From: Octopus vulgaris
Taxonomy: Eukaryota
Assembly: GCA_951406725.2 (NCBI GenBank)
Contig: OX597820.1
Coordinates: 74,710,001 to 74,774,000 of the forward strand
DNA: 64,000 bases
Direction of reading: 5' to 3'
The notes below the pieces were generated by a model that was given only the letters and a program-made list of their open reading frames with translations, had not been told where the DNA came from and ran no database searches. The translations under genes and the position numbers were made by a program. Positions 1 to 64,000 of this stretch are shown here, in pieces. Position 1 is the stretch's first letter, and each line of letters begins with the position of its first letter.

Positions 1-222
1 AAGAATCTGAATCTCGATAACAAGTATTGATTGGATTGGCAGAAAGTCCAGTCGCTAAAATTCTGAAATACTCTTTGCTAGCCCTCTACTCAATTTGCTC
101 GTATTACCACAGACCGGCGAAGCAGTTACTGTATGGTCAATCAACATGCTAGAAATAACAGCTTCTACTTTCTCAGATCAAATCCTACAGCCATAGAAAA
201 AGAAAACTTTAATAGAAATATC

Positions 223-490
223 TGAGACCTCCCTCTTCGGTCACGACACAGACCATGGGATTGCACCTAGAAAGTTACCCTCCCAGGCACAAGTCTGGGC
301 AAGGTCGTTTATGGAAGACCAGTAGTCGCCCATGCATACCGACCTCCCCTCTCTACGCCACCAGTGTTATCCAAGGGAAAGGCAAAGGGGCCGATACAGC
401 TTGGCACCTGTGACATCGCAACTCATTTCTACAGCTGAGTGAACTGGAGCAACGTGAAATAAAGTGTCTTGCTCAAGAACACAACACGCA
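223..490 (-). mobile_element. SINE, family S3 (5'-truncated)
   Basis: Reverse complement matches the + strand copy at 60011-60322 over core and tail (GGGATTGCACCTAGAAAG, CCAAGGGAAAGGCAAAGGGGCCGATACAGCTTGGCACC). Confidence 0.85.
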
Positions 491-1144
491 TACGAACGTT
501 CTGTTAAAAACAGGAGAAACATTAGATAGCATATCCCTAAGAGATTTTATCTCAGAATACCACAATAACTGGCCTAGCCTATAACCAGTGTGTATACATT
601 ACGTATGATACATTGATGGTTATTTTAATGTAATACTGCCGCAATTGCCTATATATGATAATAGAACTGTTAGAGATTGATTGACATTGTCTATTGCTCT
701 ACTTGGTCTGGGTTGAACTAACCGAAGGAAAACTACAAGCATTCTCTTGCTATTTATTACCAACATCAATGATAGAATATATCAATAAAAAGGATGAGAA
801 TCTTGAAATTATAAAACGCCAAGCTAATTAGAATTTAAGATAAATGCAATGTGTTTCTTAATTAATTGAAATTTCCTTTTAAGTGGAAAAACAATACAAA
901 GTGAAAAAGTGACTTGCATAGAAATGGGGAAATAATTTCGAGACAGAAAATAATTTGCCAAGTAATTTTACAAAGAAAGGTTGACCTTTGTGGTGAGAAT
1001 TTAACTATGGGTATATTAATCTAGAAGCTCTGATATCGATATGGATGTGAGAAGGCATAAAGTCATAAGAAAAAATTACAAGACGTGTTACAGGACTTGG
1101 GGTGTTTCTGCTGTAATCAACTTTATCTTTAGAGAATTTAAATA

Positions 1145-1407
1145 AATAAAATAAATAAATGCGCCCTTTTAAAGCCTAGCCAGGCTCATGGTCCCGGTTT
1201 CCCGGTTTCAATGGCGTATGTGTTCCCCAGCTGGACGGAACGCCAGTCCATCGCAGCGTTACTCATTTTTGCCAGCTGAGAGGACTGGAGCAACGTGAAA
1301 TGAAGTGTTTTGCTCAAGAACACAATGCGTCACCCGGTCCAGGAATCGAAACCACAATCTTACGACCATGAAGCTGACACCCTTACCACTAAACTACAAC
1401 CCTCCGC
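1145..1407 (-). mobile_element. tRNA-derived SINE (S3 core, alternative tail) with TSD
   Basis: Closely similar copy at 38192-38440; B-box-like GTTTCGATTCC on minus strand; (TTTA)n tail; flanking direct repeat AGAGAATTTAAATA (1131-1144) / AGAGGATTTAAATA (1408-1421). Confidence 0.85.
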
Positions 1408-1530
1408 AGAGGATTTAAATACAGTTACAAAACCGACTGGGAAACTAATGATCTGTAAAATATAATAATTCGCACTAGTTCACTCTAATGTACAGGTGCC
1501 TGTAGTTCATTTAATTATCTAAATAAACTT

Positions 1531-1836
1531 GTTGCTTGTTCCTTCTCGAGCCATGCCTGGGTCATAAGGGCCGGTTTCCCGGTTTCATTGCCGTATAGGT
1601 TCCCCACCTGAACGAGAGGCCGGTCCGTTGCAGGTGAGCTGCAAGATGCAGGAGGAAAGAGTGGGAGAAATTTGTGGCGAAAGAGTCAGCAGAAGTTCGA
1701 AATTACCTTCTGCCGGAGCCGCGTGGAGCTTAGGTGTTTCGCTCATAAACACACACATCGCCCGGTCTGAGATTCGAACCCGCGATCCCCCAACTGCGAG
1801 TTCGCTGTTCTAACCACTTAGGCCATGTACCTCCAC
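1531..1836 (-). mobile_element. tRNA-derived SINE (S4 core) with perfect 14-bp TSD
   Basis: Minus-strand A box TGGCCTAAGTGG and B box GGTTCGAATC; TSD ATCTAAATAAACTT at 1517-1530 and 1837-1850; core shared with 30612-30735. Confidence 0.9.
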
Positions 1837-2496
1837 ATCTAAATAAACTTAATATGTATAATTTAGTGTGTGTTAACCAAGATGATCACCGCTGATTTAG
1901 AAAAGCCAGTTATCAAAAGGTTCCAGAAAATAGCGTTGTAGCAATATTGTGCGCTGCTTCTTAAAGTTTGAAATAGAGTTAACTGGACCGAACTGGAGAT
2001 AGCCAGAGCTAGCCAGAGCAGATCGGAGCTGCACTCACAACAACAAAGAAAAATACAATTTTCATGTCATGAAATCTTATGGCGGAATAAAATTGAAAAC
2101 ATAATTGAAATGTGTACCATAATAAAACAATTTGGAGTGTTACACTGGCTGGAACGTTAACAATGGGAAGCGAAATTAAAAACATTTAGCAGCAATTTTA
2201 CCATAATGGAAGGAATATGTGTGATATACTTTAAACAACATTAAAAATAGAAGAAAACGTCATGAGACCCTTTAATATAATGAAATAATGTGATAGTGAT
2301 CTACAAATTTATTAAAATAGAAATATAATGTAGAATATTTATCTGGGTTGCAATTTGTTCTACCAATATACATGAAAATAAGTCAAATGTCTGTCAGTGA
2401 AAGACAATATCTGTCAATGAAAGACAAAATTTTGAACCAAGAGGTAAGTCGCTGAAACAAATAACGCAAACATTTCAACCGACATATTAAGGATTA

Positions 2497-3135
<639 letters not shown>

Positions 3136-4604
3136 TATTGCTAAATGCCTCATTGTTAGTGACTTGTTGCCTCGCATTTCTGAGCAGAACATACATTAAT
3201 CTATTTCTGTTGCATTTATATAGCAGAAATTGTACGAGTAATTGTATTATCTTCCCAGCGTCATATCTCATAACAATTTTTTGTTTTTGTATATAAAATT
3301 CACTATATTACCCATTCAGAATATCACCTAAAAATTTTAGCACATCACTTAAACACTGCATCACTCTAGTTTACCTTAAATATTGTCATTATCTGATCGA
3401 TAAAATACCCACCCAATTTTGCCTGTAAACTATGTGCATTAGCGCGAAGACACATATAATGCAACCAGATTTTACGAAGGAAATTAAACTGCGCACAAAA
3501 AAAGAAGATAAACACATACATCCATACGAAATAAACGTATGGATTATAGGCCCCATATATCTTTAATGCAACAGAAGACTCCATAAAACGTTATAGATGG
3601 GTTTTTTTTCAAAAATCTTTTCAACAATTCTATGCAGTTTTTATTTATTTATCTTTTATACCCAGGGCGAGATACACGATGAAATTGGCTTCATATGTTC
3701 ATGCTTATATATACTCAAATATTCACTGGAAAATTTTCTTCTCAAAAGGTTTTTTATGCAGGAACATACTAAAAATGTATTAGATGTAACACAGCATCCA
3801 ATAAGAATCCAATAAGCATCTATAGGTCACGTACCACCAGGACTGGTATAGAATCTATTTCATCTTATCATCCATACTATACTTCATTTTATCAAATACC
3901 CTCGTGTTTTATAATACATTATCAACCCCTGCCTCGTTACAGTCGCCATATCTTACGATAAAGCTTACTACAACGGCACTTTAAACCGTGTACCGAATTC
4001 TCTTGTATCTAAACTTACAGAGCGGGTGTGGAATATTACTGGAAGCCAAGAGTACACAACGAACGATCCCACCCTGCCATACATGGAATTAATCATTTAG
4101 ACTTAAGTTTTTTTGTCCTTAGGCCAGGCTTATCATCCGTGATGTTTGGAGATATAAAAACATTCTTTAATAGATTTCTCACGGAAAGTTATTAAAAAAA
4201 TATTCTGTTTTACAGTTGAAAATTTTTCAAGTATTTAGAAAAATCTTGCTTACCATGTTTCGTTAATCATAGGTATTTCTGACGAAACAATTAATTATTC
4301 GATTTTTCAGAACCATATATACTCTAAAGTCTTTAGCTATAATTTTAAAAACCACCCTCTTGGGGTGAACTGTGCGTAAACTATTATTCTATGCAAAGTT
4401 TAATAATATACAGGTAGAAGGCTGAAAAATTGGAAATTCCACTTCGATGGAATTTGAACTAAGGAGAGATCATACGGACTGCTGACGCTTACACTATGCT
4501 ATCAATATAAGATTTCTTATTACAAATTCATTGCCTGCATTTATACAAGGGTCACATTTGCGAGGTGGTGGGGTGGGATTAATATAGTGGAGTATAGTAT
4601 GCGA

Positions 4605-4730
4605 CTGATTAGCAGAGTTGTTAGAGTGTCGGAATAGATAACGGTAATCGATTCGGCTCTATACACAGTGATTTCAAATCCTATCGACATCACAATTGTC
4701 TCTCATACTTTCAGGATCGATAAATAAAGT
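4605..4730 (+). mobile_element. degenerate S2 SINE fragment
   Basis: Diverged match to S2 (TTCAAATCC...CATACTTTCAGGATCGATAAATAAAGT). Confidence 0.5.
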
Positions 4731-5223
4731 CCTGTATTGGTTGTTGATTTCTTTTCTTTCTTTCAATCATTTTCCAGTTTGACTGCCTTTCACTCTTCAG
4801 AAAGATCTCATCTGTGGCCCGACCTGTAAATGTTTGGCTTCTGCTGAATCTAGAAATGTCCGGGACACGCTGTATGTTACGGCTGTGCCCCTACGACTCC
4901 TTCAAATAATTAAGGGCTCAAAGAAAAAAGTAGTTGGTCATAATACCGTTATTACGTTATTACCTGGTCAAAGCCATTGCACTCGTTACGATTACACCAT
5001 TTTTAAAGACAGTGTACATATGATCATTTTATTTCAATTGTCCTTCCATTTTAAAAAGTTCTACACCGCAATATGAGGATGATTTCGCTGCTACCTTTAG
5101 CAATCAAGTGACACTGTGTACGATTTCTTCTACCGTTTCCTATTTCATGTTTATGTGAATCTCTGTCTCTTCCGTTCTCTTACTCGCTCTCACACACACG
5201 TTTTCGGCAGGTTTGTATATATA

Positions 5224-6082
5224 GTTAAGTTAAGTTAAGTTAATTTTTTGGCTCAAAAAGCAAAAAGCAAGGCCATGTAGGGGGACATGGAGTTATGTAC
5301 AGGGTGGTGTTCATGCAAAGAGTTCAGGCCATTTGTGGTCAAGGGAGACTTCACTATCTCGTCCGGCAGCTTATTCCACAGATACGCAACTCGGACGGAG
5401 AAAGCCCCTCTCCTTCGATTGAGATGAAATCGTCGCAGATAGAGCTTTTCGGAGTGACCCCACAGCCGACGTTCTGGAGCAGTAGTGAAGAATAGCTCTT
5501 TCGAGAGGTTACACTTTCCGCTTATGATATTGTGAGCAAGAATGAGATCACCACGGCGTCGTCGTTTTTCTAAAGAATAAAGGTCGAGCGTCTTCAGCCT
5601 TTCTTCATAAGACAAATGCTTGGGACCAAGAACCATGCGGGTAGCCAGGTTCCGAACTCTTTCCAGATGATGTATGTCTTTGAGGAGATAAAGAGAAGAA
5701 ACTTGAATCCCGTACTCCAATATGGGTCTCACCAGCGTGACATAGAGCGGTAGGAATATGGTTGCTGTGAGCATTCCGAATGACCGTCGAATCAAAAACA
5801 GAACTCCGCGTGCTTTGTTGGCAGCATGGACGCACTGGGCCGAAGGCGAAAAAGAAGAAAACACCAAGATACCCAGGTCCTTTACCTGGTCGGTCCTCTC
5901 CAGCAGCAGACGACCTGGCTCGAAATCAAGTTGAGTTGCAGGAGAAGAGCCAACAGGCAGATGAAAGCACGTTCAGACACAGGTCCCATTCGTTAGACCA
6001 TCTCCAAACTTGGAGGAGGCATCGACGAAGATCCTCTATATCACCGCGAGGAGCGACCAGTTTGACATCATCGGCAAATAGA
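5224..6082 (-). mobile_element. CR1-clade LINE 3' fragment (RT C-terminus, frameshifted)
   Basis: Translations LFADDVKL, LYVTLVRPILEYG, LSYEERLKTLDLYSLEKRRRRGDLI, FSVRVAYLWNKLP are typical CR1/L2 ORF2 motifs; ends in a (TTAAC)n tail at 5224-5243. Confidence 0.92.
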
Positions 6083-6099
6083 AGGGTGTGTTGCGTGTT

Positions 6100-6950
6100 G
6101 TGTATGTATGTATGTATGTATGTATGTATGTATGTATGTATGTATGTATGTATGTATGTATGTATGTATGTATGCATGTATGTATGTATGTATGTGTGTG
6201 TGTGTGTGTATGTGTGTGTGCGTATGTATGTATGTATGCATATGAGAGTATTTGTGAGTTCGTGTGTGTATGTATGCATGTATGTCTGTATATGCAAGTG
6301 TATTTGAGTGTGTATGAATGTGTGTGAGTGTGTGTGAGTGAGAGTGAGTGTGTGTATGTGTATGTGTGTGTACGTACGTATGTATATAAGTATGTAAGTA
6401 TGTATGTATAAATGGATGTATGTATGAATGTATGTATGTATGTATGTATGTATGGGTGTATGTTTTTATATGTAAGTGTGTGTGAGTGTGTTTCTAACTG
6501 TGTGCATGTGTGTATATGTGTGTATGTATGTATATGTGAGAGTGTATGTATATATGTATATGCGAATATGTATGAGTGTGTGTGTGTATGTATATACGTA
6601 TATATGCATATACAAATGTGTATGAGTGTGTGTGTATATATGTATATGAGAATATGTATGTGTGTGTGTGTGCATATATGTAAGTATATATGCATATGCG
6701 AATGTGTATAAGTGTGTGTATGTAATTATGTATGTATATGCAGCTTTGTGTTTGTATCTGAGTATATGTGTGTATGTATATATGTATATGCGAATATGTA
6801 TGAGTGTGTCTATGTATGTATGTCTATATGTACGTATATATGCATATGCGAAAGTGTATAAGTGTGTGTGTATGTATTTGTGTATGTATATGCAACTATG
6901 TGTTTGTGTCTGAGTATATGTGTGTGTGTATGTGTGTGTGTATGTGTGCC
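6100..6950. repeat. (TATG)n/(TG)n microsatellite-derived tract
   Basis: Simple repeats with internal re-duplicated blocks. Confidence 0.9.
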
Positions 6951-7403
6951 TGCCCGGGCACTCATGTAGTTGTGTTTGGCTTGTTACTGAGATGAAGAAC
7001 AAATGTTTGAAGCAAATTGTAACACCTTTCATCCTTCAATCCATCGAAGGTGCCTCTTTTCACATTTCTTTCGCTCTAACATTTCTGCTAATATAAATGT
7101 TTATTCAAATACGAGTGTGGGTGTGTATATATTTGTTTTGTTGAGGATTCCGCCTACGCGCACATATCTGTGGAGTGTCACTTTTTTTTTTTTTACTGTT
7201 TTAATTCTTTTCCCTTTAAGTTTTACAAATATTTATCATAATCTAAATTCTGGCGTATTTCGGCCAAACGGAACAGCTGCGATTTTTTTTTTTTTTTTTT
7301 GAAAAAAGATGATTCTTATCAAAAGTACTTCCAGGCTTTGGAAAGCGATGACAAGAACATGTGGCTCCAACGGAAACCTTAGATTATGTTCATTGCAACC
7401 AAT

Positions 7404-7404
<1 letters not shown>

Positions 7405-7440
<36 letters not shown>

Positions 7441-7501
7441 GACTACTACTACTACTACTACCACCACCACCACCACCACCACCACCACCACCACCACCAC
7501 C

Positions 7502-7575
<74 letters not shown>

Positions 7576-7579
7576 CACC

Positions 7580-7614
<35 letters not shown>

Positions 7615-7633
7615 CAATAATAACAATAATAAC

Positions 7634-7682
<49 letters not shown>

Positions 7683-7690
7683 GTATTAAT
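7405..7690. repeat. compound trinucleotide microsatellite (CTA)n/(CCA)n/(AAT)n
   Basis: Seen directly; source of the poly-T/Y/H/N ORFs. Confidence 0.95.
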
Positions 7691-8003
7691 AACAAGAGCA
7701 TTCAGAGAAGCCAAACCTCCGCCAAGGCAACATCAACGTACTTTCAATGATTAACCCGAGATTATTTTTAAAATGTGAGTATTTGAAATAAACTCGACTG
7801 CCCTCACAAACTGGAACACTAAAAATTATCCAGACCGCTCTCAAAAATTAAAAAAAAAACGGGAAGATAATCCAGAATGCTTGACAGATACCGGATCGAT
7901 CCCAAAATCTAATCACACCATGCCACAACGAGGCCACTCGCCCCTGAAAATGTCATCTGAATCCATCCAGTGGTTCTTGAGATATCTTGTCCTCGGACAA
8001 ACA
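7690..8003 (+). mobile_element. putative non-autonomous Helitron/Helentron-associated element
   Basis: Starts AACAAGAGCATTCAGAG..CCTCCGCCAAGG and carries AAAATGTCATCTGAATCCATCCAGTGGTTCTTGAGATATC followed by ACAAAC-type repeats, as in HINE/DINE-like elements; recognised by pattern only. Confidence 0.5.
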
Positions 8004-8067
8004 AGCCCCCCCCCCCCAAAAAAAAAGAACACGACTGAACAACAACAACAACAACAATAATAATAAT

Positions 8068-8700
8068 ATCCCATAATAAAAACAGGTAGGAACACAAACC
8101 ACTTCCAATGCTTGAAAATATCCACATCTCACTCCTCTGGAACTTCACCGTTCAAACTGACAGAAAGATAGATGCGAATAAGCTAGACAGTACATTGAAA
8201 GACTTCAGACAAAAATCATTGATATGACTGTTCCAATCGCTACAAATGTAGCTGTCAATACCTACCAAAAACTGAGCAAGTAAAAAGATTTTGAAATAGA
8301 AATTGACAAAATGTAGAACATCAAGACTAGAACGATACATGTTGTCATAGGGGCATTGAGAATAATGGCAAAAGGGGATGATTGCTACGTAGCACAGATA
8401 CCAGGAAACCCCAAAATGGCAGAAATTCAAACGATAGTGCTCATGCGAACAGCCCATATCCTGCGTAAAATATTGTCTATGTAATCTCAAATTTCAAAAG
8501 AAACTTATAAATTTCTTATGCTTTTTTTTCAACATTTTCTAGAACAATACTTTGTGCAAAACCAAATAGGCATAACTCCAACATGAACTTCTAGCTTGTA
8601 TCTTGATGTCTCTGGGTGAAACTTGGAGTCAAATTGTACAAGCAAAATGCAAGTCAAACATATAACAATAATGATAACAATAATGATAATAATAATAAGA
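8068..8700 (+). mobile_element. R4/Dong-type non-LTR retrotransposon 3' end (restriction-like endonuclease remnant + 3' UTR)
   Basis: Broken translation LLWNFTVQTDRKIDANKLD..IDMTVP..VVIGAL..AEIQTIVLMRTAHILRKILSM* (stop 8482-8484); flanked by (AAT)n-like tracts. Confidence 0.85.
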
Positions 8701-8704
8701 AGAA

Positions 8705-10160
8705 CAACATGCTCTCGAAGGATATTTCTGTGTTAGACCGAAAAGAGAAGGGCAAGAAAGCGCCTGAAATTGGTAATGGAGGAACTCAAACAGCGCTTCG
8801 TTGCAAAGAAAACAAAGATGGTAAGATACGACCAAAGAATGAAGGGATACCAGTTAAATAGATTATTTAGAGTAGATCAGAAGAGATACTATAAAGAAAT
8901 AAATGGAGAGTGTACAGATGAAAAGTTGATACCAGATAACATTGAAAGTCAAAGGTTTTGGAGTGACAATTGGACAAGGAGCACAAGGATACTGAACGGT
9001 TGCAAGAATTGAAACAAACAGTAGTCTGACTAAAACAGGCAGAACTAGTCATTTCCGTTTGTGAAGGAAATCAGCAGTAGTGAAGGTAATCAGCAAAAGC
9101 TAGGCAGCTGGAAGGTCCCGGGACCAGGTGGAGATCAAGGCTACTGGATCAGAAGATTTGGTGAAATTCATGCCCGAATATCTTCACAAATCAACATCTT
9201 GTTGAATGCCGACCAAGTTACACCAGAGTGGTTGGCAACGGGTAGGACGCTGCTGCACTTGAAAAACGCCATACGGTAGAGAATTACAGGCTGATATCCT
9301 GCTTGCTACTTATGTGGAAATTATTGACTGGAATAGTCGCAGAGTCAATGTATGGACAACTGGAAAAAGATGAATTCCTGCCACATGAGCAGAAGGGTTG
9401 CAGGCTTAAGTGCAGAAGTACCAGAGATCAACTCCTGGTAGACAAAACTGTACTTAGAGACTGCAAGAGGAGGAAAACTAACTTAGCCATGTCATAGATC
9501 GCTTAACGTAAGGCATACGATATAATCCCACAGTTTTGGATTATGGAAAGTATGAACCTATTTGGTATTGCATCGAATGTTGAGCGATTGCTTGGAAAAA
9601 ATACGGCGTAATGGAGGACGGATCTGACAGCATATGGAAGAAGTTTAGAGACAATAAAAATCAGGAGAGGCATCATTCAAGGGAACGCCTTCCGCACTGA
9701 TATTTGTACTGTACATGATACCACTAACACTGATTCTGAGGAAAACAAAAACTGGGTATGAATCCAGGTGCCGCCAACAAAATGTCAATCACTTATTATT
9801 CATGGATAGCCTCAAGCTTTATGGTAAATATGAAGCCCAAATTAGTTCTCTCGTTGATATGGTGTATACTTTCAGTGCTGATATAAGAATGGAATTCGGA
9901 CTGAAAATGTGTGGTGTGTTAGACTAGTAGAGAGGCAGAATTATATGTATGGACGGTCAAGTGATACCGTCGGGGAAGATTTTGAAGCAAATAAAAGAGA
10001 TGAACTTCAAGTTGTTGGAGATATTGGAAATGGATAAATTGCTGGAGAAAGAAATAACAGAAAAATTTAAGGTGGAATTCTTGCGCAGACTGAGACTGAT
10101 CCTTAAATCGAAATTAAACGGACGGAATAAGACTGAAGCTAACAATATCTGGGCGGATTA
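8705..10160 (+). mobile_element. R4/Dong-type RT pseudogene fragment
   Basis: Successive frames give [64 protein letters not shown]; many stops and frameshifts. Confidence 0.9.
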
Positions 10161-10894
10161 CCTCAACACTCGCCTGGTGTTAGTATGTTTGCGTTTCGTT
10201 AAAATTTTCTGAGGATTTCTATTTTCTGCCACATTTTATGATCTTGTTGGTGTGTATACCTTTCTCACCCCCAGACAGAAGCAATGTGATGATTGCTCTG
10301 GCCTTTGTGGTTTTAGACAGAGTTTAGATGTCTTGCAGCATTGACTGACTGGCCCGAAATTTGGGGGTAGCTCCCATCCACCTTTGCATGAACCCCTTTG
10401 CAAAGCGTCTCCATTCCCTCTACTCGAGTCATAACAAAGTTCTAAACCAAAAGCAGACAGTACAGTCAAACTGGAAGCATCATTCTTTGAACCATCCAAG
10501 AAGCCGACTATATTCAATTGCCTTTAAGCAGTTGTCTTGCTGGATTTCGGTATTTTCCGGTTTATCAATATCTCTTACGGTATGATCGTCATTTTCCCCA
10601 AAGCAGCGGACTCTTTTTCTTTTTGATTGCCGGAATCCCAGAGCTCTGAATGTTGATGATGTCATTTTCCAGCTATCTATTTCACTGAGTTGAACTTCAA
10701 GAATGACCACGTGGCCATCTTTTCCAGTGAGATCAGTGTCAGCTCTGCTCCTTCTATTGATGGTGTCGTCACCGTAATGTCGTCAATGAACGCCCTATAA
10801 GCTGGATTTCAACTGTTTCGGTGAACGCCGAGATCTCCCAACAGCTTTCCTGCTACTTCTAACAGTATATTCAAGGCTAGCACAAACAGCACCA

Positions 10895-11065
10895 ATTGTT
10901 TCAGTCATTAGATTATGGCCATGCTTGGGAATCGTCTTGAAGAATTTTTAATCGAATGAATCCATACCAGAATTTATTATTTCAAGCTTGATACTTATAC
11001 CGACGACGTCCCTTGCTGAACTGCTAAGTCACGGTGCTTAAACACATCAACACCACCCACACACT
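10895..11065 (-). mobile_element. S1 SINE 3' fragment
   Basis: TTGTTTCAGTCATT..GGCCATGCT terminus shared with other S1 copies. Confidence 0.6.
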
Positions 11066-11067
11066 CA

Positions 11068-11156
<89 letters not shown>

Positions 11157-11994
11157 GTCTCTCTCTCTATATATATATACGCCGGCTTCCTTACAATTTC
11201 CCTATGATACTTGATGACGGTGGTTACGATACTGATTGGTTTTCTCATATATTGCCGACGTAGTTCTCTTGTTATATATTTACGACTATTCGAAAAAATC
11301 TGTTGCTGAAAACACAAAAAATTATTTGATGTATCTGAGCTACAGGTGTTATATTTCACCTCTGTATATTAAGGACAGTAGACTTCATACAGAATGTGCA
11401 TCGTGTGTCGATTCAAGAATTTTCTTTGTGAAGACACAGTAGGATACACCTCCTCAAGTAACAAACCCAATACTGATTTCTATATCATTCTTGGTTGCAT
11501 TGCTTGATACTTTGGAGAGTTTTGAGCTAAAAAAATGTTCTACGCGTAAACACACACATACAGACGAGCGCACACAGACACACACACATACAGGCACACA
11601 AACACACACATATATATATATATTCGTTTACCTGTGCATATGTGTTCAGATATCTTAACGTGTATATTATAATGAAAACACTTTTACATTCAATTGAGAG
11701 ATTACGAATACATTTTCTATTGTGTACAAATTTATTATTATTTAAAAAGAGTAGTATTGCTAGTGACTTCGAAGTCAATATTCTTTTAAAAGAACTATAG
11801 ACGTATATATGGCATTTCTAGCATAGATCTGTCCATAACCCCTTACGTCTTAGCGAATCGATGTTCTATTCCCTTTATAGAAGCCCAAGTCTCACATACA
11901 TTCATACATATAACACGAATGTAAACAAATAATGTGTAGGCGCATATATATATTCTGTTGTGAGTATATATATATATGAGTTTGCTTAATATAT

Positions 11995-12181
11995 AGCTTG
12001 CTTAAGAACCACATGGTAAGTAGCTTGCTTACGAACCACGTGGCAAGTAGTTTGCTTACGAACCACATGGCTCCGGGTTCAGTCCCACCACGTGGCAACT
12101 TGGGCAAGCGTCTTCTATAGCCTCGGGCCGACCAAAGCCTTGTGAATGGATTTGGTAGACGGAAACAAAAAGAATCCTGTC

Positions 12182-12226
<45 letters not shown>

Positions 12227-12368
12227 GTATGTGTGTGTGTATATATTTGTGTCTATAGAATAAGTACTAGGCTTACAAAGAATAAGTCCTGGGTCGATTT
12301 GCTCGGCTAAAGGCGGTGGTCCAGCATGGCCTCAGTCAAATGATTGAAGCAAGTAAAAGAGTAAAACA

Positions 12369-12370
<2 letters not shown>
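11995..12370 (+). mobile_element. S1 SINE (tRNA-like head, internal (TA)n)
   Basis: Matches >10 copies in the window: GGTTCAGTCCCAC, GGGCCGACCAAAGCCTTGTG, end AAGTAAAAGAGTAAAA. Confidence 0.9.
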
Positions 12371-12415
<45 letters not shown>

Positions 12416-12425
12416 CATATATACA

Positions 12426-13329
12426 TACGAAGTGTACCCAAAAGAAGTAATCGAACCGTTCTCTGTGGGAGTGGGATAAGCCCGTTGTAGTTCAGGCTTC
12501 CACCTGCTAGAAGCCACCTAATACAATCCTCTGCAATCAGTACGTCGACTGACGTCGCCGAGTGTAGTCCTACAGCCGCGTGATGTGTCTTTGCTTTGCA
12601 GTGCTTCTGTACCGTGCATCAATATTTGAGATGGATGAAACGAAGGAACAGCGTGGCTCCGTGAAATTCTGTCTGCTGCTGGAGAAAACGGCGGCCGAAA
12701 CAGTTTTCATGCTTCAAACAGCTTACAAGGATACTACCATAAGCAAAACCCAAATTTACGAGTGGTGTTTACGCTTTAGAAATGGTCACTTGTCGGTTTA
12801 AGCCCAACCCCGTTCCGGGGGCCCGTCAACCTCCCGATCGAAGGAAAACATCAGGAAAATTCATGAAGTGATCTTCAAGGACTGTTGCGGAGCAATTGAC
12901 GAACTTGTTGATATGACTAGTGTATTCTGGAGCTCCTGCCAGCGAATTCTGAGCGAGACATTGCGAATGAAAAGAGATTCATTAAAATTTGTGCCTCGCT
13001 TGGTCACGGAATATAAAAAGCATTCATAACTGAATACTTGCCGTGAACTGAAAGAACAGTTGGAAGTTGATCCGGACCTTTTTTCGAAGGTCATCAATGG
13101 TGATGAAAACTGGTGCTACGGAATTTGCAAATGTGGAAGAGGTGAACAAAAAACACGACGGAGGCATCAAAAACACTCACTTTAAAAGATTTGAAGCACT
13201 GCTTCGAAAGCACGTGTGGACCGATACGTTGCTTGAAATGGAGATTACTTTGAAGGCGATAAAAGTGTAAACATGTAAAACTGAGTAAATAAAATAATAT
13301 TGCAAAATTTCTGTTGGCTACCCCTCGTA
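12426..13329 (+). mobile_element. internally deleted mariner transposon
   Basis: Imperfect TIRs TACGAAGTGTACCCAAAAGAA / TTCTGTTGGCTACCCCTCGTA with TA ends; transposase from ATG 12631: EQRGSVKFC..KTAAET..YEWCLRFRNG..KFVPRL..INGDENWCY, then jumps to the C-terminus. Confidence 0.9.
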
Positions 13330-13342
13330 TATACATATATAC

Positions 13343-13427
<85 letters not shown>

Positions 13428-13459
13428 TATATATGTATGTGTTTGTATGTATATATGTA

Positions 13460-13538
<79 letters not shown>

Positions 13539-13542
<4 letters not shown>

Positions 13543-14572
13543 GTTTTGCGTTCTTGTCCCAGTTTGTGATTTTTTACATTTACCTATTATATGGCGGCGC
13601 CCGTACCCCCTTTGATATTGTATGTAAAATACATTTTCTCTTAAATACATGGTACGACTCTATAATACTGTCTCTCTAGGCGGCGAGCTGGCAGACACGT
13701 TAGCGCGCCGAGAGAAATGCTTAACGGTATTTCGTCTGTCGTTACGTTGTGAGTTCAAATTCCGCCGAGGTTGACTTTGCCTTTCATCCCTTCGGGGTCG
13801 ATAAATTAAGTACCAGTTTCGCACTGGGGTCAATGTAATTGACTTAATCCGTTTGTCTGTCCTTGTTTGTCCCCTTTATGTTTAGCCCCTTGTAGGCAGT
13901 AAAGAAATATATAACACTGTCTCTCTCTCTCTCTCTCCCCCTCTCCTACATTTCTCTGCCTTTCACACTTTGCACTCCATTTTGACCAATCTCTTTCTCT
14001 CTCTCTATCCTCCTCCTGCTTTGTTCCTTGTTCCTCTTTTTTTCTCTCTTACTCTGTCCCGCTTTTCTCCCCCTCTTCTCACACGTGACTAACTTTGGAC
14101 TGCTGTCCTGCCTTTTCGTGATCAATGGCCGTATAGGCTAGACACATATTTTTTCTCTGTTCGCCTTCAGGCATTTTTTCAATGCGCCAGCTCAAGTTCA
14201 CCCGTCCTGTCGAAAAGACGCCTGTCTGTAACGTCCTGTTTTTGTTATTATTATTATCATTATTGTTTTTACGTATTTTCGTATTCTTATTCGTGTTATC
14301 ATTATTAATTTTACGTATTCTTGTATTCTTATTCGTTCCCGTCCTTGTTTTGTATACATTCGAGGCTTTCTTCCAAGGAATCTAATGCGCTTGGCTTAGA
14401 TTTTCCTTTGGGACTGGCCAGGTCGGAGGAATCTCAAGTTTAATCAGCCGAAATTGCGAAGATGATCTGGTTCTTGACTGAAGATCGAAGGCTTCGAATG
14501 TCCCGTCCGTTTTTTTGTATCGTCTTCTAAATGTTTTGCGTTCTTGTCCCAGTTTGTGTTTTTTTACATTTA

Positions 14573-14577
<5 letters not shown>
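13539..14577. mobile_element. unclassified ~1-kb element with ~50-bp terminal direct repeats between (TA)n tracts
   Basis: AAATGTTTTGCGTTCTTGTCCCAGTTTGTG(A/T)TTTTTTACATTTACCTAT at 13539 and 14529. Confidence 0.55.
13678..13909 (+). mobile_element. S2 SINE (Nin/Deu-like core) with TSD
   Basis: B box GAGTTCAAATTC; core GCCTTTCATCCCTTCGGGGTCGATAAATTAAGTACC; TSD TATAATACTGTCTCTCT (13661-13677) / TATAACACTGTCTCTCT (13910-13926). Confidence 0.9.
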
Positions 14578-14625
<48 letters not shown>

Positions 14626-14626
14626 G

Positions 14627-14703
<77 letters not shown>

Positions 14704-14752
14704 GTATGTATATATATATACATATATATGTGTATATATATATATATATATC

Positions 14753-14902
14753 GCTGTGTGGTAACTACTTTCCGTACGAACCACATGGTTCCGGGTTCAA
14801 TCCCACTCCGTGGCACCCTGGGCAAGTGTCTTCTTCTATAGCTTTGGGCCGACCAAAGACTTGTGAGTGGATTTGGTTGACGGAAACTGAAAGAAGTCCG
14901 TC

Positions 14903-14955
<53 letters not shown>

Positions 14956-15158
14956 TCCCCGCGTGTGCATGTGTGTCCCCAACAAAACGATTGGCAACCG
15001 ATGCTGGAGTCTTTACGTCCCCGTAACTTAGCAGTTAATCTTTAGGGACAGATAGAGAAAGTACTAGGCTTACAAAGAATAAGTCCTGGGGTCGATTTTC
15101 TCGACTAAAGGCGTAGCTTCAGCATGGCCGCAGTTAAAGTGACTGAAACAAGTAAAAG

Positions 15159-15160
<2 letters not shown>
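14753..15160 (+). mobile_element. S1 SINE, near full length
   Basis: Head, internal (TG)n and GACTGAAACAAGTAAAAGA end. Confidence 0.9.
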
Positions 15161-15216
<56 letters not shown>

Positions 15217-16046
15217 ACGAGCTTTCCGTCTACTACTTTTACTCTTAAGGTCTTGTCGGGCCTGGACTACAGTAAAAAATCCCAAAGTGCAGTTCCGTGG
15301 AATTGAACCCAAAATCATTCGGTTGCAAAGGGACCTTCTTAACCATTAAGTCGTTCCTAGGCCGGTGACAACTATAAAGCAAAAGCAAAATATCAAGTTA
15401 AATTTAAACGCTGTATACAAAATATTTATAGAGAACAACGTATACTATTACGGTGAAGAAGACGTAACTAATAATGACATGCAAAAATGAATGAGAAAAT
15501 TAGAAAAGAGAATCGCGAGAAGAAGTCCAAATAATACTGAAAGCTGAACTCATGCTAAAAATATTATACCATTATATACACAAGCTATCCTGGTTATAAA
15601 CTACAGTTACAATATAATACTTTGGAAGATAAGTGAAGAAGACAAGTAGAAAAATACTCCCAGCATTCCAAAGGTTCCATCTTAAAACTGATATGTATAG
15701 GTTATATCTATGGGGAGGTAGGTCGACTGATTCAAATATGAAGGACTATTGTGTAGTAACTGCAGTATTCTAAAAATACTCAGATGGATACAAAGGCATG
15801 CAGTTAGGTAATTGTATGAAACATTGAAAGGCATTGTTTTTTTATCTTTATTAAAAAAGGAAAATATAAAAAGCAAAATCTATAAGATAATTACAGCGAG
15901 GTTAGAAGTATTTAAATAATGAAACAACGGAAGAAGTAAAGAAAGACATGTTAATATAGTCAAAGGGGATATCTTGATAATACTAAAGGGGATATAGAGG
16001 AAAAGATCTTTGAAAGGTCATCATGGATTATGAGGTATACATACAT

Positions 16047-16077
<31 letters not shown>

Positions 16078-16416
16078 CATATACATATATACATCTATAC
16101 ATACATACATATATATATATACATATGCGTGTATGTGTATACACATATATACATATATATATATGTTAAAAAAAGAAAACATTTTTTTTTACTGGAATGA
16201 GTTAGAAAACATGTTCTAGGAACTAAATTAGATGGTAAACGTTTTTAATTTTCAATCCTTTCGAGAATTTCTCCATAATTAGTGGTTTGAGTTTGCTACT
16301 GCTCTTTCTAGCACAAGGCTTTCCTATTTGGAAGCCTCTTAATGTGTTCCAATGTACTCGATATTTTTATGTGAATATATATATATATATATTTATATCA
16401 ATAGTAAGATAGATGC

Positions 16417-16471
<55 letters not shown>

Positions 16472-16513
16472 TAGCTCATAGATGAAAATTGAATATTCTC
16501 CGTATAGAATATA

Positions 16514-16558
<45 letters not shown>

Positions 16559-16613
16559 GCGTATGAATATATATATATACGCATATATATATATATATAC
16601 ACACACACACTTA

Positions 16614-16674
<61 letters not shown>

Positions 16675-17391
16675 ATATATACATAAATACATACATATGT
16701 ATATATATATATATGTAAACACACATATGTACACACGTATGGATATATCACTATGAATCTATATCAACATCTCGTATATATCTTTCAATGAATAAATCCA
16801 GCAAGCAATTCAATCTCTGTATATTCGCTCCTCCCCTCCCCTTTCACTCTCTCTCTCTCTCTCTCTTTCTCTCTCTGTATCTATATATTGGTATGTGTCT
16901 CATAGAATATGTTACGCACAAACATACTCGCGCGCATAGAACCATTCCAATAATTGGATGCAAGGCTTGCTGAGTAAGTTTCCGTAGAGTGCCATTCTAC
17001 TTAAATCTACATGGAAAATTTTGAGAATATCTTTGAAGTTTTGATTTGTTTATCATTAAGAGTCAAAAAATTAGTTCGCGTTCTTTCTACATACATGACT
17101 GTGTATACACAGACACACAGACACACAAGTGTATATATATGTGTGTGTGAGTGTGTGAATTCGCTAATTTTATATATATGTGATATATATATTTTCATCA
17201 ACAAACACCCGCCCATACTCACACATGCGTGGTTGTATTTTATGAGGTTTCAAATTTACAGTATGTTGACATCAAGTGAGCCGAAACCTGGCGGTCACTT
17301 TCAACGATAGAATGTCAAAACAAATATATATATATATATAGGTGTGTGTGTGTGTGTCTGTGTGTATGTATGTATATAGAAATATATATAT

Positions 17392-17927
17392 AATGATAAA
17401 TCTCAGAGCGAGTTATAAACAGTAACAGCAACACATCGTGACGTATATTTGCCATTTGAATATGGCTAAACCCTAAGGGTGGATGCTACTGTAGTTTGTA
17501 GCCCCAGGTACTATCAGTATTTGTAAAGGGAAGCCATCCTTCCCGTCTTCAACTTATGATACACACGGACTCGAGTTTCAGGGTATTGACCCGTCATCGG
17601 CGTGTGACAATCATAGTTGTCGATGAGAAGTCAGCTCCCTTCACAAATACATATACTTTTTCCAGTATCGATTGACACTGATATTGAAAAAGTGTAATGA
17701 AACAATGATAAATCTCAGAGCGAGTTATAAACAGTAGCAGCAACACATCGTGACGTATATTTGCCAATTGAATATGGCTAACCCCTAAGGGTGGATGCTA
17801 CTGTAGTTGCTACTGATAGGGCACAGAAAGTGTGTCTATAGCCAGCTGGAGGAGGTGTCCTCCTGGGGCTACAAACTACAGTAGCATCCACCCTTAGGGG
17901 TTAGCCATATTCAAATGGCAAATATAC

Positions 17928-17929
<2 letters not shown>
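17392..17929 (-). mobile_element. retrozyme-like hammerhead element R1 (partial tandem + inverted arm)
   Basis: 105-bp direct repeat at 17392/17704 (312-bp period); 68-bp inverted copy 17862-17929 of 17441-17508; internal hammerhead; flanked by (TA)n. Confidence 0.75.
17562..17606 (-). ncRNA. type I hammerhead ribozyme motif (core variant CCGAUGA)
   Basis: CACACG-CCGAUGA-C-GGGU-CAAU-ACCC-U-GAAAC-UCGA-GUC-CGUGUG: 6-bp helix I, helix II, palindromic helix III (ACUCGAGU), GUC triplet. Confidence 0.7.
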
Positions 17930-17985
<56 letters not shown>

Positions 17986-17991
17986 ACACGC

Positions 17992-18408
17992 TTACTCTTT
18001 TACTTGTTTCAGTCATTTGACTGCATCCATGCTGGAGCACCGCCTTTTTTTCGAACAAATTGACACTAGGACTTATTCTTTGTAAGCGTAGTGCTTATTC
18101 CATCGATCTCTATTGCCGGACCGCTATGTTACGCGGACGTAAACACAATAACATCGGTTGTCAAGCGATGGTGGGAAGACGAATACAGACACACAAACAT
18201 ATACAAACGTATACATACATGCACACACGCTCATACGCACACACACACATAAATATTACGGGTTTCTTTCAGTTTCCGTCTGCCAAGGCTTTGGTCGGCC
18301 CGAGGCTATAGTGGAAGATAGCTGCGCAAGGTGCCACGCAGTGGGACTGAACCCGGAGCCATATAGTTGAGAATCAAGCGTCTTACCACACAACTACACT
18401 TACACCTA
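17992..18408 (-). mobile_element. S1 SINE
   Basis: Reverse complement matches other S1 copies. Confidence 0.9.
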
Positions 18409-18973
18409 TATATAAGGGTAGTTATCGATTCACCCATCTATCCATTTGTCCATCCATCCGCGTAACCATCTGTCCGTTCGTCCATCCATCTATGAATTCA
18501 TCCAACTATGTATGTATGTATATATGTACGTATGTATGTATATATGTATCTATCTATCTATCTATCTCTCCGTATATGCATATACAAACACACTCACACA
18601 AACACACTCACAGGCGCGCACACGTACACATATACACACGCACACACAAACACATTCGCATAGACATATACCAGCAAAATGTACGTATCTTTCTTAAAAT
18701 CATTCGTAAGCCCTAATTTATTATGAAACATCTGTTACATCCTGACAGATACGCATATTCTCAGACGCCCACATTGATATATAGATGTATATGCACATAT
18801 ATAAATATATACCTATACATATTTGTATTTTAATATAATCTGGGTTATAACCTTATACTGTGCTTCCCAAAGTTCCTGTCCGAATCTCGGCTACCAAATT
18901 TTACTGGCTATACGAGAAGAGGAATTGAACAGGAACATATCATTATCAGAACGCAAACGCACGCAGACACACA

Positions 18974-19011
<38 letters not shown>

Positions 19012-19234
19012 AACAAACAAACACACAGACACACGCATATAAACACAGACGTACGTGCATACATATACATGTTTTATTTAACTATATTTTTCATCCTATG
19101 GCAGGATAAATGTTTATATACAGTCTTGGCCAAACGTCACTCACCAAAATATTTCACATTTTATTTATCAATTATTATTTCGCCTTTGTGGAAAATAAAC
19201 GAAATCATATTATTATCATTATTATTATTAATAT

Positions 19235-19793
19235 TATCATTGTGTGATAGAACAGTGGATGCAAACAAAGTGACACTGAGATACAGATATACGAAGCCCA
19301 GCATGCCCATCATTACTACCCGTCTGATAAGGGTACATCGGGCACATGCATCACAACCATATGTGCGCGACATAGTTTTCTCATATCAAGATAAACAGCA
19401 CATGATCTTGCAGGTTGGGCCCAGTAACAATTTTCTTCAGGTCGAATAGCCCATCCCGATCAAAAGGTCCCTGAATGAGGGATGTTTAAGGATGATGAAC
19501 AAAATACCCATATTTCCAAAGGCGAATATCCAACCTCCAAATAATTCCTCTCAACACATGGCTATAATGCTCCCCCACTACTTCTGCTCGTGATCAGGGA
19601 CGCACATATCGTTAGCCAATAAGTGACGTGTTCATCTGGTTAAGGTCAAACATCTGACAAGCAAATCTGTGGTATTGAGCAGAATATTTGTTGTAGCCCA
19701 TCTTTTATACGAAGACAAAACAATGTACATAACACTTCCAATCAGTTAAGATGTGAAACCAAGTGAGCCACTGTCTGGTACTGCATCAAGTAG

Positions 19794-19797
<4 letters not shown>
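19235..19797. mobile_element. unclassified ~560-bp insertion bounded by (TAT)n on both sides
   Basis: Higher-complexity block between TATTATCATTATTATTA and a long (ATT)n run; no recognisable protein; single copy in window. Confidence 0.35.
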
Positions 19798-19862
<65 letters not shown>

Positions 19863-20413
19863 TCATGCGCATGTACGCGTGCATTCATCATTATTTTATA
19901 TATTTTATCTAATTAGAAAAAGTGGAAGCGTGTCCCACAATTTCGGGGCGTACTAAACTTATTTCGCCCACCCTATATATTTAATAATCATATTATGCTT
20001 CTTTTTTAAACACAAAAAGGCACATTCTCATCTCAGAAATTAATGGCACATGTTTATGTAGAATCTGACAGGTCTGCTGTATTCTGTTGTTAAAAAGTGT
20101 GACGTCGACGGATGTGGTTATGGCGATGAGGTGGTCCAGATGGTTTTTGAGGTGGTAGTTGAAGGAGAAAGGAATTTTATCTGATTTGAACGTTGATACT
20201 AAAATTAGTAATCAGTTAAATTTAGATTAATGCCTATAACCGCACAAAAATGCTGATAGGCACACAAGATCCACATATGTACATTTTTATAGTATGACTC
20301 TTCCTCCCCATATATATATAAATAAACATATGTATGTATGTATCTATCTATCATCTTTCTCTCTCTCTCTCTCACTCTATTATCTATCTATATATAAGTA
20401 TATATATATATAT

Positions 20414-20527
20414 ATATATATGAAAAAACAAGTCAAAATAGAAAATGCTAAAATAATTTTATAAAGAACATGTTCTTTATAAAATTATTTTAGCATTTTC
20501 TATTTTGACTTGTTTTTTCATATATAT
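20414..20527. repeat. perfect spacer-less palindrome (57-bp arms)
   Basis: Arms are exact reverse complements about the 20470/20471 centre. Confidence 0.95.
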
Positions 20528-21219
20528 CAACTCGTGTGTTCCTTTTCACCCTTATACATATATATATATATATATACTTATTTTGGGTTGCCGCCCCTTT
20601 GGCACTCGAGCCACATTCCTAGCGACCCTCACCACCATCACCACCACCACCACCACTACCACTCATCTCTACAAACGTAGACTACTTTCTACAGCAAATT
20701 CTATTCAACAGTATTTCACAAATAAAACTTAACCTAATTAACCTATTGTTTTTTTTTCTGGTGGGGGTGGGGTACATCCATGGCTCCCTTTTGGCTCCAC
20801 GTTTCTTCAACGCCCCTCTTGATCTTTCCACCACCCAAGGGGGAGGGAGCAGTACCGCCCGCTTTGGGAATCACTGATTTAGTAGGATTAGTCGCAATAG
20901 GACGGGGCCGCGATGCAATCGTTGTAACCTCAGAACCCATCTCTATTACAATATAGTAACAGAAGCGTAACAGTAGGTCATCGATTTTTCATACACTAAC
21001 CCTCATCCCAAAATTTAGCGGTCAGTTTTGCATCTATGGCATTATACTGCAGGTAATGCTTGCCATGTAACGACGAGGCGTACTAGAACCGACCTAGCCA
21101 ACGAGTGCTTATCCCTGTGTTTTAAAATATATTTTAAAATATTGTACCTTGTTTGAATTGTAGTGTGTTATAATGCTTTTAAATTTTATCTGTTCCACGT
21201 TATTATTTCTGTGCTTATA

Positions 21220-21437
21220 AAGGCGGCGATCTGGCAGAATCGTTAGCGCACCGGGCGAAGTACTTAGGAGTATTTCGCCCGTCGCTACATTCTAGGTTCA
21301 AATTCCGCCGATGCCGACTTTGCATTTTGTCCTTTCGGGGTTGATAAATTAAGTACCAGTTGTGAACCGTGGTCTTTCTAATCGACTCGTCTCCTCCACC
21401 CAAATTTCAGGCCTTGTGCTTATAGTAGAAAAGATTA
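21220..21437 (+). mobile_element. S2 SINE
   Basis: AGGCGGCGATCTGGCAGAATCGTTAGC head, Nin-like core, GGCCTTGTGCTTATAGTAGAAAAGATTAT tail. Confidence 0.9.
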
Positions 21438-21874
21438 TCTGTGTGTTTATATAAACATATAGCTTGACTTCAGGTTAATTGTAAAATGTCTTCCACTCTT
21501 TCCAAACGTATTCATATGGTTTTCTGTCCCAACCTACACGCATTTTAAGTCTTCTGTCCAAGGCACATCAAGTTTTATTGTATCTCTTGGTGCCTTTGCG
21601 TCTCATTTGATAATATCCACCATATATGTACTTTACAAACACACAGAGGCATGCACACACAAACACGCACGCACGCTCACTCACAGACACACAGAGCTTT
21701 CTACCATCACACTTAAACATTCGCTATTTATGGACAGATAGTAATGTCTTATGTAAATGGTTTGTTTATGCTAGCGGTATCTTCTGTTATCTTCTTTAAT
21801 AACAACTTGACAATAACCAAATGTTCAAATGTGTTATCATTCAACCATCCTGTTAAAGTTCTTGTCTTCTCTTT

Positions 21875-21907
<33 letters not shown>

Positions 21908-23156
21908 AACACACACACAAACAAACACAAACAATCACACACACATAATGGTTGTATGTCATATCACTGAAACTGCTTTTAGGTCATGATCACAAATAAT
22001 CTAGTTTTTGACATGAAGTTTTACTGTCATACAAATTTCACTTTTTTTTTCATCTGGTGCAATGTACTTCTTTGAAATGAAATCGGAGCAGTGTAACAGT
22101 GTATCTGAAAAGATGGCCTTTGAAACATCAGCGCTATCGGGGTGGAGTGCACACGTTTCTTTTTACTGATTACAGAAATCTGACTGTTTCAACTTGCTCT
22201 CTTCTTACGTCTAATGCTAACAGCAATGTTTCAGGATTGAGTAAAAGCATTTGTATTATCAATCAATTTTACGTCGCTGCTAGGACACTTTTATCTTTGA
22301 ACTGGTGGCGACGGAGACAACTAATATCGTTAGTAAACTGGTGATAGTTTTTATCAATGCCATTGGGGAAAAATTAGTGAATAGAGCGGGCTAAGCGGCC
22401 CCTACGGCTACTGTAGTAAATGAGTGCGCTCCACGTGTGTGGCAAATTTATTTCTCACTGTGGTGCTGAATAGAGAGGAAGATTAAAGACAAGAAATTTT
22501 AGCTGTTTACTCCTAATGTGTCATGTAAAAATGTGTGAAACTAATATGAAATCAACCAATAAATAAAGAAGATTTATTTAACTTAGAAAATCGCATGGAA
22601 AACTCAGTTTGCTACTTAATTCAAAACCTTAACAATTGCCATTTATTCATTTTGAGAGGTGTCAAAACTTTCGTTGCCCTGATGCGACTTTATCACTGAC
22701 ACAATTCCTTTTAGCTGCGATAGAATGATGTCAGTGGTCATGTTACGGAATTGTAACGAACAATGAATGAAATGAGAATATATGAATTTTCTCTGTTTTA
22801 GATGGCTAAAAACCTCTTTTACGGTGAAATAAATTCAGTACTGGTATACTTTCTAAAATCAAGTCCTTTAACCACAAAGAGGAAATTTTGACAAAAAAAT
22901 CCATTTGGATAAATTAAATTACCAGGCAGAGGTTTGTTTTGTTGGTGGCAGGCCTTATAGAGTTGTTTTTGTTGTTAAAATCCAAGGTAGCTCTAATGAA
23001 GCAAGAATTACGATGAAAGGTGATCCATGCATGAAAATCTCATCTCCAAGGTTTACACAATGCTATAGTTTTCTAACATTACTACACACTGGGTATCTTA
23101 GTGTCTCATTAATTTTAAGATATAATTTAAGGATTTAAATAGCCATAATGACTGCG

Positions 23157-23556
23157 TACATTATTTACAATGGACGGATAGGTGTGTTCACCTTGTTTGT
23201 TGTTATTACAACGTTTCGGCTGATGTGTTCAGTATACTGCTCACATTCCTAAGGTATTCCTAAGGTATGTCCATGGACATATAGCGTAGTGGATAAGTGT
23301 GCGGGCTACTAACCTCCGGATCCTAAGTTTAATCCCAGGCAGGGATTGAAAAATAATATCAACAGAAATATAACATCAGCAACATACCTTAGGAAGGAGA
23401 ACAGTATACCCCATTAGTCAAATAAAGGGTTGTGTTCAAAATTCCACTAAAACACCAGATGAAGGCTGGAGAGAACCTCAGTCGAAACAATTGTGATAGC
23501 AACAAACAAGGTGAGGAGACCTATCCGTCCATTGTAAATACTTCTTCATCTCAGAA
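23157..23556 (+). mobile_element. tRNA-headed hammerhead SINE (S5), diverged copy A with inverted arm
   Basis: tRNA-like head 23275-23340; decayed HHR (CAGAUGA..GAAAC) about 23451-23495; exact inverted repeat 23162-23183 / 23519-23540. Confidence 0.75.
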
Positions 23557-24188
23557 ATGTAGAATAGTAATGACTGTGGGTCTTAAAATGTTTTTTATAA
23601 TTTTGTTTTACACAAAGGAGATTAATAAATGGTTTTCTATATTTTTGCTTGTTTATCTTTTGGTCAAGACGGAATGCAATGGCCAAGATCGGTTGCATGG
23701 ATTCGACGATTGACAGGAGAGTGGTAGAAAGGTGACATGAGACTGGGAACATGGTCGAGATACTTACATCCGAGCGGACATCGTTAAAGTTACCCAATGT
23801 TGTACCTAGTAATACTTTACGGAATTACAGACACCACCCAAATAGGCCATCCATGAATTATAACTGGAACAAATCTCGCAAAGATTTTTCGCTTGCGCTT
23901 TTGCAGTACTATTGGTCCATCGTCTTGAAATAATTATTTTTTATCGAGTCTGAAGGGACAAATTGAAAACTTAGCCACAGTAGATGTTGGGCTCGGACTG
24001 CAAAGAACCAGTATAAAAACGCCGAAGTATTCTGTCCGAAGTTCTAACACCGCTGCTAATTTGTCAAGCGTTTCTTAAATTTCCATCCGAAGTGAACCAG
24101 TAATATTTGGTTACATGACCGGCTTGTTACAAAGACAAAGGAGTTCAGAACTACTGACCCAATGCTTAATTCACTATTTAAGTTGATT

Positions 24189-24405
24189 AAGGCAGCGAAC
24201 CGGCAGAAACTTTAGCACACCGGACAAAATGCTAGGCAACATTTCGTCCGCCTTTACGTTTTGAGTTCAAATGCTGCAGATGTCAACTTTGCCATTCGTC
24301 CTTTCGTGGTCGATAAAATAATTACTCTTTGAGCTGTGGGGTCGATGTAATCGACTAGTTCCCCACTCCCAAAATTTCAGGCTTTGTGCGGTAGTGGAAA
24401 GATTA
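24189..24405 (+). mobile_element. S2 SINE
   Basis: Matches other S2 copies. Confidence 0.85.
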
Positions 24406-24530
24406 TTTAAGGTAACAGGATGTAGTTTCTGGTTAATTTTGATGCTAATTCTAGTAATATGTTGTTTCTATCTTTATGAGCAGATCTCCCATCAAAGGTA
24501 TCCCGTCTTTCAGACCCATCAGATCCACAC

Positions 24531-24668
24531 CTTCAGGTCCGTCCTTCAGACCCGTCCTTCAGACCCGTCCTTCAGACCCGTCATTCAGACCCGTCCTTCA
24601 GACCCGTCCTTCAGACCCGTCCTTCAGACCCGTCCTTCAGATCCGTCCTTCAGACCAGTCCTTCAGAC
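24531..24668. repeat. 13-bp minisatellite (CTTCAGACCCGTC)x~10
   Basis: Seen directly. Confidence 0.95.
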
Positions 24669-24689
24669 ACATTTTTTTCTTCAGCTCTA

Positions 24690-24962
24690 GGTTCATAAGA
24701 GCGAATACCCGGTTTCCATGATCTATAGTTGGTCGAAATCACTACATTTCCTGTGTATGGGACTCCGGTCTGTTGTAGGGTTCAAGGAGGTGGGATACGT
24801 GTCTATTACATTAACTCCAGTACTTGACTGGCACTTAAATTTATCGAACCCGAAAGGATGAGAGTTGATCTCGGTGAGATTTGAACTCATAACGTGAAGA
24901 GCCGGAAGACATGCTGCTTAGCATTTTGTCCGGCATGCTAATGTTTCTGCGAGCTCACCGCT
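24690..24962 (-). mobile_element. SINE with S2 head/core and a tail resembling that of the 1145 and 1531 SINEs
   Basis: TTTATCGAACCCGAAAGGATG core and GCGAGCTCACCGC head; tail CATAAG..CCCGGTTTCCATG..GGGACTCCGGTC resembles 1180-1255. Confidence 0.65.
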
Positions 24963-25636
24963 TTATTGTGTATTTAGTCATACATAATCAAATATGTCCT
25001 TCATTACGAAACGCGTTAGAGCGTAGTTTTAAATAACTTTGGATGGTGTTTCTAGCACTTTCGTTTCTTTCGTTATTAGTGCTTCTAACAATTTGATGGG
25101 GGTCTATGGTTATGCAATCCTTCTTTTTCTTTCTAAATGATGAATTAAGTTACAAATGCAAAGCATAGAATTTATTTGTCTGACATATACTAGCACCGAA
25201 AAGAAATATCAGAACACATACTTATCAGAAATTTATCAATGTAAAAAAAAATAAATAAATAAATAAATAAAGCGTAATGCTTTCAGAGCAAAAATTTAAT
25301 CTTAAAAATCATTGAATATAGACGAAATTTGTCATAAAATACATAAGCGATTTTAACTACAAGAAAATGGTCGCCTCGTATTCGAACAAATACAGTCTTC
25401 CTTCTGAAATAGCTAAACAAATTTTTTGAAAGTTGTTATCAGATGATCTGCGCCTAATAATTTAACTTTTTTTTATTGTTTCACTTTTACCAATTTATAA
25501 TAATTTTTCTAAATCCTATACATTTTTCTTTTCTGCTTATCTTTATTATTATTTTTTTACGTAATTTTATGATTTCCAATAAAATGAGTCATCTAACCTC
25601 TACATTGCAATAGCTTACTCTCTCTCTCTCTCTCTA

Positions 25637-26030
25637 ACTCTTTTACTTGTTTCAGTCATTTGACTGTGGCTATGCCGGAGCACCGCCTTTAGTCGAGCAA
25701 ATTGCCCCCAGGGCTTATTCTTTCTAAGCCTAGTATTTATTCTATCAGTCTCTTTTGCTGAACCGCTAAGTTAAGGGGACGTAAACACACACGGATCGGT
25801 TGTTAAGCGATGTTATGGGGGCGATAAACACAGGCACAAAAACACACACACACATATATATACATATATACGACGGGTTTCTTTTAGTTTCCGTCATCCA
25901 AATCCACTCACAAGGCATTGGACGGCCCGAGGCTATAGTAGAAGACACTTGTCCAAGGTGCCATGCAGTGGGATTGAACCCGGAACCATGTGGCTGGTAA
26001 GCAAGCTACTTACCACACAGCTACTCCTAT
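25637..26030 (-). mobile_element. S1 SINE, full length
   Basis: Complete head to tail. Confidence 0.92.
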
Positions 26031-26948
26031 TTTTCATTCTAAAAATATGAAATAAAAATTATAAGGGCTAGCTGACACATAATGGTTATATGAAGCTTTC
26101 TTCTGCATTTGGTATGTAGTAAACTCAACGTAAGACTTGTACAGTGGAAAATAAAACGAGCGTGTAAAAATATCTGAAGTGATACACGACGCGAGTAAAA
26201 TATAGGTAGACAGACAGACACGCGGAAAGCAAAGGAGACAAAGCAAGGGAGAATGACGGTGGGGATTGTTATAATAACATTAAAACAAACATAGGAAGTG
26301 TTTTGTTTAATGGAATCTAAGAAGTGAGGATTAACGATGTATGTGAGTTTACTAATCAAGTAGATATAATTTTATTTTTGTAGGCGCTGTCAAGAATATT
26401 GGTCAGTGAGGTGAGTATAACAGAGTTTTGGAAATAAAGGATTCTTTAAATATTCCGAAATATTTAGAGATGAGAAGCGAAATTCTCTCAAGGGATATTT
26501 TGTTGTTTTAGCATTTCTTGAGTATATAATATTATCTGTGAATGGTAATTAGAGTTATTTGTAAGGCTCCATAAGCTGAGCATTGTTTATATATGACAGA
26601 GGAAACAAGCAAAACCGTTTTCTTCTTTTTGGGGGTCCTATCACGTTTCTGCTTTATAATCCAATGAAACTTATTAAAGTTCCTATTGAATGTTTGGACC
26701 CAAGCCGAATAGGAAGTGCAAATAAGCACCAGATGGATTCTTAGTTAATAAACCAATAATATGACCAATAAGATTGAGAAGATTGTGGGAGGTCTTCGTG
26801 TCAGAAGATCCGACCAAATTCCTGCTGGTCTTTAAAATTAATAGGGCAAGCAGGGATAAAAACAACGCCAATAAAATGATGAGATAGAAGCGAAAATAGT
26901 AAGGGGCTGTATTAGATATAAGAGGTCTTTACGTCAAACATATAAAAA

Positions 26949-27305
26949 TGGCACAGGAGTGGCTGTGTGGTAAGAAGCTTACTTCATAACCACATAGTGA
27001 TGGGTTCAGTCCCACAGTGTGGCACCTTGAGCAAATGTCTTCTTCTGTAGCCTTGGACCGACCAAAGTCTTTGGATTTGAAACTGAAAGAAGCCCGTCGT
27101 AAATGTGTGTGTATGTGTTTTCCCCCCACCATCGCTTTACAACCGATGTTGCTGTGTTTACGACCCGTAACCTAGCGGTTCGGCAAAAGCAACCGATAGA
27201 ATTACAAAAGAATAAGCTTATAAAAAATACGTTCTGTCGTCGATTTGTTACACTAAAGGAGGTGCTCCAGCATGACCGCAGTCAAATGACTGAAACAAGT
27301 AAAAG
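26949..27305 (+). mobile_element. S1 SINE
   Basis: GGAGTGGCTGTGTGGTAAGAAGCTT head; GACTGAAACAAGTAAAAG end. Confidence 0.9.
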
Positions 27306-27536
27306 AAAATTTAAGAATATACAAAATTGTCGAATTTAAAGATTTCCAGAGCAAGAGTATAACGCTAATATACAGAATAATGAGTATCTGCGCTGGATAT
27401 GATTTGAATACTGACTGAACCAAGAAGCTGTGACGAAATAATTTTCATTATATCCTGTTTTCTGCCAATGCATCGTGCTTTTCTAAATGCACACAGTCAA
27501 AACGTAAGAATGATGCATGCCCTATGTATATACGTA

Positions 27537-27626
<90 letters not shown>

Positions 27627-27691
27627 TGTATGTATATATGTATATATATATGTATATGTATTATTTTAAGCAGCAGAAAATTCAACAAAAT

Positions 27692-27729
27692 CTGTTACTC
27701 TGAGTTTCTCGTTGCCGTTCATCAGACAG
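27692..27729 (-). ncRNA. minimal type I hammerhead ribozyme in PLE 3' region
   Basis: CUGU-CUGAUGA-A-CG-GCAA-CG-A-GAAAC-UCAGA-GUA-ACAG; intact core, helix I CUGU/ACAG. Confidence 0.8.
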
Positions 27730-28750
27730 TTTTTGCTAGAATGGAACTTATATATTAATTCAATCTATACTCTTACAAACGCTACACCTTTAAAAAGAAA
27801 TGGACTTATTTGATTGGCCCTTTAGAAAAAAACGGTCAATCTTCGAGCGATAAACAAAAAGGTCAAAAATATATGTATATATATATAAAAAAACTTATAA
27901 AAATTATAAAAATTATAAAATCCGAGGAAAAAACCGAGGAAAAAAACCTATTGCCGTTAATGAAGACAGTACAAATTAATGCATAGAAATTAAACCTGTT
28001 ATAAATACTGCAATACATATTTATATTAAAATCCACATATATATATCAACATACACAAAAGGATGCGCGTAAACGCCATACATACATATACATACGTATG
28101 AATATGAATCTAAATTATACACATAAAAGCATGTGTACATATATTCACGCAAACCGTCTCGCACGCAAGCTAAAATTCATCTATGTAGCAATTCTCATAT
28201 ACTGAGCAAGGAGGGGGAACGAAAGAAAGGGAAAGAGAGAAAAAGGAACGAAGGAGGGGTGGGGAAAAAACTTGTAGCGATGTTATTGGCATCTATAGAG
28301 GCCAGTATACATACACAAGTTTGAATTGATACATATACATACCGTCGTGTGTATGCGTGCTTAAGCACAAGCATACTTTCACTTACACATACACAGATAC
28401 GCATGCTTACAAATACATATGCTTTGCTATACACATACTTATATAAACATTCTAATTTTGACAACATTGCTTTTTTTTAAAAAAAACATTGCTTTTAAAA
28501 AATGGGTGCATTAATAAAAATATATACGAAAGACATATAAAATGAAATATAACATCCTATTTTGGGTCATTTATAAATAATCAAGGTAATATAAATAATC
28601 AAGGTAATCCTATGCAATACAATAACATGAAAACAAAGTTTGTAGGTTTTTCCTAATATATATGTAGAAACAATAAGACTTTGCTATAGATCCGTCGTAG
28701 CGCTCAAGAGTCAAAATCAAAATCAAAAATCAAAATACAAAATATATACT

Positions 28751-30065
28751 CTATCCATATGGTATATTTATATTCGACATTTTAAATTTAGCCGCGTGCC
28801 TACATAAGTTCATTAACTCACTTCTTTGATTCAAAGAATTATTGTCTTTGAATAAGATGTGCATTTTCTCTAATAAGCAAAGCCTGCACTTGAAATTATA
28901 TTTGTAAGCTCCATGCCTGTATGGTGCCGCCCTGTCTAGAATGCTCCATGTCACGTTGAAAGGTGGGGCTTCCTTTTCTTTTAGTTCCCAGACATATTTT
29001 GCTAGGCTGGTTTTCTTCCTATTCTCTGGGTATTTAAAAGAATTCTTATGAGAATAAAATCTTGTTTTAAATGAATTTTCTGAAGCCCCTGTGTATGTCT
29101 TGTATTCCGATGAGCCTTCCACTTGCACCTTGGCTCTATAAACTACTCCTTTCACTAGACATTTCCCTTCTAACGGACAGGAGCTTTCGTTTTGAAATTA
29201 CATTTCTTAATGGGCTCGGCACCATGTCTAATCTCAATTAGCTTCCTATTATGTCGGCTAATGTAAGAGGCGAAATTTCTGCAACAAGAATAGCTAACCT
29301 TCAGGGTTCTTCTATTAAATATTCTGTAGAATTTATGACCCTGCTTAAAATGCTTAGAGACTAATCTCAAAAATTCCTTACCTATATTAGTCTTTACGGC
29401 CAAATTGAAAGCCGGGTTGAACCACAAAACTTTCCTGGTCCTAGTTCTTCGTGCAGCATTACTATTAGCATTAAGCTGGTTGAACTGGATCTTCTCCGAG
29501 AATCCACTATTCTTTAATGCGCTATCGTAATAAGGTGCAGCATTATGGAATGCTGCCTCGTCCGAAGAAATTGAAGATATTCTTCTACCTACATTGCTGA
29601 CTAAGTTGCAAAGGATAACTGGTGGATGGTTCGAATCTTTGCTAATATACGATAGCTTTTCATTGGGCTTACGGAAAGGTTTAAATCTATCCGATCTTAC
29701 ATTAAAATTTACGTCTAAAAAATCTACACTATTCAGGTTAGTATCTATCGTAATCCGTAAGCCCATCCTTTGAAAGAAAGCTATAAGGTCCTTCCTAAGT
29801 CTATCTGATTCATGGCCGTTTAGATTATGCGTGGCTATAAGGCCGTCATCCCTATATAGACCTGCATCTATAAATGGGAATTCTATTTTTAGATTATGGA
29901 GAATAAAGGCTCCTATGAGCATACATAATTCAGCCCCGTCGTATGCCCCCATCGGTACATCGAAAAGAGAATCCTCAGTCTTCTTAATTCAGGTGGAATC
30001 CTCGAAAAACAGAAGCGATTTCCTCGCATGCATAATAATTTCAATTTCCGAGCTATCGATGTTGA

Positions 30066-30070
<5 letters not shown>
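28751..30070 (-). pseudogene. PLE RT + GIY-YIG endonuclease ORF remnant
   Basis: ORFs 29170-29952 (RT) and 28751-29155 (GVVY..YTG..FKTRFYSH..CRLCLLEK..LNQRSEL..CRH) join by one frameshift near 29185; in-frame TGA at 29989-29991. Confidence 0.9.
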
Positions 30071-30610
<540 letters not shown>

Positions 30611-30611
30611 G

Positions 30612-30831
30612 TGTGGAGGCGCAATGGCGTTGTGTTTCTTGAGCGAAAACACCTAAAACTCCACGAGGCTCCGGCAGGGGGTGGTGGCGATCCCTGCTGT
30701 ACTCTTTCGCCACAACTTTCTCTCACTATTTCTTCTTAGCCAGCGTGGTGGCGTCATTTGAAGGCTAAAACAATACGAAGCGCATTGTGACCAGCGATGT
30801 GTAGCAACATCTGATAGCCCGGTCGGTCACG

Positions 30832-30836
<5 letters not shown>
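30612..30836 (+). mobile_element. SINE with S4 core and a distinct tail (head deleted internally)
   Basis: GAGCGAAAACACCTAA..CTCCACGAGGCTCCGGCAG..CTCTTTCGCCACAA matches the reverse complement of 1655-1745. Confidence 0.75.
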
Positions 30837-30885
<49 letters not shown>

Positions 30886-31190
30886 GTTATATACTTTCAA
30901 GACGACATAGAGTAGTAACGTGTATTAAGCAGTAGAGCGAATTGCTGCATCAAAGTGACAGGGGAATGTTACTACTAGTTTAACCCTAGGCAGATTCTCC
31001 ACCAGCTGGTTTTCAATGCAACGTTCTGTGTCTTTTATATACAATACATCGCTATCAGGAGGAGCGTACTCCTACTAACAGTACATTAGCTAACAGGAAC
31101 ATGGGTCTAGCCCAGATTCGAGTCTTCGTCAGTCACGCGCACCTGGGCAATGGAGTGATAGCCGAGATCCGCTTCTGCCCGCAATATATT

Positions 31191-31900
31191 CTTTTCTATT
31201 CTAGGCACAAGGACAGAAATTTTGGGGAAGGAAACCAGTCGATTAGATCGACCCCATTACTCAACTGGTACTAAATTTATTAACCCCGAAAGGATGAAAG
31301 GCAAAGTCGACCTGGGCGGAATTTGAGCTCAGAACATAAAGCCAGACGAAATATCTATTTATTTACTACCCACAGGGGGCTAAACAGAGGACAAACAAGG
31401 ACAGACAAACGGATTAAATCGATTATATCGACCCCAATGCGTAACTGGTACTTAATTTATTGACCCCGAAAGGATTAAAGGCAAAGTCGACCTCGGTGGA
31501 ATTTGAACTCAGAACGTAGAGGCAGACGAAATATGGCTACGCATTTCACCCGGCGTGCCTACGTTTCTTATTTCTTTACTGTCCACAAGGGGTTACACAC
31601 AGAGGGGACAAACAAGGACAAACGGATGAAGTCGATTACATCGACTCCAGTGTGTAACTGGTACTTATTTAAGCGACCCCGAAAGGATGAAAGGCAAAGT
31701 CGACCTTGGCGGAATTTGAGCTCAGAACGTAAACCCAGACGAAATACCTATTTCTTTACTACCCACAAGGGGGTAAACACAGAGGGGGACAAACAAGGAC
31801 AGACACACAGATTAAGCCGATTACGTCGACACCAGTGTGTAACTGGTACTTATTTAATCGAAATTTTGGAGGAGGGGGCCGGTCAATTAGATCGACCCCA
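31191..31900 (-). mobile_element. tandem multimer of S2 SINE units
   Basis: CCCCGAAAGGAT(G/T)AAAGGCAAAGTCGACC occurs three times, plus two further tail pieces; flanked by GCAATAT(AT)CTTTT-like direct repeats (31181, 31901). Confidence 0.9.
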
Positions 31901-32275
31901 GCAATATCTTTTAAATGAAGTGACCATAGATCACTGATTTGCAACAAGTCAACTGGGCCAGTTCCATGTTCCTGTTAGCTGATGGAGTTTTTGTAGGGAT
32001 TCGTTCCCCCTGCTAGCGAGGTATTGTATACAAAGGATGCATAACGTTGCATCGAAAACCAGCTGGCGAAGAATCTGCCTAGGGTTAAACTAGCAGTAAC
32101 ATTCACCTGCGACTTTGATGTGGCAACTCATTTTACGGTTTCGTACACGTTACTAGTCTTGAGATTTCATAAGTAGCTACTTTGCTTGTTGCAAATCAGC
32201 GACCGATGGTCACTTTGTTAAGAACATGTTGCTGGCAGAGGCGGATCTTAGCTATCATTCCATAGCGCAGGTGCG

Positions 32276-32322
32276 CGTGGCTGACGAAGAACCAATTAGC
32301 TCGAAACTGGGACCGTCCCACG
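32276..32322 (+). ncRNA. type I hammerhead ribozyme motif
   Basis: CGUGG-CUGACGA-A-GAAC-CAAUUA-GCUC-GAAAC-UGGGACC-GUC-CCACG; intact core, 5-bp helix I, GUC triplet; one mismatch in helix II. Confidence 0.8.
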
Positions 32323-32482
32323 TTCCTGTTAGCTGATGCAGTGTTAGTAAGAGTACGCTCCCCCCTGATAGCGATGTATCGATTGTATCGTGGGTTAAAC
32401 CTAGCTATTCCTGTATCTCAATTTCGCACATCCAAGCACAATCAATTGAATAGCTTTTCTACCATGCGTTCCAAGTCTACAA

Positions 32483-32709
32483 CTCTTTTACTCTTTTAGT
32501 TGTTTCAGTCATGTGACAGTGGCCATGCTGGAGCACCGCTTTTAGTCGAGCAAATCGAACCCAGGACTTATACTTTGTAATCCCAGTACTTATTCTATAG
32601 GTCTCTTTTGCCGAACCGCTAAGTTACGGGAACGTAAACACACCACCATCGGTTGTCAAGCGATGTTAGGTGGTGGGACAAACACAGACACATAAACATA
32701 TATACACAC

Positions 32710-32740
<31 letters not shown>

Positions 32741-32915
32741 CAAATATACGACGGGCTTCTTTCAGTTTCCGTCTACCAAATCCTCTTACAAGGCTTTGGT
32801 CGGCCCCGGGGCTATAGTAGAAGACACTTGTCCAAGGTGCCACGCAGTGGTACTGAACCCGAAACCATGTAGTTGGTAAGCAAGCTACTTACTACACAGC
32901 CACTCCTACGCCTAT
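32483..32915 (-). mobile_element. S1 SINE, full length
   Basis: Complete head to tail. Confidence 0.92.
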
Positions 32916-33676
32916 GTTTAACTACGGCACACATCTTGATGTTTATACCAACTTTGTCACATACTTATATAGTCAGATGATGTCTGGATGGTTTTAAATA
33001 AGCTTGAAGACTATGAACAGAAATGCCATGCACTAATTCTTCTCATATTCTATGATACGATTTAATACAGTCCTTCTAAAAATTCTCGACACTTCATAAA
33101 TTACGACAAAAGCTAAATGCCGCCGCAAATGATAAATCTTCAGCATTGAAAACATTTTTTTCTTGTTTCTGTTGCCAGTTCTACTGAGTTTTGCTACTGT
33201 CGTCGTTAATGTTGGTTTGTTGATAATGTTTTTTAGGCGGAGGGTGGGGAAAGAAAGCTCTTTTTTTTTTAAAGAATTTCTCCCTCGCTTTCTATTTTAT
33301 TTGTGATCTCAGGGAGACGCAGACTGACGGTGGAGGGTGTGAATTCTGTCACCAAATTCTCGCGGAACCATTTATCATTTCGCAATTCCCAGCTGTTGGT
33401 AAGGTGTTACAGAAAACATATTCTTGCATTGGGTAACGTTGTACAAAACTTAGTATATATAGGAAAAGAACGCGAAATTATATTTTTTACGCTGGAATTT
33501 CTTCTTTTCTTTTACAGAGGATAGGCCTGCAAAGATGGCCTTGTCACTAAAATTTTATGGGGAGAGATAAAAAAACAATTTCAAGATCGACTGACAAAAC
33601 GCAAAGAATTTATGAATAAATAAGAAAAACCAAAGAAGAGAAAATCAACTCGAGTGTGAGAGACGGAAAACGGCAT

Positions 33677-33677
33677 A

Positions 33678-33740
<63 letters not shown>

Positions 33741-33817
33741 ATGTATGTATGTATGTATGTTTGTATGTACAGAGAAAAAGTGAGAGATAGAGAGAGCGAC
33801 AGCGAGACGGGGGAGGA

Positions 33818-33848
<31 letters not shown>

Positions 33849-33866
33849 AAGAAGAAGAAGAAGAAG

Positions 33867-33897
<31 letters not shown>

Positions 33898-33910
33898 GGA
33901 GGAGGAGGAG
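33677..33910. repeat. (TGTC)n, (TATG)n and (GAA)n microsatellites
   Basis: Seen directly. Confidence 0.95.
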
Positions 33911-34279
33911 GAAAGTGTGGAAGACGAGCGAAAATATATTTTCTGTTTCAGATGATGCTATCAAATATGGGAAACAACTCGCAGATTAAGTTTCATCACC
34001 TTATCTAGAAATTTTGTGAAGGAAATGTCTTCCCTCTTCCCCTCCTCTTCTTCTTCGTCAGATTAGAAAATATATATATGCTCACACACACATTATATAT
34101 GCATACATACATATGCATATAGATATAGTTGTATCTCACTCACAGGATGTACGTAAGTGTGGTGTGTTTCTGTGTATATATCTATGCACACACTCACACA
34201 CACACGCACACTAGAACGCACACATATTCACATCGTTCCCATCGGCCATCATTTACGCATATATATATATATATATATA

Positions 34280-34417
34280 TACAGGGATTTGACAGACTAA
34301 TTGAAACACCTTAAAATTTCAAACAAATTTATTTTAATATAACATTGGAGCACCTTTGGCAGTAATTACAGCTTGAATTCTACGAGGAATGGACTCGTAC
34401 ACAGTTTGAATAGTTTG
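34280..34417 (-). mobile_element. Tc1 transposon 3' end
   Basis: Minus translation TIQTVYESIPRRIQAVITAKGAPMLY*; terminus TA-CAGGG...GAAACACC. Confidence 0.8.
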
Positions 34418-34439
34418 TAGGTAAGTATGTATGTATGCA

Positions 34440-34840
34440 TATCTCCTTGCCTTGGCTTCTCGCGGGGGAAGATGCCAATGCCTGGGGCAAGCTTGCTGAT
34501 TCTCAACGAGTCAGATTGGAGACAGACAGGCACGGTGGCAAAGGCTACATGGGGAGGCAAGCTGATGAGAGTTGGCCACTGTTCTTCCTCTTTCTCTTGT
34601 TTATAAGTATAGTTCTGCTGTATCCTCAAATGAAGATATTGCTCGGAGAACACTGAGACGCTTAGCTTCACGGATAGCGCAAATAACAGATCAATAGTGG
34701 TGATTAATGCAGCAGGTACCAATAGATTTCTTTAGAAAGTCTTTGTATCCCTTCTTTTTTGTTCTTCTATCACGGCGACCAGTGGATATCCCATTCACTG
34801 CGAATAGCGATTAGTAGTTAGGTAGGCTTGTTGAGAGGAT
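34440..34840 (-). mobile_element. RTE-clade LINE 3' fragment
   Basis: Broken translation STGRRDR..YKDFLK..RAISSFED..CSLCHRACLSPI*LV..C and end GCGAGAAGCCAAGGC; decayed sequence may extend to about 35350. Confidence 0.65.
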
Positions 34841-35679
34841 CATTTCTACCTCCCCCCTTTCACCGAATGAAGCAGGTCATCAATGTAAAGGATTTATTGG
34901 AAATGAGCTATATCCTTTCTAGCTTCCACGACCATCTCACCTTTTTCACCAACATGTTGGTTCACGGTTAACAGTTACCAGCAACATTTCCCTAGCTCCC
35001 GTCTGTTGCCTGCATCTCATTGGTGCACGTCATGGACGGTTGTTTGCTGTTTGGAGTAAACTCTCAGAAGAATGGATTAAAATGAGGGTACTTTGTCATG
35101 AACCATCTGCCATCATGCAATCTATGTCCCACATGTCACCTACATATGCACTATAATAAATACGTAAGAAGAGGCAAGCTTTGATACCAGATAGTAGTTG
35201 CGTTAACATAGATCAGCTGAGAAACTAATACATATAGATCAGTACTACTTGTCATACGTTCGAGAAATGGAAGACAAAGCCTTTCTGATTAAAATGAAGT
35301 GTCACAGGGTGGTTGACGTCCCTGAGCTCCAACGTCTATTTAAAACTTCAGTGGCCAACAACATTGGAGAAGATTCATGAGAAGACATCTCAGTCTTGAA
35401 TGGACAGTAGAGAACACAGTTATTGGTTGTATGGTATAGCAGATTGTATACTTTTGATCGTAAGTCTCGTTGATCAGGTTTAGCTTGGGACTAGAACAAT
35501 AATATCAAACAAAAAAAAAAAAAGAGAAGTAACAAGGGAAGAGAACATTAATAAAGCTAAAGGGGTTTCACTTTCAGATAATGAAATAAGCAAGTGTTTG
35601 AGCGCAAGTGTCGCCAGTTATGAATATATCTCATTCGGCTTTTGATCTACGTGTTTGTTAATATGACGTTTTATTAATG

Positions 35680-35694
35680 TGACATATATATATG

Positions 35695-35728
<34 letters not shown>

Positions 35729-35883
35729 CATATATATATATATACATATACATACATATATATACATATATATACATCTACATACATACATCTACATACA
35801 TATATATATATATATATACATACATATATATATACATACATATACATACATATATATATATATATATACATACATATGCATAC

Positions 35884-35956
<73 letters not shown>

Positions 35957-35998
35957 GATACACATGTACATACATATATATATACACATGTACATACG

Positions 35999-36032
<34 letters not shown>

Positions 36033-36201
36033 CATACATACATATATATATGTATACACATGTACATACATATATATACACATGTACATACGTATATATA
36101 TATACATGTATATATATATATAACCGTCACACAAATCTGCATATACATACACAGACTAACGCATACATATTCGGTATATAAAAAGCTATATATTTATGTA
36201 T

Positions 36202-36283
<82 letters not shown>

Positions 36284-36591
36284 GTGTGTTTGTATACATA
36301 TATGTATATATACTCATATATGCATGTTATATACATATAGATGTAGGTATGTACATATATGTATGCATATGTTTTATTTATTAAATTGATATATATATAT
36401 ATGTATACATTTATATATATATAATTATACACACACATATATACATATCTATATGTACACATATATATATAGACATATACTTATATATATATGTACGTAC
36501 ATATATACATATACATATATAGATATACATATATATAGGTATATATCTATGTACATGTAGATATATATACCTATTTATATATACCTATATA

Positions 36592-36639
<48 letters not shown>

Positions 36640-36650
36640 CATACACATGA
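35680..36650. repeat. (TA)n/(TACA)n/(TG)n microsatellite tract
   Basis: Seen directly. Confidence 0.95.
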
Positions 36651-37231
36651 TTCTCTGTCTGGCCTTCTATATGTATTGCGAGTGTATACCTTACAAATGC
36701 ATGCAATATATATTGCTCACCTCTACGAACACGCACGATTGTGTGCCTTGCTAGAAACATATATATAAAAAAATTCTGCGAGTTTTGCACACAATAAAAC
36801 TAACAGATGCCCCAATATGTTAAAAGCAATAAGCAAGGTTTTATTTTATATCCATTTCCCATCGAATTATTGATAATAAACTCTTATCTAAATGTTATTT
36901 GTGCTCCGTTGTAACTTTTCCCTTGTGATTTATTAAAAAAAAAACAAACGAAAAAGAATACGCTGATGATATTCACTAATGGGTGGAGATTGAAGAATGC
37001 AGTAATTACAGTGTATTTGGACATGAAATTGTATCGAATAAATATGAACAACAAACAATAGAAATGGAGTGAGAAAATGTAATTCAATCTGTTGTTACGA
37101 CGTTCCTTGATTTCTCTGAATATTTTCATGTTTTTCATTTTTCTGCTTTACGTTCTTTTCTCACTCGTATGTTTATGCAAGCATGTGAGTATGTAGGCGT
37201 ATTGTGTGTGTGTGTATATTTTTTTCTTTCT

Positions 37232-37705
37232 TCTTTTACTTGTTTCAGTCATTTGACTGCGGCCATGCTGGAGCAGCGCCTTTATTCTTTTATTCGTTTC
37301 ATTTTTTCTTTTGCTTGTTTCGGTTATTTGACTGCGACCATGCTGGAGCAGCGCCTTTAGTCGAACAAATCGACCCCAGGATTTATTCTTAGTAAGCCTA
37401 GTACTTATGCTATCGTTTTTTTTTTTGCAAGACCTCTAGGTTACAGGGATGTAAACACACCACCATCGGTTGTCAAGCGATGGTGGGAAACAAACTCAGA
37501 TACACAGACATACGCACGCATATATATATATATATATATAAATATATACGACTGGATTTCAGTTTCCGTCTACAAAATCCACTCAGAAGGCTTTGGTCGG
37601 CCCGAGGCAACGGTAGAAAACACTTGCCCAATATGCCACGCAATAGGACTGAACCTGGAACCATGTCGTTGGTAAGCAAGATACCTACCAAACAGCCACT
37701 CCTAT
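37232..37705 (-). mobile_element. S1 SINE with duplicated 3' terminus
   Basis: Terminal ~50 bp present twice (37234-37283, 37309-37359). Confidence 0.9.
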
Positions 37706-37833
37706 ATATATATTTATATTATATTTATAAGTGAACATTTTCAAGTGAAAAAATTTACAGATTTTTTCTCTTATGAGGTTTTTCGCTCTAACTACTTGAT
37801 AATTTCTTATTAAGATTTTATCCTATTTTTTTA

Positions 37834-37893
<60 letters not shown>

Positions 37894-37971
37894 ATGTATA
37901 TATATACATATATATATATCTGTTTGTTTTCTACAGCTGTCTCCGTCTTTTGTTTTTTTGTGAATTCTCCC

Positions 37972-38029
<58 letters not shown>

Positions 38030-38191
38030 TTATATGAAATATATGATTACTCGAAATGGTGAGTAGATAGACAGCCGACAATTGATGAAGGGTCGTTCTT
38101 TGTATTCTTTGATTTACTTACCCGTTTTCCCTTTTTCTCTCGTTATTTGCGTATTTAACTCATACACATATACATACATTTATATAAGAAA

Positions 38192-38439
38192 TGTAGCCTT
38201 TTTAAAGCCTAGCCAGTCTCATGGGCCCAGTTTCCCGGTTTTTATGGCGTATGTGTTCCCCAGCTGGACGGGACGCCAATCCATCGCAGTGTTACTCATT
38301 TTTGCCAGCTGAGTGGACTGGAGCAACGTGAAATGAAGTGATTTGCTCAAGAACACAACGCGTCGCCCGGTTCAGGAATCGAAACCACGATCTTACGATC
38401 ATGATGTTGACACCCTAACCACTAACCACTAAACCTCCC

Positions 38440-38440
<1 letters not shown>
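38192..38440 (-). mobile_element. SINE, same subfamily as 1145-1407
   Basis: High similarity throughout. Confidence 0.9.
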
Positions 38441-38491
<51 letters not shown>

Positions 38492-38494
38492 CAC

Positions 38495-38820
38495 GTGACT
38501 GCGTGATAAGACGTTTGCTGCCCATCCACATGGCTGCGGGTTCAGTCTTCGTGCTGACCAATGCCATTTGAATGAATTGGTGGATGGAAACTGAAATAAT
38601 CTCGTCATATATACTTATAAGCTTGTGGTAAGAAGCTTGCTTCCCACCCACATGGTTCGAGGTTCAGTCTCACTGCGTGGCACCTTAGGCAAGTACTTTT
38701 TACTCAAAAGGTCCCACGCCCTTTGAGTGGATTTGGTAGATGGAAACTGAAGACTCCTGAGGTTTATTTGTTCCACTAAAACCTTTGAAGACGGTGCTCC
38801 AGGATGGCCTCAGTCAAGTG
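38495..38820 (+). mobile_element. two degenerate S1 SINE pieces
   Basis: Two heads (GGTTCAGTC) and a partial tail. Confidence 0.7.
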
Positions 38821-38899
38821 TTTATAAAGAATGAATTTGGAGATTGGCTTATTGATGCTAAGCATTTCCCCCGGCGTGGTAACTATATATATATTCTGG

Positions 38900-39128
38900 A
38901 ACGATGTCTTCCTCTAAGGGTCTTTCTCAGGTTACGGAATGGCGAAAATTCACAGGGAACGATGGCTTCCTCTAAGGGTCTTTCTCAATTTGGAGGACGG
39001 CGAAAATTCCCAGGCAACGATGTCTTCCTCTAAAGGTCTTTCTCAGCATGGAGAACGGCGAAAATTCCCAGGCAACGATGTCTTCCTCTAAGGTTCTTTC
39101 TCAGCTTAGGGAATGAAGATAATTCACA
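38900..39128. repeat. ~57-bp tandem repeat x4
   Basis: AACGATGTCTTCCTCTAAGGGTCTTTCTCAG...GGCGAAAATTCCCAGGC units, followed by CCTATATAAAGG. Confidence 0.9.
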
Positions 39129-39369
39129 TCCCTATATAAAGGATAGTGATTCACCAACGTAAATATCTAGACTGTGGGGAGGACGAGGACAGCTTTGATG
39201 CACGTCTCTGTCAAATTGTTGGTTATCGGGATACTTGTCACCGAACCTCTTGAGAAGGAACTTAGCACAAATTTTGCGCATATTCAAATCTTCCTGAATA
39301 ATTGTTTATAGGTGTCACATCAACTCCAAACTGTCTCCTTATAAACTTTATGGACACACGTTTGCCCAG

Positions 39370-39408
39370 ATGTCCTGAGGAAGGTTTATAAGCCCGAAAT
39401 ATAGAAAT
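39370..39408 (+). ncRNA. minimal hammerhead-like motif
   Basis: AUGUC-CUGAGGA-A-GGUUU-AU-AAGCC-C-GAAAU-AUA-GAAAU; helix I needs one substitution (GAAAU to GACAU). Confidence 0.55.
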
Positions 39409-39557
39409 ACAAGGTGAAACAGTATCTTTAATTTGTTGTGTTTTGTTCTCCTTTTCTTTTTGTAGTTTACTCTCTCGCGTTGTTCCGGCCTTACACAAAG
39501 AAATCTCTTTAAAGTAATAACACATAGTGCTTACCCAAAACTACCCCGTATATATAC

Positions 39558-39939
39558 GGAGAGAAAGAGAGAGAGAGAGAGAGAGTGAGTGTGAGAGAGA
39601 GAGTGTGTGAGAGAGAGAGTAAGGAGTTTGAACAGAGTGTTTAAGCTAGGAAATGAATAAAACAAAGCTAGGAAAAAGATAGAGCGAGAAAGAGAAAGAG
39701 AGTAAGTGAGATAGATAGATAGATAGATAGAGAAAGAGAGGGAGAGAGAGAGTGAGGAGTTTGAAGAGAAAATTTAAACTGGGAAACGAGAAAAGCAAAG
39801 CTGGAGAAAAGATAGTACGCGAAAGAGAAAGATAAAGATAAAGAGAGAGAGAGAGAGAGAAAGAAGAGGGAGAGATGAGAGAGAGAGAGAGAAAGAAGAG
39901 GGAGAGATGAGAGAGAGAGAGAGAGACATAAATAAATAG

Positions 39940-39990
<51 letters not shown>

Positions 39991-40165
39991 TAAAGAGAAA
40001 CTTTAAACTGGGAAATGAAAAGACAAAGCTGGAAAGAAGAACGAGAAAGAGATAGAAAAAGAAAAAGAGAGAAGGAAGGATGGTTGAATGAGAGAGAGAG
40101 AGAGAGAGAGAGTGACAGAGGGGGGAGAGAGATTTAGGAGGAAAGGAAGAGGAGAGAGAGAAATA
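39558..40165. repeat. GA-rich tract with a triplicated ~60-bp block
   Basis: GTTT(G/A)AAGAGAAA..TTTAAACTGGGAAA..CAAAGCTGG-like block near 39620, 39755 and 39988. Confidence 0.8.
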
Positions 40166-40579
40166 AAGTGGGAAATGTTGTGATAGAGAATAATATGTAC
40201 AATGTTATTTATGAGCATCTAGATATATCCTTATATAGTTATATCGATTCCATGATTATTGTCATTACATGGGGAGCGAAATATTTATATACATCTCTAC
40301 AGTAAATTTAAAATGGAAATATTTCATTTGCTTGTTACTCCTAAACATACCATTTGAAGTTATTAAGATATCCTCTATTCAAACTATTTCTGATACGAGA
40401 GTCTCTAGGCCGTTTCTAGCGGTGCTAGAAAGAGAAAGCAATCTGATCAGAAACTTACGCTTAGACGCTTTAGAATATACTATCTTTTCTCGAAAATCTC
40501 TCTTGATCATCCAGTCTTCGGCCCTTCTAGCTTTACCTATAGCCTATGTCTTTTCACATAAAAGAAAACTAATTTATAA

Positions 40580-40796
40580 TACAGTTCTATATTTAAGAGA
40601 TGAAGAATAATGTATATTATTTACATTTGACGGGTATTTGCCCACATCTTGTTCGTTGTTAACACAACGTTTTAGTTGATATACCCTCCAGCCTTCATGG
40701 GGTGTCTTGGAGAAATTTCGAAACTGGGCATATGGCGTAGTGGTTAAGAGCGCGAGCCACTAACACCAAGATTCCAAGTTCGATTCCAGGCAGTGA

Positions 40797-40877
<81 letters not shown>

Positions 40878-41052
40878 CAATAACAATAATAATAATTCTA
40901 ACATCAAAAAATACCTTAGAAATGAGAACCCAGGCTCGAAATTTCCCCACGACACCTGATGAAGGCTGGAGGGTGTATCAACCGAAACGTAGTGTTAACA
41001 ACAAACAAGCTGAGAACAAATATCCGTCTAATGTAAATAATGTAAATAATGT
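40580..41052 (+). mobile_element. tRNA-headed hammerhead SINE (S5), copy B with upstream inverted arm
   Basis: A box TGGCGTAGTGG 40733-40743, B box GTTCGATTCC 40778-40787, (AAT)n, HHR; 40610-40725 is the reverse complement of about 40930-41050. Confidence 0.9.
40951..40996 (+). ncRNA. minimal type I hammerhead ribozyme motif
   Basis: GACAC-CUGAUGA-A-GGCUG..CAACC-GAAAC-GUA-GUGUU. Confidence 0.75.
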
Positions 41053-41270
41053 ACGGAAGTTTATAATATATATTTGTTCTACTTCCTATCTCTTAAGTTT
41101 AAGTATCCTCTAGATCCCAGTGCTCACGAACCATCGACATTTATACTCTCGGGTTGTCACGACAGATGGTACCATTTCTTATATATATCTACATATTTAT
41201 CTATGTAAATATCTATTCATCTTTAACCCTCCTTCTCCACTTCTATTTTTTCTGTCTCTTTTCACCCTCA

Positions 41271-41310
<40 letters not shown>

Positions 41311-41618
41311 AATGCAACATATGTATTGCGTATATATTTATTCACGTATATACTTATGTATATATGTACATACGTATACATGCCTTCATACACTTGTGTG
41401 TAACATCCTCATATATGTAGTGTTTCACCACAGTGAATACCCGCTTGCATAAATACACACACACACACACAAACACCCACACACGCACGCACATACACAT
41501 ACAAACACTCACACACATATACACATATAACAAGTCGATAGATTATTAGTAGATAAACAGACAGACATACATACAGACAGACATACATACAGACAGACAA
41601 ACAGACAGACAGACAGGC

Positions 41619-41649
<31 letters not shown>

Positions 41650-41664
41650 CAGACAAAGATATAC

Positions 41665-41699
<35 letters not shown>

Positions 41700-41785
41700 A
41701 TATTAATTAGAGACAAAACCACTATTATGCAAATCAAACAAAGAAAAACTTAATCCAATACATAAAAAATTTTATATAAATATAA

Positions 41786-41831
<46 letters not shown>

Positions 41832-41841
<10 letters not shown>

Positions 41842-42109
41842 AATTAAGGACTGAACACGAAAAAGTGGACAGTCAACATGCTAGATGTAGACGTCAAATC
41901 GCCATTCTCCACAAAAGATTATGTTCTCAGATCAAACTCAACACCAACCCAAGCAATAAACAAGTGAAAATTTTCACTTGTTTATTGCTTGGGTTGGTGT
42001 TGAGTTTGATCTGAGAACATAATCTTTTGTGGAGAATGGCGATTTGACGTCTACATCTAGCATGTTGACTGTCCACTTTTTCGTGTTCAGTCCTTAATTG
42101 GTATATATA
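41832..42109. repeat. perfect spacer-less palindrome (139-bp arms)
   Basis: Reverse-complement arms about the 41970/41971 centre; no mismatch found on reading. Confidence 0.95.
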
Positions 42110-42184
42110 AATATTTAATCTTCGGATCTTTTTAATATGTTAGACCACTGGTTTTAATTGATAAATATTGATTTCTACCCTTAA

Positions 42185-42233
<49 letters not shown>

Positions 42234-42331
42234 TAAATAGATAAATACACATACAGACAGGCAGACAGACCCATAGAGAGGTAATTAGATAGACAGACAG
42301 ACAGACTGATAGATAGATAGATAGATAGACT

Positions 42332-42409
<78 letters not shown>

Positions 42410-42532
42410 TAAATAGATAGATACACAGACAGATAGGCAGACAGACAAACAGATAGATAGGCAGACAGACCCATAGAGAGATAATTAGATAGATAGACAT
42501 ACATACATACAGACAGACAGACATACAGATAT

Positions 42533-42592
<60 letters not shown>

Positions 42593-42919
42593 CTACATAG
42601 GTAGGTCAGACTGCAGGTGAGTAGGTAGGTAGTTAGGTCGGTAGATGGGTAGATAGGTTTAGCCAGAGTATTAAAAGAAAATATTCATCATACTTATGCA
42701 GAGTACAACTGATTGCTATCAAATGTTTCTACAAGGTAAACAAGATGCGGAAATATAACTAAATAGAAGTGGGTGTTAGACAGAGAGGCACAGCTCTGTG
42801 ATAGGAATAGGACCACATGCTGTTGAATTTAATTAAATCCAACCAGGAAAACACCACTGGATAAATGGCTGGATGTGAATCGAGTGGATGTGTAGCAGAA
42901 GGATTACAACGCCAATAAC

Positions 42920-43210
42920 AATATATATATTAATATTAATAATATATATATGTATATATATATTTATATACATACATACACATGCATACATATATATATA
43001 TATACATACATACACATATATACATATATATACATACATACATACATACACATACATACATATACATACATACATATTTATATATACACATACATACATA
43101 CACATACATATATATATATATATATATACATACATACATACATACACATACATACATACATACATACACACACATACATATATACATACATATATATATA
43201 TATATATATA
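42920..43210. repeat. (TACA)n/(TA)n microsatellite tract
   Basis: Seen directly. Confidence 0.95.
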
Positions 43211-43578
43211 CCAAAATATAATAAAATAAACATGGAATACGAATACTGATGGCAAAAAAATATGCAAATACCATATCGATACTGTTATCAAGATTAGAAA
43301 ATTATCTTAGAATTTCATCCACAGGAGACGCACCCACGCGCACGCATGATATACGCACACAGACGCATTTGTGCTTATGTGTGTGGTGTGCGTGTATAGG
43401 ATATTAGAAATATGTAAATAAAACTAAATAAAACAGAAACGACAAAATGTCCACAAATTATATATTCATTAAGATTTATATATTGATAAATAGTTCTATT
43501 ATAGGTAATTAGTAAGCATTATCCATGTATGCAAGTGTATATGTATATTTCTGTATTATATATATATATATGATTAGG

Positions 43579-43618
<40 letters not shown>

Positions 43619-43649
43619 ATATATCAGTATATATATATATATATATATG

Positions 43650-43689
<40 letters not shown>

Positions 43690-44212
43690 TATGTATGTAT
43701 ATATATATATATATTTGTGTGTGTGCATGTATCTATATATGTATATATTCTAAATTACATGTATATGTGTCTCTTCGTACATGTACATTATATATGATAC
43801 GTATGTATAAATATAGATATATTTATGTGTATATCTGTGTATATATAGTTGTTTGTGTGTCCATATGATTGTATATGCATGTTTGTTAATGTGTTTGCTA
43901 CACGTTTAATAAAAATAGACTACAGTATAAAAATACAAATTAATTATGTAAAAAAAAATTGGAGGTTAAACGGCGAAGAAATGTGGGAGGATCTCGATGT
44001 TTATGGTTCATATTAACATGTGTTGATCGATGTCCCCTAATCGTTTATGGCTTACAAATAACAACGATAGAAATCAAAACGAGACTCAAAGGACTTCTAA
44101 AGACATAAACAGGCCGGATGTAAAACGTTAAATCTAATTGCTTCAGAGTGTCACCTTATCTACGTGGAAATCTATATACTCTGCTTAGTCTATATTTTCT
44201 AATCCCAATATG

Positions 44213-44260
<48 letters not shown>

Positions 44261-44574
44261 GATAAAAAATATATATAAAAAGCAAGAATTCTTTCCGTCT
44301 ACGACCAGCCAAATATCTTGGGAATTCCATAACTACTTATGGTGGGGCTACTGTTCAGACCAATTTCATTAGAGAATATGAAAGTATATATATATATATG
44401 AAACGCATGATAACCGGTTTGCTTATCTTAGCACGTGTAAAGGCAACTCTATGTAAAGAGAGATAGTTTTATGCATTTCGTAGACCATGTTAATATACCA
44501 GTGTTACTTCTTTTACTCTACAAATGTATATTTTTTCTTCATTTCATTGAGATGATTAATACAAGGGATCTTTT

Positions 44575-45130
44575 TTTTTGTCGGCTGTCATATTTTTACT
44601 GCGTGTATTCCCTACACAAAGCAGCACTTTTGTATTATGGGTATGAGCCATGCTTTATTTTGTGTACTTGTTATTAATATACGGAGATACTCTTCGTAAT
44701 ACATGCGCAGTGTGTATTCATGCTATTTCCTGTATGTTGTGCTTATTTCTAAGTCCTGTGGTTTCGGTAATGTATTTGTGCGCATGCATTTTATAATCCC
44801 CAAGGCACCTATTATTGTAGACATTGTTTCCGATCTTCGACTCCCTCAGTCCCCTTATCTTTGTTTACAGATCGTTATATTTGGATAATTTCTCTTTTCT
44901 TTGAGAATTATTTTATCATCGGTTGGGACTGATTCTTCGATTAGGAATCACCCACCCTTTCCTGATAATCTTATTTAAGTATATCTGGTCTACTTGTTTT
45001 GATTATTCTGTCTGCGTGGGTTGGCTTATCCCAAAACGTGGCTTTGCTCATTCTATAAGATCATTTTTCGCAGTATATAACTATACCGTCTCTTTGGGTT
45101 TGTATTTCATTATGCAGGCATAACTTCCGA
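44575..45130 (-). mobile_element. R4/Dong-type 3' end (RLE remnant), old
   Basis: Broken minus translation WDKPTHADRIIKTSRPDI..SVPTDD..KYNDL..IIGALG..IQEIA..TAHVLRRV. Confidence 0.75.
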
Positions 45131-45358
45131 GTGTATGCAAACCTCACCTCTGTCTTACTTCTAGATACGTTTTTTTTTCTTGGTTAAGTCTGGGCCATTA
45201 GAGACAATGCGGTTAAATGCTTCCGAAGTTACTGTGATCTGTTCCATTACATGAACAAAGACCTCCGCTTAAACAACCTGATACAAATATTTTAACATCA
45301 CTATATTCCAGATTTTAATATCACAATATCGAACAACCCTCTCAAAAATTACTTCATT

Positions 45359-45940
<582 letters not shown>

Positions 45941-45951
45941 AAGAAGCTCCT

Positions 45952-45984
<33 letters not shown>

Positions 45985-46009
<25 letters not shown>

Positions 46010-46190
46010 AGTGTTTGTCCCCCTGTCATCGATGTTGGTGTGTTTACCTCCACTTAAGCAAGTGGTTCAACAAAAGAGACAGATAGAATAAGCACTAGGC
46101 TTACAACGAATAAGTACTTGGGTCGATTTGTTCGACTGTAGGCGATGCTCCAGCATGGCTGCAGTAAAATAACCGAAACAAGTAAAAGAA
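45985..46190 (+). mobile_element. S1 SINE 3' half
   Basis: Matches S1 downstream of the internal microsatellite. Confidence 0.8.
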
Positions 46191-46452
46191 TATATATACA
46201 CACATACACATATGTGAGGATATGTACATATATGCATATACATACATATAAATAGATAAATAGGTTACACGCAGAGACACATATATATAATAGTATAGAA
46301 TACTATTATAATTAAGGCCACAGCGATTTCAATGCCTACATGTTGAAGATAGCTCTAGAGATCTCTATGCCCTTAATTATAGATTAATTTAGCATCTATC
46401 TTCAGCATATGGACCTAGAAATATGTGTCCTTAATTATAATTGTATTTCATA

Positions 46453-46780
46453 CGAAGAAAAATTTGAGCTCATCCACTTTGGTTGAGAGGGCACACTCAA
46501 TCAACTATATACACTACCGTTGGGAAACCTACTTGAACCGTCGGATAATATCAGAGACTTAGGTGTAACTGTCGACAGTAATCTTAGCTGGAGTTTGCAC
46601 ATCAACAAAAAGTCGATGTTGCCCGCAGAATGTGCTCATGGATCCTCAGAACTTTCGAATCTATGGATCATGAAACCATCATCCTTCTCTGCTCTACATT
46701 CGCTAGACCCCACCTCGAATACTGCTGCCCATTTTCGTCCCCCTACAAAAACAAGACATAATGAGGATCGAAGCGCCACT
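46453..46780 (+). mobile_element. CR1-type RT internal fragment
   Basis: KFELIHFG..IRDLGVTVDSNLSWSLHI..ILRTF..RPHLEYCC. Confidence 0.85.
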
Positions 46781-47441
46781 AGTTTGGTTGGCCTGCAAAT
46801 GTCATAGGAAACTGCTTTAAGCCTGCGTATAATATAATAATATTTCGTCCTCTGTGTTTGTTTATATTTTTGCGTATTTTGAAATGACGGAAAGTAATTA
46901 TACCAACACGTGAAACCATAAAATTAATTGGTCTAATATCAATAATATATACTGTCCTATCCAAAACCACTTATGAATTATAAAACACCTGGTTCCTATT
47001 TCCCATTTTTGTTACAGAATTCTTTAAAGAAATACCGGGAAATGGATATATTCACCGATTCATTTAACTGATTCAATTAACTGGTCATCTCTATAGCGAT
47101 ATTGTACTATAATCTGATAGGTTTTCCGTTTCTAACACCTGCTAATTTCATGTACATATTAAGACAAAAAAAATAAGTAAAAAGGAAGAAAGAAAAGAAC
47201 GAGGACAGCAGTCTTATATTTAGAATCGCTTGCAAGATTTGTTTTAATTTCTTTATCACTTCGGCAATTCGTTCGTTAAAATTTCCCGAGGCTATTGTCA
47301 GTTAGTATTGTGTTCAAAACGCCATAAACGATCACAAAAGAGACAAATTAAATAACAAAAAAAACACCGTAGTCTCCCGATTGCATCTTTCACTTATTTC
47401 AATCTTTGGACTGCGGCTATTACTGGATTCGGTTGACTGAT

Positions 47442-47540
<99 letters not shown>

Positions 47541-47548
47541 CATGTATG

Positions 47549-47582
<34 letters not shown>

Positions 47583-48154
47583 TGAAGGTATGTATGTATA
47601 TCTATATCTATCTATCTATCAATCTATCTAACTATCTATCTGTCTATCTATCTATATATCTATTATATCTATATATATATATATATATATATATAAAGGA
47701 TATGAGAGGTTTAGTTCACTGGTGATCTAAACGAAAAGGTACGCTACGTGCTATAATTGGTCATCCGTTATGTTCCAAGCTGGAATTAGGGATCCGTATT
47801 ATGCTTCCCCGTTACCAGATATGTACTAGAACAGAAGGCCAACAAAATCCGAGGCAGGGCAAGTATCTCAAATCATCTGCATACACTCAAAACCCACTTC
47901 TATCTATCTTGATGTCTATATTTCTCACTCTATATACGTAGACCATTTGCACTTATTCCATTACTTCAACATCAACAAATCATTCAAAATACTGTCAGAA
48001 TACTGCATGGATTTACCGTAACGGCAATGTAAATTTTACTTAGTAGCCTGCGGTATACACTTCGTTTGGATACTTACCAATTCCGAGGTTCCGCTTGCTA
48101 TGAAACATGATACCTGGGATTTGTCTACTCCATTCTTTAACTCTTGAAGATATA

Positions 48155-48485
48155 TGGAGTGGCTGTTTGGTAAGTAGCTTGCTTACCCATCACGTGGTTG
48201 CGGTTTCAGTCCCACTGCGTGGAAACTTAACCAAGTGTCTTCTACGATAGCCTCGAACACGCCAAAGCCTTGTAAGTGGATTTGGTGAACGGAAACTAGA
48301 CGAAGCCCGTATATATACGACTGGCTTTAGTCAGTTTCTGTGTTTCTGTCTACCAAATCCACGTACAAGGCTTTTGTCAGCCGGGAGCTATAGTAGGAAA
48401 CTTTCGTCCAAGGTGTCGCACAATGCGACTGAACCCGAAACCCTCTGGTTCGGCAACAAATTACGTACCGCACAGCCATGCCTAT
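48155..48485. mobile_element. two S1 5' halves joined tail-to-tail at (TA)n
   Basis: + head 48155-48310, TATATATA junction, - head 48318-48485. Confidence 0.8.
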
Positions 48486-49734
48486 GAAAAGAAATAATGA
48501 GAATATATTATTAGATTTTTATTTATCTTTTCCCTTTTATCTTTTACACCGTACATTAGTTGGTACATTAGATTATTAATGGTTCATTCATTAAATATAG
48601 TGAAACTCACTTATATATCTACGATACTTGAGTAACAACCGATTCAACACAAACAGTATTCGAGACCTTACAATCTATTGATGCTTGACACCTCATAGGG
48701 CGAACTTGATTCAGTAACTCACTCCAGGATCCGTTTCATAGACGAGCTCTCTAAATGTCTGACATTTCGACCGCCTTACAATAGATCTCTTTCCTTTGAA
48801 ATTGCTGATTTTATACCACTCCCGACTAAATCCACTTCAAACACACACTTCTCAAGCACCAAAGACCTTTTCTGATTATTTTTCTTTGCTGTTTTTATTT
48901 TTTTATTTTTCCAACTAAGAATATTGTCATTCTGAAGTCCCATCCCTTCTCTCAAAGATGTCTGACTTTCCATGCTTGAACCAAAACAGATATTCAATGA
49001 TTATGTTCTTTTAACTGAAATTTTGCAATTTGCTTGGCACACCTCCCGTTGTTTACAGCTTTGACTAGTAAGAGGCTCCGCTGGGATTACTTCTATGCAT
49101 CAGTTGCGTTGCTTAGACAACACAGCCCTTATTACTGCTCCTATGACACACAACACACGAGAGATAGGCCATGAAAATGCTTATAAGTTCACTTCCAAAG
49201 ATATGAAGATCTGTTCCACTTGTACGCTATATTGTGAATATTCTACGTTTATTTTGAAGTATACATTTATGTGTGTGTGTGTATATGTGTGAGTTTGTTT
49301 TCTGTGTGTGCCTGTATGTGTGTCTGTATTTTTGCGTTTGCGTGTGTATTTGTTTTTGTTTTTGTGTGTATTTGTGTGCGTGTGTGTGTGCGTGCGTACG
49401 AGAGTGTATTTCGGAGTTGGAATTGTCTGCCAAGCTATTTGATGTACGGCTGCTTTTGAAATAGAAGCAACTACACAGTAAAAGATTCTTGCTTCTCTCT
49501 GTATGAATACATATTTACATATATGGCATACACAAACACACACGCGTACAAACACACACGCACACATAAGTACACATACACAAAGATATGCATTTACTTT
49601 CTATCAAACCATTCCTCCATATGTATCTATGTATTCATATATGTCTGTTTGTCTGCTGGCTGTCTATGTATCTATCTATTTATCTATCTGTCTATCTATC
49701 TATCTGTCTGTCTGTTTCACTGTCTGTCTATCTA

Positions 49735-49779
<45 letters not shown>

Positions 49780-49824
49780 CTATCAATATGCCTGACAAGA
49801 TGTCTGTCTGATTGCCTGTCTTCC

Positions 49825-49910
<86 letters not shown>

Positions 49911-50324
49911 AGTCTGTCTCTCTATCGATCGATCTCTCTATCTGCATTGAACTAAAAATATAGTAAGTGTATACATATACGTATATCAAACACTATATAA
50001 TATAAATTCTTGATTTATCACAATTACCTCCGACGCTGGGGCAATATCTCACTTATCAAACGGCAATTGAGAACACCTCCCTTTGAGAAAACGTGGAATA
50101 TCAAAACTCTACAGTCGCCCAAAGTTGAGATGCCTGTAAAGTAAAGGCAGTCATATTGTCTGGACAGAAGGGGGGGGGGTCGACGAAACCTGTTTCTCCC
50201 TCGATAGGCGTCATCAGCATGCATTGTCCTACTACACAATCACACATACAAGATAATTCGTTAAAGGCTCATTCAGTGTATTACATTACATATACTTCCC
50301 ACATATTACTCACTCGTATCTGTA

Positions 50325-50530
50325 ACGCCGACGTATGGCACAGGCTGATATTCCGTCAGTCACGACGACGAGCGTTCCAGTTGATCTAATCAACGAAACA
50401 AATATAACTCATTTTTGCTAGCTGAGTGGAATGGAGGAACGTTAAAATAAAACGTCTTGCTCAATGGCACAATGCGCCGCCGAGAATCGAACTCACGACT
50501 TTACGATCGTGAGCCAAATGCCCTAATCAA
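50325..50530 (-). mobile_element. SINE with S3-like core and a third tail type
   Basis: ACTCATTTTTGCTAGCTGAGTGG core; minus-strand GAGTTCGATTC B box. Confidence 0.7.
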
Positions 50531-51504
50531 AAAGGCACGACTCTTCCTGCATACAATGCAGACACAGGGATCAAAACAGATGCACATTAATACAGCGTAG
50601 CACACACACACCTACACGCTCACTCACATATACTCACATACTTACACGCTCACTGACACACGCACACAAACACTGACACCCTCACTCATACACTCTCTCA
50701 CACACACCCATACAGATACACACTTACACATACCAATATCGACACACATTCACACACACGTACATATACACGCACATTATTTTTGTCTATTGTCTCCCTT
50801 AATATTCGTTCTCCCTGATAAAGAGCAAAAAAAAAAAAAAATACTTTCATTTCGACCTCACTTTCCAGTATGGCGATCTCCTAACATAACGCATCGATGC
50901 ATCATCTCTGTTTATTTTACTATTTGATTTGTTTCCGTTATTTTTTTGTTTTGGCTGTTTTCTACAATGAATGGCATTTAGTCCGTAACGTAAGATGCTT
51001 CTTTGAACGTGTTCTTCTCTTTTTCTGTTTTGCAGTCCAACGTTTGTATTTTTGCTGTTCTTTATTTTGTATTTTGAAACCTACACGAGTTTTCCCTCGC
51101 AACACTAACGCTGCTTCCAGAACTGTTCTTGAATTACAACGTGTTGGATTACATTGCATCACTTATACCTACATACATCTGTGTATGTATGCATAAACTT
51201 ATGTATGTGTACACCCTTTTACTTTTTTATAAGTTTCAGCTCGAGAGCTGTGACCATGCTGGAGCATCGCCACTTTTTTCCCTAAATATGAGCTGAATTC
51301 TAGAAGTACTGCAATATCAGGTCAGCAACACGGCAAAAGTGGAGCAAGCCCCTTAAATTTCGCCTCATTTTAAAAATCAATTTAATATCTATGGCTCAGA
51401 TCGGGACTGTATGGGATATTAAGCTGATGAGAATAAATACTAGGCTTTGGTCTTATCCAAAAGACCAAAAAGCGTATGTATGCAAACTTTACGCTTTTGT
51501 TCTT

Positions 51505-51950
51505 CTTCTTGTTTCAGTTATTGGGTCAGTGCCCTGCTGGGGCACCACCATGAAAGATTCAGTCAATGATATCATATTACTCTTTTACTTGTTTCAGTCA
51601 TTTGACTGCAGCCATGCTGAAGCACCGCATTTAGTCAAGAAAATCGACCACAGGACTTATTCTTTGTAAGCCTTGTACTTATTCTATCGGTCTCTTTTGC
51701 CGAACTGCTAAGTTACGAGGACGTAAATACATCACCATTGGTTGTCAAGCGATGTTGCGGGGACAAACACCGACACACAAACATATACACACATACATAT
51801 ATACGACGGGCTTCTTTCAGTTTCTGTCTCCGAAATTCCCTCACAAGGTTTTGGTCGGCCCGAGGCTATTGTATAAGACACTTGCCGAAGGTGCAACGCA
51901 GTGGGAATGAACTCGGAACCATGTGGTTGGTAAGCAAGATCCTTACCCCA
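51505..51950 (-). mobile_element. S1 SINE plus older tail fragment
   Basis: Matches S1. Confidence 0.88.
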
Positions 51951-52207
51951 CATTTTTTAGACTTTTACCACATATTTTTAAGACTGATGCTTATTGTATC
52001 GTCTTTTCTTTGCCGGACAGCTAAGAGATAAACCAAACACAAGCTCAAATACAAATAACCATTCAGTCATATATATACCATGGATGTCCTCATAGCTTTC
52101 GCCTCTCAAACCCACTCACTAGTCGTTGCTCGGCCCTGGGCTCTCTCCTCTTCACACAATATCGCAGGTGTTTATATGTTTTTTTTCCCTAAATAATTTT
52201 ATAGTAG

Positions 52208-52588
52208 ACTAGCAGTATCGCCCGGCGTTGCTCGGGTTTGTAAGGGAAATAACTATAAAGCATTTTTAGAGAGTTATAGCCAAAAAATAGCAAAAAAATG
52301 ATGGTAAATTTTGTTTTGAGAGTTAAAAAGGTCGAGTTGCGTCCCCTAGACAGTCTGTGGTTTGTGTTTCTGATTCTCGACCCCATGTCGAATTTATAGA
52401 TTTTTTTCAGAACTGGGGGAACTTTTCAACATTTTCGCTGCGTTAGTTTTGAATTATGACATTGGGCTATGTGTGTGTCAAGTTTCATCAGAATCGGTTG
52501 AAAGCCGTGGTCAGGGTGAGGGTACAACCTAACAGACACACAGACACGCAGACAGACAAACTGCCGTTTATATATAGAGAGAAGAGAT
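52208..52588 (+). mobile_element. putative non-autonomous Helitron-like element
   Basis: 5' ACTAG + hairpin CCCGG..CTCGGG; AAGTTTCATCAGAATCGG box; (CAGA)n; TTTATATATAGA end; recognised by pattern. Confidence 0.65.
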
Positions 52589-52788
52589 AAGATGTGAGCA
52601 ATGCGTCTATTGTATTTAGACACTCGTTACTGTATTCTAGCTAACGCGATTCTATCGTCTTCGCTACATGAATACGAGTCATTTGGAAAACTGAATTTAA
52701 TCGTTCTGATCTTTTAGCGTATAACGTTTATCGTTTTCTCTTTACAGACGAGCCGAAAGTATAGTTGAACATATGAATATCTCAACAT

Positions 52789-53014
52789 TACAGTAATCTC
52801 TCTACTATTGCGGATGTTACGTTCCAAAATCCTCCGCGATAAGTGAAAATCCACGAAGTAGAAACAGTACTCTACTGCATATTTTTTCTATTATTCTTTT
52901 AATTTGTATATATTTATTTTATTATAAATGCAAGACAACACCAGGGAGGAATCGGTGTAAGTTTAAATAATAAACCGCGATAGGTGAACCGCGATACGGC
53001 GAGGGATAAATGTA
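52789..53014. mobile_element. Tigger/pogo-like MITE
   Basis: TA-CAGTAATCTCTCTACTATTGCGG ... CCGCGATACGGCGAGGGATAAATG-TA imperfect TIRs with internal CCGCGATA repeats. Confidence 0.75.
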
Positions 53015-53039
53015 TACGAGTTATATTTATCTTCTATCA

Positions 53040-53375
53040 TTTATTTGCTTCAGTCGTTGGACTGTGGGCATTCTAGGACACCGCACCGAAGGGTTTAGTT
53101 GAAGAAATCGACTCCAGGATTTGATTTTTAAAGTCTAGCACTTATTGTATTGGTCCTATTTTCTGAAACCGGTACGTTACGGTGACATAAACAAACCAGC
53201 ACCGGTTATCAAGTGAGAGACTAACACAAACGGAAAAACACACTCTATTTTCACTCACAAGGCGTTGGTCAGCATGAGTCTATAGTAAAAAGCAAAATGC
53301 TTACGGTGCCACTTTGTGGGTCGGAACCCGAAACGAATTGGTTGCAAAACAAACTTCTTAGCCACACAACCATGC
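53040..53375 (-). mobile_element. degenerate S1 SINE
   Basis: Diverged match to S1. Confidence 0.7.
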
Positions 53376-54340
53376 CCCATGAAATGTTCAAATACACACA
53401 CAGAGACAGACAGACACACACACACACACATACATGCACACACACCCATGCACACACACATGCACACACGTACACGCACGCACACTCACACACACACACA
53501 CATGCACAGACTGAAACATATACATACATTCTTACAAATATACAAGATATAACAAATCGGCCTCATACATCAACCCACGTATTTATTCACATAAATACAG
53601 AATTACCTCTAAATATAACACAATGCATAGATGCTTTTTTTTTAAAAGCCGTTTACACACATATATATCAACATGTGTGTTTCCATACGTTACTATTTCC
53701 AGACACGGTCTGATAGATGTGAGATTACTTACAGACAAATTATATTTACTAGAATTTCGTCGACAATAACCATAAGAAGTCACTGAACTTTCAAAGCGGA
53801 ACTTTCAGAGCAATTGTCATATTTTTCACTAATACAAACTTTGATGGATTTTATTAAATTTCAGTATTTTGTGTTGTTATTATTCTTACTAGATTTGATG
53901 TCTAAAATAAAACATATGAAGTTTTTGTCACGAAATCAATGCAACTTTTCCTCAACATGCATATTATATTTGCATTATTTTATTACTTTCATGGTTCACA
54001 TAGAGTCGTACACGTGTACATGGTGGATATTAACTCGTAGACGAGTGTGATTATCACTGACTAATTATCATATCATTGACGTTAAAGACACAACTGTCAA
54101 CAATGCCGGTGCTGAAATTTAAAATCAATAACAGCCTGCACAACAACACTAAGATTCTCACCTACTAAGCCAAGCAGCATAGAAACAAGCAAGAGCATGA
54201 TCTCCAGCTTTGCAATGAAGCGGGTTTTATAGCAGAATTACATTCTCCAAGGGAGATACTACAGTTCTATATTTGAGAGATGAGGAATTATTTACATTAT
54301 TTACATTTGACGGCTATTTGTCCTCATCTTGTTTGTTGTT

Positions 54341-54386
54341 AACACAACGTTTCGGCTGTTATACCCTCCAGACTTCATCAGGTGTC
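54341..54386 (-). ncRNA. minimal type I hammerhead ribozyme motif
   Basis: GACAC-CUGAUGA-A-GUCUG..CAGCC-GAAAC-GUU-GUGUU. Confidence 0.75.
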
Positions 54387-54467
54387 TTGGGGAAATTTTT
54401 CGAACCTTGGTTCTCACTTCTAAGGTATTTTTCGATGTTTTTGTTGTTGTTGTTTTTTGTTGTTGTC

Positions 54468-54505
<38 letters not shown>

Positions 54506-54595
54506 GATCACTGCTTGGAATCGAACTCGGAATCTTGGGGTTAATAACCTGCGCTCTTAACTCCAAGATTCCGAGTTCGATTCCAGGCAGTGACT

Positions 54596-54659
<64 letters not shown>

Positions 54660-54717
54660 CAACAACAGCATCGAAAAATATCTCAGGAATGAGAACCCAG
54701 GTTTGAAAATTCCCCAA

Positions 54718-54763
54718 GACACCTGATGAAGGCTGGTGAGTATATCAGCTGAAACGTTGTGTT
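54718..54763 (+). ncRNA. minimal type I hammerhead ribozyme motif
   Basis: GACAC-CUGAUGA-A-GGCUG-GUGAGUAUAU-CAGCU-GAAAC-GUU-GUGUU; intact core. Confidence 0.8.
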
Positions 54764-55234
54764 AAAAACAAACAAGATGAGGACAAATATCCGTCAAGTG
54801 TAAATAATGTCCAAGGTAGATGTTTAAACAAAGACTAGGGTTCTCTAACTCCAAGCTGTTGGATGGTCGTTGATTCTACAGTGTCAATCCGTCCTTTGAA
54901 AGATTTGTTTTTAATCTTGCAGAATGTCCTCATCTCGAAAAAATTGAAAAAAAGAACTACCCTCCTCAGCCAGCAGGCTTGGTATGGATGCCGGTTTAGT
55001 CGCCGATCGCCTGATTATGCGATAACTTGTACTAGGTTATAAGTTACCAGTCGCAATAAGATTGATGTTTCAGAAATATATATATGCATGCATACCTATC
55101 ACAAAGGTATGTATACATATCTTATTTCTTACTAGTTTCAGAAAGAATTTGAGGCCATGCTGGGGCACTGCTTTCAAAATGATAGATTTCATTCCTGTAC
55201 AGTATCTGGTGAAGAAGTGTTTTGGAATGAGCTA

Positions 55235-56677
55235 CTCATTTTCTGTGCATCCTGCCGCGATATGTGTTCATCTGCTCTCCTGATTAAAAATTAGTCCAGA
55301 TGTTCCTTGAAGACACCTACATTGCTAGAAATGGGAGTAAAATACTCCTGGCGCTGTAAAAAAAGAGCACAAATGTATACATATACGCTTACATGGGAAG
55401 AAACAACCCCATGACCGAATCGAGAATCTCTCAGACTAGACAGCTTATTTCGCGTATTTCTGTACACTTCATCTGTGTGAGCCTCTTCATCTGCTGGTGT
55501 CGGCTCATTCCAGTTCGGCAAAACAAAACGATAGAAAAAGAAGTTCCAATACGAACATTTCAGTGTTTGACTGTCAATCTGAGGACAGTGCAGAGGATTC
55601 GGAGAGGAACTGGATGAGTCTAATGGTGATAACGAAGATACGGCAACTTGGAAAACTTACTCTGATCGTTCTTATATGAAAACAACTCCTGAAGTTGTCC
55701 GTGACAGCCAGGCCATAATTGACAACGATTCTTCCAAGTCAATCAGGTTCACTGACAGGGACATGCGAGTGTCTGAGTTTCTTATCAGGCAAGTAGTGCA
55801 GGAAGACATTCGGTATTCCTCGTACACGATGGAAAAGGGCCAATTTTCATCCCAAGTCATAAAGGATAAGAGGAAAGAACAAACTCATGCATCCCCTCCT
55901 ACCGAACATGCTTTGGTTTTTCTCAGACCAGAAAAAATTCTGCCAGCATCAAATGGTGAACACACAGAACAGCTTGCAGTGTCCCCAAAACATGTACCGA
56001 GAGGGATAAAAATCAAACATCCAGTCAACACCATGGTGTTTGGAGTGATTACTACTGATGGCGATATTATGCCTCCATTCATCTTTCCACACGGTTTCAG
56101 ACTCAACACGGAGGCCTACATCAAGTACTTGGATGAGATAGTGCTGCTCTGGATCAAGAGGGTGGCTGCTGGAAGACTCTATGTCTGGCAACAGGACTCT
56201 GCGCCATACCACACAAGCAGGAGAACCCAGTCATGGTTGTCAGACAATTTCTGCAACCACATCACCGCTAACATCTAGCCACCTAACTCCCCAGACTGCA
56301 ACATCCTTGGTTATTATACGTAGGCGTAGTTGAATGAGAGACCAACAAAACTCCTTGTAACACCAAAGATGAACTGAAGGCAAGGATTATGGCAGCATTC
56401 ACCAACTTAAACAAGGAGATCGTCCAGAAGAGTTGCAAGCGATTCCGAAGTCGTCTGGAGGCCGTGGTTGAAACCAACGGCGATTTTGTAGAATAAATTT
56501 ACACTTTAGTATTTCAAGATATTTTTATGTAATTTTGGTAAATATATCTGTTAAAATGAGATGTCAGTGTTATTTTCACTTTTGTGAAATTTAGTTTATT
56601 CATTTATTTATTTAGTTCATATACTTAATTTAGTTTATACACTTTTACGTAATTTAGTTTATTCCCCGCACCTTGTA
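55235..56677 (+). mobile_element. DD37D (maT-type) Tc1/mariner transposon, decayed
   Basis: FFSDQK, MVFGVI, WQQDSAPYH, PPNSPDCNIL(G)YY with 37 residues from the second D to the mutated third; RSRLEAVVETNGDFVE*; 3' terminus AGTTTATTCCCCGCACCTTG-TA. 5' boundary approximate. Confidence 0.85.
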
Positions 56678-57095
56678 TTCTGTGTGTGTGTGTGTGTGTT
56701 TACATATATCATCATATACTAATAATATATGTCTGTATATACGCGTGCGTATGAATATGTCACGTGTGTGTAACAACCTACATCCGTTTCCATACAGACT
56801 TATTGAAAGTTACACACTCACTCCTCTTGCTATCTCTCTCTCCCCCTCTCTCTCTCACACACACATACACACAAACAACACAAGCTATAGCTTACCTGTT
56901 CCTTGATGCTTACTCTCCACACGCTTGCTCTACTTCAATAGACACCGACACACGATGTGCACTATCATTAGCATATACACGCAGCTACATACAAACGACA
57001 GGCCTACAACGCCACAACGCAGACGCCATACGAAGTATCGACAAAAATGCATATGACACATCTACGTAACTCATAAATACAGAGATACCAGAGAA

Positions 57096-57137
<42 letters not shown>

Positions 57138-57321
57138 AGAGAGAGAGAGAGAGAGAGATTGCCACTCACTTATCAGTTCCCTTGAATTCGCTCCCTCACG
57201 TAAAAATAATTCCACTGCCGTCAACTTGCTTTCATCCTTTCGGGGGTAGATGAACACTTCCCCACAAATTTCAGGCCTTTTGCCTATAGTTGAAAGTATA
57301 ATAATAATTATTGTTATTATT

Positions 57322-57535
57322 ATGGAGGAGAGTTGGCGGAATCGTTAGCACACCGGGCAAAATGCTTAGTGGCATCTCGTCCGTCCTTACACTCTGAGTT
57401 CAAATTCCGTCGATGTCGGCGTTGCCTTTATCTTTTCGGGGTAGATAAACTAAGTACTAGTGAAACACTGGGGTCTATGTAATCGATTATCCCTTCCCCA
57501 AAATGTCAGGCAGTGTGCCTTCAGTAGAAAGGATT
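57322..57535 (+). mobile_element. S2 SINE (preceded by a fragment at ~57215-57300)
   Basis: Matches S2. Confidence 0.85.
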
Positions 57536-57662
57536 ATTATTATTATTACTATTATTATTATTATTAGTATATATGGTCGTAGTAGTAGTAGTAACAGGAA
57601 CAGCAGCAGCAGTAATAGTAATTGTAGTAGTAATATTGCTATTAAAGGGGCGAAGCAGCAGA

Positions 57663-57707
<45 letters not shown>

Positions 57708-57779
57708 AAAACAGATACACACACACACACACATAAATGTGCACATATATAAACAAATACACATGCACAAACAACATAT

Positions 57780-58072
57780 CTTCTCTTCTACTCTAGGCAC
57801 AAAGCCCGACATTTGGTGGGAGGGGACCAGTCGATTAAATCGACCTCAGTACGCAACTGGTACTTAATTTATCGACCCCAAAAGGATGAAAGGCAAAGTC
57901 GACTTCGGCGGAATTTGCCAGAATACATATATTCTTCTCTACTCAAAGCACAAGGCCCGAAATTGTGGGGGAGGGTGCCAGTCGATTAAATCAACCCCAG
58001 TGCCAAACAGGTACTTAATTTATCGACTCCGAAAGAATGAAAGGCAATGTCAACCTCGGCGGAATTTGAACA
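57780..58072 (-). mobile_element. tandem dimer of 5'-truncated S2 SINE
   Basis: Two ~145-bp units, both stopping at GGCGGAATTTG. Confidence 0.88.
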
Positions 58073-58681
58073 ACATACATATATTGCGCTATGTATGTAT
58101 TATCAGGGCATCATTTCTAAATATTTCTGCGTCTCAATTGTGATGGAGACTAATTTTGTATTTATACTTCCAATATATAATTTATAATTCATACAAAATT
58201 AAGAACCACAAAAAAATTATGAGAGTTTTCTATAGAAAGTAATTTATAGCTGATTTACCGTAATTTGCAACAATTATTTGAGGAATGGCAGCGTATTCTT
58301 TAATGATTTATCAAGTCTTTTTTTTCAGCATTACTTTCTTTCATGATCTAGAACACTATTAATAACTTAGCCAATATATTTTTGACAAAACTCATTTACA
58401 TACACACATACATACATACATACATACATACATACATACATACATACATACATACATACAAACATACCTACATACATATGAATCTGTCTGTCTCGCTCCC
58501 CCTCTCTCTCTGTATGTATGTGTGTGTGTGTATGTATGTGTCTGTGCGTGTGTGTGCGTGCTAAAACATACATATAAACAAACTCGCTCTCACGATGCCC
58601 AACCTCACGTGATCAACAAGATACAGAAACTTATTAGCCAAAGAGATTGATTTTCACCACTATGATGTATACAAGTATATG

Positions 58682-58721
<40 letters not shown>

Positions 58722-58755
58722 CACCTATAAAACACACCCACATGTACATGTATAT

Positions 58756-58809
<54 letters not shown>

Positions 58810-59431
58810 ATGTGTTTACACACACACACACACACACATATATATATTTATATATATGTATGCATATATAGATGGAAAGAGATCGATTAAAGGATAACAA
58901 AGATAGATGAACAGATTCACGTGGATGTATATATTATTTATATATCTGTTCCTGTTCTTGTGAGAGAGAGAAATGGGAAGTGGGTGGGAGAGAGGGAGAG
59001 AGATGGTTTACATGTAACCGATATATATTGGCACATAAATCACAGCTTAGTAATAATATTGACTGTATTCCCTCATACAAATTTTATTTTACCTTTAAAA
59101 TTTTATGTCAGTTGCGTAAAAATTAATGACATTTTCATAATATATCACATATATAGAAAAATATTATATTTATATATATATATATATGTATTTATTTCGA
59201 CCATATATCTGTTTGTGATAGTTTTGCTTATTTCATTCAGTTTATTTTGATAGCTTCTAAAATGTTTTTCTACACAAACTATTCTCAAATTAGACAACTT
59301 CTTCAATGTTTGTTTAACGTTTCTGGAAATAAATTCAAAGTCTTCTTTTCGCCAAAACTTTAGTAAAGTTTTAAAAGGAAGTATACGTTACATAATATAT
59401 ATATATATTAATATATTACTTGTGCGTTAGT

Positions 59432-59648
59432 AGGCTGGTAATGTAAAAGAATCGTTAACACGCCTGGCAAAATATTTAGCGGCATTTTGTCGTTTTTCTA
59501 CGTTCTGAGTGCAAATTCCGTCGAGGTCGACTTTGCTTTTCATCCTTTCGGGGTCGATAAAATAAGTACCAGTTGAATACTAGAGTCTATATAATCGAAT
59601 GTCCTATTCCCCTGAAATTGCTGGCCTTGTGCCAAACTTTGAAGCCAA
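59432..59648 (+). mobile_element. S2 SINE
   Basis: TTTCATCCTTTCGGGGTCGATAAAATAAGTACC core. Confidence 0.85.
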
Positions 59649-60010
59649 TGTATTACTTGTGCATTAGAATGTAATTATAGTTAGAAGCTTTTTGTTAATC
59701 CCGTGGGTATAAAGGGAGGTAATTACTTTCTCTTTATACACAACATCTTCATGGAAAGTAGACGCGTCAACTGGACTAGTTTCGAAAATGTATTGGGATT
59801 TCACGAGCAACCGCGTATTCTCTTTATGTCCCAACGAATACTTAACTTAAATTTATATTTATATTGAGTATGGCATCGCTGAGGAAATCGTACCTCAGGA
59901 ATGAAACTGCTTCCTCTAATCCTTCTTTATCTACTTACGGAATATTTTATGTAAGATCAAGGTGATTTTTACATATATGTACACATACGAAAAAAAAATA
60001 AATAAAAAGA

Positions 60011-60322
60011 GTGAAGGCGCATGGCTCAGTGGTTAGAGCGTCGAACTTACGATCGTCGGGTTGTGAGTTCGAATTCCGGACAGGGCTGCGTGCTGCGTTC
60101 TTGAGAAAGACACTTTATTTCGCGTAGCTGTAGAAATGAGTTGCGACGTCACAGGTGCCAAGCTGTATCGGCCCCTTTGCCTTTCCCTTGGATAACATTA
60201 GTGGAGTGGATATGGGAGGCTGGTAGGCATGGGAAACTGCTGGTCTTCCATAAACAACCTGGCACGGACTTGTGCCTTTCTAGGTGCAATCCCATGGTCA
60301 GTCATGACCGAAGGAGGTCTCA
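60011..60322 (+). mobile_element. tRNA-derived SINE, family S3, near full length
   Basis: A box TGGCTCAGTGG, B box GAGTTCGAATTCC; body matches 223-490. Confidence 0.9.
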
Positions 60323-61569
60323 GCAACACATACGATATTGGCTACCCGATCTACACGTATATTTCGTTGTGTAACATAGCATTATATAATGCAGCCTTTG
60401 CTATACTTAAATAGACTGGAATGCCTTTTATCTTAGTTCTGTTCGATTTAGTGCTAGCTTGTTGCTAGGGAACATGTTTTCTAGTTACATTTTCATCGAG
60501 AAACTTCAACCTTTTATTATTCTATAATTAACAATAATTGTATCGGCACCCAACAGCAGTTTATCTCTTGGCTATTTCCATGAATATCATAATAAAGCAG
60601 AAGATAACCCTCGTATTCTTCAAAGAAGGTAACTCAAACCAAATACAAGGTTTTTGTTTTACGCACCGGGATTTGTTTTGTCATTTCTCTCACTCTCCCA
60701 TTCACATTCACTTACACACCCAACCACTTATAATATGCAAATTATTTTTTCCTTTTCTTTGAAGCTGCTGGATTTGACGTGAATATGAAGAGTTTAGTGA
60801 ATTGTATCTCTCATATTGCTCATTTTTAGAGATCTCTAGGAGTATATTAGCATCTCATTTTGTAATGATTTATTAGCGTGTGGTTTGAGTGATAATAATC
60901 TGCTACGTTCAGCATGTCGGGTGACAACAAGGATCCCTCATTGCCTATTAGTATATTGAAGGGATCTATAACGAATTTGTAAATTACTGATTATGCATGA
61001 AATACTTATTATCTGGGAATCGTTCATTATAAACAGGATCACGCTGATTATAAAACAAGCTGTTTGTGTGCATACTGGAACAATTTCAAAATATAAAATC
61101 AGATAGAGTCAAATGAATTGAATTGGCGTTTGATTAGCTGGATGATGTAATAAACGGTAAATTAATTACGGTGTACAACACTTTCTGATATTACTGCGGG
61201 GAAAAGTCAACGAACTGCAGCGCAGATAAGAAAATGAGCTTGGGCTTCGGTAATAATAAAATTCAGCCTGTTCAAATACAACTCAAGTAATTGCACTTCA
61301 AAATCGCTACATGCGTTAACAATTGCAAATATTAGCTCTAAATCTAAATAAAACATACTTCAAATTATAATAAATGTCACACGTGTTAAAGACAGAAAAT
61401 GAAACATGCAGCTTTACGTTCAGCATAAGATATAGAGATTGTCGTTGTAATAATTGATGTTCATCAACGGTTAGCGCTGACGTATGCATAAATCCATTTC
61501 CTTGTTGAAATCTAATAAATGCGGCTACAGGTGATTATGCTTTAATTAATTGAGATATGAATTAATAAC

Positions 61570-62355
61570 AATACATACATATATACATACATACATACAA
61601 ACATACATAGATGCATACATACATACATATATACATACATAGATGCATACATACATAGATGCATACATAATACATAGATAATACATACATACTTACATGC
61701 ATACATACATAAATACATACATAAATACATAGATAATGCATACATACTTACATGCATACACACATACATACATAAATACATACAAACATACATAAATACA
61801 TGCATACATAAATACATACATACATGCATATATACATATATACATAAATATATATACATAAATATGCACATATATACATACATACATACGTACATACATA
61901 CATACGTACATACATAAATAGCTGCATACATGAATACATACATAAATACATAGATAATACATACATACTTACATGCATACACACATACATACATAAATAC
62001 ATACATAAATACATAGATAATACATACATACTTACAGGCATACACACATACATACATAAATACATACATAAATACATAGATAATGCATACATACTTACAT
62101 GCATACACACATACATACATAAATACATACATACATACATAAATACATGCATACATAAATACATACATACCTGCACATATACATAAATACGCACATATAT
62201 ACATATATACGTACATACGTACATACATATATACATACATGCATAAATAGATGCATACATAAATACATACATACATGTATATATACATAAATACATAAAT
62301 ACATACATACATACATACATACATACATACATACATACATACATACATACAAACA
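61570..62355. repeat. (TACA)n-derived tract with ~63-bp higher-order repeat
   Basis: ACATAGATAAT(A/G)CATACATACTTACA marker recurs five times. Confidence 0.9.
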
Positions 62356-62549
62356 TACGCGTGTCTGTGTGTGTGTGTGGGGGGGTACATTTAAATTCAG
62401 CCAAGTCAACAGTGTTTCAAGTAGAATAGAAGTTAAGATATTCTCTCATTCTAGGAAGGAATTCGTTTCCTTTGCATTTGCTGCCAATGCAAATGAGGAA
62501 TATATTTATATGGCAATACTTGATTTGGCATGTTTATTTTCAAATTAAA

Positions 62550-62890
62550 AGGCTGTGCGTTTATGGACCTCACTTTGCAACAACGTGTATCTAGGTTCAG
62601 TCCCACTGCGCGGCACTTTAGGAATGTGTTTCTACTGTGTCGAAGCCCGTCGTGAATGTGTGTGTATGTGTTTGTATGATTGTGTGTGTGTGCGTGTGTA
62701 TATGTGTATGAGCATGTGTGAGCGTATGGGTGTCTGTTTGTTCCTCCACCACTGCTTAACAACCGACTTTGGTTTGTTTACGTTCTCGTAACTTGGTGAT
62801 TCGACGAAAGAGCTCATACAAGAAGCGCTAGAATTACGAAATAAATCTTGGGCTGATTTGTTGGACTAGACCCTTTAAGGCGATCCCCTA
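62550..62890 (+). mobile_element. degenerate S1 SINE
   Basis: GGTTCAGTCCCACTGCG head and diverged tail. Confidence 0.7.
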
Positions 62891-63204
62891 GAACGATTGA
62901 TGTCCAGTAACTGGACTTAATAAAAGTTTATTAAGATAAATAATAAAAGATAATTGTATTTCTATGCTGCACGTCAAGTATAAACCCGACCCTGAAGTCT
63001 GTATGACCGCCAAAAATATCAGTTGAATATACCTACAGTCTGAAAAATGGAAGCCGTATTGGATAATGTATTCAAAGATACACAAAAGAGGAATGCTGAT
63101 CTCTGCTGGAGAGTCTTTGTTCATTGGCTCGTCTGCTCAGTCATCAATGACCTATGGTTAAATAACAGCGAATGCAAATTATTTCTTGTGTTTGAATCAA
63201 TAAT

Positions 63205-63680
63205 ATGGGTTCGGGTTTAGTCCCGCTGCATGGCACCTTGAGCAAGTGTTTTTTACTGCATCCTCGAACCGTGGATTTCGTAGACAAAAACTGAAAGAAG
63301 CCCGGCATATATAGCGTAGAAGATGCTTGTAAGCCATTTAAGAACATACAAAAACCATTAATTTCACCTCAACATTTAAACATCATTTGTGTCAAAATAT
63401 TTTGGTCACATTCGAACCGCGACCACTGACAAAACTTCGTGCTGCATCTGAGAAAGTAACAGTTAGTTCATGAAATATATATGTTTATGTATGTATGTAT
63501 GTATGTATTGTTCGTTCCACACCACCACCACTTGACAACCGGTGCACGTGTTTACATCCCCATAACTTAGCGGTCTGGCAAAAGTAACTGATAGAACAAG
63601 TGCTAAGCTTTTAAAAAGTACTCGGTCGATACGTTCGTGCTCCAACATGGCCACAATGAAATGAGTGAAACAAGTGAAAG
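63205..63680 (+). mobile_element. S1 SINE split into 5' (63205-63305) and 3' (63500-63680) halves
   Basis: Halves separated by unrelated sequence at the position of the internal microsatellite. Confidence 0.6.
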
Positions 63681-63975
63681 TTAAATAGGTGAACGGTAAA
63701 TATATTAGCACCGAATGCATTTAAATTGGAATATACAATATTTAGAGCTGTAGCTAAATAAGCAGTGATACTTAATAACGGCTCTCTACAACACTAGCTG
63801 AAATACCATCTTAGGCGACATGGCATTTAATCCCCTAAGAACCAGGATGTAATATTCTATCCGAGTAATGGGATTTCTTATCAAATAAGTCCTCTTCGAC
63901 CCCTTCCACCAAATATTGGAAACAGGTGTGGCTAAAAGCACCAAATTTGTGCTTTTCATCTCTTAAGGGTGGAAA

Positions 63976-64000
63976 TACGAGGTGTTGCTGAAAAGTTCCT
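63976..64000 (+). mobile_element. mariner terminal inverted repeat (runs off window)
   Basis: TA-CGAGGTGTTGCTGAAAAGTTCCT resembles mariner TIRs; only 25 bp visible. Confidence 0.5.

Follow-up and report, generated by a model that had tools for sequence, protein, structure and literature searches.

Positions 17392 to 17929 of the window (the whole 64-kb stretch of octopus DNA analysed) hold one copy of an abundant 352-nt element that appears, by the sequence features tested, to belong to the metazoan non-LTR retrozymes. That this class is joined here to the two-site insertion footprint of a Penelope-like element (PLE), whichever template was copied, is in our judgment very likely. Going further, we propose an abundant, non-coding 352-nt non-LTR retrozyme that Penelope machinery pasted into (TA)n DNA with both strands primed, probably from a circular RNA template; this full reading has about as much in its favor as against it, and the circular template taken by itself is a similarly even call.

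Comparison of the sequence with itself recovered a 105-nt direct repeat with three mismatches (17392-17496 and 17704-17808) at a spacing of 312, just as an earlier sequence-only reading had described, and an inverted arm (17862-17929) identical to 17441-17508 at 67 of 68 positions. The inverted match extends further, through 17820-17861 (42 nt) and 17811-17819. In the first copy, 2 nt at 17509-17510 stand for the 42-nt segment (unit positions 118-159), and the element unit thus measures 312 + 40 = 352 nt. These values bear out the monomer of about 350 nt that had been proposed, with about 40 nt kept in the inverted arm and missing from the first copy. The GC content of the unit is 42.4%, and no ORF was found in it, again as had been claimed: the longest Met-started frame in a translated three-unit repeat is 57 aa. 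There are no terminal direct repeats at the element beyond the partial tandem, and the locus holds about 1.3 units with one complete hammerhead. The parts of the insertion are as follows:

17382-17391, no strand assigned: left target flank, (AT)5, read from the sequence
17392-17703, minus strand: left arm, first unit (unit positions 1-352, with 118-159 replaced), beginning at family entry point 1
17704-17808, minus strand: left arm, partial second unit (unit positions 1-105), head-to-tail, from repeat comparison; the junction is common in the family
17808-17815, no strand assigned: arm-to-arm joint, an 8-nt re-copy of 17796-17803, read from the sequence
17811-17929, plus strand: right arm, an inverted copy of unit positions 50-168, from alignment
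17820-17861, plus strand: 42-nt family-internal segment, retained in the right arm only, from the loose ends of other copies
17930-17977, no strand assigned: right target flank, (AT)24, read from the sequence

The last 5 letters of the joint (17811-17815) double as the end of the inverted arm, forming a microhomology. The same 9-nt motif (17509-17519, 17811-17819) lies at the right border of the 42-nt loss and at the inverted-arm end; perhaps it is a pause site for the copying enzyme.

On the minus strand, 17606-17562 carries a type I hammerhead motif with three helices, an open stem I and a GUC site, at the place where a minus-strand hammerhead had been predicted (17562-17606). The motif is the single match to our hammerhead descriptor in the 64-kb window, and none of 2,000 shuffled element sequences matched; the descriptor is strict and conservative, so that the other hammerhead-like motifs of the window were not picked up. 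The descriptor assigned the following parts, with position numbering (U4C, 10.1/11.1, the cut site) in what we take to be the usual convention:

17606-17601 with 17567-17562, minus strand: stem I, 6 bp
17600-17594, minus strand: core CCGAUGA, with U4C at 17599
17593 and 17580, minus strand: C.U mismatch at the base of stem II (10.1/11.1)
17592-17589 with 17584-17581, minus strand: stem II
17579-17576, minus strand: GAAA
17576-17569, minus strand: stem III-loop, palindromic, with a 2-bp stem III
between 17568 and 17567, minus strand: predicted cut

The CCGAUGA of this copy departs from the canonical core CUGANGA...GAAA. The 8 letters of the stem III-loop form a perfect palindrome with a self-duplex energy of -10.7 kcal/mol. 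Folding predictions for this copy place the catalytic hammerhead fold 5.7 kcal/mol above the minimum and give stem II a pair probability of 0.09, and the U4C core is predicted to weaken cutting. Because of U4C, the C.U base, the 5.7 kcal/mol cost and the low stem II probability, circle production by this lineage is doubtful. U4C has been reported to lower hammerhead activity in vitro, yet the viroid that carries it remains infectious (PMC3088659). An Rfam search of the element at E<=10 returned no hammerhead match, the one match reported being to a miRNA, driven by the hairpin and scoring far under its gathering threshold; the hammerhead was likewise absent among the Rfam matches listed for the whole window (the best 150 of 232).

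We observed strong folding around the motif. The minus strand of 17500-17710 folds at z = -6.4 relative to shuffles, and the stems named in the sequence-only reading, which had a hammerhead capping an extended stem with further hairpins behind it, were found. Folding defined two hairpins:

17517-17650, minus strand: imperfect hairpin of 134 nt that extends stem I, with the hammerhead at its tip
17654-17696, minus strand: second hairpin, 8+7 bp

The 134-nt hairpin reaches -58.8 kcal/mol with 6 G-U pairs on the minus strand and -53.1 kcal/mol with 2 G-U pairs on the plus strand; the minus strand folded better than the plus strand in all three stretches tried. The monomer had been called rod-like, a description that holds for this arm (38% of the unit) but not for the predicted circle, which is branched, with 7 hairpin loops. 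That circle is 66% paired, with a circular z of -7.6 obtained on a 351-nt build, one base below the 352-nt unit. Both family entry points lie in loops of the predicted fold: the unpaired probability, a prediction made without a control, is 0.91 at 17704 and 0.92-0.99 at 17749-17752, and 0.06 at 17703.

The family was traced in Logan contigs of public sequencing runs, where repeats are collapsed and depth is therefore not copy number. The element or part of it is present in 20 of 24 listed runs, from four organisms and 10 studies. Six of the 24 were analysed (X1, X2, X3, X7, X14 and X17), with X1 figures drawn from about 80% of the run. At 80% likeness we counted 6504 (X1), 5407 (X2), 3313 (X3) and 2324 (X7) family contigs, spanning four organisms. 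X14 and X17 are presumed RNA runs, their type being guessed, and their 115 family contigs each say nothing on expression. Copies are dispersed, as judged from thousands of contigs with many different flanks. Exact-pattern scans of metagenome, viral and prokaryote genome contigs gave 0 loci.

Where copies end was mapped on the single-copy stretch 17511-17808, using 361 partly matched contigs in X1 and 343 in X2. Among the loose ends listed, two positions stood out. One pile-up lies before 17703/17704 (24+17 in X1, 28 in X2) and recurs in X3 (20) and X7 (12); the other lies before 17750 (24 in X1, 23 in X2). An even spread would put 1.2-2.4 loose ends at each place (P<1e-19 for both pile-ups). 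At both, the loose-end letters are AT-rich and agree poorly with one another (0.47-0.56). The family's two fixed ends lie 46-47 nt apart, and 49 nt apart in this copy, where the first fixed end is the start of the left arm and the right arm begins 3 nt beyond the second, the 17750 equivalent. The sequence-only reading had proposed a test for circularly permuted start points and had counted fixed termini against itself; fixed termini are what the family has. The inverted arm is part of a Penelope-type footprint, which that reading had not named. Contig ends at 17927 were considered as the second fixed end and rejected, as the loose letters there resemble the family's own tail.

Loose ends also traced the inside of the unit. 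Among those listed, the ones behind 17806 enter the 42-nt segment (52 contigs in X1, 41 in X2) and the ones before 17511 finish in it (25 in X2, 20 in X3, 21 in X7); since the loose ends of other copies at both places read into it, the segment is internal to the family. Depth continues through the tandem junction (bins 17691-17720: 359k/333k/281k in X1, 349k/499k/590k in X2), so that head-to-tail units of 352 nt count as a main form of the family. In X1, X2 and X3 the distance from the family letters at 17699 to a contig end is 35-40 letters, which implies contigs that bridge the junction, the longest among those listed reaching 67 and 30 letters to either side. The retrozyme-type unit proposed earlier thus stands on its length, its type I hammerhead, its lack of an ORF and a head-to-tail junction common in the family. 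A subfamily in which the stem I extension is flanked on either side by other sequence was seen at loose ends before 17557 (18-29 contigs per run, four runs) and behind 17613 (23-29, three runs); this may possibly be a further compensatory swap.

The core itself varies across the family. The share of depth with CUGA at 17599 (A on the plus strand) is 27.5% in X1, 60.9% in X2, 70.2% in X3, 71.8% in X7, 57.0% in X14 and 33.7% in X17. CUGA is thus the majority in four of the six runs, and U4C is common in all six, at about 28-73% of depth. CCGAUGA is a family-wide allele, not a private decay of this copy. A check of the family for CUGAUGA, suggested by the sequence-only reading, found that core present, along with a canonical-core subfamily. 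The canonical-core variant pairs G with C at the base of stem II and has C at position 7 (CUGACGA); its letters 17593C, 17580G and 17596G occur on one 158-nt contig in X14 and in X17, with equal depth and matching end distances. In X2 the three letters nearly match in depth (76k each); the agreement is looser in X3 and X7, and in X1 they diverge. In a second paired change, on one contig each in X14 and X17, a stem II G-C becomes A-U (17592T with 17581A, together with 17599A, CUGAUGA). The phasing of these paired changes was deduced from depth and distances to contig ends, and both the variant shares and the compensatory changes were taken from the variant rows listed. Such compensatory changes in stem II argue that the hammerhead motif has been kept. 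An apparent enrichment of the canonical core in the presumed RNA runs (14.0% and 14.6%, vs 1.1% in X1) was rejected, as X2, X3 and X7 show 26-36% and the X1 value comes from about 80% of that run.

In the mechanism we propose, the minus strand would be the RNA and hammerhead sense, and the hammerhead strand the template. Tandem transcripts would self-cleave, likely as dimers via the palindromic stem III, and be ligated to circles. A borrowed Penelope-like RT/GIY-YIG enzyme would then prime cDNA from both cut target strands. The left cDNA would start at unit position 1, cross the cut site and run a full turn plus 105 nt, while the right cDNA would start at unit position 50 and run 119 nt; the two cDNA 3' ends would be joined through 5 shared letters, and the 42-nt loss in the left arm would arise during or after copying. 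Several features of PLEs correspond to these steps. Endonuclease-positive PLEs have been described as inserting at (TA)n in partial tandem, with an inverted 5' copy and with a tail of 30-40 bp on one side only (PMC8557442). In vitro, the anole PLE protein acts on both DNA strands, cutting them at AT-rich sites and extending them, and two RT start sites on the RNA delimit the PLE tail (PMC11167929). Since reverse transcription by a Penelope enzyme begins at fixed positions within the RNA (PMC11167929), fixed ends are compatible with a circular template.

The two left-arm copies bear on the template as well. At 17427/17739 both have A, a minor allele with 10.8% and 8.4% of depth, and at two of the three mismatches between them (17425, 17767) one copy departs from a family majority of 77-97%; the third, 17470, is not cleanly scorable because contigs are split between copies. 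The shared minor allele and the departures from the family majority suggest that the copies were likely identical at insertion, as expected of copies made from one circle or from a homogeneous tandem transcript.

The same two-site Penelope priming could have acted on the uncut head-to-tail transcript of a tandem locus, with no circle and with a hammerhead that is weak or dispensable. A dimer suffices as template for 1.3 units, and a predicted-weak core has been amplified, given the share of depth that U4C holds in six runs. Unprocessed RNA is the main substrate of the anole PLE in vitro, and its hammerhead mutants insert equally well (PMC11167929); among Xenopus retrozyme dimers, 8 of 9 were without cleavage and 1 of 9 was cleaved (bioRxiv 2026.07.22.740005). 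With PLE insertion unaffected by hammerhead mutants and Xenopus dimers mostly uncleaved, a circle is not needed. On the other side, U4C is active enough for viroid infectivity (PMC3088659), the paired stem II changes imply selection on the motif, and circles are the form in which animal retrozymes of this size build up (PMC7229834); the minor allele common to both copies is compatible with one circle, but also with a homogeneous array. We hold the uncut transcript to be a serious possibility that falls short of being probable. The viroid-like rod-shaped circle copied from random, permuted starts, which the test proposed in the sequence-only reading implied, is hardly credible: the cut site and unit junction are read through and the folding is strong (circular z = -7.6 on the 351-nt build), but two sharp end pile-ups refute permuted ends, and the fold is branched, with 7 hairpin loops.

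The locus might instead be pseudo-LTR (pLTR) debris of an autonomous PLE, a 5'-truncated partial tandem with an inversion and no self-standing non-coding family behind it. Autonomous PLEs have been described with this layout and with a pLTR hammerhead (PMC8557442, PMC4209133), retrozymes are relatives of pLTRs (bioRxiv 2026.07.22.740005), and the mixed loose ends could conceal one partner contig of high depth. Past the tail, however, the same ORF-free 352-nt unit resumes, at a junction depth like that of its neighbours; the loose ends at position 1 are a mixture of AT-rich flanks and do not form a single sequence; and the 6-bp stem I is of the canonical type, vs the 4-5 bp helix I of the minimal pLTR hammerhead (PMC4209133). 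We consider this origin improbable. An autonomous partner sharing the element's tail was not found, the element having no significant match elsewhere in the 64-kb window. Duplication and inversion at the DNA level, by slippage or fold-back repair after insertion of a single unit, is largely refuted and very unlikely. Repair typically leaves such traces as the microhomology at the joint and the loss of 42 nt, and the locus is embedded in microsatellites; yet 42 nt missing from the left arm are present in the right, the tandem junction is that of the family at large, and the outer ends fall at or 3 nt from the two fixed ends.

The rest of the window is microsatellite-rich, at 36% GC. A short interspersed repeat adjoining the element resembles what we take to be one from octopus genomes. 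One Penelope-like fragment was seen:

28751-29988, minus strand: frameshifted Penelope-like RT (HTH_animal-like part) with a GIY-YIG-like endonuclease fragment, from atlas matches

The atlas matches (0.94-0.96) are to clusters with HTH_animal in 61-93%, RVT_1 in 19% and GIY-YIG in 11%. The fragment lies 11 kb from the element and has no sequence in common with it. About 1 kb downstream of it, just before a (TA)n run, there is a hammerhead-like motif (about 27660-27760, minus strand). Two further open frames presumably derive from other transposons, 5253-5972 (minus strand) resembling a LINE RT tail and 55583-56278 (plus strand) a Tc1/mariner transposase fragment; both were blank in Pfam, as were all four transposon-like frames of the window, the PLE-like fragment included. 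Another dispersed repeat family, whose hammerhead-like core is minimal, occupies 40607-41050, 45384-45942, 54287-54810 and 23157-23540, with CUGAUGA cores at 40956 (plus), 45471 (minus), 54381 (minus) and 54723 (plus); its copies are 75-84% alike and occur as inverted pairs, the pair at 54287-54810 surrounding an (ATT)n/(AAT)n run. Outside this family, hammerhead-like cores that belong to other types of sequence lie at 39375 (plus) and 50217 (minus); both fail the strict descriptor. A full-length U2 snRNA-like copy at 51283-51476 (minus strand) scores 79.6 bits against a gathering score of 46 and has many broken pairs; it is probably a pseudogene.

Among known systems, metazoan non-LTR retrozymes have units of about 150-450 bp with GC below 50%, no ORF and a head-to-tail arrangement (PMC7229834), and the octopus element, at 352 nt and 42.4% GC with no ORF, falls within these values. 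It resembles axolotl Rtz_353 with HHR_Amex2 and the mussel 350-390-bp repeats in being a non-coding head-to-tail unit of about 350 nt, and resembles HHR_Amex2 in its type I hammerhead, 2-bp stem III with tetraloop and pyrimidine mismatch at the stem II base; its predicted circle, like those of metazoan retrozymes, is strongly self-paired (PMC7229834). Unlike the axolotl and mussel retrozymes, it is present here as 1.3 units with one hammerhead and U4C, and its circle is a prediction; its inverted second arm and two fixed ends have no counterpart in the available description (PMC7229834). Animal retrozymes have been argued to be non-autonomous PLE derivatives (Li, Clavereau and Pollet, bioRxiv 10.64898/2026.07.22.740005). 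The element shares with the retrozymes of that study its unit size, its lack of an ORF and PLE-like sequence in the same window; by contrast, this locus has one complete hammerhead, where Li et al. call a copy active when it has two in succession, and the octopus lies outside their sample of vertebrates, insects and one coral.

Like endonuclease-positive PLEs, the element combines a partial tandem, an inverted 5' copy, a one-sided tail and AT-rich targets (PMC8557442, PMC11167929), with the hammerhead upstream of the RT start sites (PMC11167929). Unlike PLEs, it is without an ORF, and its tail measures 46-49 nt vs 30-40 bp (PMC8557442); the RT plus GIY-YIG ORF between pLTRs that marks an autonomous PLE is absent from it. 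U4C is a core change shared with a viroid hammerhead variant and common in the octopus family, in a replicating plant pathogen RNA there and a genomic animal repeat here (PMC3088659). No paper among the matches listed describes octopus retrozymes; octopus appeared there only in PMC8557442, on Naiad elements. Retrozymes as a class, their tie to Penelope elements, the mechanism behind the tail and U4C have each been published, and the locus itself is unsurprising for that reason.

The route of animal retrozymes into DNA has so far been inferred, and this family joins the Penelope two-start footprint to a protein-free unit. It also sets strong-core and weak-core variants side by side, so that a comparison of cleavage, circles and copy number between them would test the need for the ribozyme and the circle. 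We suggest, tentatively and as something we think rather unlikely, that a retrozyme lineage spread over several related animal species after its hammerhead had weakened (U4C plus the stem II mismatch), beside a canonical-core sister. If so, the family would be a natural experiment in which cleavage and circles are dispensable for Penelope-driven spread; alternatively, slower cutting may keep circles closed long enough for copying round them.
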